Shown: in pieces, positions 1 through 64,000 of the stretch
Layout of the letters: every line of letters starts with the position of its first letter
How positions within the stretch are numbered: the stretch's first letter is position 1
Source: an uncultured virus (IMG/VR IMGVR_UViG_3300029305_011880)
Taxonomy: Duplodnaviria > Heunggongvirae > Uroviricota > Caudoviricetes
Direction: 5' to 3' (one strand)
IMG/VR virus record: IMGVR_UViG_3300029305_011880
Length of the DNA: 64,000 nucleotides
Notes under the pieces: generated by a model
Database searches by the model: none
What the model saw: the letters and a program-made list of their open reading frames with translations, nothing else
Told to the model about the DNA's origin: nothing
Translations under genes and position numbers: made by a program

Positions 1-3000
1 TCCCGCAGCACCAGTACTGTAATAGCTACCGCCACCAGCACCACCAGTACCACGACCACCAGGATTATATGTATAAGTTTTACCACCACCGCCACCGCCA
101 GTAATTACAGCAGTACCATTTACACGAATAGTGGAATAACCACCACCACCGCCACCAAGTTCGTTATTGCCATTGTCATTACCGTCAGTATCATTACCAC
201 CCTTACCACCACCTGGCCAACCACCAGCGTTTCCAGTAGATGAATAGAAAGAGGTCTGCTGTTTACCAGCGCCCATACCACCAACCAATATTTCTAAATT
301 AGAATTAGAGGTTAGTTTTAATGTACCTGTAGCATATCCTCCCAAACCACCAGCAGCACTTCTAGAAGGACCACCCTGAGCACCCCAAACCTCAACTGTA
401 TATGTACCAGCCAATAAACTCTTTGTTACGGATGCACCAGTGTAGTTGTATGTTTCAGTAGTTGTTACACTTCCAGTCTTAGAACCACTTTGTGCAGTTA
501 AACCACCAGCACTATAAAGGGTGATTCTAGCATAGCCATTACCAGTATGACCTTGTTCACCTGCCCAAGAAGTGTTACCAATATTATTAGTAGCCTTAAA
601 CCAATCATTGCCACTAAGCGTTATCTTGTTAATTCCAGTTACGGAACTTAAATTGTTTGTACCAGCAGCAGAAGAAACGGCAGTAGCAAGAATGTTGTCG
701 TAACCGAAGCCATTCTTATATGCAGTAGTTCCTCTAGCACTGTTTTGAGTAGCAGTATGGATATAAACTGTATCGCCTTCCTTTAAGTCAGCCATACCAG
801 CAGTATAACCACCCTTGCCAGTACCATTAGAAGCACCCCACAATTCAATATAATACTTACCATCAACAGGAACGGTAAATACAGAAGTAGATGTGCCATG
901 TTCAAAGTTAACATAATCACCAACTCTGAAAGAAGCAAGAGTTACAGTTTCATTATCCTTGGGAACAATATGAGAACAGTCTAACTCATAACTATCAGGT
1001 AAGGAAGTAAGGTCACTAGCATATCCATAGCATCTACCTTTATAAAGAGTAAATCCAGTAGGACATACAGGGTCTAAATCCTTAACACATTTATAAGTTG
1101 GTTTATAATCAGCAGCCTCATTACCAATAGCAATATTATCAATAGTAATAGTACCCTTATTAACGTCAGCAAGATAGAATCTTAAAGACTTAATGTTGCT
1201 GTTCCACATACCACCACTCATATCAACGGTATAGATATAATAAGTAACATCGCTATTAGGCTCAATTTCAAAGGATACAGACTTAGCTTCATTGTACCCA
1301 GTAGAATTAGCTGTTGTGTAATAAATCTTAGCAGTATCACTAATACTTGCATTCTTCATCTTGATTTGAATTAGATTATTCTTTAATGGGTCTAAATTCA
1401 AACCAGTGAGTTCAATATATCCATCACCGCTATTTAAATCGTAAGCAATTGTAGAATCGCTATCTTGTCTAAAGTTGCTAACACCACTAGCAGTGAATTT
1501 ACCGAAGTCGCCATTGCCACGAGCAAAACTATAAGTTAAGTTAGCAGCAAGCTTATTAGCTTCGGTAACATCAGTTAGAGTATAACCGCCACCACAGAAT
1601 GCGTCGCTGTACTCTAAGCAAACTTTCTTTTCAGCATCCCAATAACCATCTTCGCAGATAGCATTAGAACCATCATAGGATACGCAGACATTACCTTCAA
1701 GTTCAAAACCATCAGGACAGTGAGTGACACCAGAACCAGTTTCTACACACTTAAATTCATTAAAGTCAAATACGTAACCAGAATTACAGCTTCTATTATA
1801 AGAAACGACGTGGATTGCTTTGCATTTATTATCTTCACGAATATAACCAGTAGGACAAGTCATAGACTCCAAATCCATTTCAGGAATATAGACCTCACCA
1901 GTTGTTTCATTAATTAAATATAGCTCAGGACCAAACTTTTCTCCCAATGTCATAAACCCACCAGTTTCACTTCCAAGGGAAGAAAGGTTTGTACCAACAG
2001 AATTGCCCTTGCTATCAACATTACCAGTAGCAGAAGTACCCAGTCTGGTTTCTTCATTCAACATGATAATATTGCTTTTGTCGCCCAGAAGAACATCTTC
2101 GAAATTATAGTTTCTACCATTATTTCTAGAAGCGAAAATCATACCGACGCTATACTCATCAGGCATACTAATAACAACATAGAAGTTATAGAATGCATAT
2201 GCCATATGTTCAGCATAAGTAATGTTTCCAGAATCTTTAGTTCTTAAAGCATCAACAATTGCTAAATAACCGTTTGCAAACAAATCGCTTTTCAACGTAT
2301 CTCCACTAGCATTTTTAGAAGCTGTTTTAAATGTAGCAACAGAATTACAATTTAACTCTAAATTGTCACAAAGTTTAGCAGCGATTTTATCATAATCTGC
2401 TTTTGGCGCTCTAAATTTAATATATTCTTCAATTTTTTCTTCTTCGGCACCACTACCACTGCCCGCATTAGGACCAGGATATGCTGCAGTACAATTATTA
2501 GTTCCTTTCTTAACATGGTCCGCAAACTCGAAAGTTCTAAATATCATATCAGGGAAAGTTCTAATAATAGTTAGATACATATCAGTAAGTTCTTCATATT
2601 GATTATATCTAGCCTCTGTACCATTACTTTTTGCAATATAAGTATCTATATACCCCAAATTATAAACAGATTCATTATTATAATAATATCCTTCAGACCA
2701 TGCAAATCTGCACATATTAGAGAAATCGGAATAGTCTGTCTGGACTTCATCAGGCGACTGAGGGAACGGTCTAGTATCAGGCGCAAATCCACCACCCATT
2801 TCAACACCAGAAAGAGACCATCCAGTTTGTCTCCAAACACCCCATGCATTACCAGCGTTGGAATACTGGAACTTACCTTTATTTGCTACGTTTTTGTCAA
2901 TGTTAATTTTACTAAAGGTATATTCCGTAGTACTATAGTCACCACTCTCATGAGCAACTTGTCTATCAGAATAAGTGAGAGACTTGCTATCGAGCCCTTC

Positions 3001-4782
3001 AGAATAATAGAACGTAGAAATACCATTATTTTCTTTTAACGTACAATATGGTTTTTGTCCAGTTTTTGTAGTACTATCATATTTTTTATATTTAGTTGTA
3101 CCACTTACAGTATCACATGTTGCAGTTTTAGGAACTAATTCATATACAAAATAAGACTTACCGTTAATGTTTTTTACATGTAACTCAACGTCGTTAAAAT
3201 AGTTAAACATTACTCGGCTGTAACAATTCTTTCCATCTATACTATAACAAGCACCTCTAGTAAAAGTACCAAATGAATGTTTGAAGTTTCTGTTAATGCC
3301 ATTTGGGTTAACATTACCAGATAAACCCAGATTCCAATAAGCCTCATCTGTAATATTACTTCTCATTCGAATTTTGATAATATTTATAGAACTTTCACTA
3401 CCAGAAGTATTACCATTTAAATAATAATAAGTACCTCTAGGCGACAGCCAGTATTGCCCACGAGTTGTCTCAGGATATAGGTTGTTACCATGAGTATTAC
3501 CCCAAGCAGTATGGTAGTTACCACCATTAGTGCCATATGAACTCATAAATGCGTAAGCAGAGTTTCTTTGGGTAATCGCTTCATTAAGGGCAATTTCGAC
3601 CGTTCCAATATATTGAGGCCCGCCAGCAGCTGTAATAGCCGCGTGCAAACCAGCCTGAGTATCAATAGCAGTAGATTTCGTTGTTCCCTTTTCTGAATAG
3701 TAATATGAGAAACCATGATATTTGTACCAACTAGTAGACATGGTATCTTTAATAGTTGTATAGTCACCGTTTAAATCGTCTCCATAGTATGGGAAATATC
3801 TATTACCATCTTTATCTGTCCCTTGAAGAATTCCAGCAATTTCATCTTCTGTATATTTAGTTTTTAAGGAAGTTCTAACAGAAGAAAAACCAGTCATATT
3901 ATTATCAGCCTTAACAGGAACTGGGCGACCAGTGCCTTCATCCATGATTGCCATAATCATAGTCTTACTACCTTCCGAACCTAAAACATGAGGAACAGTA
4001 TTGTAATAGAGAATAGTATTAGTAACTCTGAAAGCACCGTTATTATCTGTTAGATAATATGCCATACTACTTTTCTTAACATTGTCAAGATTTGTAGAAC
4101 CAGACCCATCATATACTTCATCAGTCCTGAAATTTTGATAAAGGTCAAACCCCTTACTCATGCGATGTAAATAGACCATTGCATACTTAATATCTCCAGA
4201 AGTATATCCTTCCGTTACAGCATCCCATTGGTCTACAACACCATCACCTGGAGTGCAATCAGCACAATTGCTATAAACAACTTTCTTGTTTTTATCTCTC
4301 CAGCATAATTTACCACTGCCGTCTCTAACGTCCTGACCAGTATATTCCTTCCATCCCGCACTCTCTCTACCAGGAACATTGAACAAATAGGTTATCATAG
4401 AGAAAGAAGAGTGTTTTTCATTAACATGGTCGGGATGAACGTAAGGCTGCGCCCTGTCTAACATTTTCCAAACAGGATATTTATGAATAGTTGGGTCCTC
4501 ACTGTTACATTTTAATGCATCGGCGGTAACCCCGTCCATAGTATCATCTATGACATTACTACTCATAGTACTGCTACTACACAAAATATCCTTATTATAG
4601 AAATGCTCAGGATTGTAGTTTGCATCTTGAGTTCTTCTCCATTTAAGAATTGTGTATTCTAAGTCGTTTTCATCATTTCCGCCTATATCTAGCGCAAAAA
4701 CGCTAGTGCCCAAGATGGAAAACAATCCAATAACTATTAATAAAACAAACAACCACTTAGAAAATAAACTTTTCACATTCAT
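1..4782 (-). CDS. Giant secreted/surface protein with glycine-rich domains (partial, >1590 aa, runs off left edge)
   Basis: ATG at 4782 with GGAGGT RBS at 4791-4796. N-terminus MNVKSLFSKWLFVLLIVIGLFSILGTSVFA is signal-peptide-like. The same frame at the window edge reads EVWGAQGG...GGLGGYATGTLKL...GGGGGGYSTI...GGAGGGSYY. Absent from the ORF track, consistent with no stop inside the window. Confidence 0.85.
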   Translation of the reverse strand, partial: MNVKSLFSKWLFVLLIVIGLFSILGTSVFALDIGGNDENDLEYTILKWRRTQDANYNPEHFYNKDILCSSSTMSSNVIDDTMDGVTADALKCNSEDPTIHKYPVWKMLDRAQPYVHPDHVNEKHSSFSMITYLFNVPGRESAGWKEYTGQDVRDGSGKLCWRDKNKKVVYSNCADCTPGDGVVDQWDAVTEGYTSGDIKYAMVYLHRMSKGFDLYQNFRTDEVYDGSGSTNLDNVKKSSMAYYLTDNNGAFRVTNTILYYNTVPHVLGSEGSKTMIMAIMDEGTGRPVPVKADNNMTGFSSVRTSLKTKYTEDEIAGILQGTDKDGNRYFPYYGDDLNGDYTTIKDTMSTSWYKYHGFSYYYSEKGTTKSTAIDTQAGLHAAITAAGGPQYIGTVEIALNEAITQRNSAYAFMSSYGTNGGNYHTAWGNTHGNNLYPETTRGQYWLSPRGTYYYLNGNTSGSESSINIIKIRMRSNITDEAYWNLGLSGNVNPNGINRNFKHSFGTFTRGACYSIDGKNCYSRVMFNYFNDVELHVKNINGKSYFVYELVPKTATCDTVSGTTKYKKYDSTTKTGQKPYCTLKENNGISTFYYSEGLDSKSLTYSDRQVAHESGDYSTTEYTFSKINIDKNVANKGKFQYSNAGNAWGVWRQTGWSLSGVEMGGGFAPDTRPFPQSPDEVQTDYSDFSNMCRFAWSEGYYYNNESVYNLGYIDTYIAKSNGTEARYNQYEELTDMYLTIIRTFPDMIFRTFEFADHVKKGTNNCTAAYPGPNAGSGSGAEEEKIEEYIKFRAPKADYDKIAAKLCDNLELNCNSVATFKTASKNASGDTLKSDLFANGYLAIVDALRTKDSGNITYAEHMAYAFYNFYVVISMPDEYSVGMIFASRNNGRNYNFEDVLLGDKSNIIMLNEETRLGTSATGNVDSKGNSVGTNLSSLGSETGGFMTLGEKFGPELYLINETTGEVYIPEMDLESMTCPTGYIREDNKCKAIHVVSYNRSCNSGYVFDFNEFKCVETGSGVTHCPDGFELEGNVCVSYDGSNAICEDGYWDAEKKVCLEYSDAFCGGGYTLTDVTEANKLAANLTYSFARGNGDFGKFTASGVSNFRQDSDSTIAYDLNSGDGYIELTGLNLDPLKNNLIQIKMKNASISDTAKIYYTTANSTGYNEAKSVSFEIEPNSDVTYYIYTVDMSGGMWNSNIKSLRFYLADVNKGTITIDNIAIGNEAADYKPTYKCVKDLDPVCPTGFTLYKGRCYGYASDLTSLPDSYELDCSHIVPKDNETVTLASFRVGDYVNFEHGTSTSVFTVPVDGKYYIELWGASNGTGKGGYTAGMADLKEGDTVYIHTATQNSARGTTAYKNGFGYDNILATAVSSAAGTNNLSSVTGINKITLSGNDWFKATNNIGNTSWAGEQGHTGNGYARITLYSAGGLTAQSGSKTGSVTTTETYNYTGASVTKSLLAGTYTVEVWGAQGGPSRSAAGGLGGYATGTLKLTSNSNLEILVGGMGAGKQQTSFYSSTGNAGGWPGGGKGGNDTDGNDNGNNELGGGGGGYSTIRVNGTAVITGGGGGGKTYTYNPGGRGTGGAGGGSYYSTGAAG

Positions 4783-5394
4783 ATTATTTCACCTCCAATT
4801 CAAAAATTTGTATATTCAACTTCTTATAAAAGTTGATATTAGTTATATATTTCATTCTTATCAACCTCCTGAAAGAAATCCGTATAATTTCAACGTTTAT
4901 TTTAATAGATTTATTATATAACCAATTTTATTGTTTGTAATAAGATAAATGGCTTACAGCGTGTTTTGACGGTTTTATGACCACCAACGCCGCAAGCCAG
5001 AATAACACCCAATAAAAACATATTATTTTTATTTTACTTAAAGACATATTAAAATATAAAAAAATAAAGCACAGATAATAGATTTTTCTAAGCAACAATG
5101 CCACTCAGAATTTCTGGAGGGTATTGTTTAATTATTTATAGGTTTATAATAACTTAGTCTTTTAGAATTGCAATTTCCCACAATTAAGTTACTAGAAATA
5201 TTTGAAAAAATAAAAGCCTTAAAAAACAAATATAAAAAAACACCATCATTCCTTTCGAAAATCAGGTGTTTCTAATTTCTTTTGTTAATATTCATATTTT
5301 TTACCCTTTGTACGTCCTTTAAATTGTTGATTTAACGTCTGTTTTTCCGTTCAAGGGAATACTAACTAATGATTAATTACAATTTTGTTTTTCA

Positions 5395-6771
5395 TTAGTT
5401 AAAATATAGCGTGGTTTCTTTTGTAGAACTATTGTAGGATACTTCGATGACAATTCCGTTCATAGAAATAGAGCTAGAGCCAACATCGGAAAATCCATAG
5501 CTACTAGAGCTAGCGTTGCCATTGATGTTTGCTGCATCAATCCAACTCCAAAGAGCATAAGCTACTTCTCTATCTCCAGTAAAGAAATAGAATGCCTCCA
5601 TTACCATGTTAAGTGCGCTGTTAGTGGCAGCTCCAGAGTCATAGCTCTTTCTCCAGCCAAAAACGTTTACACCAAGCTTACCATTGTTTTCAACGATTTT
5701 AGCGAATGCACCGTTATCAGCATAGTTCATGGAAATGCCATCGTCGAAGAATCTCTCGTCATAAACACGACCAACATAACCATTAAGAGCACTTTCGGCT
5801 TCATCTCTGTTCATACCAACAGTATAAAACTTACGAGAAACCCCATTGATATCTACGAACTGACCAGCAATAGTAGCGTTACCGACAACTTCTTCGCCAG
5901 AACCGTAGTCGTCGCCCTTCCAACCGCCTTCCTCATAACCACCGTCACCAGGTTTAGCAGGTTCAGTAGGCTTAGGGTCAGCAGGCTTTTCTTCAGGAAG
6001 CTTATCTACGTAAGAATCCTTATAGGAAGTACCACAAACACTGCAAGTGTGAAGAGTATAACCCTGCGCACTAGTAGTAGGTGCTACAACCTTCTCAGTA
6101 TAGCTGTGACCAGTAGCCTTGGTTTCCTTATCGGAATAGCTGTGACCACAATCACAAGTATGAACAGTATAGCCACCCTGTTCGCAAGAAGGAGCAACTA
6201 CCTTATCAGTATACTTGTGAGTATGAGTAGGAGTATCTTCCTTAGGCTTATCGTCCTCAGGCTTAGGCTCAACTACAACAGGAGGAGTAACAACAGGTTC
6301 GTCATCCTTATCGTTGTTGTCAACGGCAGGATTGTCGTCCTTGTTATCAGTCTCAGAACCGTTAGGGTCTTCAACAGTTACGTCTCCAGGGTTGTCAGTA
6401 GTCTCATTATCCTTGTCGTCAGTTTCAGTACCGCCAATAACATCAGTAGATGCATTAGGGTCCTCAACATTAACATCGTTATTGAGATTACCTTCGATGT
6501 CCTGTACCTTAGAGATTGTCATTTGGTCGTCCTTATAAGAAACAGTATAACCAAGCGCTTCAACCTCTTGGATGGTCAAGTATTCCTTTTCCGCACCAAC
6601 AACAGAGCCCTTGACCATAGGCACGTTATCGATGATTTCCGTTCCATTTTCTACGGCTACACCATCCACATAAGTGGGAACAGAAGGTGCAGGAGTCTCG
6701 GTCTTGCCGCAAGCAACAAGTCCAAGAACCATGATTACCGCAAGTGCGGCACAAATAATTCGTTTCATCAT
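5395..6771 (-). CDS. Lipoprotein with acidic/Pro-rich linker and His/Cys repeats
   Basis: Lipobox LVAC. Two HxYTxKVVAP...GYTxHTCxxCG repeats typical of clostridial surface proteins. GAGGAGG RBS. Confidence 0.8.
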   Translation of the reverse strand: MMKRIICAALAVIMVLGLVACGKTETPAPSVPTYVDGVAVENGTEIIDNVPMVKGSVVGAEKEYLTIQEVEALGYTVSYKDDQMTISKVQDIEGNLNNDVNVEDPNASTDVIGGTETDDKDNETTDNPGDVTVEDPNGSETDNKDDNPAVDNNDKDDEPVVTPPVVVEPKPEDDKPKEDTPTHTHKYTDKVVAPSCEQGGYTVHTCDCGHSYSDKETKATGHSYTEKVVAPTTSAQGYTLHTCSVCGTSYKDSYVDKLPEEKPADPKPTEPAKPGDGGYEEGGWKGDDYGSGEEVVGNATIAGQFVDINGVSRKFYTVGMNRDEAESALNGYVGRVYDERFFDDGISMNYADNGAFAKIVENNGKLGVNVFGWRKSYDSGAATNSALNMVMEAFYFFTGDREVAYALWSWIDAANINGNASSSSYGFSDVGSSSISMNGIVIEVSYNSSTKETTLYFN

Positions 6772-7108
6772 CTGAATTACCTCCTCAAATTTATTCTGTA
6801 CCAGTTTCTTTTCGAACAGTACTCTATAATTTTATGACTACCAAGTTCGAAATATAATGGTACAGAGGGAATTTTATCTTAGAATTTCATTGTAAGCCAC
6901 TTTTTTCATTGACTTTTTATCCCTTATTGTTTACATATATATTATAACATATATATAAGGGAAAATCAAGTACTTTCAAAAATTTTATTGTATTTATTTT
7001 TATTATATTGAAAATCAAAAAAGAATAAAATAATATATCATCTTACAACAATTATGAAAATTTTGTAATTGCCAAACACTTTTATAACAATAAAAGGAGG
7101 ATTGTTTT

Positions 7109-8014
7109 ATGGATATAAAAGATATTAAAAAACTTATATTGCTTGCAATCTGTGCTTTTATGATTGGTTTTGGATGTCTAATTTTCTATTACATAGATTA
7201 TAGCAACAAAACAGCAGATAGACATAATATGAGTAATTTAGAAGACGAAATATTAAATCAACAAGACGTTCTTAATAATATGCAGGCACAACAAAGTGGT
7301 AGCAACATCAACTCTACCAAATTTGGAGAAACTGAAAAAGAATACAACTATGAAGATTATAATCTAGATGCTTATTATGACTATGTAGAAGAGCAATTAA
7401 GTCTAAAGACAGACAAAACAGAAGAAGAAACAAAAAGCATATATGACCAAACAATAAGAAATATAAGATTAAAAGTACTTGGTGGATTTTATACAGAGGC
7501 TGCACAATTAGCATATGAAGTAATGAGCGAAACCGTTTTTGTTGATGGCGACCAATATTCAAATCTAACAAACCTTAAATCAATTAGTGGTTTTGATAAA
7601 ATGTCTAGTTTCGACCAAAAAATGGTTTTACAAACAATGACGGACCCAGTAATTTATGTAGCACTGTTTTATGCAATGGAACCAGAATACCAAGTAGAAT
7701 TATTAAAAGAAGAAAACTTCATATTCGTTCCCGTGCAAGATAACCATCAAATGGCACTTGTTAAGCTAGAAGAAGCTGGACCAATGGAAAGCCATGCTAC
7801 TAAATTCTTTTCAGAACTTTCAGAATTAAGCATTTATAAAATTACAATCGAAGTATTAGGAATTCAATATGATGTTTATTTAGCAGGCCGTCCAGGTTAT
7901 ACTTATAGAATTACGAATGTGGAATTTACTGACCCAACTAATAAGAATTATAGTACATATACTGATTACTTTAATGTTTGGGGAAGAAAAGAAACAGAAC
8001 CATTTTATGATTAA
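7109..8014 (+). CDS. Hypothetical membrane-anchored protein
   Basis: 301-aa ORF, AGGAGG RBS, N-terminal hydrophobic helix, followed by a terminator. Confidence 0.8.
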   Translation: MDIKDIKKLILLAICAFMIGFGCLIFYYIDYSNKTADRHNMSNLEDEILNQQDVLNNMQAQQSGSNINSTKFGETEKEYNYEDYNLDAYYDYVEEQLSLKTDKTEEETKSIYDQTIRNIRLKVLGGFYTEAAQLAYEVMSETVFVDGDQYSNLTNLKSISGFDKMSSFDQKMVLQTMTDPVIYVALFYAMEPEYQVELLKEENFIFVPVQDNHQMALVKLEEAGPMESHATKFFSELSELSIYKITIEVLGIQYDVYLAGRPGYTYRITNVEFTDPTNKNYSTYTDYFNVWGRKETEPFYD

Positions 8015-8021
8015 AATATCG

Positions 8022-8053
8022 AAAGACCAAAGAAAAATCTTTGGTCTTTTTTT
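8022..8053 (+). terminator. Intrinsic terminator
   Basis: AAAGACCAAAGA/TCTTTGGTCTTT hairpin plus T-tract after the 7109..8014 ORF. Confidence 0.8.
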
Positions 8054-8218
8054 ATATTGTTAATTGTTAAATTTTATGTATTATATCCATCATGACCAAA
8101 GCATAGGACTTCGCAATGCTGATTTAGTAATACATAAATATTATTGTCTTTTTGCAAAATGAGCGGTATAATACAATAAATATATAAAAACACAATCAAT
8201 AGAAAGGAGTTGCCCTGA

Positions 8219-8890
8219 ATGAATAACGTTAACGTTTTAGTTGTTGATGATGAACCTGGTATTCGTAGATTAATAAAAGATTTTCTTATAAGAGAAAATA
8301 TTAATATTATAGAAGCAGAAGATGGGAATGACGCACTTCTAAAATTTTACGAAAATGAAAATAACTTACACTTAATAATTCTTGATGTCATGATGCCATA
8401 TCTCGATGGATTTGAAGTTTTAAAAAAAATCAGAGAGTCATCTTCTGTTCCAGTTATAATGCTTACTGCTAAATCCGAAGAAGAATCTCAGATACAAGGA
8501 TTTGAAACAGGAGCAAATGACTATGTAACAAAACCCTTTAGCCCAATGGTATTAGTTTCAAGAGTTAAAAACCAACTCAGAAATTTACAAATATCAGAGG
8601 TATCCATAGGAAACCTTACTATAGACACTACAAAGAGAAAGGTATTTATCGATAAGGAAGAAGAATATTTAACCCTTAAAGAATATGAATTACTTCATTA
8701 TTTAGTTAAAAATATTGATACAGCGGTTGCAAGAGAAGACTTACTTTCTAATATTTGGAATGAAAAAGATGGAGATAGCAGAACCGTTGATACACATATT
8801 AAGCAATTAAGAGCAAAAACAATCAATGCAAATATAGATATCCAAACTGTTAGAGGTTTCGGATATATGTTGGTGAAAAAGGATGTATAA
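8219..8890 (+). CDS. OmpR/PhoB-family response regulator
   Basis: VLVVDDE, LDVMMP, KPF receiver motifs. Winged-helix motifs LTLKEYELL, RTVDTHIKQLR, TVRGFGY. Confidence 0.95.
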   Translation: MNNVNVLVVDDEPGIRRLIKDFLIRENINIIEAEDGNDALLKFYENENNLHLIILDVMMPYLDGFEVLKKIRESSSVPVIMLTAKSEEESQIQGFETGANDYVTKPFSPMVLVSRVKNQLRNLQISEVSIGNLTIDTTKRKVFIDKEEEYLTLKEYELLHYLVKNIDTAVAREDLLSNIWNEKDGDSRTVDTHIKQLRAKTINANIDIQTVRGFGYMLVKKDV

Positions 8891-10379
8891 AAAAAGAAAA
8901 AGCTTTAAATTACAATCAATAAAAACAAAATTAAATTTAATGATTGTAGGCACAATAATTATTATGTTTTTTATGATTACAGTGCCAGTTTTTATTGGTT
9001 ATGAAACATATTATGTGTCTCAACAGAAAGATTTATTGCAATCCGCAAATTCTCAAATAACTAAAAATATAGATTCTTTAGATGCAATAACTATGCAACT
9101 TATGATTTTGGAAGATAGAGAATCTTTGAACATAATACTTCTAAATCAAGAAGAAGAAATAATTTATTCTTCAAGTAAGTTGCTAGAATCTAATCAACAT
9201 TACTTAGATATCTATCAATTTGATTCTCCGTTAGAATTAAGCAAAAGTAATTTAAAGAACAATTACAACTCATATATTGTATATGAAGCAAAAAACAGCC
9301 TTTCCAATACTGAAAGCTTGCATTTGGCAACATCTTTTAAATTTGAAAATGATGTATATTATATAATTCTTGAGAAAACAATGACTAACATTAATTCCAT
9401 CATCAATGGAATTATTCTCTTTTTATTAATTTGCTTAATCCCAATGAGTTTAGTGTCAAGTATTATTGTTACGAAAGTTAGTAGTTTTATTATATCCCCG
9501 ATTGTTGAATTATCAGATATAAGCGAAGAAATTGCAAACTTCAAGTTTGACACTCCAGTAAATATTAGAACGAATGACGAAATTGGAAATCTCGCTCAAA
9601 ATATGCAAATTCTTTCCATGGAATTAAAAAGTAAAATAGAAGAGTTAGAATCCCAAAATATTTTATTAGAAGAAAGTCTAAAAGAAAAAGATAAAAATTC
9701 AAAAATACAAAGAGAATTCATATCTAATGTATCACACGAACTGAGAACACCGATAACTCTGATTCTTGGTTATTCCGAAGCTCTAAAAATGGATATAGAT
9801 GAACAAACAAAACAGGAATATATGGACATAATAATTTCTGAGTCTCATAAGATGAATAACTTAATTTCTGATATGTTAGACATTTCTAGACTTCAATCTG
9901 GAGACAAGCAATTGATAAAAGAAAGATTTAATTTTAGCGAATTACTCAATAAGATAATTCAAAAGCATCAAATTACTTTTAATAACAATAACATTTCTTT
10001 TACTAGCTCTATCTTGGAGAATTCTAATATCTACGGAGACAAATCCAAACTAGAATTAGTAATCTCTAATTTCATAACTAATTCAGTAAGATACGTAGAT
10101 GATAAAAAAGAAATTAAGATGTATTTACTGGAAGAAAGCAATAAATACATTTTTAAGATTTACAACACCTCAAAACCATTAGATAAAGATGATATAAAGA
10201 AAATTTGGGGGAGCTTCTATAAAGTAGATAAAGCCCACTCAAGAGAAAAAGGCGGCACAGGAATTGGTTTATATTTAGTTAAAACAATTCTAGAACTTCA
10301 CAACTTCGAATATGGGGTAAAAAATATTAATGAAGGTGTAGAGTTTTATATTGAAATACCAAAAGGAGACAACTTATGA
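8883..10379 (+). CDS. HAMP-domain sensor histidine kinase
   Basis: Two TM helices, HAMP (DEIGNLA), H-box SHELRTP, N-box NFITNS, G2 GGTGIGL. Overlaps the regulator stop codon. Confidence 0.95.
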   Translation: MYKKRKSFKLQSIKTKLNLMIVGTIIIMFFMITVPVFIGYETYYVSQQKDLLQSANSQITKNIDSLDAITMQLMILEDRESLNIILLNQEEEIIYSSSKLLESNQHYLDIYQFDSPLELSKSNLKNNYNSYIVYEAKNSLSNTESLHLATSFKFENDVYYIILEKTMTNINSIINGIILFLLICLIPMSLVSSIIVTKVSSFIISPIVELSDISEEIANFKFDTPVNIRTNDEIGNLAQNMQILSMELKSKIEELESQNILLEESLKEKDKNSKIQREFISNVSHELRTPITLILGYSEALKMDIDEQTKQEYMDIIISESHKMNNLISDMLDISRLQSGDKQLIKERFNFSELLNKIIQKHQITFNNNNISFTSSILENSNIYGDKSKLELVISNFITNSVRYVDDKKEIKMYLLEESNKYIFKIYNTSKPLDKDDIKKIWGSFYKVDKAHSREKGGTGIGLYLVKTILELHNFEYGVKNINEGVEFYIEIPKGDNL

Positions 10380-10588
10380 AAATAAGAAAAGACCGAAAAA
10401 TAAGGTCAAATAGTTATTCATATGCAAACAATACGTTTCTTATTTCATCTATTATAAATTGTGTTGCAGCGATAACTGATTTTGTTGTTGGATTCTTAAC
10501 CGACAAGCTCCTATTAATCGTAGGCGGAATATGCTTTTCAATTGCTGCTATATTACATTTATTAAATTATCTTTCAAGTAGAAGATAA
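10376..10588 (+). CDS. Small membrane protein
   Basis: 70 aa, two hydrophobic segments, AAGGAG RBS, ATGA overlap with the kinase stop. Confidence 0.7.
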   Translation: MKIRKDRKIRSNSYSYANNTFLISSIINCVAAITDFVVGFLTDKLLLIVGGICFSIAAILHLLNYLSSRR

Positions 10589-10616
10589 AAAGTCTCGACA
10601 ATCGTCGAGACTTTTT
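10587..10616 (+). terminator. Intrinsic terminator
   Basis: AAAAAGTCTCGAC-AATC-GTCGAGACTTTTT. Confidence 0.8.
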
Positions 10617-10668
10617 CTTTACCAAAATTTAAAAATATGCTATAATAAACAAAAGGAGATGATAAATA

Positions 10669-11238
10669 ATGATTATAGGACTAACTGGAGGAAGTGGAAC
10701 TGGCAAAAGTACAGTTGTAGATTATTTTAAAAATAAAGGATATAAAATTTTAGACTTTGACAAGGTGTCTAGAAAAGTTTGTGAAATAGGAACTCCATGT
10801 TTGAATGAAATAGTATTTTTCTTTGGAAAAAATGTATTAAGCACAGATGGGTCTTTAAACAGAAAATTTTTAGGAAGCATCGTATTTTCAGACGAAGAAA
10901 AGCTTAAGTTGTTAAACTCTATTACCCACAAATACATAACAGAAGAAATGTATAAATTTTTAGACAAAAATAAAAATTCTAACATTGTTTTTGATGCTCC
11001 TCTTTTGTTTGAAGCAGGAATAGATTCTCTTTGTGATAAAACAATTGCAGTCTTAGCGCCTAAAAACATAAGAATTGATAGAATTGTAAAGAGAGACAAT
11101 ATAACAAAAGACCAAGCCATTAATAGAATAAAAAGCCAAAAAGAAGATGGTTTTTATAAAGAGAAAGCAAACATAGTAATCATTAATGATGGCTCTGTCG
11201 ATGAACTCTACAATAAACTAAAAGAATTTTTCCAATAA
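10669..11238 (+). CDS. coaE: Dephospho-CoA kinase
   Basis: IIGLTGGSGTGKSTV P-loop, LNRKFLGSIVF, ITH, DAPLLFE, RIKSQ, IINDG motifs. Confidence 0.92.
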   Translation: MIIGLTGGSGTGKSTVVDYFKNKGYKILDFDKVSRKVCEIGTPCLNEIVFFFGKNVLSTDGSLNRKFLGSIVFSDEEKLKLLNSITHKYITEEMYKFLDKNKNSNIVFDAPLLFEAGIDSLCDKTIAVLAPKNIRIDRIVKRDNITKDQAINRIKSQKEDGFYKEKANIVIINDGSVDELYNKLKEFFQ

Positions 11239-11240
11239 GA

Positions 11241-11266
11241 AAAACGCTGACTTAAGTCAGCGTTTT
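11241..11266. terminator. Bidirectional terminator (perfect palindrome)
   Basis: AAAACGCTGACTTAAGTCAGCGTTTT between convergent coaE and deaminase genes. Confidence 0.75.
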
Positions 11267-11270
11267 GTTT

Positions 11271-11678
11271 TTAGCAATCGATTTTCTCATAAGCAATACC
11301 ATCATCCGTAGTGTAGCAAATATTTCGAATTCCCAGAGATTTAATATATGCCATGCAACTCGGACAAGGTCTCGCCATACCATGTTCTCTGCTCTTCATC
11401 TTACGATATGTATAAACGGTGACCTTGGACCAATCAATGTCCATGTATGCCACCTGATACAGAGCGTGAATTTCGGCATGAAGCGTATCAGGAGAAGCAC
11501 ATTCATCAAATCGAATTCGATTATATTTCTTTTGCACAGGATGAGTCTTATTGGAATTACACCCTGCAGCAATAACCTTATTCTTATACGTGACAATGCA
11601 CCCCATATGCTGACGATGAAAATCCGCAATCTCAGCCATTTCCTTGGCCTTTTTCATAAATAACTCAGCCTTTTTCAT
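11271..11678 (-). CDS. Zn-dependent cytidine/deoxycytidylate deaminase-family protein
   Basis: HAE (LHAEIHAL) and PCxxC (RPCPSC) motifs. Confidence 0.85.
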   Translation of the reverse strand: MKKAELFMKKAKEMAEIADFHRQHMGCIVTYKNKVIAAGCNSNKTHPVQKKYNRIRFDECASPDTLHAEIHALYQVAYMDIDWSKVTVYTYRKMKSREHGMARPCPSCMAYIKSLGIRNICYTTDDGIAYEKIDC

Positions 11679-11865
11679 TTGTAAAACTCCTTTATGTTCC
11701 TTCCAGTATGTATGTTTATATATTTATATTATATAATATTCACAGAAGAAAAACAAGAAATAAAACAGAATAAATTTTGATACTAAAAAATATTTTTGAA
11801 TTAACAAAAGATTATAGTCTTATTAGCATATTAAGAATTAGATGTAGGTATTTTTTTGCAAAACA

Positions 11866-11896
11866 AAACCCGTAGAATTGTTAATTCTACGGGTTT
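11866..11896 (-). terminator. Intrinsic terminator after dnaK
   Basis: AAACCCGTAGAATT/AATTCTACGGGTTT inverted repeat just past the dnaK stop. Confidence 0.75.
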
Positions 11897-11900
11897 CTTG

Positions 11901-13649
11901 TTATTCTTTTTTGTCATCGTTAACAGAGAATACTAAAGTTTTTGAAATATCAGAAAGAATCTTTTTAAATTCAAGAGTTGCAGCCATTAGCTGGGTAGTT
12001 TCCCCATTTTGCATCAAATCACGCAATTCACTAATCCCTTCATCAATTTTTTCTCTAGATTTATCATCGATACTATCATAGTTTACCTTCATTCTTTCAG
12101 CATTAGAAATTGTGGTTTCTGCCATATTAACAGCGTTCATTCTTTCTTTTTGCTTACTATCTTCTTCTGCATATTTCTCAGCGTCTCTGATTGCTTTGTT
12201 TATTTCGTCTTCGGACAAATTACTAGAATTTGTAATCGTCATGTTTTGTTGATTTCCAGTACTCAAATCTCTAGCACTAACATTAACGATGCCATTAACG
12301 TCAATATCAAAAGTGACTTCAATCTGAGGAACTCCTCTAGGAGCAGCAGGAATATCAGTTAAGATAAACTTACCTAGCGTCTTATTGTAAATAGCCATAT
12401 CTCTTTCCCCTTGAAGTACATGTACTTCAACCTGAGACTGGTTATTACTTACGGTAGAGAAAATCTGAGTTTTTCTAATAGGAATAGTTGTATTTCTTTC
12501 AATCAACTTAGTGAATACTCCGCCGTGAGTTTCAATACCCAAAGAAAGAGGCGTTACGTCAAGAAGTAACAAGTCAGAAATACTACCATCAATTACGCCA
12601 CCCTGGATGGCAGCACCAATAGCAACGCATTCATCAGGATTTATCCCTTTGTGTGGGTCTTTACCCGTAATTTCTTTGATTCTGTCCTGGATAACAGGAA
12701 TACGAGTAGAACCACCAACGAGTAGAATTTTATCAATATTTCTAATATCAACACCAGAATCACTAATAGCTTTGTTCATCAATTCAATGGTTCTATCAAC
12801 CAAAGGCATGATTAAGTCTTCAAACTTGCTTCTGGAAAGTTCAGCTTCTAAGTGTTTAGGACCAGTAGCATCGGCAGTAATAAAAGGAAGGCTGATACGA
12901 GTATTGGTCATTGTAGAAAGTTCAATCTTCGCTTTTTCAGCTGCTTCTTTCAAACGCTGAGCAGAAGTTTTATCTTGTCTTAAATCAATACCATGTTCCT
13001 TTTTAAATCCCTCTGCCAAATAATTAATTACCATTTGGTCAATGTCGTCACCACCTAAACGGTTGTCACCGCAAGTAGTAATAACCTCAAAAATACCGTT
13101 ACTAAGTTCCAAAATACTAATATCGAATGTACCTCCACCAAAGTCAAAGATTAAAATCTTTTGAGGCTCTTCCTTTTGAATACCATAGGCAAGAGCAGCG
13201 GCAGTAGGTTCGTTAATGATTCTCAAAACATTTAAACCAGCAATCTTACCAGCATCCTTAGTTGCTTGACGCTGAGCGTCATTAAAATAAGCAGGAACCG
13301 TGATTATTGCATCGGTGATTTCATCACCAATAAATGCCTCAGCATCATCTTTTAATTTCTTGAGTATAATTGCGGAGATTTCCTGAGGATAGTATTCTTT
13401 ATCCTCAATCTGTACCTTTCTGGTACTACCCATATCTCTCTTAATAGAAGATACGGTTCTTGTTGGATTAATAACAGATTGTCTTTTCGCTAACTGACCA
13501 ACAATTCTTTCTCCACTCTTATCGAAGTAAACAACGGAAGGAGTTGTTCTTGCACCTTCGGAGTTTGGAATAACAATTGTATTACCACCTTCCATAATTG
13601 CTATACATGAGTTAGTTGTTCCTAAGTCTATGCCTACAACCTTAGACAT
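11901..13649 (-). CDS. dnaK: Hsp70 chaperone DnaK
   Basis: [35 protein letters not shown], linker [26 protein letters not shown]. Confidence 0.97.
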
Positions 13650-13686
13650 TAAAATACCTCCTTTTCAATAGTGTAATTGCACTATA

Positions 13687-14733
13687 TTAGATAGCGTTAC
13701 CCGTGATGTAGTAATAAATATCTCTTCCATCAAAAATGTAATAGCTATCACCATAAACATTTGTAATCTTGCCTGTATCATCAGTTTCAACAACTAGACG
13801 TACGTTTGCATACAAATCTGAATGAGAAACGCTACCAAGAATGGTATTCATCAATGCAGATGCTACATTCTCATCACACATAACGATATACTTATTGTCA
13901 ATTTTCTTACTGTAAATTATATTGTCAGAATTGTTAAAAGAATTAAACAAAACTTCTTTAACAGCGTTACTATCAATTGTACTACTTACAGGTCCAAAAC
14001 TTTCAACAATAAAGTTTAAGTTAGCATTAAAGAAAGCTTCTCCTAATTTTGTAAAATCTTCAGCTTCCATATTTATTAAACCCTCTAAAGCCAATGCAGC
14101 TTCAATCTTGTCGCTATTAGTCTCAGAAGGAACAGAAGTAACAATAGTAATACCCTTATCATTTACGTAACTACCACTACCAAATAAAGCAATCATATAT
14201 TCGGTCAAATATACCTCATTATTACGCTCGATATATCCAGGCATACCAACATTAGTTTCTGCAGATTCAACAACAGTAATAGTGCCATCTGTTGATGCGT
14301 CTTTACTCTCTTCCCAATGCTTATTTAAAATTACAATATCAGTTTCTTTAAGTGTATAAGTATAATCATCGCTATCAAACACCCAATTGCCATCTTTTTC
14401 TTCAAAGTTGGCAGCGCCGCTAGCATTTATATCTTTGACACTTACATTAAACATTCCATTTTCAATAAGTACTTTAGCTTCACCAGCTACTTGACCATTA
14501 AGGATAATAGGAAGAGTTTTTTCGCCATCCTTACGAATGTCATCATTAATAACTGGTCCATTTATATTTTCTTGATTTTCAGAATCCCCAGGATTGTTTG
14601 TATCAACCACCTGGTTTTGGTCATTTGGAGTGACCTCAATATCATCTTTAGGCCCAGCAATTAAAGCAATTGCAACTACAAGAACAATTGCACATGCCGC
14701 ACCCAAAATTATTGTTATCTTTTTCTTATCCAT
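13687..14733 (-). CDS. Hypothetical membrane-anchored/secreted acidic protein
   Basis: 348 aa, N-terminal TM helix, tightly packed between the J-protein gene and dnaK. Confidence 0.8.
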   Translation of the reverse strand: MDKKKITIILGAACAIVLVVAIALIAGPKDDIEVTPNDQNQVVDTNNPGDSENQENINGPVINDDIRKDGEKTLPIILNGQVAGEAKVLIENGMFNVSVKDINASGAANFEEKDGNWVFDSDDYTYTLKETDIVILNKHWEESKDASTDGTITVVESAETNVGMPGYIERNNEVYLTEYMIALFGSGSYVNDKGITIVTSVPSETNSDKIEAALALEGLINMEAEDFTKLGEAFFNANLNFIVESFGPVSSTIDSNAVKEVLFNSFNNSDNIIYSKKIDNKYIVMCDENVASALMNTILGSVSHSDLYANVRLVVETDDTGKITNVYGDSYYIFDGRDIYYYITGNAI

Positions 14734-14737
14734 AATT

Positions 14738-15601
14738 TTAAATCCCCCTATTTGAGTTATTTAAGTATTTTTCAACTTCTTGATATGCTATGTTAATTTC
14801 AATTATTTTCTCCTGAATTACCTTTTTATCCTTATTTTTATTTTGAGGAGCATCTGGATGATATTTACGAATCAACTCATAATATCTAGCTTTAACAGTC
14901 TTTAAATCTCTAACAGTACTTGGTAAACCAAGCATTTTAAGATTTTGCTCTAAATGGAGATTAGTACTTGGAGATGTACCCGTTCCATTAAAAGTTTTTT
15001 TCGCTTCATTAGCTTTTGCTCGTTGTCTTCCAAAAGCATTTTTAGCTAAATCATCTTTAAATTCTGGATAATAAGTATCCCACCAACTTTTAGATTCTTT
15101 TTTTATGAATTTTCGAACATCTTTTTCTGTAATTGTGGGAAACTCCAAAAGAGTTATCTTATAAAAATGAGCTTTAATATCTTCTATAACAGCAGTTATA
15201 GTATGCAGACTTTTATTTTTCAATATGTTACCAATATAATGCTTTTTCCAATTCTCAATATCTTTTTCTCTGAGACCCTTTTCGGTCATAACTTTTGATA
15301 AAATTTGTAATTCATAAAAAACAACATTTATATTATATTCTATGATATATTTAATGCTTTTTTTCTTTACTTGGTACTTAGCCTCAGAAACTTTTATCCA
15401 AGCAATTATCAAATTGTACATAGCAAGCATAAAAGGTATTATCATCCATGCTGTGAATTGAGAAATTACAAAACACACTACACTCATCACTACCCAAATA
15501 ACTGCTTCACATTTAATGCCAAATTCATTTTCTTTTATAAATGTATATGCGCTATCATTATTATCATTTTTGCACAATTGAAATTTTAGTGTGTTAATCA
15601 T
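14738..15601 (-). CDS. Membrane protein with C-terminal J (DnaJ) domain
   Basis: Two TM helices near the N-terminus. C-terminal MLGL...VKARYYELIRKYHPD...EINIAYQEV with the HPD motif. Confidence 0.85.
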   Translation of the reverse strand: MINTLKFQLCKNDNNDSAYTFIKENEFGIKCEAVIWVVMSVVCFVISQFTAWMIIPFMLAMYNLIIAWIKVSEAKYQVKKKSIKYIIEYNINVVFYELQILSKVMTEKGLREKDIENWKKHYIGNILKNKSLHTITAVIEDIKAHFYKITLLEFPTITEKDVRKFIKKESKSWWDTYYPEFKDDLAKNAFGRQRAKANEAKKTFNGTGTSPSTNLHLEQNLKMLGLPSTVRDLKTVKARYYELIRKYHPDAPQNKNKDKKVIQEKIIEINIAYQEVEKYLNNSNRGI

Positions 15602-15789
15602 GCAACGGACCTCCTATCTCTCCTATTTTTCTGTCTATTATAATACAATATATTGATATTTGCAAAAAAAGTAAATACCTATTCCGCTTTAATATCTTCA
15701 AAAAGTAAATCATATAACTATAAATAATTATATTCTCAAACCTTGATGAATATTATATTTTAGAGACTTATTATCAGGAGGTTTTATTT

Positions 15790-16137
15790 ATGATTAAGAT
15801 TTACAGACTTTCTAGAGGTGTCTTCAACGATTATATTGCAGAAACAGTTAGAGGGAAGGACACTAATGAATTTGTACTTAGACTAAAGTTATCGGCAATG
15901 ATATACGCTACAGATGTAGTAATTAAAAGACCTACATATAATATATATAAGATAGGAAAGTTTTGTATTCTAGTAAAGAACAATTCCCCCGATTATATTT
16001 CATTGGTTTATTGGGACCCCAATAGATATAGCAAAACATCTCCTGAAGTAAAAGAAAAACTGATTAACGCCTATAGAGAGTTAGGGCTTAATGATGAAGG
16101 GAATAAGTATATACGAGAAGTCAAGGAGGTAGATTAA
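15790..16137 (+). CDS. Hypothetical protein
   Basis: 115-aa ORF with AGGAGG RBS. Confidence 0.7.
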   Translation: MIKIYRLSRGVFNDYIAETVRGKDTNEFVLRLKLSAMIYATDVVIKRPTYNIYKIGKFCILVKNNSPDYISLVYWDPNRYSKTSPEVKEKLINAYRELGLNDEGNKYIREVKEVD

Positions 16138-16138
16138 C

Positions 16139-16375
16139 TTGAAAAGTAGAGATAGATTAGAAAGAGAAAAAGAAAAACGAACCATGCTGTGGTCACTTAT
16201 TGCATTAGCGTTCATTTTGTTAATTGTATGTGCCATGATGATTTTATCATTCTCAGGTGATAATTCGTCAGTAGGTAATTTTATGAATGTAATTAGATTT
16301 AAATTACAAGAAGCCTGGGATGTTATTTGGTTTAAATTATCAAACTTCTTAAACTTCTTAAAAAGAGGTATGTAA
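16139..16375 (+). CDS. Small single-TM protein
   Basis: TTG start with AGGAGG RBS inside the upstream gene, one hydrophobic helix, followed by a hairpin. Confidence 0.65.
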   Translation: MKSRDRLEREKEKRTMLWSLIALAFILLIVCAMMILSFSGDNSSVGNFMNVIRFKLQEAWDVIWFKLSNFLNFLKRGM

Positions 16376-16523
16376 TATTTTTAATGACAAAACAAAAAGT
16401 TTTGTCATTTTTTTATTGCCTTTTTATGAAAAACATGATATAATAAAATTGCTTGTTCTATTTCATAAATGCCATGAATAAAATATATAATATAGTAAAT
16501 TGAAAAACATAGGAGGAATAAAT

Positions 16524-19500
16524 ATGGCAAAGAAAATTTACAAGGTGGAGAGAACCAATGATGGCTATATGCTCTCCAATGGGATGACTATTGTTTGCGA
16601 CAATAGCATTTTTTATCCCATTGCCATCGAAGACGGCGATGTAATCCGTCTTACCACTGGGCTGTTCCACCTGCATACTGGTTACAGTCTGCTCGATGGT
16701 GCAATCAAGTCCAAAGAACTCGCAAAAATGGCATCTCACGGTGCCGACACCAAGATGACCGTAGATGGTAAGGAAATCGTGTTCTGCGAATATCCTCAGG
16801 TTATCGCCATCACTGACCATGGCAATATGTTCGGCTCTTATGAGTTCAACAATGCTATGGAAAAGGAAAATCTGATTCCCGTAATTGGAAGTGAGGTTTA
16901 CTGCGAGACTATCGGCGGAAAGAAGACTGGTAATCACCTGATTCTTCTTTGCAAAGACGAAACTGGCTATCACAACCTCTGCAAGCTTCTCTCCGAAGCT
17001 GAAGAAAACTTCTACAACAAGGCACATGTTACTTGGGAAAACCTCCGTAAGTACTATGAAGGACTGGTTTGCCTGTCCGCTTGTCTTGCTGGTGAGATTC
17101 CCCAGGCACTACTCAAAAACGATACTGACTCTGCCATGGAAATCGCTGAGAACTTCATCGATATTTTCGGTGAGGATTTCTACATCGAAATCCAGAACCA
17201 TCACATTGTTGATGAAGACAGAGTTCGTCCTGGTCTTGTGAAGATTGCCAAGGAACTCGGAATTAAGATGGTTTGTACCACTGACTCCCACTATCTGACC
17301 AAGGAAGCTGCTCGTGCCCACGAGATTCTGCTCTGCGTTCAGACTGGTAAGACGATGACGGATGTAAACCGCTTCAAATTCGATGGCGATGGCTATCACG
17401 TTCCTACCAACAAGGAATTCATCGACAACTTCTCTTTTCTGAAGGATTCTTTCATCACTCAGGCAGAAATCGCACAGAAGTGTGCGTTCCGATTCTCCAA
17501 GAAAGACATTACCATGCCTAAGTTCCCTACTGGTGACAAAAGCATGGAACAGATGTTTATTGACGAGTGTTGGAAGGGTTTCCACAAGCGTTTTGACGGT
17601 GCAGACGTCGATGTTGAGGCATACAAGGAGCGTCTGGAGTACGAAATGAGCGTTATTGCTCAGATGAAGTTCCAGGCATACTTCCTTATCGTTGCTGATT
17701 TCATCGGTTACGCAAAGGACAACGGCATCGCTGTTGGCCCTGGCCGTGGTTCCGCAGTTGGTTCCCTGGTATCCTATTGCTTGGGCATTACGAACCTCGA
17801 CCCCATCCCTTACGGGTTGCTGTTCGAGCGTTTCCTCAATCCCGAGCGAGTTTCCTGGCCTGATATCGACATCGATTTTCAGGATACTCGCAGACAGGAA
17901 GTCATTGACTACGTTAAGGCTAAGTACGGTGCCGAGTGTGTATCTCGTATCATTACTTTTGGTACTCTCGCTGCTCGTCTCGTAGTTCGTGACGTTGCTC
18001 GTGCAATGGATATCCCTCTGACTGTAGCAGACAAGGTAGCCAAGGCTATCCCTGCTGAGCCGAAGATGACCATTGACAAGGCTTTGGCTAAGTCTCTGGA
18101 ATTCCAGGCTATGTATAAGGACCCTCAGGTTAAGACTCTGGTTGACATTGCTCGTCAGCTGGAAGGTCTTCCTCGTCATAAGTCTCAGCATGCATGTGGT
18201 GTTATTATCTCTGCTGCTCCTGTTGATGAGTTTGTACCTGAAGTTCTTCTGGAAGACACCAATGGTCAGGTTGCCCGCACTGCGGCCTTTACTATGACCG
18301 AACTGGAGGACCTCGGTCTTCTGAAGTGTGACTTCCTTGGTCTTCGTAACATGGGCATTATCAAGACTGCTCTGGACCACATTGGTATGAACGACAATCA
18401 GATTCCTTTGACTGACCCTTACGTTTATGCTAATATTCTTGCTACTGCTGATACCGATGGTATTTTCCAGGTTGAAAGCGCTGGCATGAAGGGCCTGATG
18501 CGTGATATGTTCAGTGACGTTAAGGCTAAGATTCGCAAGTTCGAGCAGAAGTATGGTTTTACCACTTATGCGGAGGCTATGCAGAATCAGAAGGCTGCAG
18601 ATGAATTCAACGCTTTTGGTAAGGAGTGTTTCGAGCGTCTAATCGCTGCGATTTCTCTGTACCGTCCTGGTCCGATGGACTACATCCCTCAGTATGTTGC
18701 TGGAATGAAGAATCCTTCTTCTATCCACTACGACTGTAAGGAACTGGAGTCTATTCTGGCCAACACCTACGGGGTTCTCGTGTATCAGGAACAGGTTCAG
18801 GAAGCTTGCCGTAAAATGGCTGGCTATTCCCTGGGTCGAGCTGACCTAATCAGACGTGCAATGGGCAAAAAGAAGATGGAAATCATGAACATGGAAAGAG
18901 AAATCTTCCTGTTCGGTAATGCCCAGAGCCGCAAGGAAAACGAAGCACTGGTGCCTGGCTGTATTGCTAATGGTATCAGCGAAGAAGCCGCTACAACCGT
19001 CTGGAATAAGATGGTTGAATTCGCAAATTACGCATTCAACAAATCCCATAGTGCTGGATATGCCGTAATTAGCATTCAGACTGCCTGGATTAAGTACTAT
19101 CACCCGACTGAGTTTTGGGCAGAGACTATGAACTCTGTAATCACCAAGACTGACAAGCTGAAGAAGTATATTTCCAGCGCGAAGAACAGCGGTATGAAGC
19201 TGCTCAGCCCCGACATTAACGAGTCTATGGAGACCTTCAGCATCGTTTCCAACGGTGTTATTCGTATGGGTCTTGTCGGCCTCCGCAATGTTGGCAAGAG
19301 CTCTCGTCCTATCATTGAAGAGCGTGCTCAGAATGGTAAGTTCGAAAGCTTCGAAGATTTCGTTTCCCGCCTGATGCCTGAAAAGCGTTCTTATGAATCC
19401 CTAGTGTATTCTGGTGCGCTTGATGAGTTCGTAGGCACTCGTCGTGCTAAAATCCAGGCAATGGATAGCATCAACGAGTATAAAAAGGCCATGACTGCTC

Positions 19501-20279
19501 ATAAAGACATGTGGTTCGATATCCCTGAACTGGATGAGTGGTATAAGTCTTTCTTCACCATCACCGTGCCTGAAGTTTCCGAAATGGAAAATGGTGATAA
19601 GCTTGAAAAAGAATATCACTATGCAGGTATGTACGTGAGTGCCCATCCTCTCGACGAGTTCGAGTCCGCTATCCGTTCCTTCGGTTATGTGGATATTTCC
19701 GAGCTGACTGAAGAGGATGAAGAGACCGAATCTACTGGTGTAAAGGTTGAGCAGGAGCGTGCTGTAACCATCATCGGTGTAGTTAAGGAATTCGAGCAGA
19801 AGTTGACCAAGCGTGGAGACTCCATGTATGTCTTCCAGCTGGAAGATACTACTGGCAATATCCGCACTACTATGTTCCCCAAGGAAGTCGAAATGTATGG
19901 CGATGCAATCCATGAGAATGCAGTCGTTCGCATTGACGGCACTTGGAAGAACAACGACTTCGGTGTTCAGGTAGTGGTAGGAACTGTAATGGCTCTCGAA
20001 GACATCAAGGTTTCTGCTCCTGAGCGTTATTTGCTTGGTGCATCTAAGCAGACCGTTAAGGACCTGATTGCCGTTCTTGACGAATACGCAGATAACTCCA
20101 AGGACGCTGTCGTAGTCGTTATCGAAATGGATAATGGCAAGCAGTTTGTTGTTAATAGCAACACTGAAATCGACAAGCGAGCTGTTGCTGTTGAAAACAT
20201 CAGCAGCGTAGCACCTGTAAAGGTTGCTCCTTCCCTGGAAGCTTTTAGCGCTATTCGCAAGGTCGCTAGAGTTCTCTAA
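16524..20279 (+). CDS. dnaE: DNA polymerase III alpha subunit (DnaE type)
   Basis: PHP motifs HLHTGYSLLDG and AITDHG, GPGRGSA, catalytic PDIDIDF, KCDFLGLR, YAFNKSH, C-terminal OB fold. ATG at 16524 follows AGGAGG. Confidence 0.97.
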   Translation: MAKKIYKVERTNDGYMLSNGMTIVCDNSIFYPIAIEDGDVIRLTTGLFHLHTGYSLLDGAIKSKELAKMASHGADTKMTVDGKEIVFCEYPQVIAITDHGNMFGSYEFNNAMEKENLIPVIGSEVYCETIGGKKTGNHLILLCKDETGYHNLCKLLSEAEENFYNKAHVTWENLRKYYEGLVCLSACLAGEIPQALLKNDTDSAMEIAENFIDIFGEDFYIEIQNHHIVDEDRVRPGLVKIAKELGIKMVCTTDSHYLTKEAARAHEILLCVQTGKTMTDVNRFKFDGDGYHVPTNKEFIDNFSFLKDSFITQAEIAQKCAFRFSKKDITMPKFPTGDKSMEQMFIDECWKGFHKRFDGADVDVEAYKERLEYEMSVIAQMKFQAYFLIVADFIGYAKDNGIAVGPGRGSAVGSLVSYCLGITNLDPIPYGLLFERFLNPERVSWPDIDIDFQDTRRQEVIDYVKAKYGAECVSRIITFGTLAARLVVRDVARAMDIPLTVADKVAKAIPAEPKMTIDKALAKSLEFQAMYKDPQVKTLVDIARQLEGLPRHKSQHACGVIISAAPVDEFVPEVLLEDTNGQVARTAAFTMTELEDLGLLKCDFLGLRNMGIIKTALDHIGMNDNQIPLTDPYVYANILATADTDGIFQVESAGMKGLMRDMFSDVKAKIRKFEQKYGFTTYAEAMQNQKAADEFNAFGKECFERLIAAISLYRPGPMDYIPQYVAGMKNPSSIHYDCKELESILANTYGVLVYQEQVQEACRKMAGYSLGRADLIRRAMGKKKMEIMNMEREIFLFGNAQSRKENEALVPGCIANGISEEAATTVWNKMVEFANYAFNKSHSAGYAVISIQTAWIKYYHPTEFWAETMNSVITKTDKLKKYISSAKNSGMKLLSPDINESMETFSIVSNGVIRMGLVGLRNVGKSSRPIIEERAQNGKFESFEDFVSRLMPEKRSYESLVYSGALDEFVGTRRAKIQAMDSINEYKKAMTAHKDMWFDIPELDEWYKSFFTITVPEVSEMENGDKLEKEYHYAGMYVSAHPLDEFESAIRSFGYVDISELTEEDEETESTGVKVEQERAVTIIGVVKEFEQKLTKRGDSMYVFQLEDTTGNIRTTMFPKEVEMYGDAIHENAVVRIDGTWKNNDFGVQVVVGTVMALEDIKVSAPERYLLGASKQTVKDLIAVLDEYADNSKDAVVVVIEMDNGKQFVVNSNTEIDKRAVAVENISSVAPVKVAPSLEAFSAIRKVARVL

Positions 20280-20284
20280 TCATA

Positions 20285-20325
20285 AAAATAGCCCCCACAT
20301 CGAAAGATGTTGGGGGTTGTTTTTT
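20285..20325 (+). terminator. Intrinsic terminator after dnaE
   Basis: GCCCCCACATC-GAAA-GATGTTGGGGGT plus T-tract. Confidence 0.8.
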
Positions 20326-20403
20326 GCCATAAATTAATCATTGACAAGAAAAGGAATTTATTATATAATTACATATATACGAAAAGAAAGGGGTTCCAAT
20401 ATT

Positions 20404-20757
20404 ATGCAAGATTACAGACAAATTCTTGAAAGACTCTATGAATTCAGAGGCAAAAAATCTGGGAAGAATTGGCTTATATACATAACCTTTTTAGAAACCA
20501 ATTCTTCCCAAGAGAGATATATAGAACAAATTCCATATATTACTATCATCAATCTTAAAAAGTTTCTCCTCAAGAACTCTAAAAGAATGATACACTCGTC
20601 AATTATACGAAATTTCATCGAAAAGTCAATACATAATTACGATGAAACATATATTGGCAATATTGGAAATGTTCTGGATATTATAGACCTCCTTGATGAA
20701 GACCCAGAATATAAAGATTCATCACTCATGAAAGAACTAAAAAGAATTTTTCATTAA
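20404..20757 (+). CDS. Hypothetical protein
   Basis: ORF downstream of a TTGACA...TATAAT promoter at 20341-20369. Likely start MQDYRQ. Confidence 0.6.
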   Translation: MQDYRQILERLYEFRGKKSGKNWLIYITFLETNSSQERYIEQIPYITIINLKKFLLKNSKRMIHSSIIRNFIEKSIHNYDETYIGNIGNVLDIIDLLDEDPEYKDSSLMKELKRIFH

Positions 20758-20920
20758 TTTCTAAAAATATTTTTATTTTTAGTTATGAGACTAAATTCTT
20801 CATTGTATAATTTAGTATATAGCAAACAGTGGTTTAGGAATATTCCAGATTACTTGATTGTTGTATGGAACTAAAAAACACAAGAAAGATAAAGCCGATA
20901 AGGCAGAAAGGACGCACAAC

Positions 20921-20986
20921 ATGATGTACTTCACTAATGAAATGAACAGCAAGAACATCAATTCGTTTAATTCTTTTATTCTTTAA
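20921..20986 (+). CDS. Putative 21-aa small peptide MMYFTNEMNSKNINSFNSFIL
   Basis: GAAAGGA RBS upstream of ATG, followed by structured RNA and a terminator. Confidence 0.4.
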   Translation: MMYFTNEMNSKNINSFNSFIL

Positions 20987-21019
20987 TCCGTTTATTAATC
21001 CGAACAACAATCTGAAAAC

Positions 21020-21134
21020 GCGCCGAAAGGCGCAAGGTAGACATATTCCCCTAAGCCCATAAAAAAATAAACAGTTTGTGGTCTTAGTGGAGTATGTCTG
21101 CTTCTTAAAAAGAGCTCTGTCGGGCTCTTTTTTT
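21020..21134 (+). ncRNA. Structured RNA segment ending in an intrinsic terminator
   Basis: GCGCC-GAAA-GGCGC hairpin, long imperfect hairpin 21034-21103, terminator AGAGCTCTGTCGGGCTCT plus T-tract. Confidence 0.45.
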
Positions 21135-21227
21135 GTTGCTTAAAACAAGGTATAAACATCTTTATAGTTTTTTTATTTGCGTCCTTTGTATATTATTTAA
21201 TAATAGAACTTGAAAGGACGTGAAACT

Positions 21228-21944
21228 ATGTTGTCAATTGTGATTCCTTGCTATAACGAAGGAATGAAATTAGTGGATAATATACAGAAAGTTAATAAAT
21301 ATATGGACTCTATTTCCGTAAATAACTATGAAATTATTGTCGTAAATGATGGTAGCAAAGACAATACATTCGACGTTTTAAAGGAGAACGAATCTAAATT
21401 CCAAAATACTAGATTAGAAGGATATACAATTAATAGAGGCAAGGGATATGCCATTAAGACAGGCTTATTATCTGCCAAAGGCGATATAGTCTTGTTTATG
21501 GATGCAGACTTATCTACAGATTTAGGTGCTATAAAGGACTCTCTGGAACTAATGAATACATATCAATACGATGTTATAATAGGTAATAGACGTGGAGAAA
21601 ACTCCAAAGAAGAAAATAAGAGCGCACTTAGAAAGTTATTGAGTTGGGGTTGTCATCTAGTCACGAAAATTTTTACAGGAATCGATTATGTTGATACACA
21701 GTGCGGATTCAAAGTATTTAAAAGCAATGTCGCAAAAGACCTTGCAAATAAACAAACAATTGAACGATTCGCATTTGATATTGAATACTTATATATCGCA
21801 AAATTAAAGAACTATACCGTTGCTGAACTAGCAGTGGTATGGAATGATGACAAAGATTCTAAAGTAAAAGTTGTAAGAGATACACTAAGATTCATGAGAG
21901 ACCTTTTGAAAATTAGAGCAAACAAAAAGAAATATTTATTATAA
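21228..21944 (+). CDS. GT2 glycosyltransferase (dolichyl-phosphate glucosyltransferase-like)
   Basis: LSIVIPCYNE, VNDGSKDNT, NRGKGYAI, MDADLST, DTQCGFKVF, FAFDIE motifs. Confidence 0.92.
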   Translation: MLSIVIPCYNEGMKLVDNIQKVNKYMDSISVNNYEIIVVNDGSKDNTFDVLKENESKFQNTRLEGYTINRGKGYAIKTGLLSAKGDIVLFMDADLSTDLGAIKDSLELMNTYQYDVIIGNRRGENSKEENKSALRKLLSWGCHLVTKIFTGIDYVDTQCGFKVFKSNVAKDLANKQTIERFAFDIEYLYIAKLKNYTVAELAVVWNDDKDSKVKVVRDTLRFMRDLLKIRANKKKYLL

Positions 21945-21947
21945 AAC

Positions 21948-21985
21948 AAAAAAGACCGATTGGAAATTCAATCGGTCTTTTTTTT
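21948..21985. terminator. Bidirectional terminator
   Basis: AAAAAAGACCGATTG/CAATCGGTCTTTTTT between convergent genes. Confidence 0.8.
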
Positions 21986-21988
21986 GTT

Positions 21989-22345
21989 TTACATATTCTT
22001 AAGAATACTCTTCAAATAATCGTTATCTTCATCCGAGTTTTCTTCTACTTCTGTTCTCTCAACCTCAGATATAGTTTCGGTAGATACCACAGATACTGGA
22101 ATGTTGCTAGGAATACCATTGCCAGAAACAATAAATAAATTATCTTCAGAAACCATAGCTTTTAAAATTTTTCGCATTTTAGCTTCCAAAACATCATCAC
22201 TAATTGTACCTAGTCCTTTAAACTTTTCAATAATTGCCTGACAAATAAATTCAGACTTGTTATCTACTCCGTCTAGAATATCAAATACTTCACTATATTT
22301 TTGAGAAACAGAAAATACCTGTTTTTTTTGTGTTGTATTAGACAT
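21989..22345 (-). CDS. Putative ParR-like (ribbon-helix-helix) partition adaptor
   Basis: Small gene overlapping the ParM stop. VFSVS...NKSEFICQAIIEK resembles an RHH fold. Acidic tail ending in a short helix. Confidence 0.6.
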   Translation of the reverse strand: MSNTTQKKQVFSVSQKYSEVFDILDGVDNKSEFICQAIIEKFKGLGTISDDVLEAKMRKILKAMVSEDNLFIVSGNGIPSNIPVSVVSTETISEVERTEVEENSDEDNDYLKSILKNM

Positions 22346-23276
22346 TCATCTCACCGACAACGAGGAAGCCTTCCGCATTGTCCCATTCGGCGGACTGGCT
22401 AATAACAGTTCCATTAGCAGTAAACTTCTTAATTTCCTTTTCTAGGAGCTTACTACCACCGCCAACAAACACAAGGTCTAAGTTGTTGAGGTCCCAACCC
22501 TTACGCTTGCATTCATCCAAAATATTTCGGAAGTGCTTTTCAAAAAATTTAGTAATAAGAACAGCACTTTCTTCCTTGTGACTCTTAATATAACCAGTGG
22601 AAATAATATTTTCCATCTGCCAATCCTGAATATTTGCTTCAGGGAAGGAAGAATTAATAACCTGCTTCAAATCATTGGTTAGAATATTTGCACCAAGATT
22701 GGTAGTAAACATAGTAGATTTAATAGGATTTAGCTTGTTGTAAACAGCGCAGTTGGTATTTAAACCACCAATATCAATAACGCCAATCATGGCATTCTTG
22801 TATTCCTTATGATGACCAAAAATAATACCAGAACTTTCAGGACAAACAACAACATCCTTAATTATAAAGTCTCTGCGTTCACCATTGATAGAAATAATGA
22901 TATCAGTCTCTTCCATGAAGTAACTTCTGTACTTTGCTCTAGCTTCTACGTTAGAGAAAATGGAAAGAGGACAACCAATAGCCATCACAACTTCCTTTTC
23001 TCCAGGTTCCAAAAGCTTTGCAACGGCAGTATATGCACAAACTCTGTGAATATCCTTTTCCTTACTCTTTTCATAGTCAACAGTTTCGGCCGAATCACCG
23101 ATAACATAAGACTCTCCATTCAGCTTGACAACACAACTCTTACGGTCAGCAATTGTAGTTTCATTGGTTTCATCCATCTTAGTTCTAAACATCATTCTCT
23201 TAATTTCTCCAGAGGCTAATCTTCTAACAGCCTTGGTTGCGTATTTACCGCTATCTACTGCAATAACAATTGACAT
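22338..23276 (-). CDS. parM: ParM/StbA actin-like plasmid segregation ATPase
   Basis: Actin-fold motifs VDSGKYATK, PES, IDIGGLNTN, VGGGS, NAEGF. Confidence 0.85.
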   Translation of the reverse strand: MSIVIAVDSGKYATKAVRRLASGEIKRMMFRTKMDETNETTIADRKSCVVKLNGESYVIGDSAETVDYEKSKEKDIHRVCAYTAVAKLLEPGEKEVVMAIGCPLSIFSNVEARAKYRSYFMEETDIIISINGERRDFIIKDVVVCPESSGIIFGHHKEYKNAMIGVIDIGGLNTNCAVYNKLNPIKSTMFTTNLGANILTNDLKQVINSSFPEANIQDWQMENIISTGYIKSHKEESAVLITKFFEKHFRNILDECKRKGWDLNNLDLVFVGGGSKLLEKEIKKFTANGTVISQSAEWDNAEGFLVVGEMNV

Positions 23277-23297
23277 TTTTTATTCGCTCCTTTTTAA

Positions 23298-24551
23298 TTA
23301 ATTATTATCAAGCCATTTAGTATCCATGGCAAACGTTACCCCATTATATGTAATCGTAATCCCTCTTTTCTTGAATACAGACATTACATATTGGTTATAC
23401 ATATAAATATTGGAATTATTTTCACTTATATGTGTATTAAAATTAGCAACCATTTTCGATTTAGAATCATTATATTTCAAAGATTCAATAGCGTTTTCGG
23501 TATATGAAATAGTATTGTTAAATATCTTATCAGATAGTTTTTTTGTTTCTATTACTTCTTCTTCAATAGGTTTAATATTTATATATAATTCATATAAATT
23601 TTTTTTTGCTAATAAAGAAGTATTTAACCTTTTTTCAGCTTCAGAACTATCGATTAACCCAGAAACATAACTATCAATTGTTTGTCTTTCGTCTTCAACT
23701 ATTTCATTAATTTTTAGCAAATATTCTTCAATACTAGAAATGAAAAAATACTCCTCTGTTAAAATAGTTCTTTCTTCTTCCCTCAGAGGTTGATTTATTG
23801 CAGGAACAGTTTTCCCATCTGTTACAAAGGTATACACCCCAAAACAAATTCCAAAACCAAGAATGATAATCGCTAAAATCGCAATTATATTCTTTATTAT
23901 GGATGTTTCTTCTTCCTCATCATCAGTTTCATATTCATCAGAAACCTTAGGAGGAGAATATGCGTCCAAAGATTTCTTCTCAGTATAAATGATATCATGT
24001 CTTGATATATACTCTTTTGAATCCGCATCTTCGTCCAAATCATCGGCAGACATTTCTTTCTTGCGAGGAAGGAATCTGTCCTTCAACGGAACTTTTTCTT
24101 CTGATGTGTCTTCTTTGATTTCCTCATCTTCAGATTCAGAACCATTATTCTTTAATGGAATATCATTTGGTACTGTTTTTGTAGGAATTGGATGATTTTC
24201 ATCCTGCACAAAAGAAGATTTTTTAGGAATTTCTGCTTCCTTATTTTTAGGTTCAGAATTTATAACTTCTTGAACGGAAGGAACCATTGGAATATCTTCA
24301 AATTTTACCTTGTTATCAAACTTTTCATTAGTTACAGGAATATTTTTTTCATTAATACCTAATTCCGTTTCATAAACTTCATTGTCAGAAAGAACATCTC
24401 TTTTTTGCATGTTTCGCATTTCGTCTTGCCCAACAGGCATTGGTATCCCAGTTTTAGGTATGTTTATTTGAGGCCCTACACCCTTTTTTATAGTTGGGTC
24501 TTCTGGTTGTCCCATTAACTCATCGTCATCGAAAATATCTTCGTCTTTCAC
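23298..24551 (-). CDS. Hypothetical single-TM protein (acidic N-terminal half)
   Basis: 417 aa, GTG start with AGGAGG RBS, central hydrophobic helix, ends 21 bp upstream of parM. Confidence 0.8.
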   Translation of the reverse strand: MKDEDIFDDDELMGQPEDPTIKKGVGPQINIPKTGIPMPVGQDEMRNMQKRDVLSDNEVYETELGINEKNIPVTNEKFDNKVKFEDIPMVPSVQEVINSEPKNKEAEIPKKSSFVQDENHPIPTKTVPNDIPLKNNGSESEDEEIKEDTSEEKVPLKDRFLPRKKEMSADDLDEDADSKEYISRHDIIYTEKKSLDAYSPPKVSDEYETDDEEEETSIIKNIIAILAIIILGFGICFGVYTFVTDGKTVPAINQPLREEERTILTEEYFFISSIEEYLLKINEIVEDERQTIDSYVSGLIDSSEAEKRLNTSLLAKKNLYELYINIKPIEEEVIETKKLSDKIFNNTISYTENAIESLKYNDSKSKMVANFNTHISENNSNIYMYNQYVMSVFKKRGITITYNGVTFAMDTKWLDNN

Positions 24552-24722
24552 CTGAAAACCTCCTTTCGATTTAGTATAACTTTATATATATATTATACAT
24601 ATATTTAATACAAAAGACAACTATATAAGTGTTCTAAGAAAAAGATTTTTTAGATAATATATAGGAAATAAAATAAATATAATATTAATAGCGACAAAGC
24701 AAAAAGAAAGGTAGGAATAACA

Positions 24723-25904
24723 ATGGAAAAAATCAAAATTGAAAACCTGGAGCTTAATGGCTTCAAGAAGTTCGGCAAAGCAGAACTGGACCTGGACAAA
24801 GTAACTCACATCGTTGCTCGTAATGGCGAGGGCAAGAGCACTATTCTGAACGCCATTACCTGGGCCATCATGGGTCTCGATATGTTCGGTAACAGAATGG
24901 ACCCATTCCAGGTTGGAGGTTCTCTGACATCTTGGGTTAAGCTCGAGGCTGTATGCAATGGAAACCCGACTATTATTCGTCGTATCATCCAGCAGAAGGG
25001 CAAGGGCAAGACTGAGACTATCATGAGTACCAAGACCGACTCCATCGATAAGGAGCTCTTCTACTCAATGGTAAACCCTCGTTATGTTCAGAGTCTAGAC
25101 CCCAAAGGCATCAAAAATGTCATCGCAAAGGCAATGAAGATGCCTGTTTCCATTATGGAAAGCGGAATGGATGCGGCTATTGTAGCCAGCGCCAGAATCT
25201 ACAGCGGCGAAGATTCTTATGAAAAGATTTTGTCCGTTGAAGATGGCATCAAATCGGTAACTGCGGAGATTAAGGATATCGAAAAGGAAATCCTTATTCA
25301 CAAGGGCAAGATTGAAGGTGTAAATAGCATTATCAAATTGCTCGAAGAAAACGGCATGGAACCCGATGAAGATACCGCCGAAGTATTCAATATGACGGTC
25401 GATGGTGCAACCGTCATGATTGCTACTAAAGAAGCTGAAATCACTAAAAAGAAAGAAGTTTCTAAGCAGCTTTCTGCATATCGCACCGCCGCATACGAAG
25501 CTCTGGCAACTGAGTTCAACAACTCCATGTCTCACGTACAGATTAAACTAACTGAAAATGGCAAGGAAGTATTCATTGTAACCTACGATGGTAAGAATGT
25601 TCGAGCTTGTTCAAACTCTGAACAGCTGCGAGCTGGTTTGGAGATTATCAACGCTCTGGCAGAAGCTACGGATATGGAATACCCCGTTCTCGTAGATAAT
25701 GCCGAGTGCATTCTGAATATCGACGTAAATGAATATCCTAACATCAAACAGTTCGTTTTCGCTCTCGTAGCAGATGAAAATCTGTCTACTTGGGACGGAA
25801 CCTACCTCTCTGATATCGAAAATGGCACTCTGATGCCTCGTTCTCGTGAGCAGTTGGTTCCTAGCGTAAAGCTTCTGGAAGGTTGGGGCAGCAAAGCCAA
25901 GTAA
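24723..25904 (+). CDS. Short SMC/Rad50-like ABC ATPase (AAA_23-type)
   Basis: IENLELNGFKKF, Walker A ARNGEGKST, coiled coil, signature-like CSNSEQLRAGL, Walker B VLVDNAE. Confidence 0.8.
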   Translation: MEKIKIENLELNGFKKFGKAELDLDKVTHIVARNGEGKSTILNAITWAIMGLDMFGNRMDPFQVGGSLTSWVKLEAVCNGNPTIIRRIIQQKGKGKTETIMSTKTDSIDKELFYSMVNPRYVQSLDPKGIKNVIAKAMKMPVSIMESGMDAAIVASARIYSGEDSYEKILSVEDGIKSVTAEIKDIEKEILIHKGKIEGVNSIIKLLEENGMEPDEDTAEVFNMTVDGATVMIATKEAEITKKKEVSKQLSAYRTAAYEALATEFNNSMSHVQIKLTENGKEVFIVTYDGKNVRACSNSEQLRAGLEIINALAEATDMEYPVLVDNAECILNIDVNEYPNIKQFVFALVADENLSTWDGTYLSDIENGTLMPRSREQLVPSVKLLEGWGSKAK

Positions 25905-25948
25905 AACAAAAAAATCGAGAGTCCCGTCAGGGATTCTCGATTTTTTTA

Positions 25949-26317
25949 TCATGCGAACGGGTCATCAGCAACCTCAGAAGTTTTAACCATCTTCTTCTTT
26001 TGAGTATTTACTGCATTTTCAAAAATTCGCTCTTTGATAGTATCCTTCATATCGGCCCATTCAGCAGCAGTGAATTTTCTATGGACAACACCCTTTTTAT
26101 TGAGAATGGAACTGATTTCCTTTTCAATATCATTACGAGGCTTGTCTTGAATAAATTTATATCTATTAGACCAACTAACAATTTCTACGTTAGGGTCATT
26201 ACATTTCTTTAGAACCTCGCACATCAATTCATCGATGTTGCCGTTACTGACTCTGGTTAAGACCTTATGAGGAGTCTTAATGCGGATATCTTCCTCCGCG
26301 ACAAAAATTGTGACCAT
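25949..26317 (-). CDS. Hypothetical protein
   Basis: 122-aa ORF with GGAGG RBS. Confidence 0.7.
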   Translation of the reverse strand: MVTIFVAEEDIRIKTPHKVLTRVSNGNIDELMCEVLKKCNDPNVEIVSWSNRYKFIQDKPRNDIEKEISSILNKKGVVHRKFTAAEWADMKDTIKERIFENAVNTQKKKMVKTSEVADDPFA

Positions 26318-26404
26318 ATATAATATTCCTCCCTTACTTTTGAATAGTCACTAATATTATATTCTTTCGAGTACTTATAAATTCTAAAAAAGCTAAAAGG
26401 CAAT

Positions 26405-26686
26405 AAAAAAAGAGCCCGTCAGAGCTCTGAATTTCATCTGTTCAAAAACAGCAAGCATACATCTTAGCGGGGCCGACTGCAGTTAGCGGTGCTTGGCGGA
26501 GCCAAAGGCTATGCTATTCTGCTACTGGGTGGGGCTATTCCACGCATAGTAGGCTCTTCTAACCAAGAAGATTGGCACCTGGGTAACCCCAGGTGGTGGT
26601 CTCCCGTGTCAGGAGTGGCTTTGGGCTGTACCCAATGCCGAGCGATGTACGCCGTTTTTTTCGTTTTCCCCTCTCATTACAATGAT
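26405..26686 (-). ncRNA. Candidate stand-alone structured ncRNA (~280 nt)
   Basis: GC-rich island with a -10 TATAAT at 26693-26698, closing helix GGCGUACAUC/GAUGUAUGCU, five or more hairpins, and an intrinsic terminator at 26405-26428. Confidence 0.6.
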
Positions 26687-26796
26687 TAATATATTATACA
26701 TCTACAGATTTCTTCTTATAACCACATAAACAAATTTTCTTTGTAAAAAAAATAAAAAGCAGGTATCAAAATTTTTGATACCTGCTTTAATTCTAA

Positions 26797-29700
26797 TTAG
26801 TTGTCTTCGAAAGGTAGTTCTCTGTCGTCAGCGTAAAGCTCTAATACATAGGTCATAGTATTATATTCAACACTTGTACCAGTTAAATTACCCAACATAT
26901 AAATAGGAACATAAACTTCTTCAAGCCCAGTAGAACCCAACGTTCTTGTAATTAAAGGCGCTTTCAATATGTAATATGTATATTTATTTTCTGTAACATT
27001 AACAAGTGTTTCAGTCTTGCCAATTTCAACAGAAATACTATCAGGTAAACTATCTTTCATACTGCTAGAAACGTTGTCTTTAAGTGTAAATGTTACAACT
27101 TTTCTACCATCCTCAGTTTGAACTCTTACATTATAAGCAATTAATTCACTTATATCTTTAAGAGAAATATAAGGAGAACCGTTGCTAACAACAAGAGGAT
27201 TATTAATGTTATACTTATTGCCGTTGTGAAGAATCTTAATATTTCTACCAGCTTCAATACTATCAGCTAATGCAAATTTCTGACCGATTCTGGTTCTTGC
27301 AACCGCTATGGAGATGTTAGAATCTAAGAATTTATTTCTTAATTCATTAATACTCATTTTGCCATTATTCGTTAGATTTACAATTTTACCATCAACAATA
27401 ACGATACAAGAATCATTATCTTCGATAAAGGTACTTCTAGAATAAACAGCAATGTTGTGCAATAAGTCTCTGGCCTTAGAGTAGGAAATCATGGCATTTT
27501 TAGAAACTTTTATGCCAGTATCAACAAATAAAGGAGCTCCACTATCACCATTGAATGTAAACTGAATTGTGTTTTTACTTGCAACAGACACAAACTCAGG
27601 ATTCAAGAATGTACCTTCAAAAAGAATGTAATTACTAGAACCAACTCTGTACTTATCAACAACCAACAATGTTGGGAAGAATAACCCGTTAGGCGTATAA
27701 TATCCTTCTTCGTCAAATGGATAATAGTTTCCGTACTTGTCGTAGAATCCATCAGCATTAGGATTTTCACCTTTCTTTTTCAACCCACCAGCTAAGAAAT
27801 ACCAAATTCCCTTTTCATCAACGAAGGAACCATTCTTTGTAAAATATCCATCATGCTCGAAGAGTCTTAAATTGCCATCTTCATCATAGTAACCATGCTG
27901 ATAAGGATTAGTACCCTCTAAATAGTTTCCTCTAGCATCATAATACCCAGCAACAGCATTACTTAAAGAATAATATGTACCGTGTTTATCGAAGTAACCT
28001 TTGTCTCTATAACGATGCCAGTTAGCATACATATCAAAGTAACCATCTTTATAAGGAGTATTGCCAACCCTTACTGTTCCATCTTTTTCATAATAAGTAG
28101 TCAATGGCATTGTAAAGGAATCACTCCAGTTTCCGTTAATATCATTATAACCGTTTATATATGGATTGTATCCTTCTGTAAATTCACCGACCTCATTAAA
28201 GAAACCAATGGTAGAGTCTGTAACATCTTCATAATAATAACCACTTGGGTCATAATAACCTTTATCCCCAAACATATGCCAATTACCAAGCATATCATAG
28301 AAACCATCGAAATTAGGATTTTTACCTCTGTTCAATACTCCATCTGCATCGTAATAACCCTGAAGAACAGTATCAATATAATAGCTACCATCAGCATTGA
28401 AGTATCCATCTTTTTCATATAAGTAGAAGTTCCCCTTATTATCGATATAACCAATCCCATGTTCACCTGCTTCAATAACGTTACCACTCTCAGTAATGAA
28501 ATAATTCTTATCATAAGGATGTAAGCTACCCTCATAATCGTAGAATCCGATATTATAAGGGTTTTCGCCATTCCTCTTTATGCCGTATTTATTGAAATAT
28601 CCCTTATTCGGAATTTCACTAAATGTATTGGTCTGCTTCCACACTCCATCAAATGTATAAAAGCCATTAGAATATGGATTTAAAGCGTCAATAATTAATG
28701 TACCATCCTCGTTGTAATATCCATACCCACCGTCATAAAGAATGAAAGTACCATCACTTGTAAAATAACCATACTCATCTGATAAATCAATGTAATTTGT
28801 AAATTGTGTAGAAATTATTTTCTTTTCAATATCTTTACGTCCCTCTACAAAATTATTGTTTTCCCAATATCCAACTTTACCCGTATCTGAAATTACAATC
28901 TTGTCAGAAATTTTGAAGTATTTCCCACTTTGAAGAATCTCTACAGGAATAGAATAACCATCGTACATTGTCAAAATCCCAGAAGCAGTGCTTCCGCCAT
29001 TATAAACAACGTAAAATTTGTTCAGGATATAAATAAAGTTTGTTGCTTTAGAAGCTTCGTCTGTATTCCCATAATAAACAAATCCACCAGAAGGAGTATA
29101 GAAACCTTTTTGATACTTACTTCTACCAGCTAAGAATTCACCATCCTTGTTAAAGTGGCCAATTTCACCGTCTGGAGAAATAAACATACCATATTCTATC
29201 ATGACATAGTCGCCAATTTTCATACCAACGGAATCTTTTAGGTTTATTTTGCTGCCATCATACCCGAAAGCTTCTTTTCCGTTAATATTTTTATATAGAC
29301 CGAACTCATCAATATAAAAACCATCAACAGTTCTTAAAACACCGTTGTTATCATAGAACTGACCATTCATAACATTGGTTTTGTTTAAATTAAAGGTTCC
29401 AAGAGAATCGAAACAACCGATATCCCCAGATGGAGTTACGTAGTTGCCCATATAATTGAAGCCACCATAATTAATAGATAAATTACCAAATACATCGGTA
29501 TAGTAAGTTCTGTCTACCCAGAAACCATTCTGGTCATAGAAACCACCAATATAAGGAGATTTTTTACTTTCTACAAACTTAGCAGCATCGGTAAAATATC
29601 CAGTCTTTCCATCAACAGTTACAAGACCATCTTCAGTATATAGTAAATCACTATTACTCATTTTAATTTTGCCTTCATGAATATTCAACCCAAATTGAGG

Positions 29701-32679
29701 ATTTTGTAAAAGCTTGAGAGCCCCACTTTCGTCCTTATATATTGCGCCAATATTGTGTTTGTTTTGTAACGAATCATAAAAATATCCAAACTGGATATAT
29801 GGATTTTCTTTAGAAATGATAAAGACACCCGTTTCATCATAGTATCCCAGGTCTCCTTTTAACTCGACCATACCATTTTCATCGTAGGTACCAAGCTCTC
29901 CCATTACAGAAATAGAACCATCAATGTTTAACGCGAACTTAGAGTTCAATTCGGAATAGAAAAGACCAGTATTAGAAACTTTGTAATATTGCTTATCACT
30001 AGCCTGAGAAAAAGTGCCATCTTCATCGAAGAAACCACCGCCATCATTCATTACAAAATTTTTATTTTTGTCATAATAACCAAATAGCTTCTCATTTTTA
30101 TCAACGGAACCATCAGCAAAAACTTTGGTACCATCAGCAGTATAATAATAAGCAGTATTAGTTATTACCCCTTCAATAAACTTACCAACAGAGTCGTAAT
30201 AACCAATTTTATTGTCAGAGGTTTTTACAGCCCCTTTAGAATTTATAAGGTTACCAAGTCTGTCATAATATCCATCTTCCTCAGGCGCCGTATCAGCTAC
30301 GAAACTGCCATTTCTAGCATAAGCGCCAAGTTCAAGATTTGTAGAAATAACAAACCCATCAGGAATAATCAAATTTCCATTTTTATCTCTATAGGTGTTA
30401 TAAATAACACCATCTTTGAAAATATCACCATTATCTAGTAATATACGGTCGTCATAAATTATGGCATCCATGTCTGTAGTCAAATCGCCGTATTCATTAT
30501 AAACTGCAATGTGACCATTAGGATAAATTCTACCATAATCAACTAACTCAATATATTCTTTGCCCGTAAAACTTTCATTCAAAATTTCCCCGTTAGGAAG
30601 ACTGATACCAATCCCTTCAGTATAAGAGATACCATTAGGATACTGAACAACTCCAGAATCAGTGATGTTCCCTCCATTATTTAACATTACACCAGTAATT
30701 GTCTTTTTGCCTTTTTCGAAGGTCCCCTTAACTACTGCATCATTGTTGCCAAATAACGTATAAACACCCTCAGTCTTACCTTCATATATTGTTCCATCGG
30801 CAAGAGCCAATGTGTTATCTTTCTTGTTATAAACAGAAAAATCAGAGTAAATTACTTCATCTCCATAATAATAATTACCCCAAATGTCTTTATCAATTTT
30901 AATACGAACCCCAGTAACAGGATTTTCCATATAACCATTCTTATAAACAATTCGTCCATCAAAGAGAATTATTCTATAGTTGTCATTTTCTTCTGCATGC
31001 CAAACCCCATCAGCATCAAAGTATCCCTGTCCGTCGATATGGAAACTGCCATCAAATTCGTATCTGATACCAGGGATAGTTTCAAACAATGGATGATATA
31101 CACCATCTGGGTCATAATAGCCAGTAGAATTTTCAGGCATAAAATTACCAGCACTGTCAAATGTACCAGGCTCACTAGGAATTGGGTTGCCATTCTTATC
31201 TAAAGGAATATAATTACCTGCATCATCATAATAACCGCTCGCTATTTCGTTACCTTCAGCAGACTGATTGATATCGCTTTGACTCCAGAATGGGTCCACC
31301 CATTCAATAATCGCTAAAGAACCATTGAAATAAGGGTCTAACCAAAAACCATGATAACCTCTATTGTACTCATCCATCCAGTTGCTATAAAGACCACTAT
31401 ATTTAGCAAGCATTTCTTCATCTAAAGTATATCTATCTTCTTCCTCTTCTTTTTCACCAATTATAGCATCTTCATCCTGAGGTCTATTTACATCGGGAAT
31501 ATCATTATTTTGGTTGCTTTGGTTATTGTTATTTTGATTGTTGTTCTGGTTATTATTTGGTGCTGGAGGCTGTGGTTCTTCTCTAGGAGGTTGTACGGGA
31601 GGCTGTACAGGTTCTTCCTCTTCCTCCTCATACTCATAAACCAAATTACCATTCCAATCATAAACGTTCATTTTTACTTCTTCAGCTTTTTTAATTGCGG
31701 CATCACGAGAGTAATATGCACCTTGCTGACTAGCTTCATCATCCCAAGATTTTCTAACTCTATATATCTCTTCAACTTCAGGCCCAATAGGAGGAACCTG
31801 TTGTGGAGTTTCAGGAGTAGGATTCTCAGTAGGAGGTGTTTGAGGTGTAGGCTGCTCAGTAGGTGGCTCTTGAGGAGCAGGAGCTTCTTGAGGACCATAT
31901 TTTTCAATAGTTCTTTCAATAGCAGATAAGCCACTAATCGTGCCGCCAGAAACATCATTTAATACATAAGCTATCTCAGCAACATTACCATCTTTATCAA
32001 CGTTTACGACAATAGGAGTGCCAACAACATTTCCATCAACATCCAAAACGACCTCTGTACGAACTGTTTCGGTATCAGTTTTTTTGTCAGAAGTAATCTT
32101 TGAATAGAGAAAATTCTTATTAAACAACATTTTATCATATTCCAAAGCCGTTATAGGAGTATATACAGATGTCTGTGTAGTCTTATTGGTCGATACAGAA
32201 TAATAATTTTCATTCTCTACATACAACCAAGTATAAACATTGTCTGTAGTATCAACAGAAATTGGACTAAAATTACCATCTACTACGTCTCCGACATAAC
32301 TTTTATTAATTATCTGGTCATTATTATCAAAAACAAAATTTGCATACAAAGGAGAGTTGTCATTATTGGCAATAACATTTATACTTAATTTATCATAAGC
32401 CTTTCCATTGTAGTATTTATCAAATTGTTCTTTTGTGATACTTTTTTCAATTTTGGGACCAGAATAAGTTCCATCCCTACCAATTTCTTCAGTAACGATG
32501 AAATACTCTTTGTCATAATTGTTAATAAGGGTAGTCACCAACCCCGTCTTTTCAAATTCAACCATTTCAATTTCCAAAATGTTATTATTATCATTATCAC
32601 CATCCACAGCAAATACTGGTATATTCATGGATAATAACATAGACATTATTAACAACCCAGAAATTATTCTTTTAAACAT
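26797..32679 (-). CDS. Giant (~1960 aa) secreted repeat protein with C-terminal copper-amine-oxidase-N-like domain
   Basis: Signal peptide MFKRIISGLLIMSMLLSMNIPVFA, Pro/Gln/Asn linkers, many G(Y/F)(Y/F)DxxG repeats, C-terminal PYISLKDISELI / VYVPIYMLGNLTGTSVEY. Start taken at the ATG following AAAAGGAG. Confidence 0.85.
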   Translation of the reverse strand: MFKRIISGLLIMSMLLSMNIPVFAVDGDNDNNNILEIEMVEFEKTGLVTTLINNYDKEYFIVTEEIGRDGTYSGPKIEKSITKEQFDKYYNGKAYDKLSINVIANNDNSPLYANFVFDNNDQIINKSYVGDVVDGNFSPISVDTTDNVYTWLYVENENYYSVSTNKTTQTSVYTPITALEYDKMLFNKNFLYSKITSDKKTDTETVRTEVVLDVDGNVVGTPIVVNVDKDGNVAEIAYVLNDVSGGTISGLSAIERTIEKYGPQEAPAPQEPPTEQPTPQTPPTENPTPETPQQVPPIGPEVEEIYRVRKSWDDEASQQGAYYSRDAAIKKAEEVKMNVYDWNGNLVYEYEEEEEEPVQPPVQPPREEPQPPAPNNNQNNNQNNNNQSNQNNDIPDVNRPQDEDAIIGEKEEEEDRYTLDEEMLAKYSGLYSNWMDEYNRGYHGFWLDPYFNGSLAIIEWVDPFWSQSDINQSAEGNEIASGYYDDAGNYIPLDKNGNPIPSEPGTFDSAGNFMPENSTGYYDPDGVYHPLFETIPGIRYEFDGSFHIDGQGYFDADGVWHAEENDNYRIILFDGRIVYKNGYMENPVTGVRIKIDKDIWGNYYYGDEVIYSDFSVYNKKDNTLALADGTIYEGKTEGVYTLFGNNDAVVKGTFEKGKKTITGVMLNNGGNITDSGVVQYPNGISYTEGIGISLPNGEILNESFTGKEYIELVDYGRIYPNGHIAVYNEYGDLTTDMDAIIYDDRILLDNGDIFKDGVIYNTYRDKNGNLIIPDGFVISTNLELGAYARNGSFVADTAPEEDGYYDRLGNLINSKGAVKTSDNKIGYYDSVGKFIEGVITNTAYYYTADGTKVFADGSVDKNEKLFGYYDKNKNFVMNDGGGFFDEDGTFSQASDKQYYKVSNTGLFYSELNSKFALNIDGSISVMGELGTYDENGMVELKGDLGYYDETGVFIISKENPYIQFGYFYDSLQNKHNIGAIYKDESGALKLLQNPQFGLNIHEGKIKMSNSDLLYTEDGLVTVDGKTGYFTDAAKFVESKKSPYIGGFYDQNGFWVDRTYYTDVFGNLSINYGGFNYMGNYVTPSGDIGCFDSLGTFNLNKTNVMNGQFYDNNGVLRTVDGFYIDEFGLYKNINGKEAFGYDGSKINLKDSVGMKIGDYVMIEYGMFISPDGEIGHFNKDGEFLAGRSKYQKGFYTPSGGFVYYGNTDEASKATNFIYILNKFYVVYNGGSTASGILTMYDGYSIPVEILQSGKYFKISDKIVISDTGKVGYWENNNFVEGRKDIEKKIISTQFTNYIDLSDEYGYFTSDGTFILYDGGYGYYNEDGTLIIDALNPYSNGFYTFDGVWKQTNTFSEIPNKGYFNKYGIKRNGENPYNIGFYDYEGSLHPYDKNYFITESGNVIEAGEHGIGYIDNKGNFYLYEKDGYFNADGSYYIDTVLQGYYDADGVLNRGKNPNFDGFYDMLGNWHMFGDKGYYDPSGYYYEDVTDSTIGFFNEVGEFTEGYNPYINGYNDINGNWSDSFTMPLTTYYEKDGTVRVGNTPYKDGYFDMYANWHRYRDKGYFDKHGTYYSLSNAVAGYYDARGNYLEGTNPYQHGYYDEDGNLRLFEHDGYFTKNGSFVDEKGIWYFLAGGLKKKGENPNADGFYDKYGNYYPFDEEGYYTPNGLFFPTLLVVDKYRVGSSNYILFEGTFLNPEFVSVASKNTIQFTFNGDSGAPLFVDTGIKVSKNAMISYSKARDLLHNIAVYSRSTFIEDNDSCIVIVDGKIVNLTNNGKMSINELRNKFLDSNISIAVARTRIGQKFALADSIEAGRNIKILHNGNKYNINNPLVVSNGSPYISLKDISELIAYNVRVQTEDGRKVVTFTLKDNVSSSMKDSLPDSISVEIGKTETLVNVTENKYTYYILKAPLITRTLGSTGLEEVYVPIYMLGNLTGTSVEYNTMTYVLELYADDRELPFEDN

Positions 32680-32870
32680 TTGCTTCACTCCTTTTCGCAA
32701 ATTTATATCTTTTATATAATATGCAAATTCGCTTAATAACATCGTTTTATTAAGACTAACAAATCACAATATTAGACTTATTTATTATATTTGAATTTGT
32801 TCGATATAAAACACTGAAACTGTTTTACATAAAAAATACCCATTGGTTATTCATCAATGGGCATTTTATA

Positions 32871-35165
32871 TTAAATAATGTCATCATCGTCAATGTCTTC
32901 TATAAGAGAAGATGTTGCTTTAGGTTTATTAATCTTTGGTTCATCATCTAATTTGATATTTACTGTACTAGGTGCCGAATCAACTTTTGGTGTATTCCCA
33001 ACATAGTCACTCCTTTTTGGAGATGCGGTTTGAGATTCAAAAATTATTGGCCCAGACGCAGGCTTAGGTGCAGATTGTGGCTGAGGTTGTGGTTTTACGT
33101 ATGCCTGTGCTGTTTGTTGAGTTTGTTGAGTTTGAGGATTTGCTTTTGGAATATCTTCGTTTTCATCCTCGTATTCACTTCTTTGCTCAGCCAATTCCTT
33201 AGCTTCCCACAATTCTTTAACAGCATCCATATCGATTTCGGGATAAAGTTGCCCATTATTCTCGAAATCACGATATTTATTAGGGTCCCAGTTTAATGCC
33301 ATTAACATATTATTTTCTGTTACCATTTGGTCCAAAATAGAATTCAATTCTTTAGGAATATATGCGATTTTACCAATGCCAGGAACTTGCAATGTATTGT
33401 CTTGAATAATTGCATATGTGATTTCTCCGAACTTACGATAAATAATATCTGTTGGAGAATATCTAGCAACATCTTTTTCAGTAGTTCTTATAGATTCGGA
33501 AGGAGCATTAACTCTATTACCATATAGAGGATGGAATCTCTGTCTGGTTATACCTTTTTGCTCTTCTTTCTCTTTAATTTCTCCAAATTGGTCTGAATAA
33601 TATTTCGCATCAATAAAGTTACCACCAGGATAAATAACAACATTTCTTGCGTTAGTACTAACAAGTTCAATAAAGTCATCACCATCTTTACCAGAACCCA
33701 TACCAATAAGCGCTCTGTTCTGTGTAGCCAAATGAGATGCAACACGATAAGAACGTCCCTGAGTAAGCATGTCTGCAAAACCAGGGTTAGCATATGTCTG
33801 GAATTCGTCAATATACAGAAAATGAGGAATACGAGTATTTTCATTCCCTGGTCGTTTAAATACCGAAGACTGAAAGTTAAGAATAATGAAATAGCCAAGG
33901 AATTTACCAAGGTCTCTTAATTTACCTTGAGCCGTACAAATACAAATAATTGTACCATTCTCTAGGTGAGCATCAAAGTCAATATCACTTTTCCCATTTT
34001 CAGGATTTAAAACTTTTCGCAAATATTTATTAGAAACAATCTTAGCAATTTGGCTTCGAACGCCAGATGTGTTTTCATAAGTTTTGGATTTTTCAGCAAA
34101 ATAGTCACTCAAAAAATAGTTTGCAATATCTGCATTCTCTTTTGCCAAAGCTTCTGTCGCCGCGGGCTTTTTAGAGAAATCCATAACCATTTTTCTCCCC
34201 TGACCAACGGAGTTAGCAACCAACCGAGATAAATCAATCATTGTTGCTTTATTCCCCTTCAACCTTTTCAATACTTTCAAAGCGTTTCTTAACAACTGTT
34301 CATTCATGTCTTTAAAGTATTGAGGAGAATCTGGGTCCAACATATTAAATGTAGTAACAACGTTTTCTATAACGTCCTCTTCCTTGCCATATAGAGGGTT
34401 AAATGTTGGGCAAGCATCCAATATTGGATTAAAATAAACTGCGGGACGACCGTAGTACTGAGACATTGCATAAATTTTTTCAGCAAGGTCTCCCTTAGGT
34501 TCGATAACTGTAATCCCAGCATCTAAGTTCTGAACGTCTTGGTTAAGCATAGGAATAATACTCTGAGATGTTTTACCAGAACCAGTAGGACCAAGAATTA
34601 ACATATGTAAAAAACGGTCTTTGTATGGAATGATAACGGGGCTACCAGTTTCTAAGTCTTCACAAAGCTTGACGTCTCCTTTTTTCTGTTCTCTATCAAA
34701 CAAATGAATCCCTAAAGTAGTCCACATATTCACTTTTTTAATATTATCAAAGAACATACTAGTGGTTCCCTGTCTCAAAGTAAACCCCACAAATACAGCA
34801 ACGATAAAATCTACGAAGGCACAAATAGGAATTAACGCTCCACCTTCTTTTTTAAATATTGTGGGCCCAAGATTAGGGATTATCATATTAAGAATCCCGT
34901 TCATAAGAACGATTAAACCAGTAACAATTACTACTTGCAACATACCCAACAATGCATTTTGGTCTTTTTCTTCTTCAACTATAGAATTTATCATGAAATA
35001 TATAAGGGCAGGAATAAGCCCAACTATCACCGATAAAAATATATTTGTAAATCTAGTAGTGAAAAATAGCGCAATCCATATAAAATGCACAAGTATCCCA
35101 AAAAGCATTGATGTTTTTGGTTTAGATGCCATAGTTGTTACTACCGTTTTTAAAGCATCTTTCAC
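32871..35165 (-). CDS. VirD4/TraG-like type IV coupling ATPase (membrane-anchored)
   Basis: Four N-terminal TM helices, DRFLHMLILGPTGSGKT, EPKGDL, Walker B HFLYIDEF, QGRSY...ATQ. Confidence 0.88.
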   Translation of the reverse strand: MKDALKTVVTTMASKPKTSMLFGILVHFIWIALFFTTRFTNIFLSVIVGLIPALIYFMINSIVEEEKDQNALLGMLQVVIVTGLIVLMNGILNMIIPNLGPTIFKKEGGALIPICAFVDFIVAVFVGFTLRQGTTSMFFDNIKKVNMWTTLGIHLFDREQKKGDVKLCEDLETGSPVIIPYKDRFLHMLILGPTGSGKTSQSIIPMLNQDVQNLDAGITVIEPKGDLAEKIYAMSQYYGRPAVYFNPILDACPTFNPLYGKEEDVIENVVTTFNMLDPDSPQYFKDMNEQLLRNALKVLKRLKGNKATMIDLSRLVANSVGQGRKMVMDFSKKPAATEALAKENADIANYFLSDYFAEKSKTYENTSGVRSQIAKIVSNKYLRKVLNPENGKSDIDFDAHLENGTIICICTAQGKLRDLGKFLGYFIILNFQSSVFKRPGNENTRIPHFLYIDEFQTYANPGFADMLTQGRSYRVASHLATQNRALIGMGSGKDGDDFIELVSTNARNVVIYPGGNFIDAKYYSDQFGEIKEKEEQKGITRQRFHPLYGNRVNAPSESIRTTEKDVARYSPTDIIYRKFGEITYAIIQDNTLQVPGIGKIAYIPKELNSILDQMVTENNMLMALNWDPNKYRDFENNGQLYPEIDMDAVKELWEAKELAEQRSEYEDENEDIPKANPQTQQTQQTAQAYVKPQPQPQSAPKPASGPIIFESQTASPKRSDYVGNTPKVDSAPSTVNIKLDDEPKINKPKATSSLIEDIDDDDII

Positions 35166-35192
35166 CTATTTCATACCTCCCTTTCTCAAATA

Positions 35193-35441
35193 TTAACTCC
35201 AATACTTCTTCATGGCTATTAAAAATTCAGGAGTTATTTCAAAATCTATATTATCTGGAATTACAGTAGTATTTTTGCAATAAGGACAAACTGCAGCTGT
35301 ACCAGAATATTGTTTTACATCAGAAGAATTAATTTCTTGCATGCAATCATAACAATAACATTTACTAGAATAACTTATTTCGTTTATATTGTTTTTAGAC
35401 AAATCGTAAGCCTCAATCATTTTCATTCTTTTACTCTTCAT
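35193..35441 (-). CDS. Small Cys-rich (zinc-binding) protein
   Basis: CYCYDC and CPYC motifs. Start inferred from a GAAAGGA RBS. Confidence 0.65.
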   Translation of the reverse strand: MKSKRMKMIEAYDLSKNNINEISYSSKCYCYDCMQEINSSDVKQYSGTAAVCPYCKNTTVIPDNIDFEITPEFLIAMKKYWS

Positions 35442-35542
35442 AATTTTAATCATCCTTTCTAAGAAACAATTAATTGCATTTTTATATTGTATTTTAGAAT
35501 GAACGGAAAAATAAATAAAATGTTTATCACAAAACAAAAAGA

Positions 35543-35574
35543 AAAGACTTAGTAGAATTATCTACTAAGTCTTT
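35543..35574 (-). terminator. Terminator closing the tRNA array
   Basis: AAAGACTTAGTAGA-ATTA-TCTACTAAGTCTTT hairpin 10 nt downstream of tRNA-Gly. Confidence 0.8.
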
Positions 35575-35584
35575 AATATTTTCT

Positions 35585-35660
35585 TGGAGCAGGTGACGGG
35601 GCTCGAACCCGCAACATCCACCTTGGCAAGGTGGCACTCTGCCAATTGAGTTACACCTGC
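35585..35660 (-). tRNA. tRNA-Gly(GCC)
   Basis: Cloverleaf. Anticodon arm CCACC-TTGCCAA-GGTGG, GTTCGAG T-loop, CCA end. Confidence 0.95.
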
Positions 35661-35662
35661 AT

Positions 35663-35887
35663 TTAATTAGCAGGAGGATAATCGATACCTATTACTTTAT
35701 TTAGTACGTCCTTTAAACTCAATGCCGCTTCGAGAGACATTACAACACTAGCCACATCATCAATTTTCTGAATAGGCTGATGATTAGCGTCCTCTCCATC
35801 GACATATTGCTGTTTAAAAGTAATAATTACTTCAGTGCTATTACTGTTTTTACTAATAGCGAAAGCATTTGTAAATTGAGGTCTCAT
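35663..35887 (-). CDS. Small hypothetical protein (DUF3467-like pattern)
   Basis: AGGAGG RBS, MRPQFTNAFAIS...VIITFKQ...VASVVMSLEAALSL. Family assignment is from recalled resemblance only. Confidence 0.6.
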   Translation of the reverse strand: MRPQFTNAFAISKNSNSTEVIITFKQQYVDGEDANHQPIQKIDDVASVVMSLEAALSLKDVLNKVIGIDYPPAN

Positions 35888-35969
35888 GTTTTTCCTCCTA
35901 GTAATTAAAATAACTTTAACCGTTTGCGCTATCCAAGACACACCGCGTGGAGGTGGTTAATTGTGTCTC

Positions 35970-36041
35970 TTGCGGGGGAAGGAATTGAACCTCCGACCTT
36001 TGGCTTATGAGGCCAATGAGCTGCCACTGCTCTACCCCGCG
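35970..36041 (-). tRNA. tRNA-Met(CAT), initiator-like, CCA not encoded
   Basis: 5' CGCGGGG with C1:A72 mismatch. Anticodon arm TTGGC-CTCATAA-GCCAA. Confidence 0.88.
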
Positions 36042-36119
36042 TGGTTGCAAAGGTTGGATTCGAACCAACGACCTCCAGGCCATGAACCTGGCGAGCTGAC
36101 CAAACTGCTCTACTCTGCG
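36042..36119 (-). tRNA. tRNA-Met(CAT), initiator-like variant
   Basis: CGCAGAG/CTTTGCA with C1:A72 mismatch. Anticodon arm CCAGG-TTCATGG-CCTGG, GTTCGAAT, CCA. Confidence 0.85.
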
Positions 36120-36136
36120 ATATATAAAATTTAAAA

Positions 36137-36213
36137 TGGAGCGAGTAACGGGACTCGAACCCGTACCGCCTGCTTGGAAGGCAGGAGTGCTAGCCATTAA
36201 ACACCATACCCGC
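36137..36213 (-). tRNA. tRNA-Gly(TCC)
   Basis: Anticodon arm CCTGC-CTTCCAA-GCAGG, GTTCGAG, CCA. Confidence 0.93.
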
Positions 36214-36219
36214 ATAAAA

Positions 36220-36326
36220 ACCCTGGGACCCGTAGGTACTTCGTCTGCAGCCGACTGTGCTTCTTACAATAATTGCAGTTAAGCAGCTACTCAAAACCGC
36301 TCAAATGTAAGCATAGCCACCAGAGT
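36220..36326 (-). ncRNA. Candidate small structured RNA between tRNAs
   Basis: Ends pair (ACUCUGG/CCAGGGU). Internal hairpins include C(UACG)G. Confidence 0.4.
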
Positions 36327-36332
36327 ATGAAC

Positions 36333-36408
36333 TGGCTCCTCGTGTAGGGCTCGAACCTACGACCCTGCGGTTAACAGCCGCATGCTCTACCAACTGAGCT
36401 AACGAGGA
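36333..36408 (-). tRNA. tRNA-Asn(GTT)
   Basis: Anticodon loop CTGTTAA, G73, CCA. Confidence 0.95.
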
Positions 36409-36414
36409 ATATAA

Positions 36415-37203
36415 AAACCCATCAGCTTAAATCACCTTTAACGACCAGGGTTATTGTGGGGGCTACCCACTGCCGTCTGCTTTCTAGCAGCAATATTCAT
36501 CTAAACTTACTGATAGCTTCACAGATGAAAGATTCACTATCACCACTCCAGAGCCCACCTCTACGTCACCGCAGGATGAGATGATTATATTCAGAGGATT
36601 GTTATGCTGTCTTTACCCTCGTGCCAGCACCATCTATTCAAATGAGTGGATGATTCACTACTGTTGTTCGCCTTTTATAATCCATTAGAACTACAAAAGG
36701 ATTCGTGCTTGCTTTAAAGTATAATTTAGAGGGCATCAAGGCTTAAACCCGCACAAATTAGATTAACGTTCTTACACGGAGCTGTACGTTCTCATCTTTA
36801 TATCACGTTTCCATGATATCGTGGATGCTCAATACCACGCAAAGAGTTTCCAGAAGTCTTCGGTTTTGGCGATTATCCTAATCGAACAACACCAAATGAG
36901 TTCCTCTGTTTGCTCGCCTTTCACTACATCGGAATTATACGTCCGACGTGGGCAACGACCCCACGTTTTAAAAGGGTTTTGCGCATAGGCAGCGCAAGCA
37001 CAAATATGTCATTCCTTGCAACCCTAAAAGTTACGACATATCCGTGTCCGACCAATTTCTTCAAAGCCCATTGGTCTCCAGCTATCATCTGTAAATCTCT
37101 GACCGCATCAACCTACAGACTATCTCACTTGTTTCACCCGCACATTCTAAAATGAATGATAATAAGGCTATCCCCCATTAGGAGTGGTAGGCAGAGTTCT
37201 CCA
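36415..37203 (-). ncRNA. Candidate large structured ncRNA (~790 nt, GOLLD/ROOL-like context)
   Basis: No credible ORF, GC-richer than flanks, dense hairpins, located between tRNA-Asp and tRNA-Asn. Confidence 0.6.
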
Positions 37204-37280
37204 TGGCGACTCGGAAGGGACTCGAACCCTCGACCTCCGCCGTGACAGGGCGGCGTTCTAACCATCTGAACTACCGAGCC
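37204..37280 (-). tRNA. tRNA-Asp(GTC)
   Basis: Anticodon arm CCGCC-CTGTCAC-GGCGG, G73, CCA. Confidence 0.95.
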
Positions 37281-37346
37281 ATATAGAAAGTTTGGAATTA
37301 CGTATTGTTTTGTGCTAATACGCCACAATCAACCAAACTATTATAT

Positions 37347-37375
37347 ATTATAACATAAATATTAATAAAAGTCTA
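37347..37375 (-). promoter_or_regulatory. Internal sigma-A-type promoter
   Basis: TAGACT-17 nt-TATAAT with TG extension, upstream of tRNA-Asp. Confidence 0.6.
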
Positions 37376-37398
37376 CTTTTTTTTGTTCGAGCAATTAA

Positions 37399-37698
37399 TT
37401 ATTTGTTTAATAATTGTTCAGACAAGGTATCCACACCTTTTATGAATTCTTTATATAATGAACATCCAGTAATCCATTCGGGACCACCATCACATCTTTG
37501 AGAACCACAAGGATATTTTCTACAAATCTTATCTAAAAAGAGCTCTCTTAATCTTTTATCTTCTGGTGTTTCTTCATCGCTTACTTCAGGAATCTCTTCC
37601 TCCCATCCGCATTCATCACAAACATATCTGTGAAAATGATATTTATAAGAAACTACTTTCCCACATTTAGGACAAATCTTTAACTGACTATCCATCAT
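37399..37698 (-). CDS. Small zinc-ribbon protein
   Basis: CPKCG...CDECG plus a second Cys cluster. AAGGAG RBS. Confidence 0.7.
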   Translation of the reverse strand: MMDSQLKICPKCGKVVSYKYHFHRYVCDECGWEEEIPEVSDEETPEDKRLRELFLDKICRKYPCGSQRCDGGPEWITGCSLYKEFIKGVDTLSEQLLNK

Positions 37699-37720
37699 AA
37701 ATCACGCTCCTTGTTTTTGT

Positions 37721-37795
37721 TGGAGCTGGTGACAAGAGTCGAACTTGCAACCTGCGGTTTACGATACCGCTGCTCTGCCATTGAGCCACACCAGC
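37721..37795 (-). tRNA. tRNA-Thr(CGT)
   Basis: Anticodon arm GCGGT-ATCGTAA-ACCGC, GTTCGAC, CCA. Confidence 0.92.
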
Positions 37796-37809
37796 AGATA
37801 AGTTTAAAT

Positions 37810-38285
37810 AAAAAGTTTTGTGAATAACCCGTAGTAACTACCCATGACGTTCTACTCTCACCAATGGTATTCTCTGTGTTACTTCAACTTTAAGCTACAC
37901 AAACTCACGAACCGACGCATTATTCAAGCCCCTTTTGTCACCAGGCATCACTTATAACCCTATATTCGTCTTCTGAATTATAAGCTATCTCACTTATCTC
38001 ACTCTCACACGGGTGTGCTTTTGAGGTATCTCCCATTTAGAACGGTTGGTAGAGGTCACCAATATATGTAGAAACAAATATGTTCAAGTTTACAATGTGT
38101 CCAGTTTTTGGCATCATGTACATTAGAACAACCAATACGAAGATTATTTGACTCGTAGTGCAGCCTACACACCCTTGTTAGAGAACTTTTAAAATAACCT
38201 TAGTGGTCGTTACTTTCACATTTCTCGACAGTCCTATTTAGAAAAGGCATAATCTAAACACTTGAACTACTGCCATCGATATTTG
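37810..38285 (-). ncRNA. Candidate large structured ncRNA (~475 nt)
   Basis: ORF-free. Long-range helices CAAAUAU/AUAUUUG and GUUCAAGU/ACUUGAAC. Contains a paralogue of the 37005-37196 module. Confidence 0.55.
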
Positions 38286-38297
38286 TTTTTACCAAAG

Positions 38298-39176
38298 TTA
38301 AATTTCTACTCCAAGAAACTGTTTAGCAAGTATCCCAACAACAAAAGATAATACTGCAACACTAACACTTATCAGCGCCATTTCAGAAAATCTGGATTTA
38401 AAATTTTCTCCTTGAGCTACAGATATATAATATGTAAATACTGCTATGATTGCTATAACAGTTAACATCATAAATACTAAAGCCAATATATATTGAGTAC
38501 TACCCAACAATAAATACGGTAATATTAATAAAATAACTGTCATTAAATAAGCAATCCCAGTATAAGAACAGGATTTTAGTGCATCTGTTCTCCCTTCGCT
38601 TTTAGCAGATAAAAATTCACTGGAAGCCATCGAAAAAGTTGCTGAAATGCCAATAATTAATCCTGCAAGCGCAATTAGCTTGGTATTTTGCATAGCAAAT
38701 GTAAACCCAGCAAGAGAACCCGTTAATTCTACAAGAGCATCATTCATCCCAAGAACCATACTCCCTATATATTGAAGTCGTTCTTCATCCAGCATATTTA
38801 ATAATGCTTCCTCGTGCTCTTCTTCCTGCTTCCTAACTCCTATGCTTTCAGGAACTTCGTCTTTTAATTGTTCATACTCTTTTTGAGCATCCATTTCTCC
38901 GTTTTCCATAAGCTTAACAGCAAATGTAAAACCAAATATACGAGCAATCCATTTGTATTTAAACACCTTTCGCTTTTCTGGTTTCATTTCTTCATTGGTA
39001 TATTTCTTCCAGATTTCATAGTGCTTAAATTCTTCGTCTGCTAAACGATTTAGAGTAGATTTATTATCTTCACCTTTTGCAAATTTAGCAATTTCACGAT
39101 ATATAACGCTTTCAGTTAATTCATTTTGTTGCATCTTTCTTATAATAGACAAACTTTTTTCGGATATATTTTTCAA
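38298..39176 (-). CDS. VIT1/CCC1-family transporter with N-terminal ferritin/rubrerythrin-like domain
   Basis: ExxH motifs (DEEFKH, EEEH), then GSMVLGMNDALVE, FSMASSEFLS and several TM helices. Confidence 0.9.
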   Translation of the reverse strand: MKNISEKSLSIIRKMQQNELTESVIYREIAKFAKGEDNKSTLNRLADEEFKHYEIWKKYTNEEMKPEKRKVFKYKWIARIFGFTFAVKLMENGEMDAQKEYEQLKDEVPESIGVRKQEEEHEEALLNMLDEERLQYIGSMVLGMNDALVELTGSLAGFTFAMQNTKLIALAGLIIGISATFSMASSEFLSAKSEGRTDALKSCSYTGIAYLMTVILLILPYLLLGSTQYILALVFMMLTVIAIIAVFTYYISVAQGENFKSRFSEMALISVSVAVLSFVVGILAKQFLGVEI

Positions 39177-39205
39177 AATATTACCTCCATAATTAATATA
39201 TATCT

Positions 39206-39234
39206 ATTATATACATTTTTTAACAAGAAGTAAA
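39206..39234 (-). promoter_or_regulatory. Internal sigma-A-type promoter for the VIT gene
   Basis: TTTACT-17 nt-TATAAT. Confidence 0.55.
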
Positions 39235-39240
39235 GACATA

Positions 39241-39314
39241 TGGAGCTGGCACCCAGAATCGAACTGGGAACTAAGACTTACAAGGTCCTTGTTTTACCTT
39301 TAAACTATGCCAGC
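39241..39314 (-). tRNA. tRNA-Thr(TGT)
   Basis: Anticodon arm AGGAC-CTTGTAA-GTCTT, GTTCGAT, CCA. Confidence 0.9.
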
Positions 39315-39402
39315 GTATAAGGAAGCTTTTCTAAGATTACCTTAGCGGTTTACCAACCGTACCCACCTGTGGTGATTAAGGGTTCCGCATTCCACAGCAG
39401 CG

Positions 39403-39478
39403 TGGCTCCTCGTGCTGGGCTCGAACCAGCGCTATACGGATTAACAGTCCGCCGTTTTACCAACTAGACTAACGAGGA
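39403..39478 (-). tRNA. tRNA-Asn(GTT)
   Basis: Anticodon arm GCGGA-CTGTTAA-TCCGT, G73, CCA. Confidence 0.9.
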
Positions 39479-39484
39479 ATATAG

Positions 39485-39561
39485 TGGTACTCCCAGCGAG
39501 GCTCGAACTCGCATTGCATCCTTGAAAGGGATGACTCCTAGGCCCGTTAGAGGATGGGAGC
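39485..39561 (-). tRNA. tRNA-Glu(TTC)
   Basis: Anticodon arm CATCC-CTTTCAA-GGATG, GTTCGAG, CCA. Confidence 0.9.
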
Positions 39562-39571
39562 ATGTTTAAAA

Positions 39572-39714
39572 TGGTAGTCCCAACGGGATTCGAACCCGTG
39601 ACTCCGCCTTTGGTGCTGAACATGAGACTTGCACTCAAATCTTTACCGCAGTAATGTTTTACTTAAACTAATCCAACGAAAGGGCGACGACTTAGACCAC
39701 TTGTCGATGGGACC
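39572..39714 (-). tRNA. tRNA-Glu(TTC) interrupted by a 67-nt insert at 36/37
   Basis: Exon 39678-39714 ends ...TCGCC-CTTTC. Exon 39572-39610 starts AA-GGCGG...GTTCGAAT...ACCA. Joined, they form a normal cloverleaf. Confidence 0.85.
39611..39677 (-). ncRNA. Anticodon-less tRNA mimic nested inside tRNA-Glu
   Basis: GTTGGAT-TA-GTTTAAGTAAAAC-A-TTACTGCGGTAA-AGAT-TTGAGTGCAAGTCTCAT-GTTCAGC-ACCA: acceptor stem, D arm, tetraloop arm, T arm, CCA. Confidence 0.75.
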
Positions 39715-39850
39715 ATTTAAAAACTTCTTTAATCCGCTTCAACCCATAAACTTTCGCTTGCCACTACTAATTTATTATTTGGGCCCATTCTTCTATAAGA
39801 ACTCTGCGATAACTTGAAGTTGTTTAGTTTGACATACAACATGTCTTCGA

Positions 39851-39926
39851 TGGCTCCTCCAGCAGGGCTCGAACCTGCGACATCGTGGTTAACAGCCACG
39901 CGCTCTACCAACTGAGCTATAGAGGA
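39851..39926 (-). tRNA. tRNA-Asn(GTT)
   Basis: Anticodon arm CGTGG-CTGTTAA-CCACG, G73, CCA. Confidence 0.95.
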
Positions 39927-39932
39927 ATATAG

Positions 39933-40103
39933 TGGTTGTGAAGGAAGGACTTAAACCTTCTTATAACTCGCTACTAAATAAAATGATTTATCTTTCACTT
40001 CAAGAAATAGTTTCTTACTTTACTCGAGTTATCCTCAGACTTATTTCTTACGTTGTCAAGGCCGTATGCTGACCCCCGACTCGATGCTTCGTCTATCTTC
40101 ACT
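39933..40103 (-). ncRNA. 171-nt tRNA-like RNA with very large variable region
   Basis: Acceptor GTGAAG/CTTCAC, T arm GAAGG-TTTAAGT-CCTTC, ACCA end, 7-nt loop AGCATAC. Confidence 0.7.
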
Positions 40104-40109
40104 ATATAG

Positions 40110-40187
40110 TGGTGACCCATGCGGGATTTGAACCCAGCAACCTTCGCCTTGAAAGGGCGACGTCTTAACCAATTCGACTAATGGGCC
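40110..40187 (-). tRNA. tRNA-Glu(TTC)
   Basis: Anticodon arm TCGCC-CTTTCAA-GGCGA, GTTCAAAT, CCA. Confidence 0.9.
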
Positions 40188-40213
40188 ATGTAAAGAAGAA
40201 ATATAAAATTTCT

Positions 40214-40289
40214 TGGCGGCTCAGACGGGTGCTGCCCCCGCTATCTCCACTGTGACAGAGTGGCGAGTCTGCTGTTTCTCTTCAGAGCC
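40214..40289 (-). tRNA. tRNA-Asp(GTC), non-canonical T- and D-loops
   Basis: Anticodon arm CCACT-CTGTCAC-AGTGG, T-loop GGCAGCA, G73, CCA. Confidence 0.8.
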
Positions 40290-40299
40290 AAATATAAAA

Positions 40300-40375
40300 T
40301 GGAGCTACTACCCAGGCTTGAACTGGGGACTTCTTGCTTACCATGCAAGTACTCTACCGACTGAGTTATAGCAGC
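40300..40375 (-). tRNA. tRNA-Thr(GGT)
   Basis: Anticodon arm CTTGC-ATGGTAA-GCAAG, GTTCAAG, CCA. Confidence 0.93.
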
Positions 40376-40378
40376 ATA

Positions 40379-40455
40379 TGGTGACCTGTATGGGACTCGA
40401 ACCCATAACCTCCACCTTGAGAGGGTGGCGACTTAACCAATTCGTCGAACAGGCC
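40379..40455 (-). tRNA. tRNA-Glu(CTC)
   Basis: Anticodon arm CCACC-CTCTCAA-GGTGG, GTTCGAG, CCA. Confidence 0.93.
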
Positions 40456-40461
40456 ATAAAC

Positions 40462-40502
40462 AAAATAAAAAGAGGACATTCAGCGTGTCGCCAAATGTCC
40501 TC
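40462..40502 (-). terminator. Attenuator terminator just upstream of the first tRNA
   Basis: GAGGACAUUUGGCG-ACA-CGCUGAAUGUCCUC followed by UUUUUAUUUU. Confidence 0.85.
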
Positions 40503-40529
40503 ATAATAATCAAATTTTATAATTTGAAT

Positions 40530-40619
40530 TTATGCATGACAAATAGATGGCGACACCATACGTGCATCTCCATTACCTTCAGTATTTTCAGTTGTATTGA
40601 TAACTACGAACTTCAACAT
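40530..40619 (-). CDS. Leader peptide MLKFVVINTTENTEGNGDARMVSPSICHA (29 aa)
   Basis: AAAGGAGG RBS 9 nt before ATG. Lies between the promoter and the terminator. Contains GTGTCGCCA, complementary to the terminator. Confidence 0.8.
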   Translation of the reverse strand: MLKFVVINTTENTEGNGDARMVSPSICHA

Positions 40620-40734
40620 TATGGTTCGCCTCCTTTTTGTAAATTTTTGATTTATATAAATATATGTATTCGATAACGATTTAAAATATTATTAAAAAGT
40701 GTTTTACACTGTCTTTTTTTCGTTCTACGATATC

Positions 40735-40763
40735 ATTATAGCATATAAATTCCAAAAAGTCAA
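40735..40763 (-). promoter_or_regulatory. Near-consensus sigma-A promoter of the tRNA operon
   Basis: TTGACT-17 nt-TATAAT with TGn extension. Confidence 0.85.
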
Positions 40764-40784
40764 CCCCTTTTTGAAAATTTTTTA

Positions 40785-42029
40785 TTATTTTCGTTCGAGC
40801 AATCCATCCTGAATCATTCTATCAACAATTCCAAAATGAATTTCTAATTCATCAGCATCTTCAGTATACCAGTCAAATATTCTTTCTTCCCAACAAAGCT
40901 CGAAATCCCGAATAAATTCTTTCTCTTCGTCAGTAAATGTGTAGTAAGGATATGTTTCATCTACATTTGACTTGATGTAAGCTGTAACACTAGATAAGTC
41001 TCTTAGGATTATAACATTTTCATTTTTCCATTCTTGAATTATCTTTCTGGTCTCACTATTTAAGTAGTAATGATTAAACCACTCAACATAAATACTACTA
41101 TCAGAATTTATATCATATTTAGTTTGTGTTTTGAAATAGTCTACATCATCCTCTAAACTTTCGGATAAGAAAATATCTAAGTTACCAAAACTCTTCCCAT
41201 CATTATAAATATAATCATATCCCAAATTTAAATTTTCGGCCTGTTCTCCAACAAGTAAATGAGCATAATTTTCCCCTGAACCTTCATATGTCCAAGAAGA
41301 TGGTGCCAAATCATATTTAATATTCCCATATCCCATGTCTTCAAAAATATCATCTATCTCGAAACGAATTTTGCCTTCTTCCAATTCAATATTATAATCT
41401 CCTAATTCTTTTGCTATATAGAAGGCTTTATCATAATAAGTTTCATACATCTCTTTAGTTTGTTCTCTAGTAAAATATTTAGCCTCTTCGGGCATCTCAA
41501 TATTCTTTTTCCAAGAATCAGTATACCACATAGATACAATATGATTGATATTTTTACCAACTAAATATCTGCTATCTTTTAGATATATCATGTTGCCAAT
41601 CGTTTTTTGCCACATAGCCTTATATTCTTCGTCATTGTAAATGCTTTCAAAAGAAGAATATATATCTTCGTCTATATATTCTTTAAGCGTTTCCATGTCT
41701 AAGTCAATAGCAGCATTTACAACAACATTTAGATAATGGCTGATTTCAGCATCGGATAAATCTTCTTTATTCTCTGGTAATTGACCATTTTCTCTTATCC
41801 CAACAATCTCAACATCTTCTTCGGTTAAATTATTATCATTTTCAGAAGATGTATCGGCTTCATCATAACTATCTTCTACGTTATTCATGTCTTCATTATC
41901 TTGATTAATGACTGCATTATTCTCTTTATTATTTAAATCTTTTTCATCATTTGAGTTATTATTATTTCCGCACGCAACTAATGATAACATCATAACTCCT
42001 ACTAATATCAATGATAATACTTTTTTCAT
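40785..42029 (-). CDS. Acidic lipoprotein
   Basis: Lipobox LVAC after MKKVLSLILVGVMMLS, Asn/Asp-rich linker. Confidence 0.8.
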   Translation of the reverse strand: MKKVLSLILVGVMMLSLVACGNNNNSNDEKDLNNKENNAVINQDNEDMNNVEDSYDEADTSSENDNNLTEEDVEIVGIRENGQLPENKEDLSDAEISHYLNVVVNAAIDLDMETLKEYIDEDIYSSFESIYNDEEYKAMWQKTIGNMIYLKDSRYLVGKNINHIVSMWYTDSWKKNIEMPEEAKYFTREQTKEMYETYYDKAFYIAKELGDYNIELEEGKIRFEIDDIFEDMGYGNIKYDLAPSSWTYEGSGENYAHLLVGEQAENLNLGYDYIYNDGKSFGNLDIFLSESLEDDVDYFKTQTKYDINSDSSIYVEWFNHYYLNSETRKIIQEWKNENVIILRDLSSVTAYIKSNVDETYPYYTFTDEEKEFIRDFELCWEERIFDWYTEDADELEIHFGIVDRMIQDGLLERK

Positions 42030-42080
42030 ACAAAAACTCCTTTCAAAAAAATAGCAGCAGATTTATCTGCTGCTATGAGA

Positions 42081-43058
42081 TTAATTAATTACTACTTGAC
42101 CGTTATCTTCAACAATATTTAATTCTACGTTGGTATAGAAGTTTGCCAATTCAGAATTATTGTGAATCTCCCCGATGTCGCAATCTTCGACTCTGAAGAT
42201 TACTGGAGAATCGGTAAGAACGTTGACAGAATCGGCTTTAACATTTGTAAGGAAGAAACCGCCGTACAAACTACCGCCATAAATATAGATATTGCCATTA
42301 ACCTTAACATTAACTAAAGAAATTTTGAAGTTACCTTTTACAAAACTATCTTCCATAGCTCCCTGAGTAATAATCAAATCACCATTAATAGTTGTGTTTT
42401 CAAGATACGTCATTTTTTCTTTCAAAATAAAATTCCCATTATATACGGAACCCTTTACGATACCATTGGATACGTTGGGGAAAATCTTGTCCAGAGTAAC
42501 AATCATATCAGACACAGTAGCGATTCTACTTGGAAAAATGTAATCAGTAGATAAGTTTGACATGTAGCCTGCTTCTACAAATTCTTTAAAAATCTCTGCA
42601 TTTTCAGCAGAAACTTCGTCAATGTCGAGATATTCTGTAGTATCGACATCAGGGAAAGAAATAGGCAAGAAACTTAAATATGCAGGAATCTCTTCTCTAA
42701 GAATATATTGAGTAGGATAGAAAAAATCATCTTCTAACTCCATTAATCCATGAGAAACTGCTATCTGCACATAGTTGTAATACCAGTCACTTTCACTAAC
42801 GTCAAGAATTCTTTGTGGAGCACCTTCAAGCTGCAAATCAAAAGCTTCAACGAGCATATATGCTAAATTGGCTCTATCTAACTTAGTAGATATGTTAGTC
42901 AATTCATTTTTGCCAGAATAAATGTTGTAGTCAGACCAAGAGCTAAAAGTGCTTTTTTCCCACTTTGTCTCGTCGGCTAATGCAGGAATTGAAGATATAA
43001 CTAAAGCAGAAATAATTAATAGAGCAACAACTCCGTGCATGCTTTTCTTTAAATTCAT
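42081..43058 (-). CDS. S-layer homology (SLH) domain protein
   Basis: Signal peptide. Degenerate SLH repeats (DVSESDWYYNYVQIAVSHGLM...FYPTQYILREE). Confidence 0.75.
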   Translation of the reverse strand: MNLKKSMHGVVALLIISALVISSIPALADETKWEKSTFSSWSDYNIYSGKNELTNISTKLDRANLAYMLVEAFDLQLEGAPQRILDVSESDWYYNYVQIAVSHGLMELEDDFFYPTQYILREEIPAYLSFLPISFPDVDTTEYLDIDEVSAENAEIFKEFVEAGYMSNLSTDYIFPSRIATVSDMIVTLDKIFPNVSNGIVKGSVYNGNFILKEKMTYLENTTINGDLIITQGAMEDSFVKGNFKISLVNVKVNGNIYIYGGSLYGGFFLTNVKADSVNVLTDSPVIFRVEDCDIGEIHNNSELANFYTNVELNIVEDNGQVVIN

Positions 43059-43227
43059 TGCTATCACACCCCTTTTCGTAATATTTTAGTCTCACAATAA
43101 TTTTATCAACTACAAATATTATATAATAAAAAAATTTGCATTATTATCTTTTTGTTTTTAATTACTTTTAATTTTAATCTAAATACAATATAATAAATAA
43201 GAATAAATTACTTGAGAGGTGATATCA

Positions 43228-45540
43228 ATGGCAAAAGCAATAACCAATATTCCAACAATATCAAAAATTGAATATTTAAGTACAACAGACAGAGAGTTTA
43301 AAAACCCAGAAACAATTGCGGTTTTATCTTGTTATCTAGAAGGCGATAGATTTAAGAGTTTTGAAATTTCGAGTATTGACTTTGAAACAGGTATTATAGA
43401 AGCTGCTAACGGAGATTTGTTTAAAACCGAAAAGGCAGATAGTCTGGCAGACATCGCTAGTCAACTACAAAAAAGAACTCATGACATAGGAGCAGATATC
43501 CCTTCAGCAGAAGTCTCAGCAGAACAATTAAGAGATATAATGATTGAAGGAAGTTTTCTAACAATAGAGAATGAAGCAGGTGCACAATCATTTAGAATTG
43601 TAAATATGTATTATGATGTAGCTTCTGATGCTGAAAGAAATATAATACAATCTAAAATTGACGAAAAGCAAGAAACTATTGAAAAACTAAGAGAAAATCC
43701 CGAGGCAAATGGCGAAAAAATAGCAGACTTAACAGAAAAAACAAATTTAGCAAGCGCAAACATAGCCGAAGAAGGTGATAAGTCTGCAAAGTTTTTCACT
43801 GGTGTTGGTATGACACTTGTATTGCAAGACGAAGTTAGTGGCCAATATACAATAAGACATTTCAACGATTTAACATATTCCGATTTATCTAGAATGACAG
43901 GGTTTGAGTCACCAAGCGCAGAAAACCCAGATAAAGAATTAATTTCCAAATTAGAAGAAATAAGAGCCGAAATATCAAGAGAAAATGAACACCATTCGCA
44001 TAATTTTAAAGATGACCCCATGGAAATCAGAGGTTTCAGTAATTTATCTATCAAGGGAGATAAACTTACTGGTATTGCTGACGGAAGAAGAGTTTCTTTT
44101 GATTTGGCAGATGTAGAAGTTTCTTATAGCAGTAGAGGACTTTCATTAACTCATGTTTCAGAAAATGGAACTGTAGATGAGTATTTAGTAACAGGAGTAG
44201 CAAGAGATTGTCAAGCAAAATCTACAGAAACATTATTTAATACTATTTGTGACGCAAAACAAGTAGTAAGTATGTCTGATGTAATGACACAAGATAACCG
44301 TTCAAAAGTAATGCAAGAAATCCCATCTCTTGGAATCACACAAGAAAGTGTTTGGCAACCAGGTGCAAAAGCTCCCGAAACTTTATATACAGTTGCTGGA
44401 CAAAAGATGAAAGGCGAAGAATTAGAATCCACAGTATATGCATCCGAAGCTAATAACTTTATTGCCTTAAAAATAGGTAACGATACAAAAATTATGGGTT
44501 TTGGGGATTCTTCGATTGCAAAAACATCTGAAACTTTAGCAAGCATACAAAGAACGGACGATGGCTTCGTAGCTATAACACAAACAAATAATAAACAAAT
44601 ATCATTAGATTATGTCGATGCTCAAAACGGCATTGCTATAGCCAATGGAACCGTTTATAAGTTTGAAGGGGGCCCATCTTTCACCCCAATTGGAGGTGGG
44701 GAAGTAGATACTTCTCAAATATACATAAATAACAAAACAAATGAAATAGAACAATTAGTTCAAACGCACGCCGCCTCATCCAATAGATTAATTCAAAATT
44801 GGGACATAGTAACAGAAGGTAATACCCTTTATCTTGCAAGAAATAACCCAGTCATTGAAGATGGAAGAGTTGTAGGCATGGAAGTAGAAAGACTTAGAGA
44901 AATAACTGGTCTTTCCTTAGATGAAAACAGAGGGATTTTAAGAGTTAAATTTGATGAAGGCTTTGCCCATTTAGGAAATCCTTCAAATGTGGCCAGCGAA
45001 AACTCTATTTATACAAAAACGCTTGAAGATGGCACGGTCACAAGGGTTTCTATGGCAGAAGTAATAGAAAATAGTCCAAAAGGAATCGATACAGTAATAG
45101 AACAAATGAATAATGCCATAAATACAGAATATCAAGATTTTAAACTTATCAAGAACCCACAAGAATTCGTTGTAAATACTCCGCCTGAATGTTTTGTAAT
45201 CATGGAGAATAAACTTTATTTCAAAGAAGGAGACAATATTTATTCGAAAACAGAAATGCTTTCATACCAAGAAGTTAGAGATAAAATAGAAATTGCTTTT
45301 AATGCTCCAGCAGCACAAGAAACGGCACTACTAGAGAGATTGGCACAATCAGATTTATATACAACATTAAAAGATTTTAGAGATATAAGCGATATTGAAT
45401 TGGTTTCGAAAGAAACATTTGAAAAATTTGAAAGTGGCAGAGATATTGCTGATGATGAAAGAATAATAGCAAATACAACAGGCTCTTATGAAAGAGAATT
45501 ACCAGATGAAGGATTTGATATCCCGATGCAAATGGAATAA
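43228..45540 (+). CDS. Large acidic hypothetical protein
   Basis: ~770-aa open frame, GAGGTG RBS, no recognisable motif. Confidence 0.8.
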   Translation: MAKAITNIPTISKIEYLSTTDREFKNPETIAVLSCYLEGDRFKSFEISSIDFETGIIEAANGDLFKTEKADSLADIASQLQKRTHDIGADIPSAEVSAEQLRDIMIEGSFLTIENEAGAQSFRIVNMYYDVASDAERNIIQSKIDEKQETIEKLRENPEANGEKIADLTEKTNLASANIAEEGDKSAKFFTGVGMTLVLQDEVSGQYTIRHFNDLTYSDLSRMTGFESPSAENPDKELISKLEEIRAEISRENEHHSHNFKDDPMEIRGFSNLSIKGDKLTGIADGRRVSFDLADVEVSYSSRGLSLTHVSENGTVDEYLVTGVARDCQAKSTETLFNTICDAKQVVSMSDVMTQDNRSKVMQEIPSLGITQESVWQPGAKAPETLYTVAGQKMKGEELESTVYASEANNFIALKIGNDTKIMGFGDSSIAKTSETLASIQRTDDGFVAITQTNNKQISLDYVDAQNGIAIANGTVYKFEGGPSFTPIGGGEVDTSQIYINNKTNEIEQLVQTHAASSNRLIQNWDIVTEGNTLYLARNNPVIEDGRVVGMEVERLREITGLSLDENRGILRVKFDEGFAHLGNPSNVASENSIYTKTLEDGTVTRVSMAEVIENSPKGIDTVIEQMNNAINTEYQDFKLIKNPQEFVVNTPPECFVIMENKLYFKEGDNIYSKTEMLSYQEVRDKIEIAFNAPAAQETALLERLAQSDLYTTLKDFRDISDIELVSKETFEKFESGRDIADDERIIANTTGSYERELPDEGFDIPMQME

Positions 45541-45543
45541 TAT

Positions 45544-45575
45544 AAAAAGACCACGAAGTTTTTCGTGGTCTTTTT
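45544..45575. terminator. Bidirectional terminator
   Basis: AAAAAGACCACGAA/TTCGTGGTCTTTTT between convergent genes. Confidence 0.8.
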
Positions 45576-45576
45576 G

Positions 45577-47655
45577 TTATTTGACTTCTATTTCTTTTAT
45601 TATAAATTTACCCTGTACGATTTTTCGCCCTTTACCCGTTCTTATCAATTCTGGTAAATCAGCAACTTTAAAAGTTTTTGACTTCCCGTTTTCTCCAACA
45701 AACGAAAGAGCCTTTTCATCTTTTAAAATTTGGAATAAAATAATTTCTCCAGTCTTTATATAAGATTTCAGATATTTTCTAGAACAAATAAATTCGTCAG
45801 CCGAGATTATCTTCCCATAGTTTTCACTATCGACAACCAATATTTTATCTCCAGCTTTTGGCATAAAAGAGGCAATGATTTTTTCGCCATTAATAAAGTT
45901 TTCCAATGCTAAACCCTTATCTCTATTCCCACCGATAGGAATAGATTTTACAGGAACCAAATAAGAACCCCCATCATGAGTCACTATACATAGTTTATCA
46001 GTCTCTGCATAACCATCTCCCGATGTTTTAACTCTTTTTGCATAATTATTCTCGTCAATAACAACATCATAATTTTCAACAATCTCTTTAAATTCAGATT
46101 TACTGGAAACAATTTGCGTTTTTCTAGGTTTCCCATATTTAATCTTATACTCTTCTAAATGTTCTTTAATGTCTGCCAATAACTTTTTATCACTATTTAA
46201 AATGGCAGAGTATTTTTTGTTTTCTTTTTCAAGCTTAGTGATAGAATTTTGAATTTCCGTAGCTTTTAATTTAGAAAGTTCATGAACTTTCATCTCGAGT
46301 ATCATGTCAGCTTGAATTTCGGTGAATTTAAATTTAGAAATAGCTTTTTTGTCTTTTACTAAAAGATTAGGAATTTTATCAGTGTTACCAGTCATTAACG
46401 CATTTTTCATATCCGCATAAGAATTTGCATTTCTAACAATAGCAACAATCTGGTCAATATAATCATAAGCAACCAATAAACCACTTAATTTTTCAATTTG
46501 AATTAAATTCTTTTTATAAATGAAATCGTATTTTTTATAATAAATTTCTTTTTGAAATTTTACAAAAGAATCAATATAGTGCGCTAAAGACATAGTAACT
46601 GGTTTACCATCTTCTAAGCACAAAAATGAAAATTTAAAAGTGTCTTCATATGAAGTGTATTTATAAAGATAGCTTACGACAGTATCAATATTCATATCTT
46701 TACGAACTTCAATAACAATTCTTATCCCCTCTTTAGAGGATTCATCTCTCACAGCAGTAATCTGAAGTTCTTTTTTATCATGAGCCAGTTTAATAATAGA
46801 TTCAACAAATGATTCTTTTTTACCACTTACTGTATAAGGTATCTCTGTAATCACAATTGCATTTTTACTTCCAATGGTTTCTATTTTATGTTTCCCTCTA
46901 ACGGTAATATTACCAACTCCATCTTCGTAAATTTTCATCAAATCATTTTTATTACATACTATACCGCCAGTAGGAAAATCAGGGCCTTTTATTATTGGTA
47001 ATAAATCCTTTGTTGTACATCCAGGATTGTCAATTGAATAAATAATAGCATCAATAGACTCTTTTAAGTTATGCGTTGGAATATTAGTCATCATCCCAAC
47101 TGCAATACCAGTAATACCGTTCATCAATAGAATGGGCAATGTGGCAGGAATAACTACAGGTTCCTGTTTCTTTTCGTTAAAACTAAGACGCATATCCACA
47201 GTATTATACTTCAAATTCTCTACCATATCATCCGCAATCTCATGCAATCTAGCCTCTGTATAACGATAAGCAGCTGCGGGGTCACCATCTATTGACGAAA
47301 AGTTACCATGCCCATCAATTAATGGATTATTCAACTGAAACGGCTGCGTCAATCTAACCAACGCATCGTAAACACTTACATCCCCATGAGGATGAAATGC
47401 GCCTAGCACCAACCCGACAATTTCTGCGCACTTATTGTATGGCTTATTATAGTGCATACCTCTGTCTGCCATAGCATAAATAATACGTCTATGAACTGGT
47501 TTCATACCGTCTCTTACATCAGGAAGAGCTCTATCTGTTATAACAGACATTGAATAGTTAATATACGACTGCTGCATCTCCTCACTATAATCAACAACCG
47601 TAGTTTTACCAGTAGGTTTTACTGGTTTTTCTGTAGATTTCTTTTTTACAGCCAT
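45577..47655 (-). CDS. Type IIA topoisomerase subunit A (GyrA/ParC family)
   Basis: RALPDVRDGMKPVHRR, HPHGD, active-site AAYRYTEAR, GPDFPTGG. Short C-terminal domain. Confidence 0.95.
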   Translation of the reverse strand: MAVKKKSTEKPVKPTGKTTVVDYSEEMQQSYINYSMSVITDRALPDVRDGMKPVHRRIIYAMADRGMHYNKPYNKCAEIVGLVLGAFHPHGDVSVYDALVRLTQPFQLNNPLIDGHGNFSSIDGDPAAAYRYTEARLHEIADDMVENLKYNTVDMRLSFNEKKQEPVVIPATLPILLMNGITGIAVGMMTNIPTHNLKESIDAIIYSIDNPGCTTKDLLPIIKGPDFPTGGIVCNKNDLMKIYEDGVGNITVRGKHKIETIGSKNAIVITEIPYTVSGKKESFVESIIKLAHDKKELQITAVRDESSKEGIRIVIEVRKDMNIDTVVSYLYKYTSYEDTFKFSFLCLEDGKPVTMSLAHYIDSFVKFQKEIYYKKYDFIYKKNLIQIEKLSGLLVAYDYIDQIVAIVRNANSYADMKNALMTGNTDKIPNLLVKDKKAISKFKFTEIQADMILEMKVHELSKLKATEIQNSITKLEKENKKYSAILNSDKKLLADIKEHLEEYKIKYGKPRKTQIVSSKSEFKEIVENYDVVIDENNYAKRVKTSGDGYAETDKLCIVTHDGGSYLVPVKSIPIGGNRDKGLALENFINGEKIIASFMPKAGDKILVVDSENYGKIISADEFICSRKYLKSYIKTGEIILFQILKDEKALSFVGENGKSKTFKVADLPELIRTGKGRKIVQGKFIIKEIEVK

Positions 47656-47667
47656 GATATCAACTCC

Positions 47668-49623
47668 TTATAAATCAATTTTTGCTTTGTGGGCATTCTC
47701 TTCTATAAAAGCTCTACGAGGAGGCACCTTAGAACCCATTAAAACAGTAGTAGTTTGGTCAGCTTCTAAAATATCAGTAAGCTCAACCTGTTTAATATTT
47801 CTAGTTAAAGGATTCATTGTAGTCTCCCATAATTGTTCAGGATTCATTTCTCCCAATCCTTTAAATCGCTGCACAACATAACTACCTGCTTTTTGTTTTT
47901 TTGAGTAAGCAGCTAATTCTGCATCTGTATATAAATATTTAGATTCTTTACCTTTAATAACTTTATAAAGAGGTGCTTGAGCAATATATAAGTGCCCCTC
48001 TTCGATTAAAGGTCTCATATATCTATAAAAGAAAGTCATCATTAAAGTAGCAATATGCTGTCCGTCGACGTCTGCATCTGCCATAATAATAATTTTATCA
48101 TAATTCAATTTTGTGACATCGAAGTCTTCTCCGACGCCAGTACCCAATGATAAAATAACAGGTGCTAATTTATCATTATTATAAATTTGTTCTGGAGTCG
48201 TTTTTTCAACATTTAACATTTTACCCCAAAGAGGTAAAATAGCTTGAAATGTCCTATCTCTACCTTGCTTAGCAGAGCCTCCAGCAGAGTCACCTTCTAC
48301 AATAAATATTTCAGTCAATATCCCCTTACTAGGATTATTTTGTTTTTGACAAGCGGCCAATTTACTATTGCCAACACTGCTCTGTTTTTTGAAGAAGGTC
48401 TCCCTAGATTTAGACTCGGCGCTTCTAACTTTTTCAAATTTTTGCGCCTGCTCAATAATTGTTTTTACTAAATCTAGATTTTTGTCAAAATAACTTTCTA
48501 GTTCTTCAGAAAGAATTGTTTCAACAGCAGATTTAGCTTCTGTACTACCAAGCTTAGTTTTTGTTTGACCGTCAAACTGAGGGTCTTTAAATTTAATGGA
48601 AAGAACACAACTTAAGCCTGTACGAATATCTCTTCCATCAATAGAAGTAGATTTGCCTTTTAGCATATTGAGTTGGTTAGCAAATTTATTAACAACTTTA
48701 GTCAAAGCAGTTTTTGCTCCAGTAACATGCGTACCGCCATCAATAGTACTAATGTTATTACAAAATGAAATAATTGTCTCTGAAAAATCATTTATATTTT
48801 GCATTGCAAATTCAACTTCGCAATCTTCCCTAGCTCCAGATACATAAACAATATCACTAAATAAAATATCTTTATTTTTGTTCAATTCTTTTACATACCC
48901 AATAATGCCCTCAGTTTCGTGAAATTCATAAAATTTAGTTTCATCGCCACTATTGTCTTCAAATGTAAGAGACAAATTTTTATTAAGGTAAGAAATTTCT
49001 TTTAATCTCTTAATGATAACTTCAGGCTTAAATACAACAGTCTCAAAAATAGTATCATCAGGTAAAAATGTTACTCTGGTACCAACATCTTCAGTTTTCC
49101 CAATAGGCTTTAACTCACCATTTTTAAGAGCTGTTTTTGGATTACCACCATTTACATATTCGTCTTTGTAAATTTTACCATTTTTAAATATTTCAATACT
49201 AACATACTTAGACAAAGCATTAACAACAGATATTCCTACTCCGTGCAAACCACCAGAAAACTTATAAGCATTTTCATCGAACTTACCACCAGAGTGCAAA
49301 ACGGTCAATATTACACGTTCTGTGCATATACCATTAGGATACTTTTCTTTAGGATAGTCTTTTGTATTATCATGCAAGTCGATAGGCATACCACGACCAT
49401 TGTCTTTGACGCTGATACTGCCGTCTTTGTTCAATACGATATCAATTTTATTACAATATCCAGATAAATGCTCATCAATAGCATTATCAAGTACTTCCCA
49501 TAATAAATGGTGCAAACCACGAGAGCCAGTACTACCAATATACATACCAGGTCTTTTTCTAACAGGGTCTAAACCTTCCAGTACTTGTATATTTTTACCA
49601 GAATATTCTTTATTCAATATCAT
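47668..49623 (-). CDS. Type IIA topoisomerase subunit B (GyrB/ParE family)
   Basis: VRKRPGMYIG, DNGRGMP, GGLHGVG, EGDSAGG, DADVDG, RFKGLGEM. Confidence 0.95.
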   Translation of the reverse strand: MILNKEYSGKNIQVLEGLDPVRKRPGMYIGSTGSRGLHHLLWEVLDNAIDEHLSGYCNKIDIVLNKDGSISVKDNGRGMPIDLHDNTKDYPKEKYPNGICTERVILTVLHSGGKFDENAYKFSGGLHGVGISVVNALSKYVSIEIFKNGKIYKDEYVNGGNPKTALKNGELKPIGKTEDVGTRVTFLPDDTIFETVVFKPEVIIKRLKEISYLNKNLSLTFEDNSGDETKFYEFHETEGIIGYVKELNKNKDILFSDIVYVSGAREDCEVEFAMQNINDFSETIISFCNNISTIDGGTHVTGAKTALTKVVNKFANQLNMLKGKSTSIDGRDIRTGLSCVLSIKFKDPQFDGQTKTKLGSTEAKSAVETILSEELESYFDKNLDLVKTIIEQAQKFEKVRSAESKSRETFFKKQSSVGNSKLAACQKQNNPSKGILTEIFIVEGDSAGGSAKQGRDRTFQAILPLWGKMLNVEKTTPEQIYNNDKLAPVILSLGTGVGEDFDVTKLNYDKIIIMADADVDGQHIATLMMTFFYRYMRPLIEEGHLYIAQAPLYKVIKGKESKYLYTDAELAAYSKKQKAGSYVVQRFKGLGEMNPEQLWETTMNPLTRNIKQVELTDILEADQTTTVLMGSKVPPRRAFIEENAHKAKIDL

Positions 49624-49705
49624 CACACTCCTTATCAAATAATCTTGTTTATTATATTTTATACAAATATCTTTTATTCATCAACAAAATTTATGGAGGA
49701 TTATA

Positions 49706-50671
49706 TCACAAATCCTCCATAACCAACTCCGATATTTTGCCACTTTCGATTTTCAACTTAAATCTTTTAACCTCCACATATGGCAACTTTTTCAAAGATT
49801 CTAACATTTCGCTCGAATATTCAGGAGCAATTGTTATTATCTTTATTTTTTTATTTGTTTTTTGTTTATATATATTATAATAATTTGTTACTTGCCAATA
49901 AAGTCTATCATCTTTTTTGTTCTTTATCTCCAATATATAGTCAGCATCTTCCGAAGACAATATAATATCTGCTATATACCCAGAACCGATTTCTCTTTGC
50001 TTCCCACCAAATTTCATATTCGGGAAATACTCTTTATGGTTTCTATATATATAATTCTCAATATCTTTTTCGACTAATAAAGAGTTGTCACTAGAATCAA
50101 AAAACATTGCAGATACGTATGCCACACATACATCTTCGTATGTTCGCTGAGACATGGCTTTGTCTTTTATTGGCCCTAAATTATATATTTCAGGAAAACT
50201 AGGAGATATACTATATGATGAATTCAATTCCGTAAGCACGTAATTATCATAATAATACTTTTTATATATTCCTTTTATTTTAGAAGCTCTTCTCTTACCC
50301 CTAGCAATAACATCTTTACAAAAAGCTTCAATTTGTGACACCGTTGATTTTTCATTAGGTGTCGAAGCAAATACATGATGAACTCGAGTAAAAATATTCC
50401 AATTCTCTACAATATTAGATATTGAATCGTCTACATACGAATTAACAGATACCCAACAATCGTAATATTTTATTTTCCCATTGATAGCATCTATGTATAA
50501 AATATCGCATATAAACTTTGAAAAATCATCAATCTTAATTTCTCGAACATTGCTTATTTTATTTAATAACATATATCTCTTAACAAGATATTCCCGCAAC
50601 ATTTCTCCAGTTAACGAATAAGCCTTAGATAAAATATTTTCTATCAACTCTTCCAAACTATACTCGTACAA
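49706..50671 (-). CDS. Protein with C-terminal PD-(D/E)XK nuclease-like domain
   Basis: EKDIENYI...KQREIGSGYIADII...ILEIK...QVTNY resembles NucS/YhcG-type C-terminal domains. Confidence 0.6.
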   Translation of the reverse strand: MYEYSLEELIENILSKAYSLTGEMLREYLVKRYMLLNKISNVREIKIDDFSKFICDILYIDAINGKIKYYDCWVSVNSYVDDSISNIVENWNIFTRVHHVFASTPNEKSTVSQIEAFCKDVIARGKRRASKIKGIYKKYYYDNYVLTELNSSYSISPSFPEIYNLGPIKDKAMSQRTYEDVCVAYVSAMFFDSSDNSLLVEKDIENYIYRNHKEYFPNMKFGGKQREIGSGYIADIILSSEDADYILEIKNKKDDRLYWQVTNYYNIYKQKTNKKIKIITIAPEYSSEMLESLKKLPYVEVKRFKLKIESGKISELVMEDL

Positions 50672-50771
50672 ATTATCACCTCTTTAAGCTTATTATTTCA
50701 TAGGTATTATAACACATTTCAAAGAAAAAAACAAGACGGAAAAGTTATTTTCCGTCTTGTTTTATATTTTT

Positions 50772-51185
50772 TTATTTCTTTTGATTTTGTTCTTCTCTAG
50801 CTTTAGACCTATTCATAACATCTTCTCTTCTCTTTTCTCTGAAATCCTGAATTGCATTAACTTCATTTGCAGTCACATTAAATTGGTCAATTTCTTCAAA
50901 TAATGAGAGTAAGATATTTGTTACAATAATTATTGAAATACCAGGAACAACGAATTTCAACAAGCCATCTGGTAGAAATAAATTTAATAAACATAGTGCA
51001 CCTAACACATAAAAAACATATCTATTATTAGATAATTTTTTAAGATTGTCGGCCTTTACTTTTTTATTAATAACACTTGTAGGAAGAGAAAAGATATTAT
51101 TATATCTTTTAGCATTAAAATACATGCTAATGACAATCAATATAATAGCTATAATATTTACTCCATATGTCAAAATTGGTTGCAT
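50772..51185 (-). CDS. Membrane protein (3 TM)
   Basis: Hydrophobic segments, AGGAGG RBS, last gene of the Cpa-like operon. Confidence 0.75.
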   Translation of the reverse strand: MQPILTYGVNIIAIILIVISMYFNAKRYNNIFSLPTSVINKKVKADNLKKLSNNRYVFYVLGALCLLNLFLPDGLLKFVVPGISIIIVTNILLSLFEEIDQFNVTANEVNAIQDFREKRREDVMNRSKAREEQNQKK

Positions 51186-51201
51186 AAAATCTCCTCCTTA
51201 A

Positions 51202-52830
51202 TTATTTTTCTTCTGGTTGATTACCAGCTAGCTTATTTGCTTGTTCAAGCATTTTTTCTTTATCCTGCTCTTTCTGGCTTTCATTCAAAAGAACTTTTTG
51301 AATCATCTTCTTATTTTCAGCCTTATCAGGAGTAATATTAGCTGCCTTTTCATGTTTTTTAGCCTCACGCTCTTCTTTTCTTTTCTTATACATTTCGACA
51401 CGAGCAGGCTTTTCAGCAAAATATTTATCATTAAAAGCCTTTACAGCTTCTTTTTCAATTTCTGGGTCACCAGTATTAACCCACTTTTTAATATATTCTT
51501 GGTCAACACCACGACGCATCATTTTATTAGCCTTTTCAGGGCTAATTCGATTCTTTAGAACAAAATCTCTATATTCAAAATCAAATTCGAAAATAGGTGT
51601 CAAATGAACCGTTCTCTTATCAAAGTCATATTCTACTTCATGAATCATTGAACATTTACGACCAATGCCAGGGATATTGTCCTGGATTGCGATATAGTCA
51701 ATAGAACAACCAACAATACGTTCAACAACTTCGATACCTAAGGAAGGCATAGCCTGTAAATATTTAGTAACCAAACGGTTAACAATATTCATAGGAATAC
51801 CACCGTGCATGGAGAATGCGGTACTGTGTCCCGTTTCCATACCTTCAACGGCAGCCATCGCTTCTTCAGCACGAACCTCACCAACGATAATATATTTCGG
51901 CTTTAGACGTAGAGCAGTAACGATTAGGGCAGATAGAGAAACTGAAGTTTCTTTTTTATCACCTTTAACAGACACTAATTCAAGAGTATGTTCGTTTTTA
52001 GGGAATAATTCCTGAGTATCTTCACAAATAAGCATACGCCTCTTATTACGAGTAACATATTCGTCAAGCAAAGCACGCATTGTAGTAGTTTTACCAGAAC
52101 CAGTCAACCCAGCATAAATCCAGTTAGCTTCTCCGTCAATTAATAAGTTACCAAAGAACTCCGACATTTCTTCACTCATTGTTTGCCATTCGAGCAGCTG
52201 GTCCAAAATAATATGGTCTTCAGCGTGCTTACGCATTGTCATGGTATAGTCTCTAGGAGAAACTACGGGACAAGTAGCGCATCCACGGTCCTGATACAAT
52301 TCAAAGTCAACGATTTTATTTTCGCCGTTGTTAATTTCTTTACCACTAGTACGTATAAATCTTTCAACAACATTTTTATAATGTTCTTTACTCCTAAAAG
52401 TTTTCCAGTAACGAACGTTTTTACCCGCTTTTTCTACGAAAATTGTATCCCAAGCGATACAATAAATATCGGATATTTCATCGTCAGCAAACGCATCATC
52501 TAGCACAGAGTATCCAGCATATTCCTGAACCATATCTTCAATGAATTTTTCAACTTTTTCCCCTTGGTGATTACGAATACTGATATTATTCTCAAGAATA
52601 CAGTCAGTAACATATTTTCTGACTTTCATCATTTCATATCTTAAATCTTCTTTTGTCTTGACTGCTTTTTTAGATTTTTCGTTATTAATTTCTTCAAGCC
52701 TCTTATTGGTAATATACTGAACGACAACTTTCTCAGCTTCATCATAATCTAATAGCTTACCATCGTTTCTCTTACCAAGAGTAGTATTTATATTTTTCTT
52801 GTAAGAAACTAAATCGTGTTTCCCAGCCAT
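51202..52830 (-). CDS. cpaF: CpaF/TadA/VirB11-family secretion ATPase
   Basis: GLTGSGKTT, CEDTQEL, LRLKPKYIIVGEVR, TGHS...H motifs. Confidence 0.88.
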   Translation of the reverse strand: MAGKHDLVSYKKNINTTLGKRNDGKLLDYDEAEKVVVQYITNKRLEEINNEKSKKAVKTKEDLRYEMMKVRKYVTDCILENNISIRNHQGEKVEKFIEDMVQEYAGYSVLDDAFADDEISDIYCIAWDTIFVEKAGKNVRYWKTFRSKEHYKNVVERFIRTSGKEINNGENKIVDFELYQDRGCATCPVVSPRDYTMTMRKHAEDHIILDQLLEWQTMSEEMSEFFGNLLIDGEANWIYAGLTGSGKTTTMRALLDEYVTRNKRRMLICEDTQELFPKNEHTLELVSVKGDKKETSVSLSALIVTALRLKPKYIIVGEVRAEEAMAAVEGMETGHSTAFSMHGGIPMNIVNRLVTKYLQAMPSLGIEVVERIVGCSIDYIAIQDNIPGIGRKCSMIHEVEYDFDKRTVHLTPIFEFDFEYRDFVLKNRISPEKANKMMRRGVDQEYIKKWVNTGDPEIEKEAVKAFNDKYFAEKPARVEMYKKRKEEREAKKHEKAANITPDKAENKKMIQKVLLNESQKEQDKEKMLEQANKLAGNQPEEK

Positions 52831-52926
52831 CTATAAATCAACTCCTTTTCAAAAACAACATTAAAAAAACACTTATAATATAATATGCGCCAACTAGTGG
52901 CGCATATTATTTTTATTTGTTTTATT

Positions 52927-54990
52927 TTAGTCATCAATGTTTGCAACATCCTCATCAATAATATCGGATTCTTTTTTGAATTTAAATCCGTCCAAAACTT
53001 TCTTAAAGCTATCACTAATAGAGACTTTCTCTTTTTTCTTTTTCTTGCCATCTCCAGCATCATTTTCTTCTTTGATACCATCTCTCTTTTTCTTTTGCTT
53101 TTCGGCTTCTTTAATAGCTTTCTTAGAAATCTTAAAAGTAGCCTTTTGCTCAAACTGAGCGGAAATAATATTAAAGTTAATAATTGGATATAAATCGTTA
53201 GCAAGCTTTAAAAAATAATATTTAGCTTCAGTTAATGAATCATCCTGTGCCTGAATAACATCTTCAGACTTTGACGCTAAATTAAATAGTGTGGAAGGCT
53301 TAATGAATGGGATGATATTCGTAAACCCAACATCTAAACCAGCTTCTATATCTTTGATACCAACAAATAAATCGTCATCAGCAATTGCTTTATTAAGAAT
53401 GAATTTACTCTGAGTAGGAATAAACAACTCTTCTTCTTCAAGATACATTCTAAACCTCTTATTATTGTGGAATGTATTCCAGTCCATATCTAAGATGTAG
53501 TATGTGTAGTTAGACAAACTATACAAAGGATAAATAGTTTTTGCATCCATGTCTGTATTACCATCAATAATTAAAACATCGAAATCATCAATAACAGTTT
53601 CCACAATATAAGTAAGGATATATTTGTTAAGAATATCTTTATCACCACTGTGATAAAGTCTGTCTGTACCACCTAATACACGAATATTAGGATATTTGGA
53701 CGCAGGTTTAAAAGCTTTATGAATTAGTTCATTAACTTCTCTTTCAACTTCAATTCCTGGGTTAGTATTCTCACCAAGGTCATCAATAACTCTTCTAGCA
53801 GCTTCAATAGCTTGGAAAATATTTTCCTTTTCATGAAGCGTATTAAAGAATTTACTTGCACCAAATCCCTGAAAATCCATATCTATAATTCCAACTCTAG
53901 GCTTAGAGCCATTAAGTCTTTGAACACCACAAGTAGCGACAGCTACTGCAATCTGCTCAACAATAAACGATTTGCCGACACCGCCTTTGGCTGAAGTAAA
54001 TGTAAATAAGTTAGGATAAATAGTGACGGAATCATCCGTTTCTACTACGTCAGGAACAAAAATAGTAATATTATTTTTCTTCTTAACAGCACTATCTTTC
54101 ATGTACTCAAGCCATTCTTTAATGTCCTTTTCCTCATAAGGAACATCTAAAATATTCTTTAGTAACACAATGCTGATATCATTCTTAGTAATCAAGTCAT
54201 ATATACCAGCAGATGCCAAAGAACCGAGCATCATCTTTTTAACAGTATCCTTAGGGTCTACTTCGCCAGAAAGATAAATAATTCTCATTTCTGGGAAGGA
54301 TGTATGTAATCTCAACAACAATTCCGTCAAAGAACTATTTCCGCCGATATTATCACCAACGAGCAAAATATCGGGAGTATCATTTTCACAATACTCATAT
54401 AACAATCCTCTGTTTTGAACTTTAGCAATTGTAATATATGAATCACTAAACATATCGGATTGTTCAATAATCTCGTCAATTTCGTCTTGGCCACTTGCAA
54501 GAATGATTCTTTTTCTATTAGTATCAACTTTAGATAGAGATTTTTCAGCATGGTCCAGACCTCTTTCAATATCTTCATCCAAGTCAATTTCTTCTAATTT
54601 TTCATCAATTAAAAATTGGAAAGAAAATACATAAGAATAGTTTGTCGCAGACATAATATTTTCAGTATATTCCATCTGCTCTGGATTTGCGATAGCAACC
54701 TTTAGCATGTTACCATCTTCAAAAGGATATACTTTAACGTAATTTACTAATTCGTCAAGTTTTCCTTCCTTAACTGCGCTCACACAAAACGTCTTTTCAC
54801 GAACATCAACGAAAGTAAGATTTATGGCCGATTCAAAGAACGATATAATTTCGTCCTGGTCAATACCAGCCTCTACCATGGCAAGATATGCGTCTCTTTC
54901 ATTTTCGAAAGATATAATGTTTACGTTAGCATCATATTTTTCACATAGCGACATGGCGTTTTTAACAAAAAAATCACTTAATCTACTCAA
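52927..54990 (-). CDS. CpaE/TadZ-like protein (extra N-terminal domain + receiver-like + MinD/ParA ATPase)
   Basis: Deviant Walker A SAKGGVGKS, IIDMD, receiver-like PDILLV...PEMRIIYL. Confidence 0.75.
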   Translation of the reverse strand: MSRLSDFFVKNAMSLCEKYDANVNIISFENERDAYLAMVEAGIDQDEIISFFESAINLTFVDVREKTFCVSAVKEGKLDELVNYVKVYPFEDGNMLKVAIANPEQMEYTENIMSATNYSYVFSFQFLIDEKLEEIDLDEDIERGLDHAEKSLSKVDTNRKRIILASGQDEIDEIIEQSDMFSDSYITIAKVQNRGLLYEYCENDTPDILLVGDNIGGNSSLTELLLRLHTSFPEMRIIYLSGEVDPKDTVKKMMLGSLASAGIYDLITKNDISIVLLKNILDVPYEEKDIKEWLEYMKDSAVKKKNNITIFVPDVVETDDSVTIYPNLFTFTSAKGGVGKSFIVEQIAVAVATCGVQRLNGSKPRVGIIDMDFQGFGASKFFNTLHEKENIFQAIEAARRVIDDLGENTNPGIEVEREVNELIHKAFKPASKYPNIRVLGGTDRLYHSGDKDILNKYILTYIVETVIDDFDVLIIDGNTDMDAKTIYPLYSLSNYTYYILDMDWNTFHNNKRFRMYLEEEELFIPTQSKFILNKAIADDDLFVGIKDIEAGLDVGFTNIIPFIKPSTLFNLASKSEDVIQAQDDSLTEAKYYFLKLANDLYPIINFNIISAQFEQKATFKISKKAIKEAEKQKKKRDGIKEENDAGDGKKKKKEKVSISDSFKKVLDGFKFKKESDIIDEDVANIDD

Positions 54991-55036
54991 AACGATATCC
55001 TCCTTCTAGTATTTTTAGAGAGAGGAAATATGGAGA

Positions 55037-55936
55037 TTATTCTATCTCCATATTTCCTGTCCCCATGGAATTGGAATCTGTTATTCCATCATCACTTTCA
55101 GTTAATGCTCCAGAATTCAAGAACGCATCAGAAACTTGAATATTACCAGTTTCTGCGTTTGCATTACCAGCAAATATCTTACCATATTCACCAATTACAA
55201 AGCCTAGAGTTTCATGGGTTTCGGATTCCTCAAATCTTTTAACAAATATAATTTCACCAACTAATAATCTGGTATGAATTTCTTCTGCTTGTTCAGGTGT
55301 TACGATTAAACTGATAGAAGCAGGAGCTTCATAAGACTGTGCAACAGTTGAACCATCCTCAGTAGTAACATATGCATCTTCATGAGCATGCGCAGTAAAT
55401 TTAAAACCACTACCAGTATTTATTTGGTAAATAGGTACATTCTGCATAAAAATTTTACTATAAGAGAAACTTGCACTTTCATCACCGTTTTCGGCAGAAG
55501 CGCTAGCAGTAAACATCAAATCAATTCTATCACCACGTTCTAAATCACCTGCGACACCCGTTGAATAACTCATTGGCAACGCAATAACACGGCTATTAGA
55601 AAGGTCCAGAGAAGCAAATTTATCGACACTTGTAATATCGCCCAATTGTTCTCTGTAAACGATAGTGTTTTTAATAGCTTTAGTAATAGTATATTTACCA
55701 ACAACTTCGTTTTTATTTCCAACCATAATCATATTGTTTTGTAGAGTCATTTGAGACAGAGGTGTAGCAGTCAAATCTCTCTCTGTAATTTTTACACCTA
55801 CATCAAGATTTCTTGCATACATGTAAACCTCGGTTGGCTGCAAACTGAATTCAACATATTGCTTGTAAGTAAATACAAACGCTATAATTAATACAATTTG
55901 AAGCAACAAAACAATTAATTTCTTTTTACTTTTCAT
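55037..55936 (-). CDS. cpaB: CpaB/RcpC-like protein (SAF domain)
   Basis: N-terminal TM, ARNLDVGVKITERDL...VVGKY, GVAGDLERGDRIDL, LIVTPEQAE. Confidence 0.8.
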   Translation of the reverse strand: MKSKKKLIVLLLQIVLIIAFVFTYKQYVEFSLQPTEVYMYARNLDVGVKITERDLTATPLSQMTLQNNMIMVGNKNEVVGKYTITKAIKNTIVYREQLGDITSVDKFASLDLSNSRVIALPMSYSTGVAGDLERGDRIDLMFTASASAENGDESASFSYSKIFMQNVPIYQINTGSGFKFTAHAHEDAYVTTEDGSTVAQSYEAPASISLIVTPEQAEEIHTRLLVGEIIFVKRFEESETHETLGFVIGEYGKIFAGNANAETGNIQVSDAFLNSGALTESDDGITDSNSMGTGNMEIE

Positions 55937-55951
55937 ATATTAATTGCCTCC

Positions 55952-57712
55952 TTACTTAAACATTTCTGTTAATTTCTGAATTGACATCATGTAGTCTCTA
56001 TTTTTAGAAACAAGAATTGCGGGCAAAGCTTTAAAAGAACCATTTATTATATCCGCAGAGTTTTCTGGGATAGTGGCAACCTTTTCAGCCTCTAGCCAAT
56101 TCTTTATTTTAGGTTTATTCAGAAGAATATTATTATTATATTTATTTATTAGATAAATATTTTTATAATTAACACTAGACAAACCTTTTACTGTTGCGTC
56201 TTTCAAAAATTCGAACTCTACACCATTACTCTTCAGAGCAGCAAACATTTTTAAAGAAGCACCAATAGTTACAACATCCTGAGTCATTACAAATACGTTC
56301 ACGGACGAGAAAATCGAAGCCGTCTCCAAAATATGGAAATCAGAATGTGAATATACATCGAGAATTATGTAATCATATCCCTCTTTGTATAGCAAGAACA
56401 ATAGTAAATCTTTTAAAGTATTTGGGTTTGTTTGAATAATCTCACCAGATTTAATATACCCAGCAGAAAAAAACATGTAATGCAAGTTTTCTGGATACTT
56501 AGCATGTTTGTCATTCATATCTGATTTCAATGCTAGAATATCTTCTTTTGTAACTATACATTTATCAATATCTTGATAGTTTCTAGTTTCAATTCCAAAG
56601 AATGCCTTTTCTAATCCGTTTGTTATAGAATCTAAATCGAACCAATAGCTAAGAGTAGGTAATACATCATTAAATTCGATATAGACCACTTTTTGTCCCT
56701 TCATAGCAAGATATACCGCAGTATTCAAAGCACAAGTAGTACATCCAACACCAGGAACTGTTCCGTAAAATGTAATAACTTTTTGTTTAGAAGTTACATT
56801 TCTACTTTTATCAAGGTCTCTTAATTCTTGTTCTAACTTATCATATTCATCAGCCATTTGTTTGTTTTGATTAAGAGCCTTTAACCTTTCAGCTTCTGCT
56901 TTTTGAGCTTTTTTCTCAGCAACTTCGAGCCTTTTCTTTAATTCAGCAACCTCAGCAGAAGAAACAGCGGCAACCCCAGCTGCAGCAGCTGCCGCAGGAG
57001 CGGCTGGAGCAACCCGTTGAGCAATAGGATTGCTTAATTTAGACTTCTTTTCCTGAACTAGCCCATCGTCATTCAACTTTGGATTTTGGTTTGTTACGGG
57101 AGAAGACATTAGCCCATCATCAGATAATTTACTAGAATTTCTCTTATTATTAAATCTATCTTTTAAAGACATGCCACCTATTTGATTATGTTCATTTTCA
57201 TCAGACAAAATCTCAGTGACAGTTGAATCAACATTTTCAACATCCGCAACCCCAGAAGAATTAATTTCTTGTAATTCTTTTTCTGAGAATATATCATTTC
57301 CACCATTTGGTAAATAAATGGAGGCCTCTTTCCATGTTGCAGGCTTAATCGTTCTATTTACCATATCATTAATAGAAACTCTGTTACCCGCTAAAATATC
57401 AAAAATCTGATAAGAAACAAGCTTTGCTAATTGTTTGTCGCCAGGCGCTCTTGCACCAGCAATAAACACAATTCTTAATTCAGGGTATTTCATTTTTAAA
57501 TCAATGGCAAATTTAAAATCGTCAGTCTCACCCTTTAAACCTTCGATTAAGACAACAACATCAACGCTATTACCCTCTAAATAATCTAATACAGAATCTT
57601 TATGAACCACACATGCAACAATTTCATACTCAGGATTCAATTTAGAGAGTCTATCCTTAAATGCAGTTTCGGCCATCTGATTATCTATAGCTAACAATAC
57701 TTTATATTTCAT
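55952..57712 (-). CDS. CpaE/TadZ-like protein (receiver-like + coiled coil + degenerate ParA domain)
   Basis: N-terminal receiver-like fold, GTVPGVGCTTCALNTA, YDYIILD. Confidence 0.7.
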   Translation of the reverse strand: MKYKVLLAIDNQMAETAFKDRLSKLNPEYEIVACVVHKDSVLDYLEGNSVDVVVLIEGLKGETDDFKFAIDLKMKYPELRIVFIAGARAPGDKQLAKLVSYQIFDILAGNRVSINDMVNRTIKPATWKEASIYLPNGGNDIFSEKELQEINSSGVADVENVDSTVTEILSDENEHNQIGGMSLKDRFNNKRNSSKLSDDGLMSSPVTNQNPKLNDDGLVQEKKSKLSNPIAQRVAPAAPAAAAAAGVAAVSSAEVAELKKRLEVAEKKAQKAEAERLKALNQNKQMADEYDKLEQELRDLDKSRNVTSKQKVITFYGTVPGVGCTTCALNTAVYLAMKGQKVVYIEFNDVLPTLSYWFDLDSITNGLEKAFFGIETRNYQDIDKCIVTKEDILALKSDMNDKHAKYPENLHYMFFSAGYIKSGEIIQTNPNTLKDLLLFLLYKEGYDYIILDVYSHSDFHILETASIFSSVNVFVMTQDVVTIGASLKMFAALKSNGVEFEFLKDATVKGLSSVNYKNIYLINKYNNNILLNKPKIKNWLEAEKVATIPENSADIINGSFKALPAILVSKNRDYMMSIQKLTEMFK

Positions 57713-57946
57713 ACTCCAATAGACACGGAAGTGTGTCGCGTACCTCCTTTCAGCGAATATACAAATCTTTTTATATCATATTATTTTATTCAATTATTAA
57801 TGAAATAATTATGCTTAAAGTATTCTATAAAAAAGACAAATAACAAAATAATTATTTTTTGCACCATTTACATTTTATATTTTGCCAAAAATAAAAATTA
57901 AAAAAGACCTGCTTGACAAAGTAGGTCTTTTTGTAATATATTAGTT

Positions 57947-59296
57947 TTACGTTATTTTTTTATAATTTCGTCTGTTAGATTTATACATCTCTTCAAGTTT
58001 AATAGAGTCCGTGTTCGGTTTTTGGTCTATAAAGAATACTAATCCAACCCCTGGACGAGAAATACTCTTATTTGCAACTACACGATAACATATCTGCCCA
58101 AATGGACGATAACAAATTTCCTCAGGTTTTAAATTGTAAAATTGAGCAGAATAATATCTAGCATCTTCACCATTCAAACCTGGGAACAGAACCAGGTTAC
58201 GAGCATTAGATTCGATGAGCAAAGATTGGGCTTCAGTTAATTCGTCACCACACATCTGTAATAATGCCCTATTCTGAACAGCAATATGAGTTCCGACCCT
58301 AAACGAACGTCCCTGAGTAAACATTTCCGTTAAAACGGGAGAATAAGTAGCAAATTCATCTATATATAAGAAATGAGGAGGAACGGGTCCTTCATACCCC
58401 ATCTCCTTCGCATAATGTTTTCTTCTAAAAGTCGCATTCAAGAATTCAAGCATAATAAATTCACCAAAAGTTTTACCCAGCGGTCCAAGAATGGTATTTT
58501 TAGTATTCATAATAACAATATCTCTGTTAAGTAAATGCTTATTAAAATCAATTTTCTCAACAGTGCTGTTATTACTTGGCGTCATGACTCTTTTGAGATA
58601 TTTATTCGATGCCAGTTCGTCGACCTTAATTCTTACAGTTGCACACCTATCGTAAACATCTTTTGTTGGTTCAAAATAATCATATAGGAACCATTCGCAA
58701 ATTTCCGTAAGTTCCAAACTCAATCTATTAACTCTCAATTGTTCGAGGGTTTTACTAATTTTTAAACGACTTTCATTATATTTATTACAAATAAAATTTG
58801 CATATGTAACAATATTTAAATTGTTACCACAAATATCGGGATACTCTTTTAATAACTTAATGGATTTAGTGATTAAATTACGACAAACGTCCATATCTCT
58901 TTTCTCTTCATTAGACGTAATTCTAAAAGAAGGAGAGAATATTTTCAGCATGTTTTTTGTAACAATTTCTTCTGTCCCCTCGAAAGGATTTAATCTAGGA
59001 CAATTTTCGTCTGCTGGGTCAACATATAAAACATGGCGGTCGAACTGTTTTGCAACTTCGTAAATCGCTTCCGCCAAGTCTTCTTTTGGGTCTATTACGG
59101 TAATCCCACAAGACCCATTTATTAAATCCTGATATATTAATGGAGTAAAAACCTGAGATGATTTACCAGTACCTGTAGGTCCCATTATAAGCATATTCAA
59201 AAATCTATCATCTTCAGGAATTACAACTGGTTGTAAAGTTTCTCTATCATAGCATAATACTACATCACACGGAGAAAATTCTTCTTCTTCGTACAT
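57947..59296 (-). CDS. Second VirD4-like ATPase lacking TM helices
   Basis: DRFLNMLIMGPTGTGKS, DPKEDL, HFLYIDEF, QGRSF...VQN. Clear paralogue of 32871..35165. Confidence 0.85.
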   Translation of the reverse strand: MYEEEEFSPCDVVLCYDRETLQPVVIPEDDRFLNMLIMGPTGTGKSSQVFTPLIYQDLINGSCGITVIDPKEDLAEAIYEVAKQFDRHVLYVDPADENCPRLNPFEGTEEIVTKNMLKIFSPSFRITSNEEKRDMDVCRNLITKSIKLLKEYPDICGNNLNIVTYANFICNKYNESRLKISKTLEQLRVNRLSLELTEICEWFLYDYFEPTKDVYDRCATVRIKVDELASNKYLKRVMTPSNNSTVEKIDFNKHLLNRDIVIMNTKNTILGPLGKTFGEFIMLEFLNATFRRKHYAKEMGYEGPVPPHFLYIDEFATYSPVLTEMFTQGRSFRVGTHIAVQNRALLQMCGDELTEAQSLLIESNARNLVLFPGLNGEDARYYSAQFYNLKPEEICYRPFGQICYRVVANKSISRPGVGLVFFIDQKPNTDSIKLEEMYKSNRRNYKKIT

Positions 59297-59309
59297 AATA
59301 AACCTCCCT

Positions 59310-59666
59310 TTACGAATATCTTCTTATAATCTTAGAAGCCAAATGTATTAACACAGCAAAAGTGATGTTAAAACTGCCTATTTGGCTATAGTTGTTGTTA
59401 CAGATTTTCATGTATTCATCAAAAGAACCACTATAAAAATCAAACAACCCATCTACGTTGTCATCCAATAACAAACTCATGATATACTGTATTTTGGGAT
59501 GTGACTTTTTCACAAAATCTTGGCCCTGTATTTCAATCATTTTTTTCTCTAAAAAATTCATCAAAACATAATCTTGTTTTGTATTTATATTCCCTATATA
59601 AAGAATATCTTGAGTATCAAATTTATCATCTTTGTTTAAGATATCTTTCAATTCCAAAAAAGTCAC
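59310..59666 (-). CDS. Hypothetical protein
   Basis: 118-aa ORF directly upstream of the soluble VirD4-like gene. Confidence 0.6.
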   Translation of the reverse strand: MTFLELKDILNKDDKFDTQDILYIGNINTKQDYVLMNFLEKKMIEIQGQDFVKKSHPKIQYIMSLLLDDNVDGLFDFYSGSFDEYMKICNNNYSQIGSFNITFAVLIHLASKIIRRYS

Positions 59667-59792
59667 ACTCCTTTCTTCAAAAAAGAATTATACAAAATTA
59701 TATACTAGTAACAAAAACATAATAAATAAAAACATCACAACAAAAAGATTTAACAAAAAAACGGAGAAACCAAACTGGTTTCTCCGTTAATA

Positions 59793-60704
59793 TTATTTAT
59801 CAAATTCACTATACAAATTATTAATTTTCTCTTGTTGATTTTGACAAATATTTTCAATTGCACTGATTGCATTTACAAAGTTTCTTCCTTTAGGATTATC
59901 AGCAATTTGTTCTTTACAACTGGAAAGAGTATCTGCCACCTCAGAAAAACTCTTAAGTGTAGCATTTACATCTGTACTCTCTATTACCTTATTAGTACTA
60001 TTATTTATAAGTTCTACTACTTTATCTTTGTATTTATTAATATCTGGAACGGTACCATCTTTAATATTCGAGACAACTGCAATTGTATACGATACAACTT
60101 CCGTTAATTGTGCTTCTGACAATTCTGGATTTGGTTTTGGAGTTACTCCTATAAAAAGGAGTATCTGTTCATGCTCTTTCATCTTTTTCCTAGTTCTTTC
60201 AGATATCGCATCAGTCGTTTGTGCCATTTCGGAATATATATCCATACATCTGATAGTCATCATATTTTGTTCGAAAGAATCGCCATTTACATTTAATAAT
60301 GTTTCGTCAATAATTCTCTTCTTTTTAATAGAATAATTATTTCTTAAGATATTTGGCGTTGCTTGAGCGGATACATTATTTTCGTTTGTATTCAATACAT
60401 CATCAACTTCAGAATCTATCGCATCCGATACAGCTTTAGTAATTTCGCCAAATAATTGATTCGAATGATTTTTTTCTGCGACATCTATTTGAATGAAAGC
60501 TACAGAATCCAAATTTTCAAGTTTAGACAAAAAATCAAAAGATAAACAATCATCTTCTACCTTATCGGCAAGGCCCAAATCATTTTCAAAATCTTGGAGA
60601 TAGTCCATTCCCTCATTAAAACGTTTAACCATTTCATCTCTACTTTGTTCATAGTCTTGGACGTTTGTTTGTAAAGTGCTTTTCAAAAATGACATTATTT
60701 TCAA
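59793..60704 (-). CDS. Hypothetical acidic helical protein
   Basis: 303-aa ORF, AGGAGG RBS, followed by a hairpin terminator. Confidence 0.75.
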   Translation of the reverse strand: MKIMSFLKSTLQTNVQDYEQSRDEMVKRFNEGMDYLQDFENDLGLADKVEDDCLSFDFLSKLENLDSVAFIQIDVAEKNHSNQLFGEITKAVSDAIDSEVDDVLNTNENNVSAQATPNILRNNYSIKKKRIIDETLLNVNGDSFEQNMMTIRCMDIYSEMAQTTDAISERTRKKMKEHEQILLFIGVTPKPNPELSEAQLTEVVSYTIAVVSNIKDGTVPDINKYKDKVVELINNSTNKVIESTDVNATLKSFSEVADTLSSCKEQIADNPKGRNFVNAISAIENICQNQQEKINNLYSEFDK

Positions 60705-60829
60705 TCCTCCTTTTTATTTTTCCCATTAGCTATATATAATATATAAATGGACTAGATTTTTCTATATTATATTTTACCAATTTACAATATATAACTAATT
60801 AACAAAATTTTAAAAAGGGGGAATTACTC

Positions 60830-61120
60830 ATGTTAAGCCCATTAGTGCTATTTTTGTTTTATATTTTTCCTTTCCTTTTAGTTGCTGCCTTCCAGATTTA
60901 TTTATGTGTTAAATTAGCAAAATTTGTTTTTAAATTAATCCCTTTTGGATTAGTAGCAGTTATTTTGTTATTTATATTCCTATATAAAACAACTGGATTT
61001 CTAGCATCAATACTAGGAGGTTTCGTTTCATTATTATTAATTGGAACCTGTGTTATAATATGTATAACAAGTATTCTTATTTGGATACTATTTTCGATTA
61101 TAAATTTAATAAGAAAATAA
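60830..61120 (+). CDS. Small integral membrane protein
   Basis: 96 aa, almost entirely hydrophobic. Confidence 0.65.
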   Translation: MLSPLVLFLFYIFPFLLVAAFQIYLCVKLAKFVFKLIPFGLVAVILLFIFLYKTTGFLASILGGFVSLLLIGTCVIICITSILIWILFSIINLIRK

Positions 61121-61214
61121 GGTAAAGTTTGATATTGGAATAAATTCTAAAATATAATAAATAAGACACATATGATTGATAGTCGTTAAAAATATTTTAA
61201 AAGAGGTGATTAAA

Positions 61215-64000
61215 ATGGCAGGTAACGGTCAAATGAATAGACAGACTCCTTATAGACCCTCTCAAACTGGAAGCAGCTCACAGACTGAAAAAGCTAAAGC
61301 TATTGATAATGCCAGCCAAAGAGCTAGAAGAGGTTCTCAAACATATAGTTTAACTTTGGATTTGGGCCAAGCACAATATACAGCAGCTCAAAATCTAACA
61401 TATGGTATAAGTAGAAAACCAGATATGTTAATGATATCAACGCTTTCTCCCGAAGCGTATGGGTTAAAACAAAATGACGAAACCTTAGAATATGCTGGAA
61501 GAATAAAGTGGATGATTCAAACATCTGTAGATAGTGACTTAAACCCCCATTTAGAAAATTTGCAAATTGGAATTTCTGGGAATAGAGAAGAATTTGAAAA
61601 AAAGTTCGAACATCTAAAAGGTAAATCAATATTATCCCCAGAATTAATGGGCAGTAAAAGTCTAGAAATAACAGATATGGATAACTATAATAATCGAGAA
61701 TTGTACCCAGGAGGTATGGGACTATCCTATGGTTCAATTAGTTCTGTTCATATTGAAAAAGCAATTATCGGAGATAAATATGTAAGAACACCATCTGAAA
61801 AAGCAATGATTGTTATAAATTCAGATGACACAAACAAAGAAACCGATATGGCCACAACAAGAGGAAAAGGATTCCTTAAAAATGTTTCAGGCGGCCCATA
61901 TGAAATCAGCCCACAATCTCTAGAGGTTTATAGATTTTATAACGCCTATAACATTCAGGAATTTTCTGCTTACATGGCAGAGAATGGTCAAAATCTCCAG
62001 TATATAAATTCGCAATTTGCGAAAATATCTGCATATGAACAAGAAAAAGTTATTTTATTAGCTGCTAAACAGTTATACGGAGACAGCGCAGTATTAAACA
62101 ACCCTGGAACTCAATTTGTCGATAAAATGGGTTATCTAAGAGACCATCATAGTGATTCATTTGAAGAATTAAAACAGTTAGCTGATAGAATGATGCAAGA
62201 ATATTCTATCTCTAAAGAACTAACTATAAAAAACATGGACAATTATAGAGAACCTGACCCCAAAATTATTGCAGATGTAAAACAAAGCACAATACAAATC
62301 ACTGACCAAGTAATTGAGGGCGCTGATTTTCAAAGAAGAATTGCTCCCCTCATGTCAGAGTTTAGAGAAAGCTTTTCAAACCACAAAATTGAAGAGCTGG
62401 AATTAGCTCTTGATAAAGCAGGTTCTTCCAAAGCGTTATTAGCTCCAGCTGTAGAGTTTGATATAAAAGAAAGACTCGAAAAAGAAAAAAGGAATCAAGA
62501 ATATATACAAACTCTTGCTACATTCCATGAGGCAGTTTGGTTATACGTTAAAGACAAAAACGATAATAATATTGATGATAGATACGAAATACTCAAAGAA
62601 TGTGGATTTTCAGCTCCTGAAAAAATAGACTCTTTATCTCTTGATGATTTAAACATCCAAATAGAAAATGTAACAAGAGAAGCTTGTAAGATAGCTCCCG
62701 CAAGTGCTGATATGACAAGAGGTATTGAAGAAAATGAAGCTGTAGCAAATAAAGCAGAAAACATCAAGCAATTACTAGAGATATTAGCAAAATTGCAGGA
62801 AACACATCCAGAAAATTTTGCAGTAGATACAAAAAATCTATACGAATACGGAGTACATGATAGACTAACTGTTGATGTACAAACAATGGATAGCATATCA
62901 AAACTTAAAGAAGGAATAAATATTCCTGCGTTAAGGAATATCACATACGAAACCTTAGCCTCAAAAGAATCTTGCGAAGCAGCAAGAGATGCTCTTCAAA
63001 AATATATCGATGAAGAACTAAGAGTTGCGTATCATAAAGATGGTAGAATTTCAAAATTGGAAACGTACCAAACGCTAGTAGAATCCATCGATGTTCAAAA
63101 ATATTTTAAAGAATATATAACTGTAGATGAATCATCTAAAGAACTTAAAATTGATTTTTCTAGAATTACGGACGAAGATATTAAAAAGGCCTCTTCTAAA
63201 CTTGCGGCCGATTTCGAAGAAACAGATAAAAGCAAAACTATCATTCTTGAAACCGCAATAAGGGCTAAATTAGCAGTTGAAATTCTAGACCAACATTCTC
63301 ATTCTCAAGATTATGCATTTAATCCAGAGTTAGTGAGAAATATTATTAATGAAGATAATAAAACCATAGTTTTAAAATATGCCGCAGAACACTTAGATGA
63401 AATACAAAAAATAAGAAATGATGCAAGAGGTGCAGGATTAAGTACAGAGGAAACATTAGATAGAATAGAAAGACATCTAGCAATTAACTGTAACATTCCA
63501 CCAGATGAAATGCACCGCTTACGCCAAGTAACAAACGAATCTAATACATTAATGCAATCCGATTTCTTACGTTCCGAAACATTCATAAAAGTTTCTACCG
63601 ATGGGGTACCACCAGGAACAACATTTAGAACATTTAGTGAAGTTTGTGGAATTAAAGATTTAAGTCAATTAGAAAATCCAGCAGACGTAAAACAATTTAT
63701 CTTGCGCTTAGATGATGAAATCGCAGAAATGAAAGGCCTAAGACCAGTCGGTGATAAAGGCGCAACAACTTTTGCAGATGATGGCAGATTAAGTGTATTT
63801 GAGTCTATTAGAAATACTATGGTTCAACATGCTGTAGGCAATAATTTAGAGCAATTAAAAGCTCAGACAATGGAATATGAATATAATCCACAAATATTGC
63901 AAAACATTAGATATACGAGAGAAGAGCAAACTGTTTTAGCAAATAATCATCAGATATCTAAATCAAATGATTTGAGTACTGCGTATGGAGTATATTTAGA
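61215..64000 (+). CDS. Large hypothetical protein (partial, >925 aa, runs off right edge)
   Basis: GAGGTG RBS then ATG 61215 (MAGNGQMNRQTPYRPSQ...). No stop seen to the window end. Absent from the ORF track. Confidence 0.8.
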   Translation, partial: MAGNGQMNRQTPYRPSQTGSSSQTEKAKAIDNASQRARRGSQTYSLTLDLGQAQYTAAQNLTYGISRKPDMLMISTLSPEAYGLKQNDETLEYAGRIKWMIQTSVDSDLNPHLENLQIGISGNREEFEKKFEHLKGKSILSPELMGSKSLEITDMDNYNNRELYPGGMGLSYGSISSVHIEKAIIGDKYVRTPSEKAMIVINSDDTNKETDMATTRGKGFLKNVSGGPYEISPQSLEVYRFYNAYNIQEFSAYMAENGQNLQYINSQFAKISAYEQEKVILLAAKQLYGDSAVLNNPGTQFVDKMGYLRDHHSDSFEELKQLADRMMQEYSISKELTIKNMDNYREPDPKIIADVKQSTIQITDQVIEGADFQRRIAPLMSEFRESFSNHKIEELELALDKAGSSKALLAPAVEFDIKERLEKEKRNQEYIQTLATFHEAVWLYVKDKNDNNIDDRYEILKECGFSAPEKIDSLSLDDLNIQIENVTREACKIAPASADMTRGIEENEAVANKAENIKQLLEILAKLQETHPENFAVDTKNLYEYGVHDRLTVDVQTMDSISKLKEGINIPALRNITYETLASKESCEAARDALQKYIDEELRVAYHKDGRISKLETYQTLVESIDVQKYFKEYITVDESSKELKIDFSRITDEDIKKASSKLAADFEETDKSKTIILETAIRAKLAVEILDQHSHSQDYAFNPELVRNIINEDNKTIVLKYAAEHLDEIQKIRNDARGAGLSTEETLDRIERHLAINCNIPPDEMHRLRQVTNESNTLMQSDFLRSETFIKVSTDGVPPGTTFRTFSEVCGIKDLSQLENPADVKQFILRLDDEIAEMKGLRPVGDKGATTFADDGRLSVFESIRNTMVQHAVGNNLEQLKAQTMEYEYNPQILQNIRYTREEQTVLANNHQISKSNDLSTAYGVYL

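Follow-up and report, generated by a model that had tools for sequence, protein, structure and literature searches.

A tRNA-shaped insert in the anticodon loop of a tRNA-Glu gene on a megaplasmid-like element, and its possible excision as a minimal intron

Can one tRNA gene be carried inside another, and how might the two halves of the outer gene be brought together again? The question is raised by a locus in the 64,000-nucleotide stretch of DNA analysed here (the window; record IMGVR_UViG_3300029305_011880), in which a 67-nt insert with the form of a small tRNA, hereafter the mini-tRNA, lies in the anticodon loop of a tRNA-Glu gene. To our knowledge, textbooks recognize only self-splicing (group I) introns in bacterial tRNA genes. 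Small tRNA introns that depend on proteins have nevertheless been on record from phage genomes since 2019 without a mechanism (PMC6784885), and the background given in the first-pass annotation of this locus, which omitted the report of Devoto et al. 2019 on the tRNA introns of Lak phages (PMC6784885), has to be amended in this respect. The observation therefore has a 2019 precedent; new here is a minimal, CCA-ended form on a plasmid-like element. Here we present the anatomy of the split gene, its homologue in a distant phage, the sequencing runs in which it was found and a possible route of excision, together with the explanations that compete with it.

The split gene and its insert

The split gene comprises 143 nt, with a body of 37 + 39 nt and the insert between C36 and A37 (Table 1). 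The 5' exon (minus strand 39714-39678, 37 nt) reads GGUCCCAUCGACAAGUGGUCUAAGUCGUCGCCCUUUC, with CUUUC at its end, and the 3' exon (minus strand 39610-39572, 39 nt) runs from AAGGCGG to ACCA; the 67 nt between them (minus strand 39677-39611) are placed exactly as the first-pass annotation had claimed. Run on the window in its default mode, ARAGORN reported 14 tRNAs but no gene at 39572-39714, whereas with introns permitted it called a 15th gene at these positions, with a 67-nt intron. The intron was placed 2 nt to the left of C36|A37, so that the anticodon was read as UCA; this anticodon was rejected because a joint found in RNA (see below) falls at C36|A37. When the exons were joined by script at C36|A37, ARAGORN identified the resulting 76 nt as tRNA-Glu(ttc); the D stem of this gene has 3 bp, its T loop (UUCGAAU) is normal and its first pair is G1.U72. 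Compared with the two other Glu(UUC) genes of the surrounding tRNA array, the exons are identical at only 30/37 + 32/39 and 28/37 + 28/39 positions, respectively, and the split tRNA-Glu is thus a distinct gene and not a copy of either. The tRNA-Glu feature is real and conserved.

The acceptor stem of the insert (GUUGGAU/GUUCAGC) has seven pairs, three of which are G.U, the D arm is GUUU-AAGUA-AAAC, and the T arm (UUGAG-UGCAAGU-CUCAU) contains one U.U pair; the discriminator is an A, followed by CCA. As described previously, a UUAC-UGCG-GUAA hairpin stands in the place of the anticodon arm. Compared with the Rfam tRNA model (RF00005), the insert scored 29.2 bits (gathering score 29) over model positions 1-71, with an E-value of 0.0068 in a search of 8 kb and of 0.00015 in a search of 171 nt. 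The minimum-energy fold is a cloverleaf, the energy of which is unexceptional (z = -0.93; 34/200 shuffles were as stable). What speaks for a tRNA shape is therefore the model match, together with the exact coincidence of the cloverleaf ends with the insert ends. Model match and fold agree with the earlier claim of a cloverleaf that extends from the first base of the insert to a terminal ACCA. No ribozyme or group I family was matched by Rfam in the region at E-values up to 10, and a self-cleaving ribozyme was rejected on this ground.

Table 1. Positions of the split tRNA-Glu gene, the parts of its insert, neighbouring features of the array and the contigs of the DNA runs compared
Feature	Position	Strand	Remarks
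5' exon of tRNA-Glu(UUC), tRNA positions 1-36	39678..39714	-	acceptor 5' strand, 3-bp D stem, anticodon-stem 5' strand, CUUUC
Mini-tRNA insert (putative intron), 67 nt	39611..39677	-	Rfam tRNA match, cloverleaf fold, homology to L003:3011-3070
3' exon of tRNA-Glu(UUC), position 37 to encoded CCA	39572..39610	-	sequence read, ARAGORN call on joined exons, RNA joint
Insert, acceptor 5' strand	39677-39671	-
Insert, D arm	39668-39656	-
Insert, UUAC-UGCG-GUAA hairpin	39654-39643	-
Insert, T arm	39638-39622	-
Insert, acceptor 3' strand	39621-39615	-
Insert, ACCA	39614-39611	-
Intact tRNA-Glu(UUC)	39485..39561	-	10 nt downstream of the split gene
tRNA array around the split gene	35585..40455	-	14 uninterrupted tRNAs (Glu, Thr, Asn, Asp, Gly, Met), 13 with encoded CCA
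Likely array promoter and leader	40456..40768	-	by eye and folding
Contig of DNA run X7	39582-39785		0 differences
Contig of DNA run X8	39387-39714		2 differences
Contig of DNA run X9	39401-39714		4 differences

Occurrence in sequencing runs and in a distant phage

Searched by sampled words, an 8-kb stretch around the gene was present to 99% in six DNA runs from animal faeces, to 52% in one and to about 25% in several others. Four runs (DNA runs X7, X8 and X9, and RNA run X23) were compared with the window over 39200-40700 by means of their Logan contigs. The contigs of all three DNA runs carry the insert, so that an assembly artefact, a concern of the first-pass annotation, is ruled out by independent DNA samples. 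X8 and X9 represent distinct lineages without the 136-nt spacer 39715-39850 and with many differences in the leader. Read in the RNA sense, the insert of X9 carries two substitutions: A23>G affects an unpaired base equivalent to tRNA residue 26, and A61>G converts the pair U3-A61 to U3.G61. Both leave the fold intact, and no exon changes are listed for this run.

In the metatranscriptome X23, a single contig (depth 2.3) joins 39610 to 39678, which is an exact skip of the 67 nt with unambiguous placement ('both' = 0); the shorter side of the joint measures 29 nt, and joints with sides below 30 nt often derive from other organisms at the 80% likeness setting used. This run shows no listed letter differences over 39572-39718 and does not cover the insert. 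One of the 20 X23 contigs was at least 99% alike, and the other tRNAs of the array were not recovered at such identity. Judged from the depth bins, the contig seems to span 39718-39678 and 39610-39582 and thus to include 4 nt of the 5' leader, for which reason the transcript of an intron-less allele fits equally well. The spliced junction CUUUC|AAGGCGG that the first-pass annotation had foreseen was therefore encountered exactly, in one contig of an RNA library and in none of the three DNA runs with the element (which come from samples other than that of X23); it may perhaps have arisen by RNA splicing, but an intron-less allele could also explain it.

A scan of GTDB, with one genome per species, for a tRNA-Glu anticodon stem followed by a gap of 50-80 nt and a T arm yielded three matches, one of which (L003) is real, whereas the other two (L004, L005) are due to chance. 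L003 is located on a contig of 138,782 bp that was binned in a Methanobrevibacter MAG. The contig encodes a tape-measure protein of 3020 aa, GIY-YIG, HNH and LAGLIDADG endonucleases, NrdD, DnaB and a tRNA array, and is that of a siphovirus-like phage. When the window was compared with this contig using blastn, the split tRNA-Glu unit was the sole match, and only three pairs of proteins (GyrA, GyrB and DnaE) matched, at 23-30% identity. The 5' exon of L003 (L003:2974-3010) is identical to that of the window at 35 of 37 positions, and its junctions, CUUUC|G and ACCA|AAGGCGG, are those of the window. The insert of L003 (L003:3011-3070, 60 nt) reaches 38.3 bits with the Rfam tRNA model. It shares the D arm of the window insert apart from one additional loop base, and has a perfect T arm with the canonical loop UUCAAAU but no anticodon arm.

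Regarding the 12 pairs of the acceptor and T stems, five differ between the two inserts on both sides and are still paired, three differ on one side and are still paired, two are unchanged, and two are non-standard in one copy. In both copies the insert begins with the first base of the mini-tRNA and ends with ACCA; the Rfam matches end one base before the CCA, which itself adjoins the 3' exon. Given the covariation of the stems, and an anticodon arm that is a hairpin in one copy and absent from the other, the conserved part is the top half of a tRNA plus ACCA. It is this part that RNase P and the 3'-end enzymes recognize; RNase P has no need of the anticodon arm. The features of an RNase P substrate are present in both copies (7 + 5 pairs, of which one per copy is non-standard, a T loop and ACCA). 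The homologue and its compensatory stem changes answer in the negative the earlier question of whether the insert was a one-off, and on these sequence comparisons its interpretation as a conserved intron, and not a one-off scar, appears supported.

In both elements an intact tRNA-Glu(UUC) lies about 10-12 nt downstream of the split gene. The outer acceptor strands of L003 pair at four of seven positions, and ARAGORN made no call there; splicing of this copy would accordingly yield a poor tRNA. A relative of the phage carries an intron-less tRNA-Glu with an identical anticodon arm (L150:171-246). Inserts without a tRNA shape were found in the same phage group, namely a 54-nt hairpin in a tRNA-Gly(UCC) gene of L003 and a 49-nt rod in a tRNA-Pro gene of L147, which hints at a more general route of removal. 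A putative 'Thr with 42-nt intron' (L145) was rejected, as Rfam gave no backing for it.

Searches of IMG/VR for the exact junction, for relatives of a neighbouring protein, for the exon-gap pattern, for the junction combined with the D-arm pattern and for a Lak motif of 24 nt (Table S6 of Devoto et al.) gave no hits. The D-arm motif of the insert occurred in IMG/VR at no fewer than 119 loci, all of them ordinary tRNAs (among the matches listed, 98 Gly(UCC), 8 Ile(UAU), 4 Thr(UGU), 1 doubtful Phe and 8 uncalled); since ordinary phage tRNAs carry the same motif, it is not specific to the insert. In the JGI metagenomes all 12 pattern matches were chance matches, none of them flanked by a tRNA, and no homologue was obtained; likewise, blastn against PLSDB and INPHARED returned no homologue of the split unit.

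A possible route of excision and its rivals

Because the mini-tRNA fills the insert exactly, both splice sites could be set by enzymes that process tRNA ends. With RNase P cutting ahead of G1 of the insert, the 5' exon would end at C36 and carry a 3'-OH; a second cut, made by a nuclease immediately behind the CCA, would release a 3' exon whose first base, A37, bears a 5'-phosphate. While the fold of the outer tRNA held both halves in place, the nick in the anticodon loop would be sealed by an ATP-dependent ligase of the Rnl1 type. Cutting enzymes, end chemistry and sealing ligase are in each case a plausible supposition. A cut by RNase P leaves an upstream 3'-OH, and the stack of 12 bp with an encoded ACCA fits the determinants of this enzyme. 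For most RNase Z enzymes, however, CCA is an anti-determinant; the 3' cut is therefore the weakest step, as it requires an enzyme that cuts after CCA. RNase Z of Thermotoga maritima has been described to cut after an encoded CCA (PMC3161902). The marginal character of the mini-tRNA in the window (29.2 bits, one U.U and three G.U pairs, and a T loop reading UGCAAGU) argues against the mechanism.

Regarding the ligase, the phage that carries L003 encodes an Rnl1-type enzyme (L009:4341-5507; PF09511, 48.9 bits; T4 RNA ligase 1, 2c5u, E-value 1.7e-6), in which KIDGS aligns with KEDGS of T4, the KxDG motif thus being present. It also encodes a P-loop protein similar to polynucleotide kinase, with matches to T4 Pnk (1ltq, 1ly1) and to the kinase of C. 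thermocellum Pnkp, as well as a metallophosphoesterase; ligase, kinase and phosphoesterase are located about 18 kb from the tRNA array of the phage. In the phage, an Rnl1 ligase with the KxDG motif and a polynucleotide kinase thus occur on the same element as its copy of the split gene. Sets of kinase, phosphatase and ligase are common in phages, where they counter anticodon nucleases, and being so widespread the set shows only that the means exist. PF09414 was not found in the bin that holds the phage contig; RtcB of the same bin, on contig C63, was set aside as most likely the archaeon's own. A survey of the window ORFs of at least 150 aa revealed neither an RNA ligase nor a kinase or dedicated nuclease. 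The Rnl1, Rnl2 or RtcB ligase that the first-pass annotation had envisaged thus came to light as an Rnl1-type enzyme on the phage, not in the 64-kb window. Its broader proposal, excision by maturation enzymes followed by ligation, agrees with the conserved ends, the exact RNA junction and the phage-borne Rnl1 and kinase, and is weakened by the same absence of a ligase from the window.

At somewhat less than an even chance, we favour the joint interpretation that the 143-nt gene is an intron-bearing tRNA-Glu(UUC), that its insert is a degenerate tRNA which has kept only the parts read by end-processing enzymes (an acceptor stem of 7 bp, the T stem of 5 bp on which it stacks, the D arm and the ACCA at the 3' end), and that this intron is excised by tRNA end-processing enzymes, after which the exons are ligated. 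More speculative, and put forward only tentatively, is the full picture of a protein-only bacterial tRNA splicing assembled from housekeeping parts, in which the mini-tRNA would mark its ends for RNase P and for a CCA-respecting 3' nuclease, an Rnl1-type ligase would rejoin the exons, the X23 junction would be a true splice product, and the released mini-tRNA would perhaps act as a decoy.

Excision need not be followed by ligation. The product of the locus might be the mini-tRNA itself, or tRNA halves, with the outer tRNA-Glu as a scaffold that delivers and stabilises the precursor and exons that need no rejoining; RNase P and 3' trimming would then release an anticodon-less, CCA-ended look-alike of 60-67 nt, which could be bound, as a decoy or as a ligand, by proteins that recognize the top half of tRNAs. 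This would fit a phage copy in which the inner tRNA is better kept (38.3 bits, perfect T arm) than the outer acceptor stem (4/7), the compensatory changes in the stems of the mini-tRNA with ACCA in both copies, and the intact tRNA-Glu(UUC) that directly follows in both elements and already covers decoding. On the other hand, the exons of the window are intact, those of X9 are without listed changes, the 5' exon is identical at 35/37 positions across the elements, which exceeds the needs of a scaffold, joined exons occur in an RNA contig, and a partner protein is not known; we consider this explanation unlikely, though not to be neglected. It is also rather unlikely that the gene is dead or dying, a tRNA fragment having been inserted or recombined into a redundant tRNA-Glu of a fast-changing array, where it would be unspliced and functionless. 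Such a fate would agree with the redundancy of the array and the degenerate tRNA-like remnants in its spacers, with the broken outer acceptor stem of L003, with a D-arm motif that is an ordinary one of phage tRNAs (at least 119 IMG/VR loci) and with JGI metagenomes that hold no homologue (12/12 matches by chance). It is contradicted by the same insertion at the same site in two elements otherwise devoid of DNA similarity, by five two-sided stem changes that preserve pairing, by the undecayed exons of the window and by the junction in RNA.

[quoted passage not shown] The kinase and phosphoesterase beside the phage ligase would be needed only for such ends, although phages commonly use sets of this kind against anticodon nucleases; small inserts without a tRNA shape occur in the same phage group, and in Lak phages the mini-tRNA comes only after a 5' hairpin and a linker, which means that RNase P cannot set the 5' site there (Table S6, by eye), and the introns vary, being present or absent in the DNA (PMC6784885). 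However, a candidate endonuclease was not identified, and splice sites that coincide with the ends of the mini-tRNA are not needed by a nuclease blind to its shape; we regard removal by a dedicated nuclease as rather improbable.

Relation to known systems and the carrier element

The tRNA introns of Lak megaphages were called 'enigmatic' by Devoto et al. 2019, in whose words one of them, located in a tRNA-Thr gene, 'itself may encode a tRNA' (PMC6784885). According to the passages on these introns, Rfam found a tRNA inside the Thr intron, the true position of which is one off the prediction and equals 36|37, and Lak phages also possess intron-less alleles of their intron-bearing tRNA genes (PMC6784885). 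Judged by eye from Table S6, the Lak introns of Tyr, Phe, Thr and Gly genes (79-114 nt) begin with a hairpin, continue with an A-rich linker and close with a mini-tRNA (PMC6784885). As in Lak, a short insert interrupts here, at the anticodon loop, a tRNA gene that is otherwise intact and belongs to a very large mobile genome, and the nested tRNA-like unit abuts the 3' splice site, in the window and in L003 alike. In contrast to Lak, where the mini-tRNA follows the 5' hairpin and the A-rich linker, the mini-tRNA of the window starts at the first base of the intron; moreover, the Lak introns of Table S6, by eye, lack a CCA and stop one or a few bases past the acceptor 3' strand, whereas the window has ACCA. 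The carriers differ as well, being a Bacillota-type megaplasmid-like element and a siphovirus-like phage here and a megaphage in the case of Lak. A literature search that left bioRxiv preprint supplements aside found no paper explaining such introns.

In phage T4, a host nuclease breaks the tRNA between positions 33 and 34, and Rnl1 seals an anticodon-loop nick with 3'-OH and 5'-phosphate ends. T4 Pnkp and RNA ligase 1 reseal the anticodon loop of tRNA cut by PrrC (PMC1920235, PMC2610378, PMC3025547). The scheme proposed here shares with this system the nick in the anticodon loop and the sealing by an Rnl1-type enzyme, and the phage with the L003 copy also encodes an Rnl1 homologue and a Pnk-like kinase; T4, however, repairs damage, whereas the break considered here would be programmed, located at 36|37 and intron-releasing. 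A tRNA-shaped module that marks its own excision sites is also known from mascRNA, a tRNA-like RNA that is cut from the longer MALAT1 transcript by RNase P and RNase Z (RF01684), but this system is eukaryotic, lies outside any tRNA, and its flanks are not rejoined. Membership in this family was rejected (Rfam score 16.1 bits compared with a threshold of 42.5, with the match on the outer T arm).

Group I introns, which are self-splicing ribozymes of about 200 nt or more, resemble the locus in their site in the anticodon loop of bacterial tRNAs and in a spliced tRNA as outcome; with an insert of 67 nt and no group I family at E-values up to 10, this class was rejected. The bulge-helix-bulge introns of archaea and eukarya are likewise short, excised by proteins from the anticodon loop, with exons rejoined by a ligase. 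Inspection by eye revealed no 4-bp helix with 3-nt bulges, UUUC being unable to pair with GCACCA, and this class was rejected, too; in addition, its site is 37|38 in contrast to 36|37 here, and the carriers here are of bacterial type.

With an intron that consists of the mini-tRNA alone, the locus presents the simplest form so far, and one that would give an exact rule for both cut sites and for the end chemistry. Carried by a conjugative megaplasmid-like element, it takes the phenomenon beyond giant phages; it also adds comparative support, in the form of compensatory changes, and a first, weak hint at the RNA level. If the proposed excision and ligation were true, RNase P and Rnl1, the latter so far seen as a repair enzyme, would gain a new role, and tRNA gene finders run in bacterial mode would miss working tRNAs on mobile elements.

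The array around the split gene (Table 1) is preceded by a likely promoter and leader with TTGACT-17-TATAAT, an ORF of 29 codons (40619-40530) and a hairpin with a U run (40502-40462). It is redundant, with three bodies of the Glu(UUC) type, three Asn genes and four Thr genes; given the two other tRNA-Glu(UUC) genes, the split tRNA-Glu is dispensable. Degenerate tRNA-like remnants were observed in the spacers of the array. The window further encodes DnaE, DnaK, GyrA/B, two T4SS coupling proteins, Tad-pilus genes and a ParM-like protein. One of the coupling proteins is 56-63% identical to coupling proteins of Bacillales plasmids of 400-720 kb in size. This gene content points to a large, low-GC, conjugative megaplasmid-like element of Bacillota type from animal gut bacteria as the carrier. 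An ARAGORN call of 'Ile with 83-nt intron' in megaplasmid relatives looked spurious and was discarded. tRNA arrays are found in two of the Bacillales plasmids as well, with 35 matches in Bt407 BTB_502p and 8 in a Brevibacillus plasmid.

Putative leader region of the tRNA array

The region directly upstream of the tRNA array in the window looks, from its sequence, like the leader-peptide attenuator of a tRNA operon (coordinates are listed in the table). It contains a predicted promoter (TTGACT-17-TATAAT) on the same strand as the array, and a short ORF in which codons 8-18 specify solely Asn, Thr, Glu, Gly and Asp, each of which is served by tRNAs of the array. A segment of the ORF (GUGUCGCCA, 40556-40548) is complementary to a segment of the hairpin that follows it (UGGCGACAC, 40493-40485). 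In strain X9, from a DNA run, the leader ORF differs by a single change (Ala19 to Thr), whereas the hairpin region carries many.

Coordinates and properties of tRNA-related features in the window, the phage contig and the plasmids
Feature	Location	Strand	Properties
Putative leader region	window 40456-40768	minus	upstream of the tRNA array
Leader ORF	window 40619-40530	minus	29 codons; ribosome-binding site AAAGGAGG; product MLKFVVINTTENTEGNGDARMVSPSICHA
Hairpin and U run	window 40502-40462	minus	14 bp; after the leader ORF, directly before the first tRNA
Degenerate tRNA-like piece	window 40214-40289	minus	arm CCACU-CUGUCAC-AGUGG (Asp GUC-like); end GCCA
Long tRNA-like unit	window 39930-40101	minus	~172 nt; starts after the usual CTATAT spacer
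Two tRNA-Met genes	window 35970-36119	minus	zero spacer; boundary 36041/36042
tRNA-Gly(UCC)	L003 1162-1288		phage array; 54-nt hairpin insert, 5' side of anticodon loop
Weak tRNA-Lys-like unit	L003 1290-1390		22.7 bits; adjoins tRNA-Gly(UCC); enclosed by 10-bp stem AAGGCGCAUA/UAUGCGCCUU
tRNA array	W01 (NC_018878.1) 97.9-106.4 kb		35 Rfam matches
tRNA array	W02 (CP139434.1) 156.5-157.8 kb		8 Rfam matches

Unusual units and junctions within the array

Two tRNA-like units of the array were called as tRNAs by neither ARAGORN nor Rfam. The longer pairs GUGAAG with CUUCAC, has a T arm (GAAGG-UUUAAGU-CCUUC) and ends in ACCA; in place of the anticodon and variable arms it has some 110 nt, part of which forms an 8-bp hairpin. 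The other is the degenerate piece. Where the two tRNA-Met genes abut, an RNase P cut of the downstream gene would also create the CCA end of the upstream one. The relatives in runs X8 and X9 lack the 136 nt of spacer that precede the split tRNA-Glu gene in the window (39715-39850); in their contigs, position 39714 is joined to 39851.

Arrays of related plasmids and phages

The giant Bacillales plasmids W01 and W02, related to the element of the window via the coupling protein, also carry tRNA arrays, in which some members are over-long (97-109 nt). Three oddities were found in IMG/VR relatives of the phage that carries L003, the locus with the homologous split tRNA-Glu (L147 2029-2102, L147 2567-2692 and L145 6296-6414): a tRNA with the amber-reading anticodon CUA, a tRNA-Pro (in L147) whose anticodon is paired with a rod-like insert of 49 nt, and a unit with two T-arm-like hairpins that was not accepted as a tRNA by Rfam. 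The phage contig itself (G001 contig C1, 139 kb, loci L007-L013) encodes tail genes, six homing-endonuclease genes, GyrA/B and an NrdD gene interrupted by an HNH gene; it is filed under a Methanobrevibacter MAG, in which it is most likely mis-binned.

Follow-up and report, generated by a model that had tools for sequence, protein, structure and literature searches.

Organization of the locus

The window (the whole 64,000-nt stretch of DNA that was analyzed) contains 14 tRNA genes on its minus strand: Asn-GUU (three copies), Thr-UGU, Thr-GGU, Thr-CGU, Glu-UUC (two copies), Glu-CUC, Gly-GCC, Gly-UCC, Asp-GUC and Met-CAU (two copies). A first block (39241–40455) holds, in order, Glu-CUC, Thr-GGU, Glu-UUC, Asn, Glu-UUC, Asn and Thr-UGU, and a second part (35585–37795) holds Thr-CGU, Asp, Asn, Gly-UCC, Met, Met and Gly-GCC. 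The array is closed by a two-way terminator at 35543–35574, a 14-pair hairpin predicted on both strands. The element that carries the array and the leader ahead of it resembles a conjugative megaplasmid and belongs to gut Clostridia; its conjugation genes comprise a Tad-type pilus set and two ATPases of the TraG/VirD4 type. Neither tRNA nor gyrase, Tad or actin is mentioned in a preprint on gut conjugative megaplasmids (PMC12934698).

Ahead of the array, and all on the minus strand, lies a compact module. Its upstream limit is marked by an A/T-rich stretch with GGGG (40764–40784) that abuts the -35 element, directly after a lipoprotein gene whose stop codon ends at 40785; the AAAAAGGGGTTGA..TTTTT motif of this stretch also occurs ahead of tRNA genes in a second genome (G001). 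The promoter (40735–40763) is of the sigma-70 type, TTGACT-17 nt-TATAAT with a TG extension (11/12 plus TG), and was the top scorer among 41 promoter-like sites in a scan of 35000–42200. It is followed by an A/U-rich 5' untranslated leader (40620–40728, counted from an inferred start site) with a ribosome-binding site, AAAGGAGG, at 40636–40629, 9 nt downstream of which is the ATG of a 29-codon ORF (40530–40619 including the stop codon) that reads MLKFVVINTTENTEGNGDARMVSPSICHA. A small A/U hairpin (40510–40527), present in the minimum free energy (MFE) fold, occupies the interval between the stop codon and an intrinsic terminator (40461–40502). The terminator hairpin (40502–40472) has 14 pairs (7 G-C and 2 G-U), a loop of ACA and the U-rich tail TTTTTATTTT, with a predicted energy of -20.0 kcal/mol alone and -21.2 kcal/mol in context. 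The first tRNA, Glu-CUC, starts at 40455, 6 nt past the T-tract. These are the parts that the initial annotation had named (a near-consensus promoter, a strong RBS, a 29-aa ORF, a terminator and the first tRNA), and all were located as described. As in an attenuator, an ORF with its own ribosome-binding site lies between the promoter and the genes to be regulated, and an intrinsic terminator lies between that ORF and the first of them. The tRNA-gene promoters of one Clostridia genome resemble the leader promoter; there the tRNA starts 13–45 nt past the -10 element, whereas here a leader of about 270 nt intervenes.

We found no promoter-like site on the array strand from 40513 to 39235, so the first block, from the terminator to the seventh tRNA, depends on read-through. 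Upstream of tRNAs in the second part, there are promoter-like sites at 39234–39206, 37375–37347 (with TG) and 36613–36584, which agrees with an earlier caveat that the Gly and Met tRNAs also lie behind internal promoters. One alternative is that the module is a common small gene, or a small RNA, equipped with a promoter and terminator of its own, that its position upstream of the array is accidental, that the tRNAs arise from leak-through or unrecognized promoters, and that the codon and pairing features described below are due to chance. We consider this quite unlikely. A second promoter-like site (10/12) within the leader ORF (40542–40514) would fit it, but transcripts from that site would still meet the terminator, and the first seven tRNAs are without any promoter-like site of their own.

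Codon content of the leader ORF

The proposed sensing codons are codons 8–18 (40566–40598; AAU ACA ACU GAA AAU ACU GAA GGU AAU GGA GAU). The initial annotation had stated that all of these are read by array tRNAs, and this was borne out: 11/11 encode Asn, Thr, Glu, Gly or Asp, and each is decodable by tRNAs of the array under standard wobble rules. Such a run is improbable by chance (P = 9e-5 for independent residues, or 2e-4 with Met added to the set). A run of at least 11 residues from this set occurs once in the 17,530 aa of the window's proteins, and a run this long is found in 22 of 16,606 29-aa windows of the same proteins. The leader as a whole is not enriched in these amino acids (12/28, P = 0.32), so that it is contiguity alone that is unusual. 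Each amino acid has 1–3 codons in the run, fewer than in the his, phe or thr leaders, and this counts against an attenuator.

The lack of overall enrichment is what would be expected if the module were a translation-coupled attenuator that reports general translation speed or ribosome availability (during starvation, antibiotic exposure or stress) rather than the supply of array tRNAs, with the codon match a by-product of a polar, A-rich coding style of the element. Leader ORFs that sense ribosome-stalling drugs are indeed known from Bacillus, from what the available part of one report describes (PMC6851288). We regard this alternative as unlikely, as the contiguous run is improbable on such a view.

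Two further properties of the run were noticed post hoc and are not counted as evidence. Its composition (N3 T3 E2 G2 D1) fits the multiplicities of the array (P = 0.022), and its first seven codons are limited to amino acids that the first block serves (P = 0.024).

The peptide begins MLKFVVI and continues into a polar core, with 6 hydrophobic N-terminal residues followed by 11 polar or acidic ones. The product could be the peptide itself, acting for instance as a signal or as an inhibitor. In pheromone plasmids (pCF10 prgQ/IRS1), the transfer genes are preceded by a leader RNA that encodes a peptide and by a terminator; this element has the same succession of parts (promoter, short ORF, terminator, operon), and its conjugation genes are in keeping with such a role. 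However, the peptide has no signal-like hydrophobic stretch, just MLKFVVI before the polar core, there is no processing or modification gene nearby, and the analogous leaders described below are unlike it in sequence yet track their arrays. Overall, we find a peptide product highly improbable.

Several named classes of peptide were also considered and rejected. A type I toxin ORF was dismissed because no membrane-spanning peptide is encoded, a secreted signaling peptide because of the missing signal-like stretch, and a RiPP precursor because there are no partner genes. Attenuation of the prgQ/IRS1 type or under control of a counter-transcript (ctRNA) was set aside given the polar core of the peptide, promoter-like sites of only 9/12 on the opposite strand, and a ctRNA_pT181 match below the Rfam gathering score. 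This last match (32.7 bits; gathering score 56) was the sole non-tRNA Rfam match on the leader.

Competing pairings in the leader RNA

Three RNA segments of the leader can pair in alternative ways. Segment 2 (40538–40564, codons 19–27) can pair with segment 1 (40615–40641, the Shine-Dalgarno sequence, the start codon and their flanks) or with segment 3 (40502–40485, the 5' arm and loop of the terminator). The initial annotation had described an antiterminator formed by an exact complement with a UGUC/GACA extension, and it is present: the core of segment 2, GUGUCGCCA (40556–40548), is exactly complementary to UGGCGACAC (40493–40485), and UGUC (40541–40538) pairs with GACA (40499–40496). The best antiterminator duplex has a predicted energy of -19.2 kcal/mol, which 6/2000 dinucleotide-shuffled sequences matched, as did 10 of 2130 natural sequences of 117 nt taken from the window.

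The duplex of segments 1 and 2 is stronger, at -23.0 kcal/mol (-25.2 kcal/mol as a hairpin), with 0/2000 shuffles as strong, and it is part of the MFE fold. It had been proposed that AGAUGCAC sequesters the antiterminator strand, but that pairing is a weak hairpin (-7.0 kcal/mol), and the strong competitor is the Shine-Dalgarno/start region. The 1:2, 2:3, 3:4 layout suggested for the leader thus holds against chance controls with a different segment 1, and an anti-antiterminator exists in a variant form, in which the initiation region rather than the diagnostic codons takes that place.

The leader as a whole also folds better than shuffled sequences (z = -3.5, 0/200). This, together with the Shine-Dalgarno/start:segment 2 stem being the most significant structure, would suit an RNA-only switch in which a bound factor (a protein, a small RNA, or a tRNA as in a T-box) sets the three-way pairing and the ORF is incidental or tunes the fold. 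Against this, a consensus Shine-Dalgarno sequence at a working distance from the ATG and 29 open codons argue for translation, and no Rfam family was matched, T-box included. In addition, the discriminator and CCA of the first tRNA read ACCA, which needs UGGU in a T-box bulge, and the leader has UGGC. We judge such a switch very unlikely. A T-box riboswitch in particular was rejected, with no covariance-model match at E values up to 1 across positions 34000–42000.

Predicted effect of a ribosome on the leader

We modeled a ribosome on the leader by barring the bases that it covers from pairing, with the nascent RNA ending at 40485. In this model, the antiterminator probability was 0.28–0.99 with the A site at codons 2–18 and 0.54 at codon 19, and it dropped to 0.00 at codons 20–29 and 0.04 at the stop codon. 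The sensing run therefore lies wholly inside the zone of A-site positions that permit the antiterminator (codons 2–19). In silico, the antiterminator is exclusive with the terminator and is blocked by a ribosome near the end of the ORF. Both the pairings and this result depend on where a ribosome stalls and not on why it does, which a sensor of general translation speed would share. The end of the run coincides exactly with the boundary of this zone, which speaks against such a sensor.

For the full leader at equilibrium, the terminator formed for every ribosome position (probability 0.91–0.99), and any switch must therefore be kinetic. A strong terminator that is always favored at equilibrium is also what an unrelated small gene with its own terminator would be expected to show; against that alternative stands the coincidence of three separate improbabilities, namely the run, the antiterminator and the Shine-Dalgarno pairing. 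In the nascent RNA without a ribosome, the antiterminator was favored at equilibrium (0.74), so that an "off without translation" state rests on the 1:2 pairing forming first.

Close variants

Three close variants of the locus (X8, X9 and X12), about 95% identical, were compared. All four substitutions in the terminator stem (at 40479, 40481, 40485 and 40498) keep pairing, and an A>G change at 40516 in X8 retains the pair of the small hairpin as U-G. X9 and X12 have one extra base in the terminator loop, which shortens the 9-bp antiterminator complement to 8 contiguous pairs. Segment 2 is invariant across all three, and hence no compensatory change bears on the antiterminator. The ORF is intact in X9, X12 and the portion covered by X8, with no frameshifts or stops, and its only two changes are A19T (40565; X8 and X12) and a synonymous GCA>GCG (40533; X8). 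The near absence of synonymous change across the ORF region would also be consistent with an RNA-only switch. Relative to the flanks, conservation of the ORF shows no significant excess (Fisher P = 0.06, 0.16 and 0.25). The promoter has no substitutions in X9, and X12 has one at 40729, just downstream of it. The 5' untranslated leader is the most variable part; X9 and X12 each carry 4 substitutions there, along with a deletion of 2 nt.

Similarity extends up to 40784 in X9 and 40783 in X12, and the sequences beyond are unlike. As similarity is lost 21 nt before the -35 element, promoter, leader and array travel together, and their inheritance as a single block argues against a small gene that lies upstream by chance.

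Leaders of distant relatives

Searches with the leader itself were negative. Comparison with phages and plasmids (blastn) gave tRNA or noise matches only, comparison of the leader DNA with 5 genomes gave short promoter-like matches only, and a degenerate pattern for codons 7–18 had no matches in viral or metagenome contigs. That no leader homolog was found in these searches would fit an ordinary small gene. The whole array had only tRNA-level matches in plasmids and phages, the upstream lipoprotein had no relatives in metagenome and viral contigs, and the 99-aa and VIT-family proteins of the array had none in viral contigs. TraG relatives in genome contigs were found at 9 loci, with no tRNAs within 10 kb. 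Matches to Vescimonas and Monoglobus "plasmids" were discarded as chromosome-like tRNA loci.

Two relatives with tRNA arrays carry an analogous leader. First, an Aneurinibacillus plasmid whose TraG is 57% identical has a Shine-Dalgarno-led 46-codon ORF (L030:691–831) and a terminator 4 nt before the first tRNA. This ORF has a 27-residue run within the set of 15 amino acids served by its array (P = 5e-4; 21 of 10,875 windows), and it is without Ala and Gly, both of which are also missing from the array. Its antiterminator is weak, with 35/1000 shuffles as good, and the gaps inside the array hold ordinary genes and no further leaders. Second, an Oscillospiraceae contig whose TraG is 61% identical has a 38-codon ORF at the head of its array (L048:576–692), with 18 of 37 residues in the array set Glu/Gln/Cys/Trp/Phe/Tyr (P = 8e-5; 27 of 18,776 windows). 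Its antiterminator (-20.4 kcal/mol, 0/1000 shuffles) is positioned directly after the matched codons, and an HTH-like gene separates its terminator from the array.

The match of each leader to its own array had P = 5e-4 for Aneurinibacillus and 3e-4 for Oscillospiraceae, and when leaders were compared with foreign arrays, the run P was at least 0.05 in 20/20 comparisons. A test set by the initial annotation, whether leaders in relatives match their arrays, thus came out in its favor for these two distant heads, which match their own arrays and no other. That two leaders of very different composition do so weighs against a sensor of general translation speed, and the recurrence of own-array matching weighs against a chance small gene.

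The head ORFs were chosen by eye, with some freedom of choice, and among the 5 informative heads, the own-array match was strong for 3, weak for 1 and absent for 1. The head ORF of pJFP838A has no Shine-Dalgarno sequence and an own-array run P of 0.035, and a 90-aa head ORF in Brevibacillus has no own-array match (P = 0.45). Ahead of their arrays, three relatives from the Paenibacillaceae have an ORF of 85–90 aa that resembles a real small-protein family rather than a leader, as would be expected if ordinary small genes come to lie upstream of such arrays. The arrays of pSC2, P. thiaminolyticus, Jeotgalibacillus and Bt407 were left out as uninformative because they cover all, or nearly all, amino acids, and the head of the G003:C3 array (2.3–4.3 kb) was not definable. 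The C. difficile BI1 and Clostridioides ES-W plasmids, with 2 tRNAs each, have no Shine-Dalgarno-led ORF and have long leaders with a long-range stem and a T-tract.

Proposed mechanism

Taken together, we lean toward reading the promoter, leader and terminator as the array's own expression module, acting as a ribosome-mediated (leader-peptide) transcription attenuator that senses array-cognate decoding. RNA polymerase would start at the stable-RNA-type promoter, and a ribosome would load at the strong Shine-Dalgarno sequence and translate the 29-codon ORF. The RNA of segment 2 would then have segment 1 and segment 3 as alternative partners. If no ribosome is present, the 1:2 pairing would form first and the 3:4 terminator would then halt transcription 6 nt short of the first tRNA. 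If translation proceeds smoothly to codon 20 or beyond, the ribosome would cover segment 2 and the terminator would re-form. A ribosome delayed in codons 8–18 would leave segment 2 free while keeping segment 1 apart, so that 2:3 could pair, no terminator would form and the tRNAs would be transcribed. Because the delay codons (Asn, Thr, Glu, Gly and Asp) are those of amino acids that the array serves, slow decoding would raise the supply of those very tRNAs. The element thus probably makes its array tRNAs when ribosomes decode the matching codons slowly, given that the leader ORF is spelled in codons that the array reads. We infer translation of the ORF, ribosome–polymerase coupling, conditional read-through and a cause of tRNA depletion, and the leader would sense tRNAs that are depleted or cleaved. 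One point against an attenuator of this kind is that RNA polymerase often moves ahead of the ribosomes in Bacillus subtilis.

Answers so far to what tRNA genes on mobile elements are for and how they are controlled have been codon-usage compensation and escape from tRNA-cleaving defenses, and we found no such control described for tRNA genes in the literature. If our reading is true, a leader that reads array-served codons and thereby sets tRNA supply would be a closed feedback loop, and it would offer a simple sequence signature for predicting the tRNA shortages that an element anticipates. More tentatively, mobile elements from gut megaplasmids to phages might gate spare tRNA genes with short "test" ORFs in tRNA-matched codons, as a widespread, undescribed class of decoding sensors that switch on replacement tRNAs when the tRNAs of the host are mismatched, uncharged or cleaved by anticodon nucleases. 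We see this wider proposal as possible rather than probable; if general, it would add a new class of target to a paradigm that is among the oldest in bacterial gene regulation.

Comparison with known systems

Leader-peptide attenuators of amino-acid operons include trpL, hisL, thrL and the multivalent ilvL. The leader described here is probably a variant of this type. As in the classical cases, a short ORF near the promoter contains a cluster of diagnostic codons, a terminator precedes the regulated genes, and the 1:2, 2:3 and 3:4 pairings exclude one another, with the 3' end of the ORF supplying segment 2; several amino acids would be sensed together, as in the thr and ilv attenuators. The leader differs in that segment 1 is the Shine-Dalgarno/start region rather than the diagnostic codons, and in that five amino acids are represented by 1–3 codons each, on a mobile element. 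The regulated genes also differ, as they are tRNAs here and enzymes there, with no genes for amino-acid biosynthesis, transport or aminoacyl-tRNA synthetases, and the circuit would therefore remedy a lack of tRNA, not of amino acid. Some aminoacyl-tRNA synthetase genes are themselves under leader attenuators (alaS, thrS and trpS in Streptomyces, according to the portion available of PMC8079986), and His leaders occur in bacilli (PMC2965389, also seen in part).

The T-box riboswitches of the Firmicutes, the same phylum, likewise use a terminator/antiterminator leader to report the state of specific tRNAs. However, a T-box binds uncharged tRNA directly and without translation, whereas here a translated ORF would do the reading. 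A precedent for the ribosome's part is given by the drug-resistance leaders of Firmicutes, such as the tylosin-induced, ribosome-stalling leader of an antibiotic-resistance gene in B. subtilis, in which, as far as the accessible text goes, a stalled ribosome on a short ORF remodels the downstream RNA (PMC6851288), showing that such coupling is workable in Firmicutes. On the same partial account, a drug acting together with a specific nascent peptide brings about the stall in those leaders, and their targets are resistance genes, whereas the leader described here would respond to codon supply and act on the tRNAs that provide it.

Architecture of the leader and tRNA array

All parts listed in the initial annotation (promoter, ribosome-binding site, ORF, terminator and first tRNA) were found as stated on the minus strand. 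An A/T-rich stretch with GGGG, seen in the sequence, lies upstream of a TG-extended promoter (TTGACT-17-TATAAT, 40763-40735; consensus score 11/12), which ranks best among 41 promoter-like sites in 35000-42200. From there, ~109 nt of A/U-rich leader run to the Shine-Dalgarno AAAGGAGG, 9 nt 5' of the ATG, followed by the 29-codon leader ORF (40619-40530), a small A/U hairpin and a 14-pair terminator hairpin with the tail TTTTTATTTT (40502-40472, -21.2 kcal/mol in context). The first tRNA of the array, tRNA-Glu(CUC), starts at 40455, 6 nt past the T-tract. ARAGORN called 14 tRNAs from 40455 to 35585 (three each of Glu, Thr and Asn, two each of Gly and Met, and one Asp), and a two-way terminator (35574-35543) closes the array.

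No promoter-like site occurs on the minus strand between 40513 and 39235, which places the first seven tRNAs (Glu, Thr, Glu, Asn, Glu, Asn, Thr) behind the terminator, predicted from the sequence to be their sole entry. A 10/12 promoter-like site within the leader ORF (40542-40514) is upstream of the hairpin and downstream of codons 19-27 (segment 2 below), and its transcripts would simply terminate. Internal promoters had been claimed ahead of later tRNAs, and promoter-like sites are indeed located at 39234-39206, 37375-37347 and 36613-36584. The AAAAAGGGGTTGA..TTTTT motif also precedes tRNA genes in a Clostridia genome, where the tRNA starts 13-45 nt after the -10; this shared motif suggests that the array promoter is of the stable-RNA type, with a ~270-nt device inserted after it. 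The site before tRNA-Asp (37375-37347, minus strand; TAGACT-17-TATAAT with TG) has a spacer like that of the leader promoter (GACTTTT ... ATTTAT) and, unlike the leader promoter (40735-40763), no ORF or terminator downstream.

Besides tRNA, no Rfam family scored above threshold in the leader/array region. Candidates rejected were a T-box (no Rfam match), ctRNA_pT181 (32.7 bits against a gathering score of 56), a membrane or signal peptide (the leader peptide resembles neither) and a modified or exported peptide (no modification or export genes adjoin the leader ORF).

Several other minus-strand features were observed inside the array. Between tRNA-Asp and tRNA-Asn, a G+C-rich spacer of 795 nt (36409-37203) holds no convincing ORF and has no Rfam match, folds well above shuffles (z -3.67, 0/20) and is a candidate large structured RNA within the array; a drum RNA occurs in the related array of pJFP838A (L022:2785-2912, 59.2 bits). 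A 292-aa VIT-family-domain protein (38298-39176) has its own promoter-like site (39234-39206) and is followed by a 502-nt non-coding spacer (37796-38297) with no folding signal (z -0.10). A tRNA-like stretch (39583-39745) has an apparent ~68-nt insert after a UUC anticodon loop, with acceptor and T arms intact by eye; it gave an Rfam tRNA match of 29.2 bits (39614-39677), a weak tmRNA 3'-end match (39583-39600) and no ARAGORN call. Right after the second tRNA-Met, a weak F. prausnitzii HDV-like ribozyme match (35909-35969; 23.2 bits against a gathering score of 44, E 0.63) is probably due to chance.

A contiguous run of array codons

Leader codons 8-18 all specify Asn, Thr, Glu, Gly or Asp, which together make up 34% of residues in the window's proteins (iid P = 9e-5, or 2e-4 with Met added to the set). 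In those proteins, runs of at least 11 of these amino acids occur once in 17,530 aa, and 22 of 16,606 29-aa windows hold such a run. The whole leader showed no enrichment in array amino acids (12/28 residues, P 0.32); its peculiarity is only the contiguity of array codons, not overall content.

Alternative pairings of the leader RNA

The antiterminator claimed in the initial annotation (GUGUCGCCA with UGGCGACAC, extended by UGUC/GACA) held up, as its duplex energy of -19.2 kcal/mol was matched by 6/2000 dinucleotide-shuffled versions of the ORF region and 10/2130 natural stretches of the window. The hairpin AGAUGCAC, proposed to sequester it, reaches merely -7.0 kcal/mol. A stronger feature, which had been missed, is the pairing of the Shine-Dalgarno/start region (40641-40615) with codons 19-27 (40564-40538), at -23.0 kcal/mol (0/2000 shuffles), which also appears in the MFE fold. 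As segment 2 (codons 19-27) thus has two good partners, the leader has a true 1:2 / 2:3 / 3:4 system (anti-antiterminator, antiterminator and terminator); the proposed layout stands, with the initiation region rather than AGAUGCAC as segment 1.

We then modeled a ribosome at every codon in turn by masking the 28 nt around it before folding the leader. In the full leader, the terminator was favored at every ribosome position (probability 0.91-0.99), so any switch here must be kinetic; in classical attenuators, the terminator is likewise the more stable structure. For a nascent RNA ending at 40485, in which segment 3 is made and segment 4 absent, the antiterminator probability was 0.28-0.99 with the A site at codons 2-18 and 0.54 at codon 19, fell to 0.00 over codons 20-29 and was 0.04 at the stop codon. 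The 11-codon run therefore covers the 3' end of the zone in which a stalled ribosome leaves the antiterminator free, and stops at the border of this zone. Overall, we consider it slightly more likely than not that the leader is a codon-sensing attenuator, and quite unlikely that it is a general translation-coupled one; the remaining readings, as an RNA-only switch, an active peptide or a small gene unrelated to the array, are improbable even together.

The antiterminator is also favored at equilibrium in nascent RNA without a ribosome (0.74), so termination in the untranslated state would depend on 1:2 forming first. In the model, 1:2 would pair before segment 3 exists and give termination without translation, a plausible order given that the two strands of 1:2 are made before segment 3.

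Natural variation

Contigs from three other sequencing runs (X8, X9 and X12) are ~95% identical to the leader. Changes in the terminator stem (40479, 40481, 40485 and 40498) kept pairing in 4/4 cases (chance ~0.06), and one extra loop base in X9 and X12 leaves 8 contiguous pairs of the 9-bp antiterminator complement. In all three runs, segments 1 and 2 are invariant and thus show no compensatory change. Likeness of X9 and X12 to the window extends as far as 40784 and 40783, a single base away from the stop codon of the upstream gene, which indicates that promoter, leader and array are inherited as a unit while the neighbors differ.

The leader ORF is open in the variants, with only A19T (X8 and X12), which puts an extra Thr codon beside the 11-codon run, and one synonymous change (X8); its lower substitution rate there was not significant (P 0.06-0.25).

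Array-head ORFs in related elements

The window (33% G+C) carries genes for two TraG/VirD4-type coupling proteins, both gyrase subunits (A and B), a Tad-type pilus set and a ParM-like actin, and is found in metagenomes from animal gut and faeces. In the plasmid collection, 11 plasmids gave a strong match to its TraG, all of them from Clostridia or Bacilli and 127-722 kb long. tRNA genes were present on 9/10 of the TraG-matched plasmids searched (2 to 54 each), which places the window in a family of large conjugative-type elements for which tRNA arrays are usual cargo.

Searches of phages, plasmids, viral contigs, metagenome contigs and five genomes found no sequence homologs of the leader. The initial annotation had asked whether leader codons follow tRNA content in other arrays, and we put this to the family by scoring each array-head ORF against its own array. 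Heads were examined in pJFP838A, the C. difficile BI1 and Clostridioides ES-W plasmids, Brevibacillus, Aneurinibacillus (large and small arrays), pSC2 (large and small), P. thiaminolyticus, Bt407, Jeotgalibacillus and two arrays of an Oscillospiraceae contig whose TraG is 61% identical to the window's. Several lacked a Shine-Dalgarno-led ORF, and four arrays covering all or nearly all amino acids were uninformative.

Among the five informative heads, window included, with ORFs picked by eye and scored by longest in-set run, tracking was strong in three: the window (run of 11, P 2e-4), Aneurinibacillus (27, P 5e-4; 21/10,875 windows) and Oscillospiraceae (7, P 3e-4; 27/18,776 windows; 18/37 residues in set, P 8e-5). 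The pJFP838A head, without a Shine-Dalgarno, gave a run of 8 (P 0.035). Brevibacillus did not track (4, P 0.45), and its 90-aa head ORF is probably a real small protein. Leaders compared with foreign arrays gave P of at least 0.05 in 20/20 comparisons.

On the Aneurinibacillus plasmid (NZ_CP116888.1; L030:691-831, L036), a promoter is followed by a Shine-Dalgarno-led ORF of 46 codons and a terminator, with 4 nt separating the terminator from an array of 26 tRNAs; the leader has no Ala or Gly, the array lacks tRNAs for both, and the antiterminator is weak (reached by 35/1000 shuffles). The 38-codon Oscillospiraceae leader (L048:520-1060, contig G003:C3) is rich in Glu, Gln, Cys, Trp, Phe and Tyr, a set that contains the two rarest amino acids; the tRNAs of its array are, in order, Glu, Gln, Cys, Glu, Trp, Gln, Phe, Tyr. 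Its antiterminator (-20.4 kcal/mol, 0/1000 shuffles) is just past the matched codons and is lost with a ribosome at codons 30-38; an ~80-aa HTH-like ORF separates terminator and array.

Other array heads differed in form. pSC2, P. thiaminolyticus and Brevibacillus (L032, L044, L029) have a Shine-Dalgarno-led 85-90-aa ORF, then a terminator, then the tRNA array; these ORFs have motifs in common (e.g. IGSLYSK..AFR) with weak pairwise BLAST (E 0.12), and P. thiaminolyticus seems to hold a second tandem copy. The Bt407 plasmid BTB_502p (L047) has a hairpin immediately before its 33-tRNA array, whose 5' arm AAAGGAGG is a Shine-Dalgarno look-alike with no ORF downstream. In BI1 and ES-W (L023:1860-1990, L035), a ~400-nt leader ahead of tRNA-Pro contains a long-range stem (AATGGTTGC / GCAACCATT), after which come a T-tract and another hairpin; this leader is conserved between both plasmids. 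In the second tRNA cluster of G003:C3 (L052:2826-2900, 3738-3815), a ~75-nt G+C-rich element is repeated in the spacers.

Comparison with known attenuators

The initial observation (parts, codon run and antiterminator) is thus confirmed; its interpretation is supported in part, in that the codon-matched attenuator layout gains comparative support, all in silico, and segment 1 is corrected to the initiation region. Searches of openly accessible full texts turned up no description of a leader peptide or attenuator ahead of tRNA genes; old work on E. coli tRNA-Phe genes may reportedly bear on attenuation before tRNA genes. The logic of the window's leader is that of the trp, his, thr and ilv leaders and of leaders ahead of some synthetase genes (PMC8079986, PMC2965389). 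It differs from these amino-acid and synthetase leaders in three respects: it would regulate tRNA genes, it has the initiation region as segment 1 and it belongs to a mobile element.
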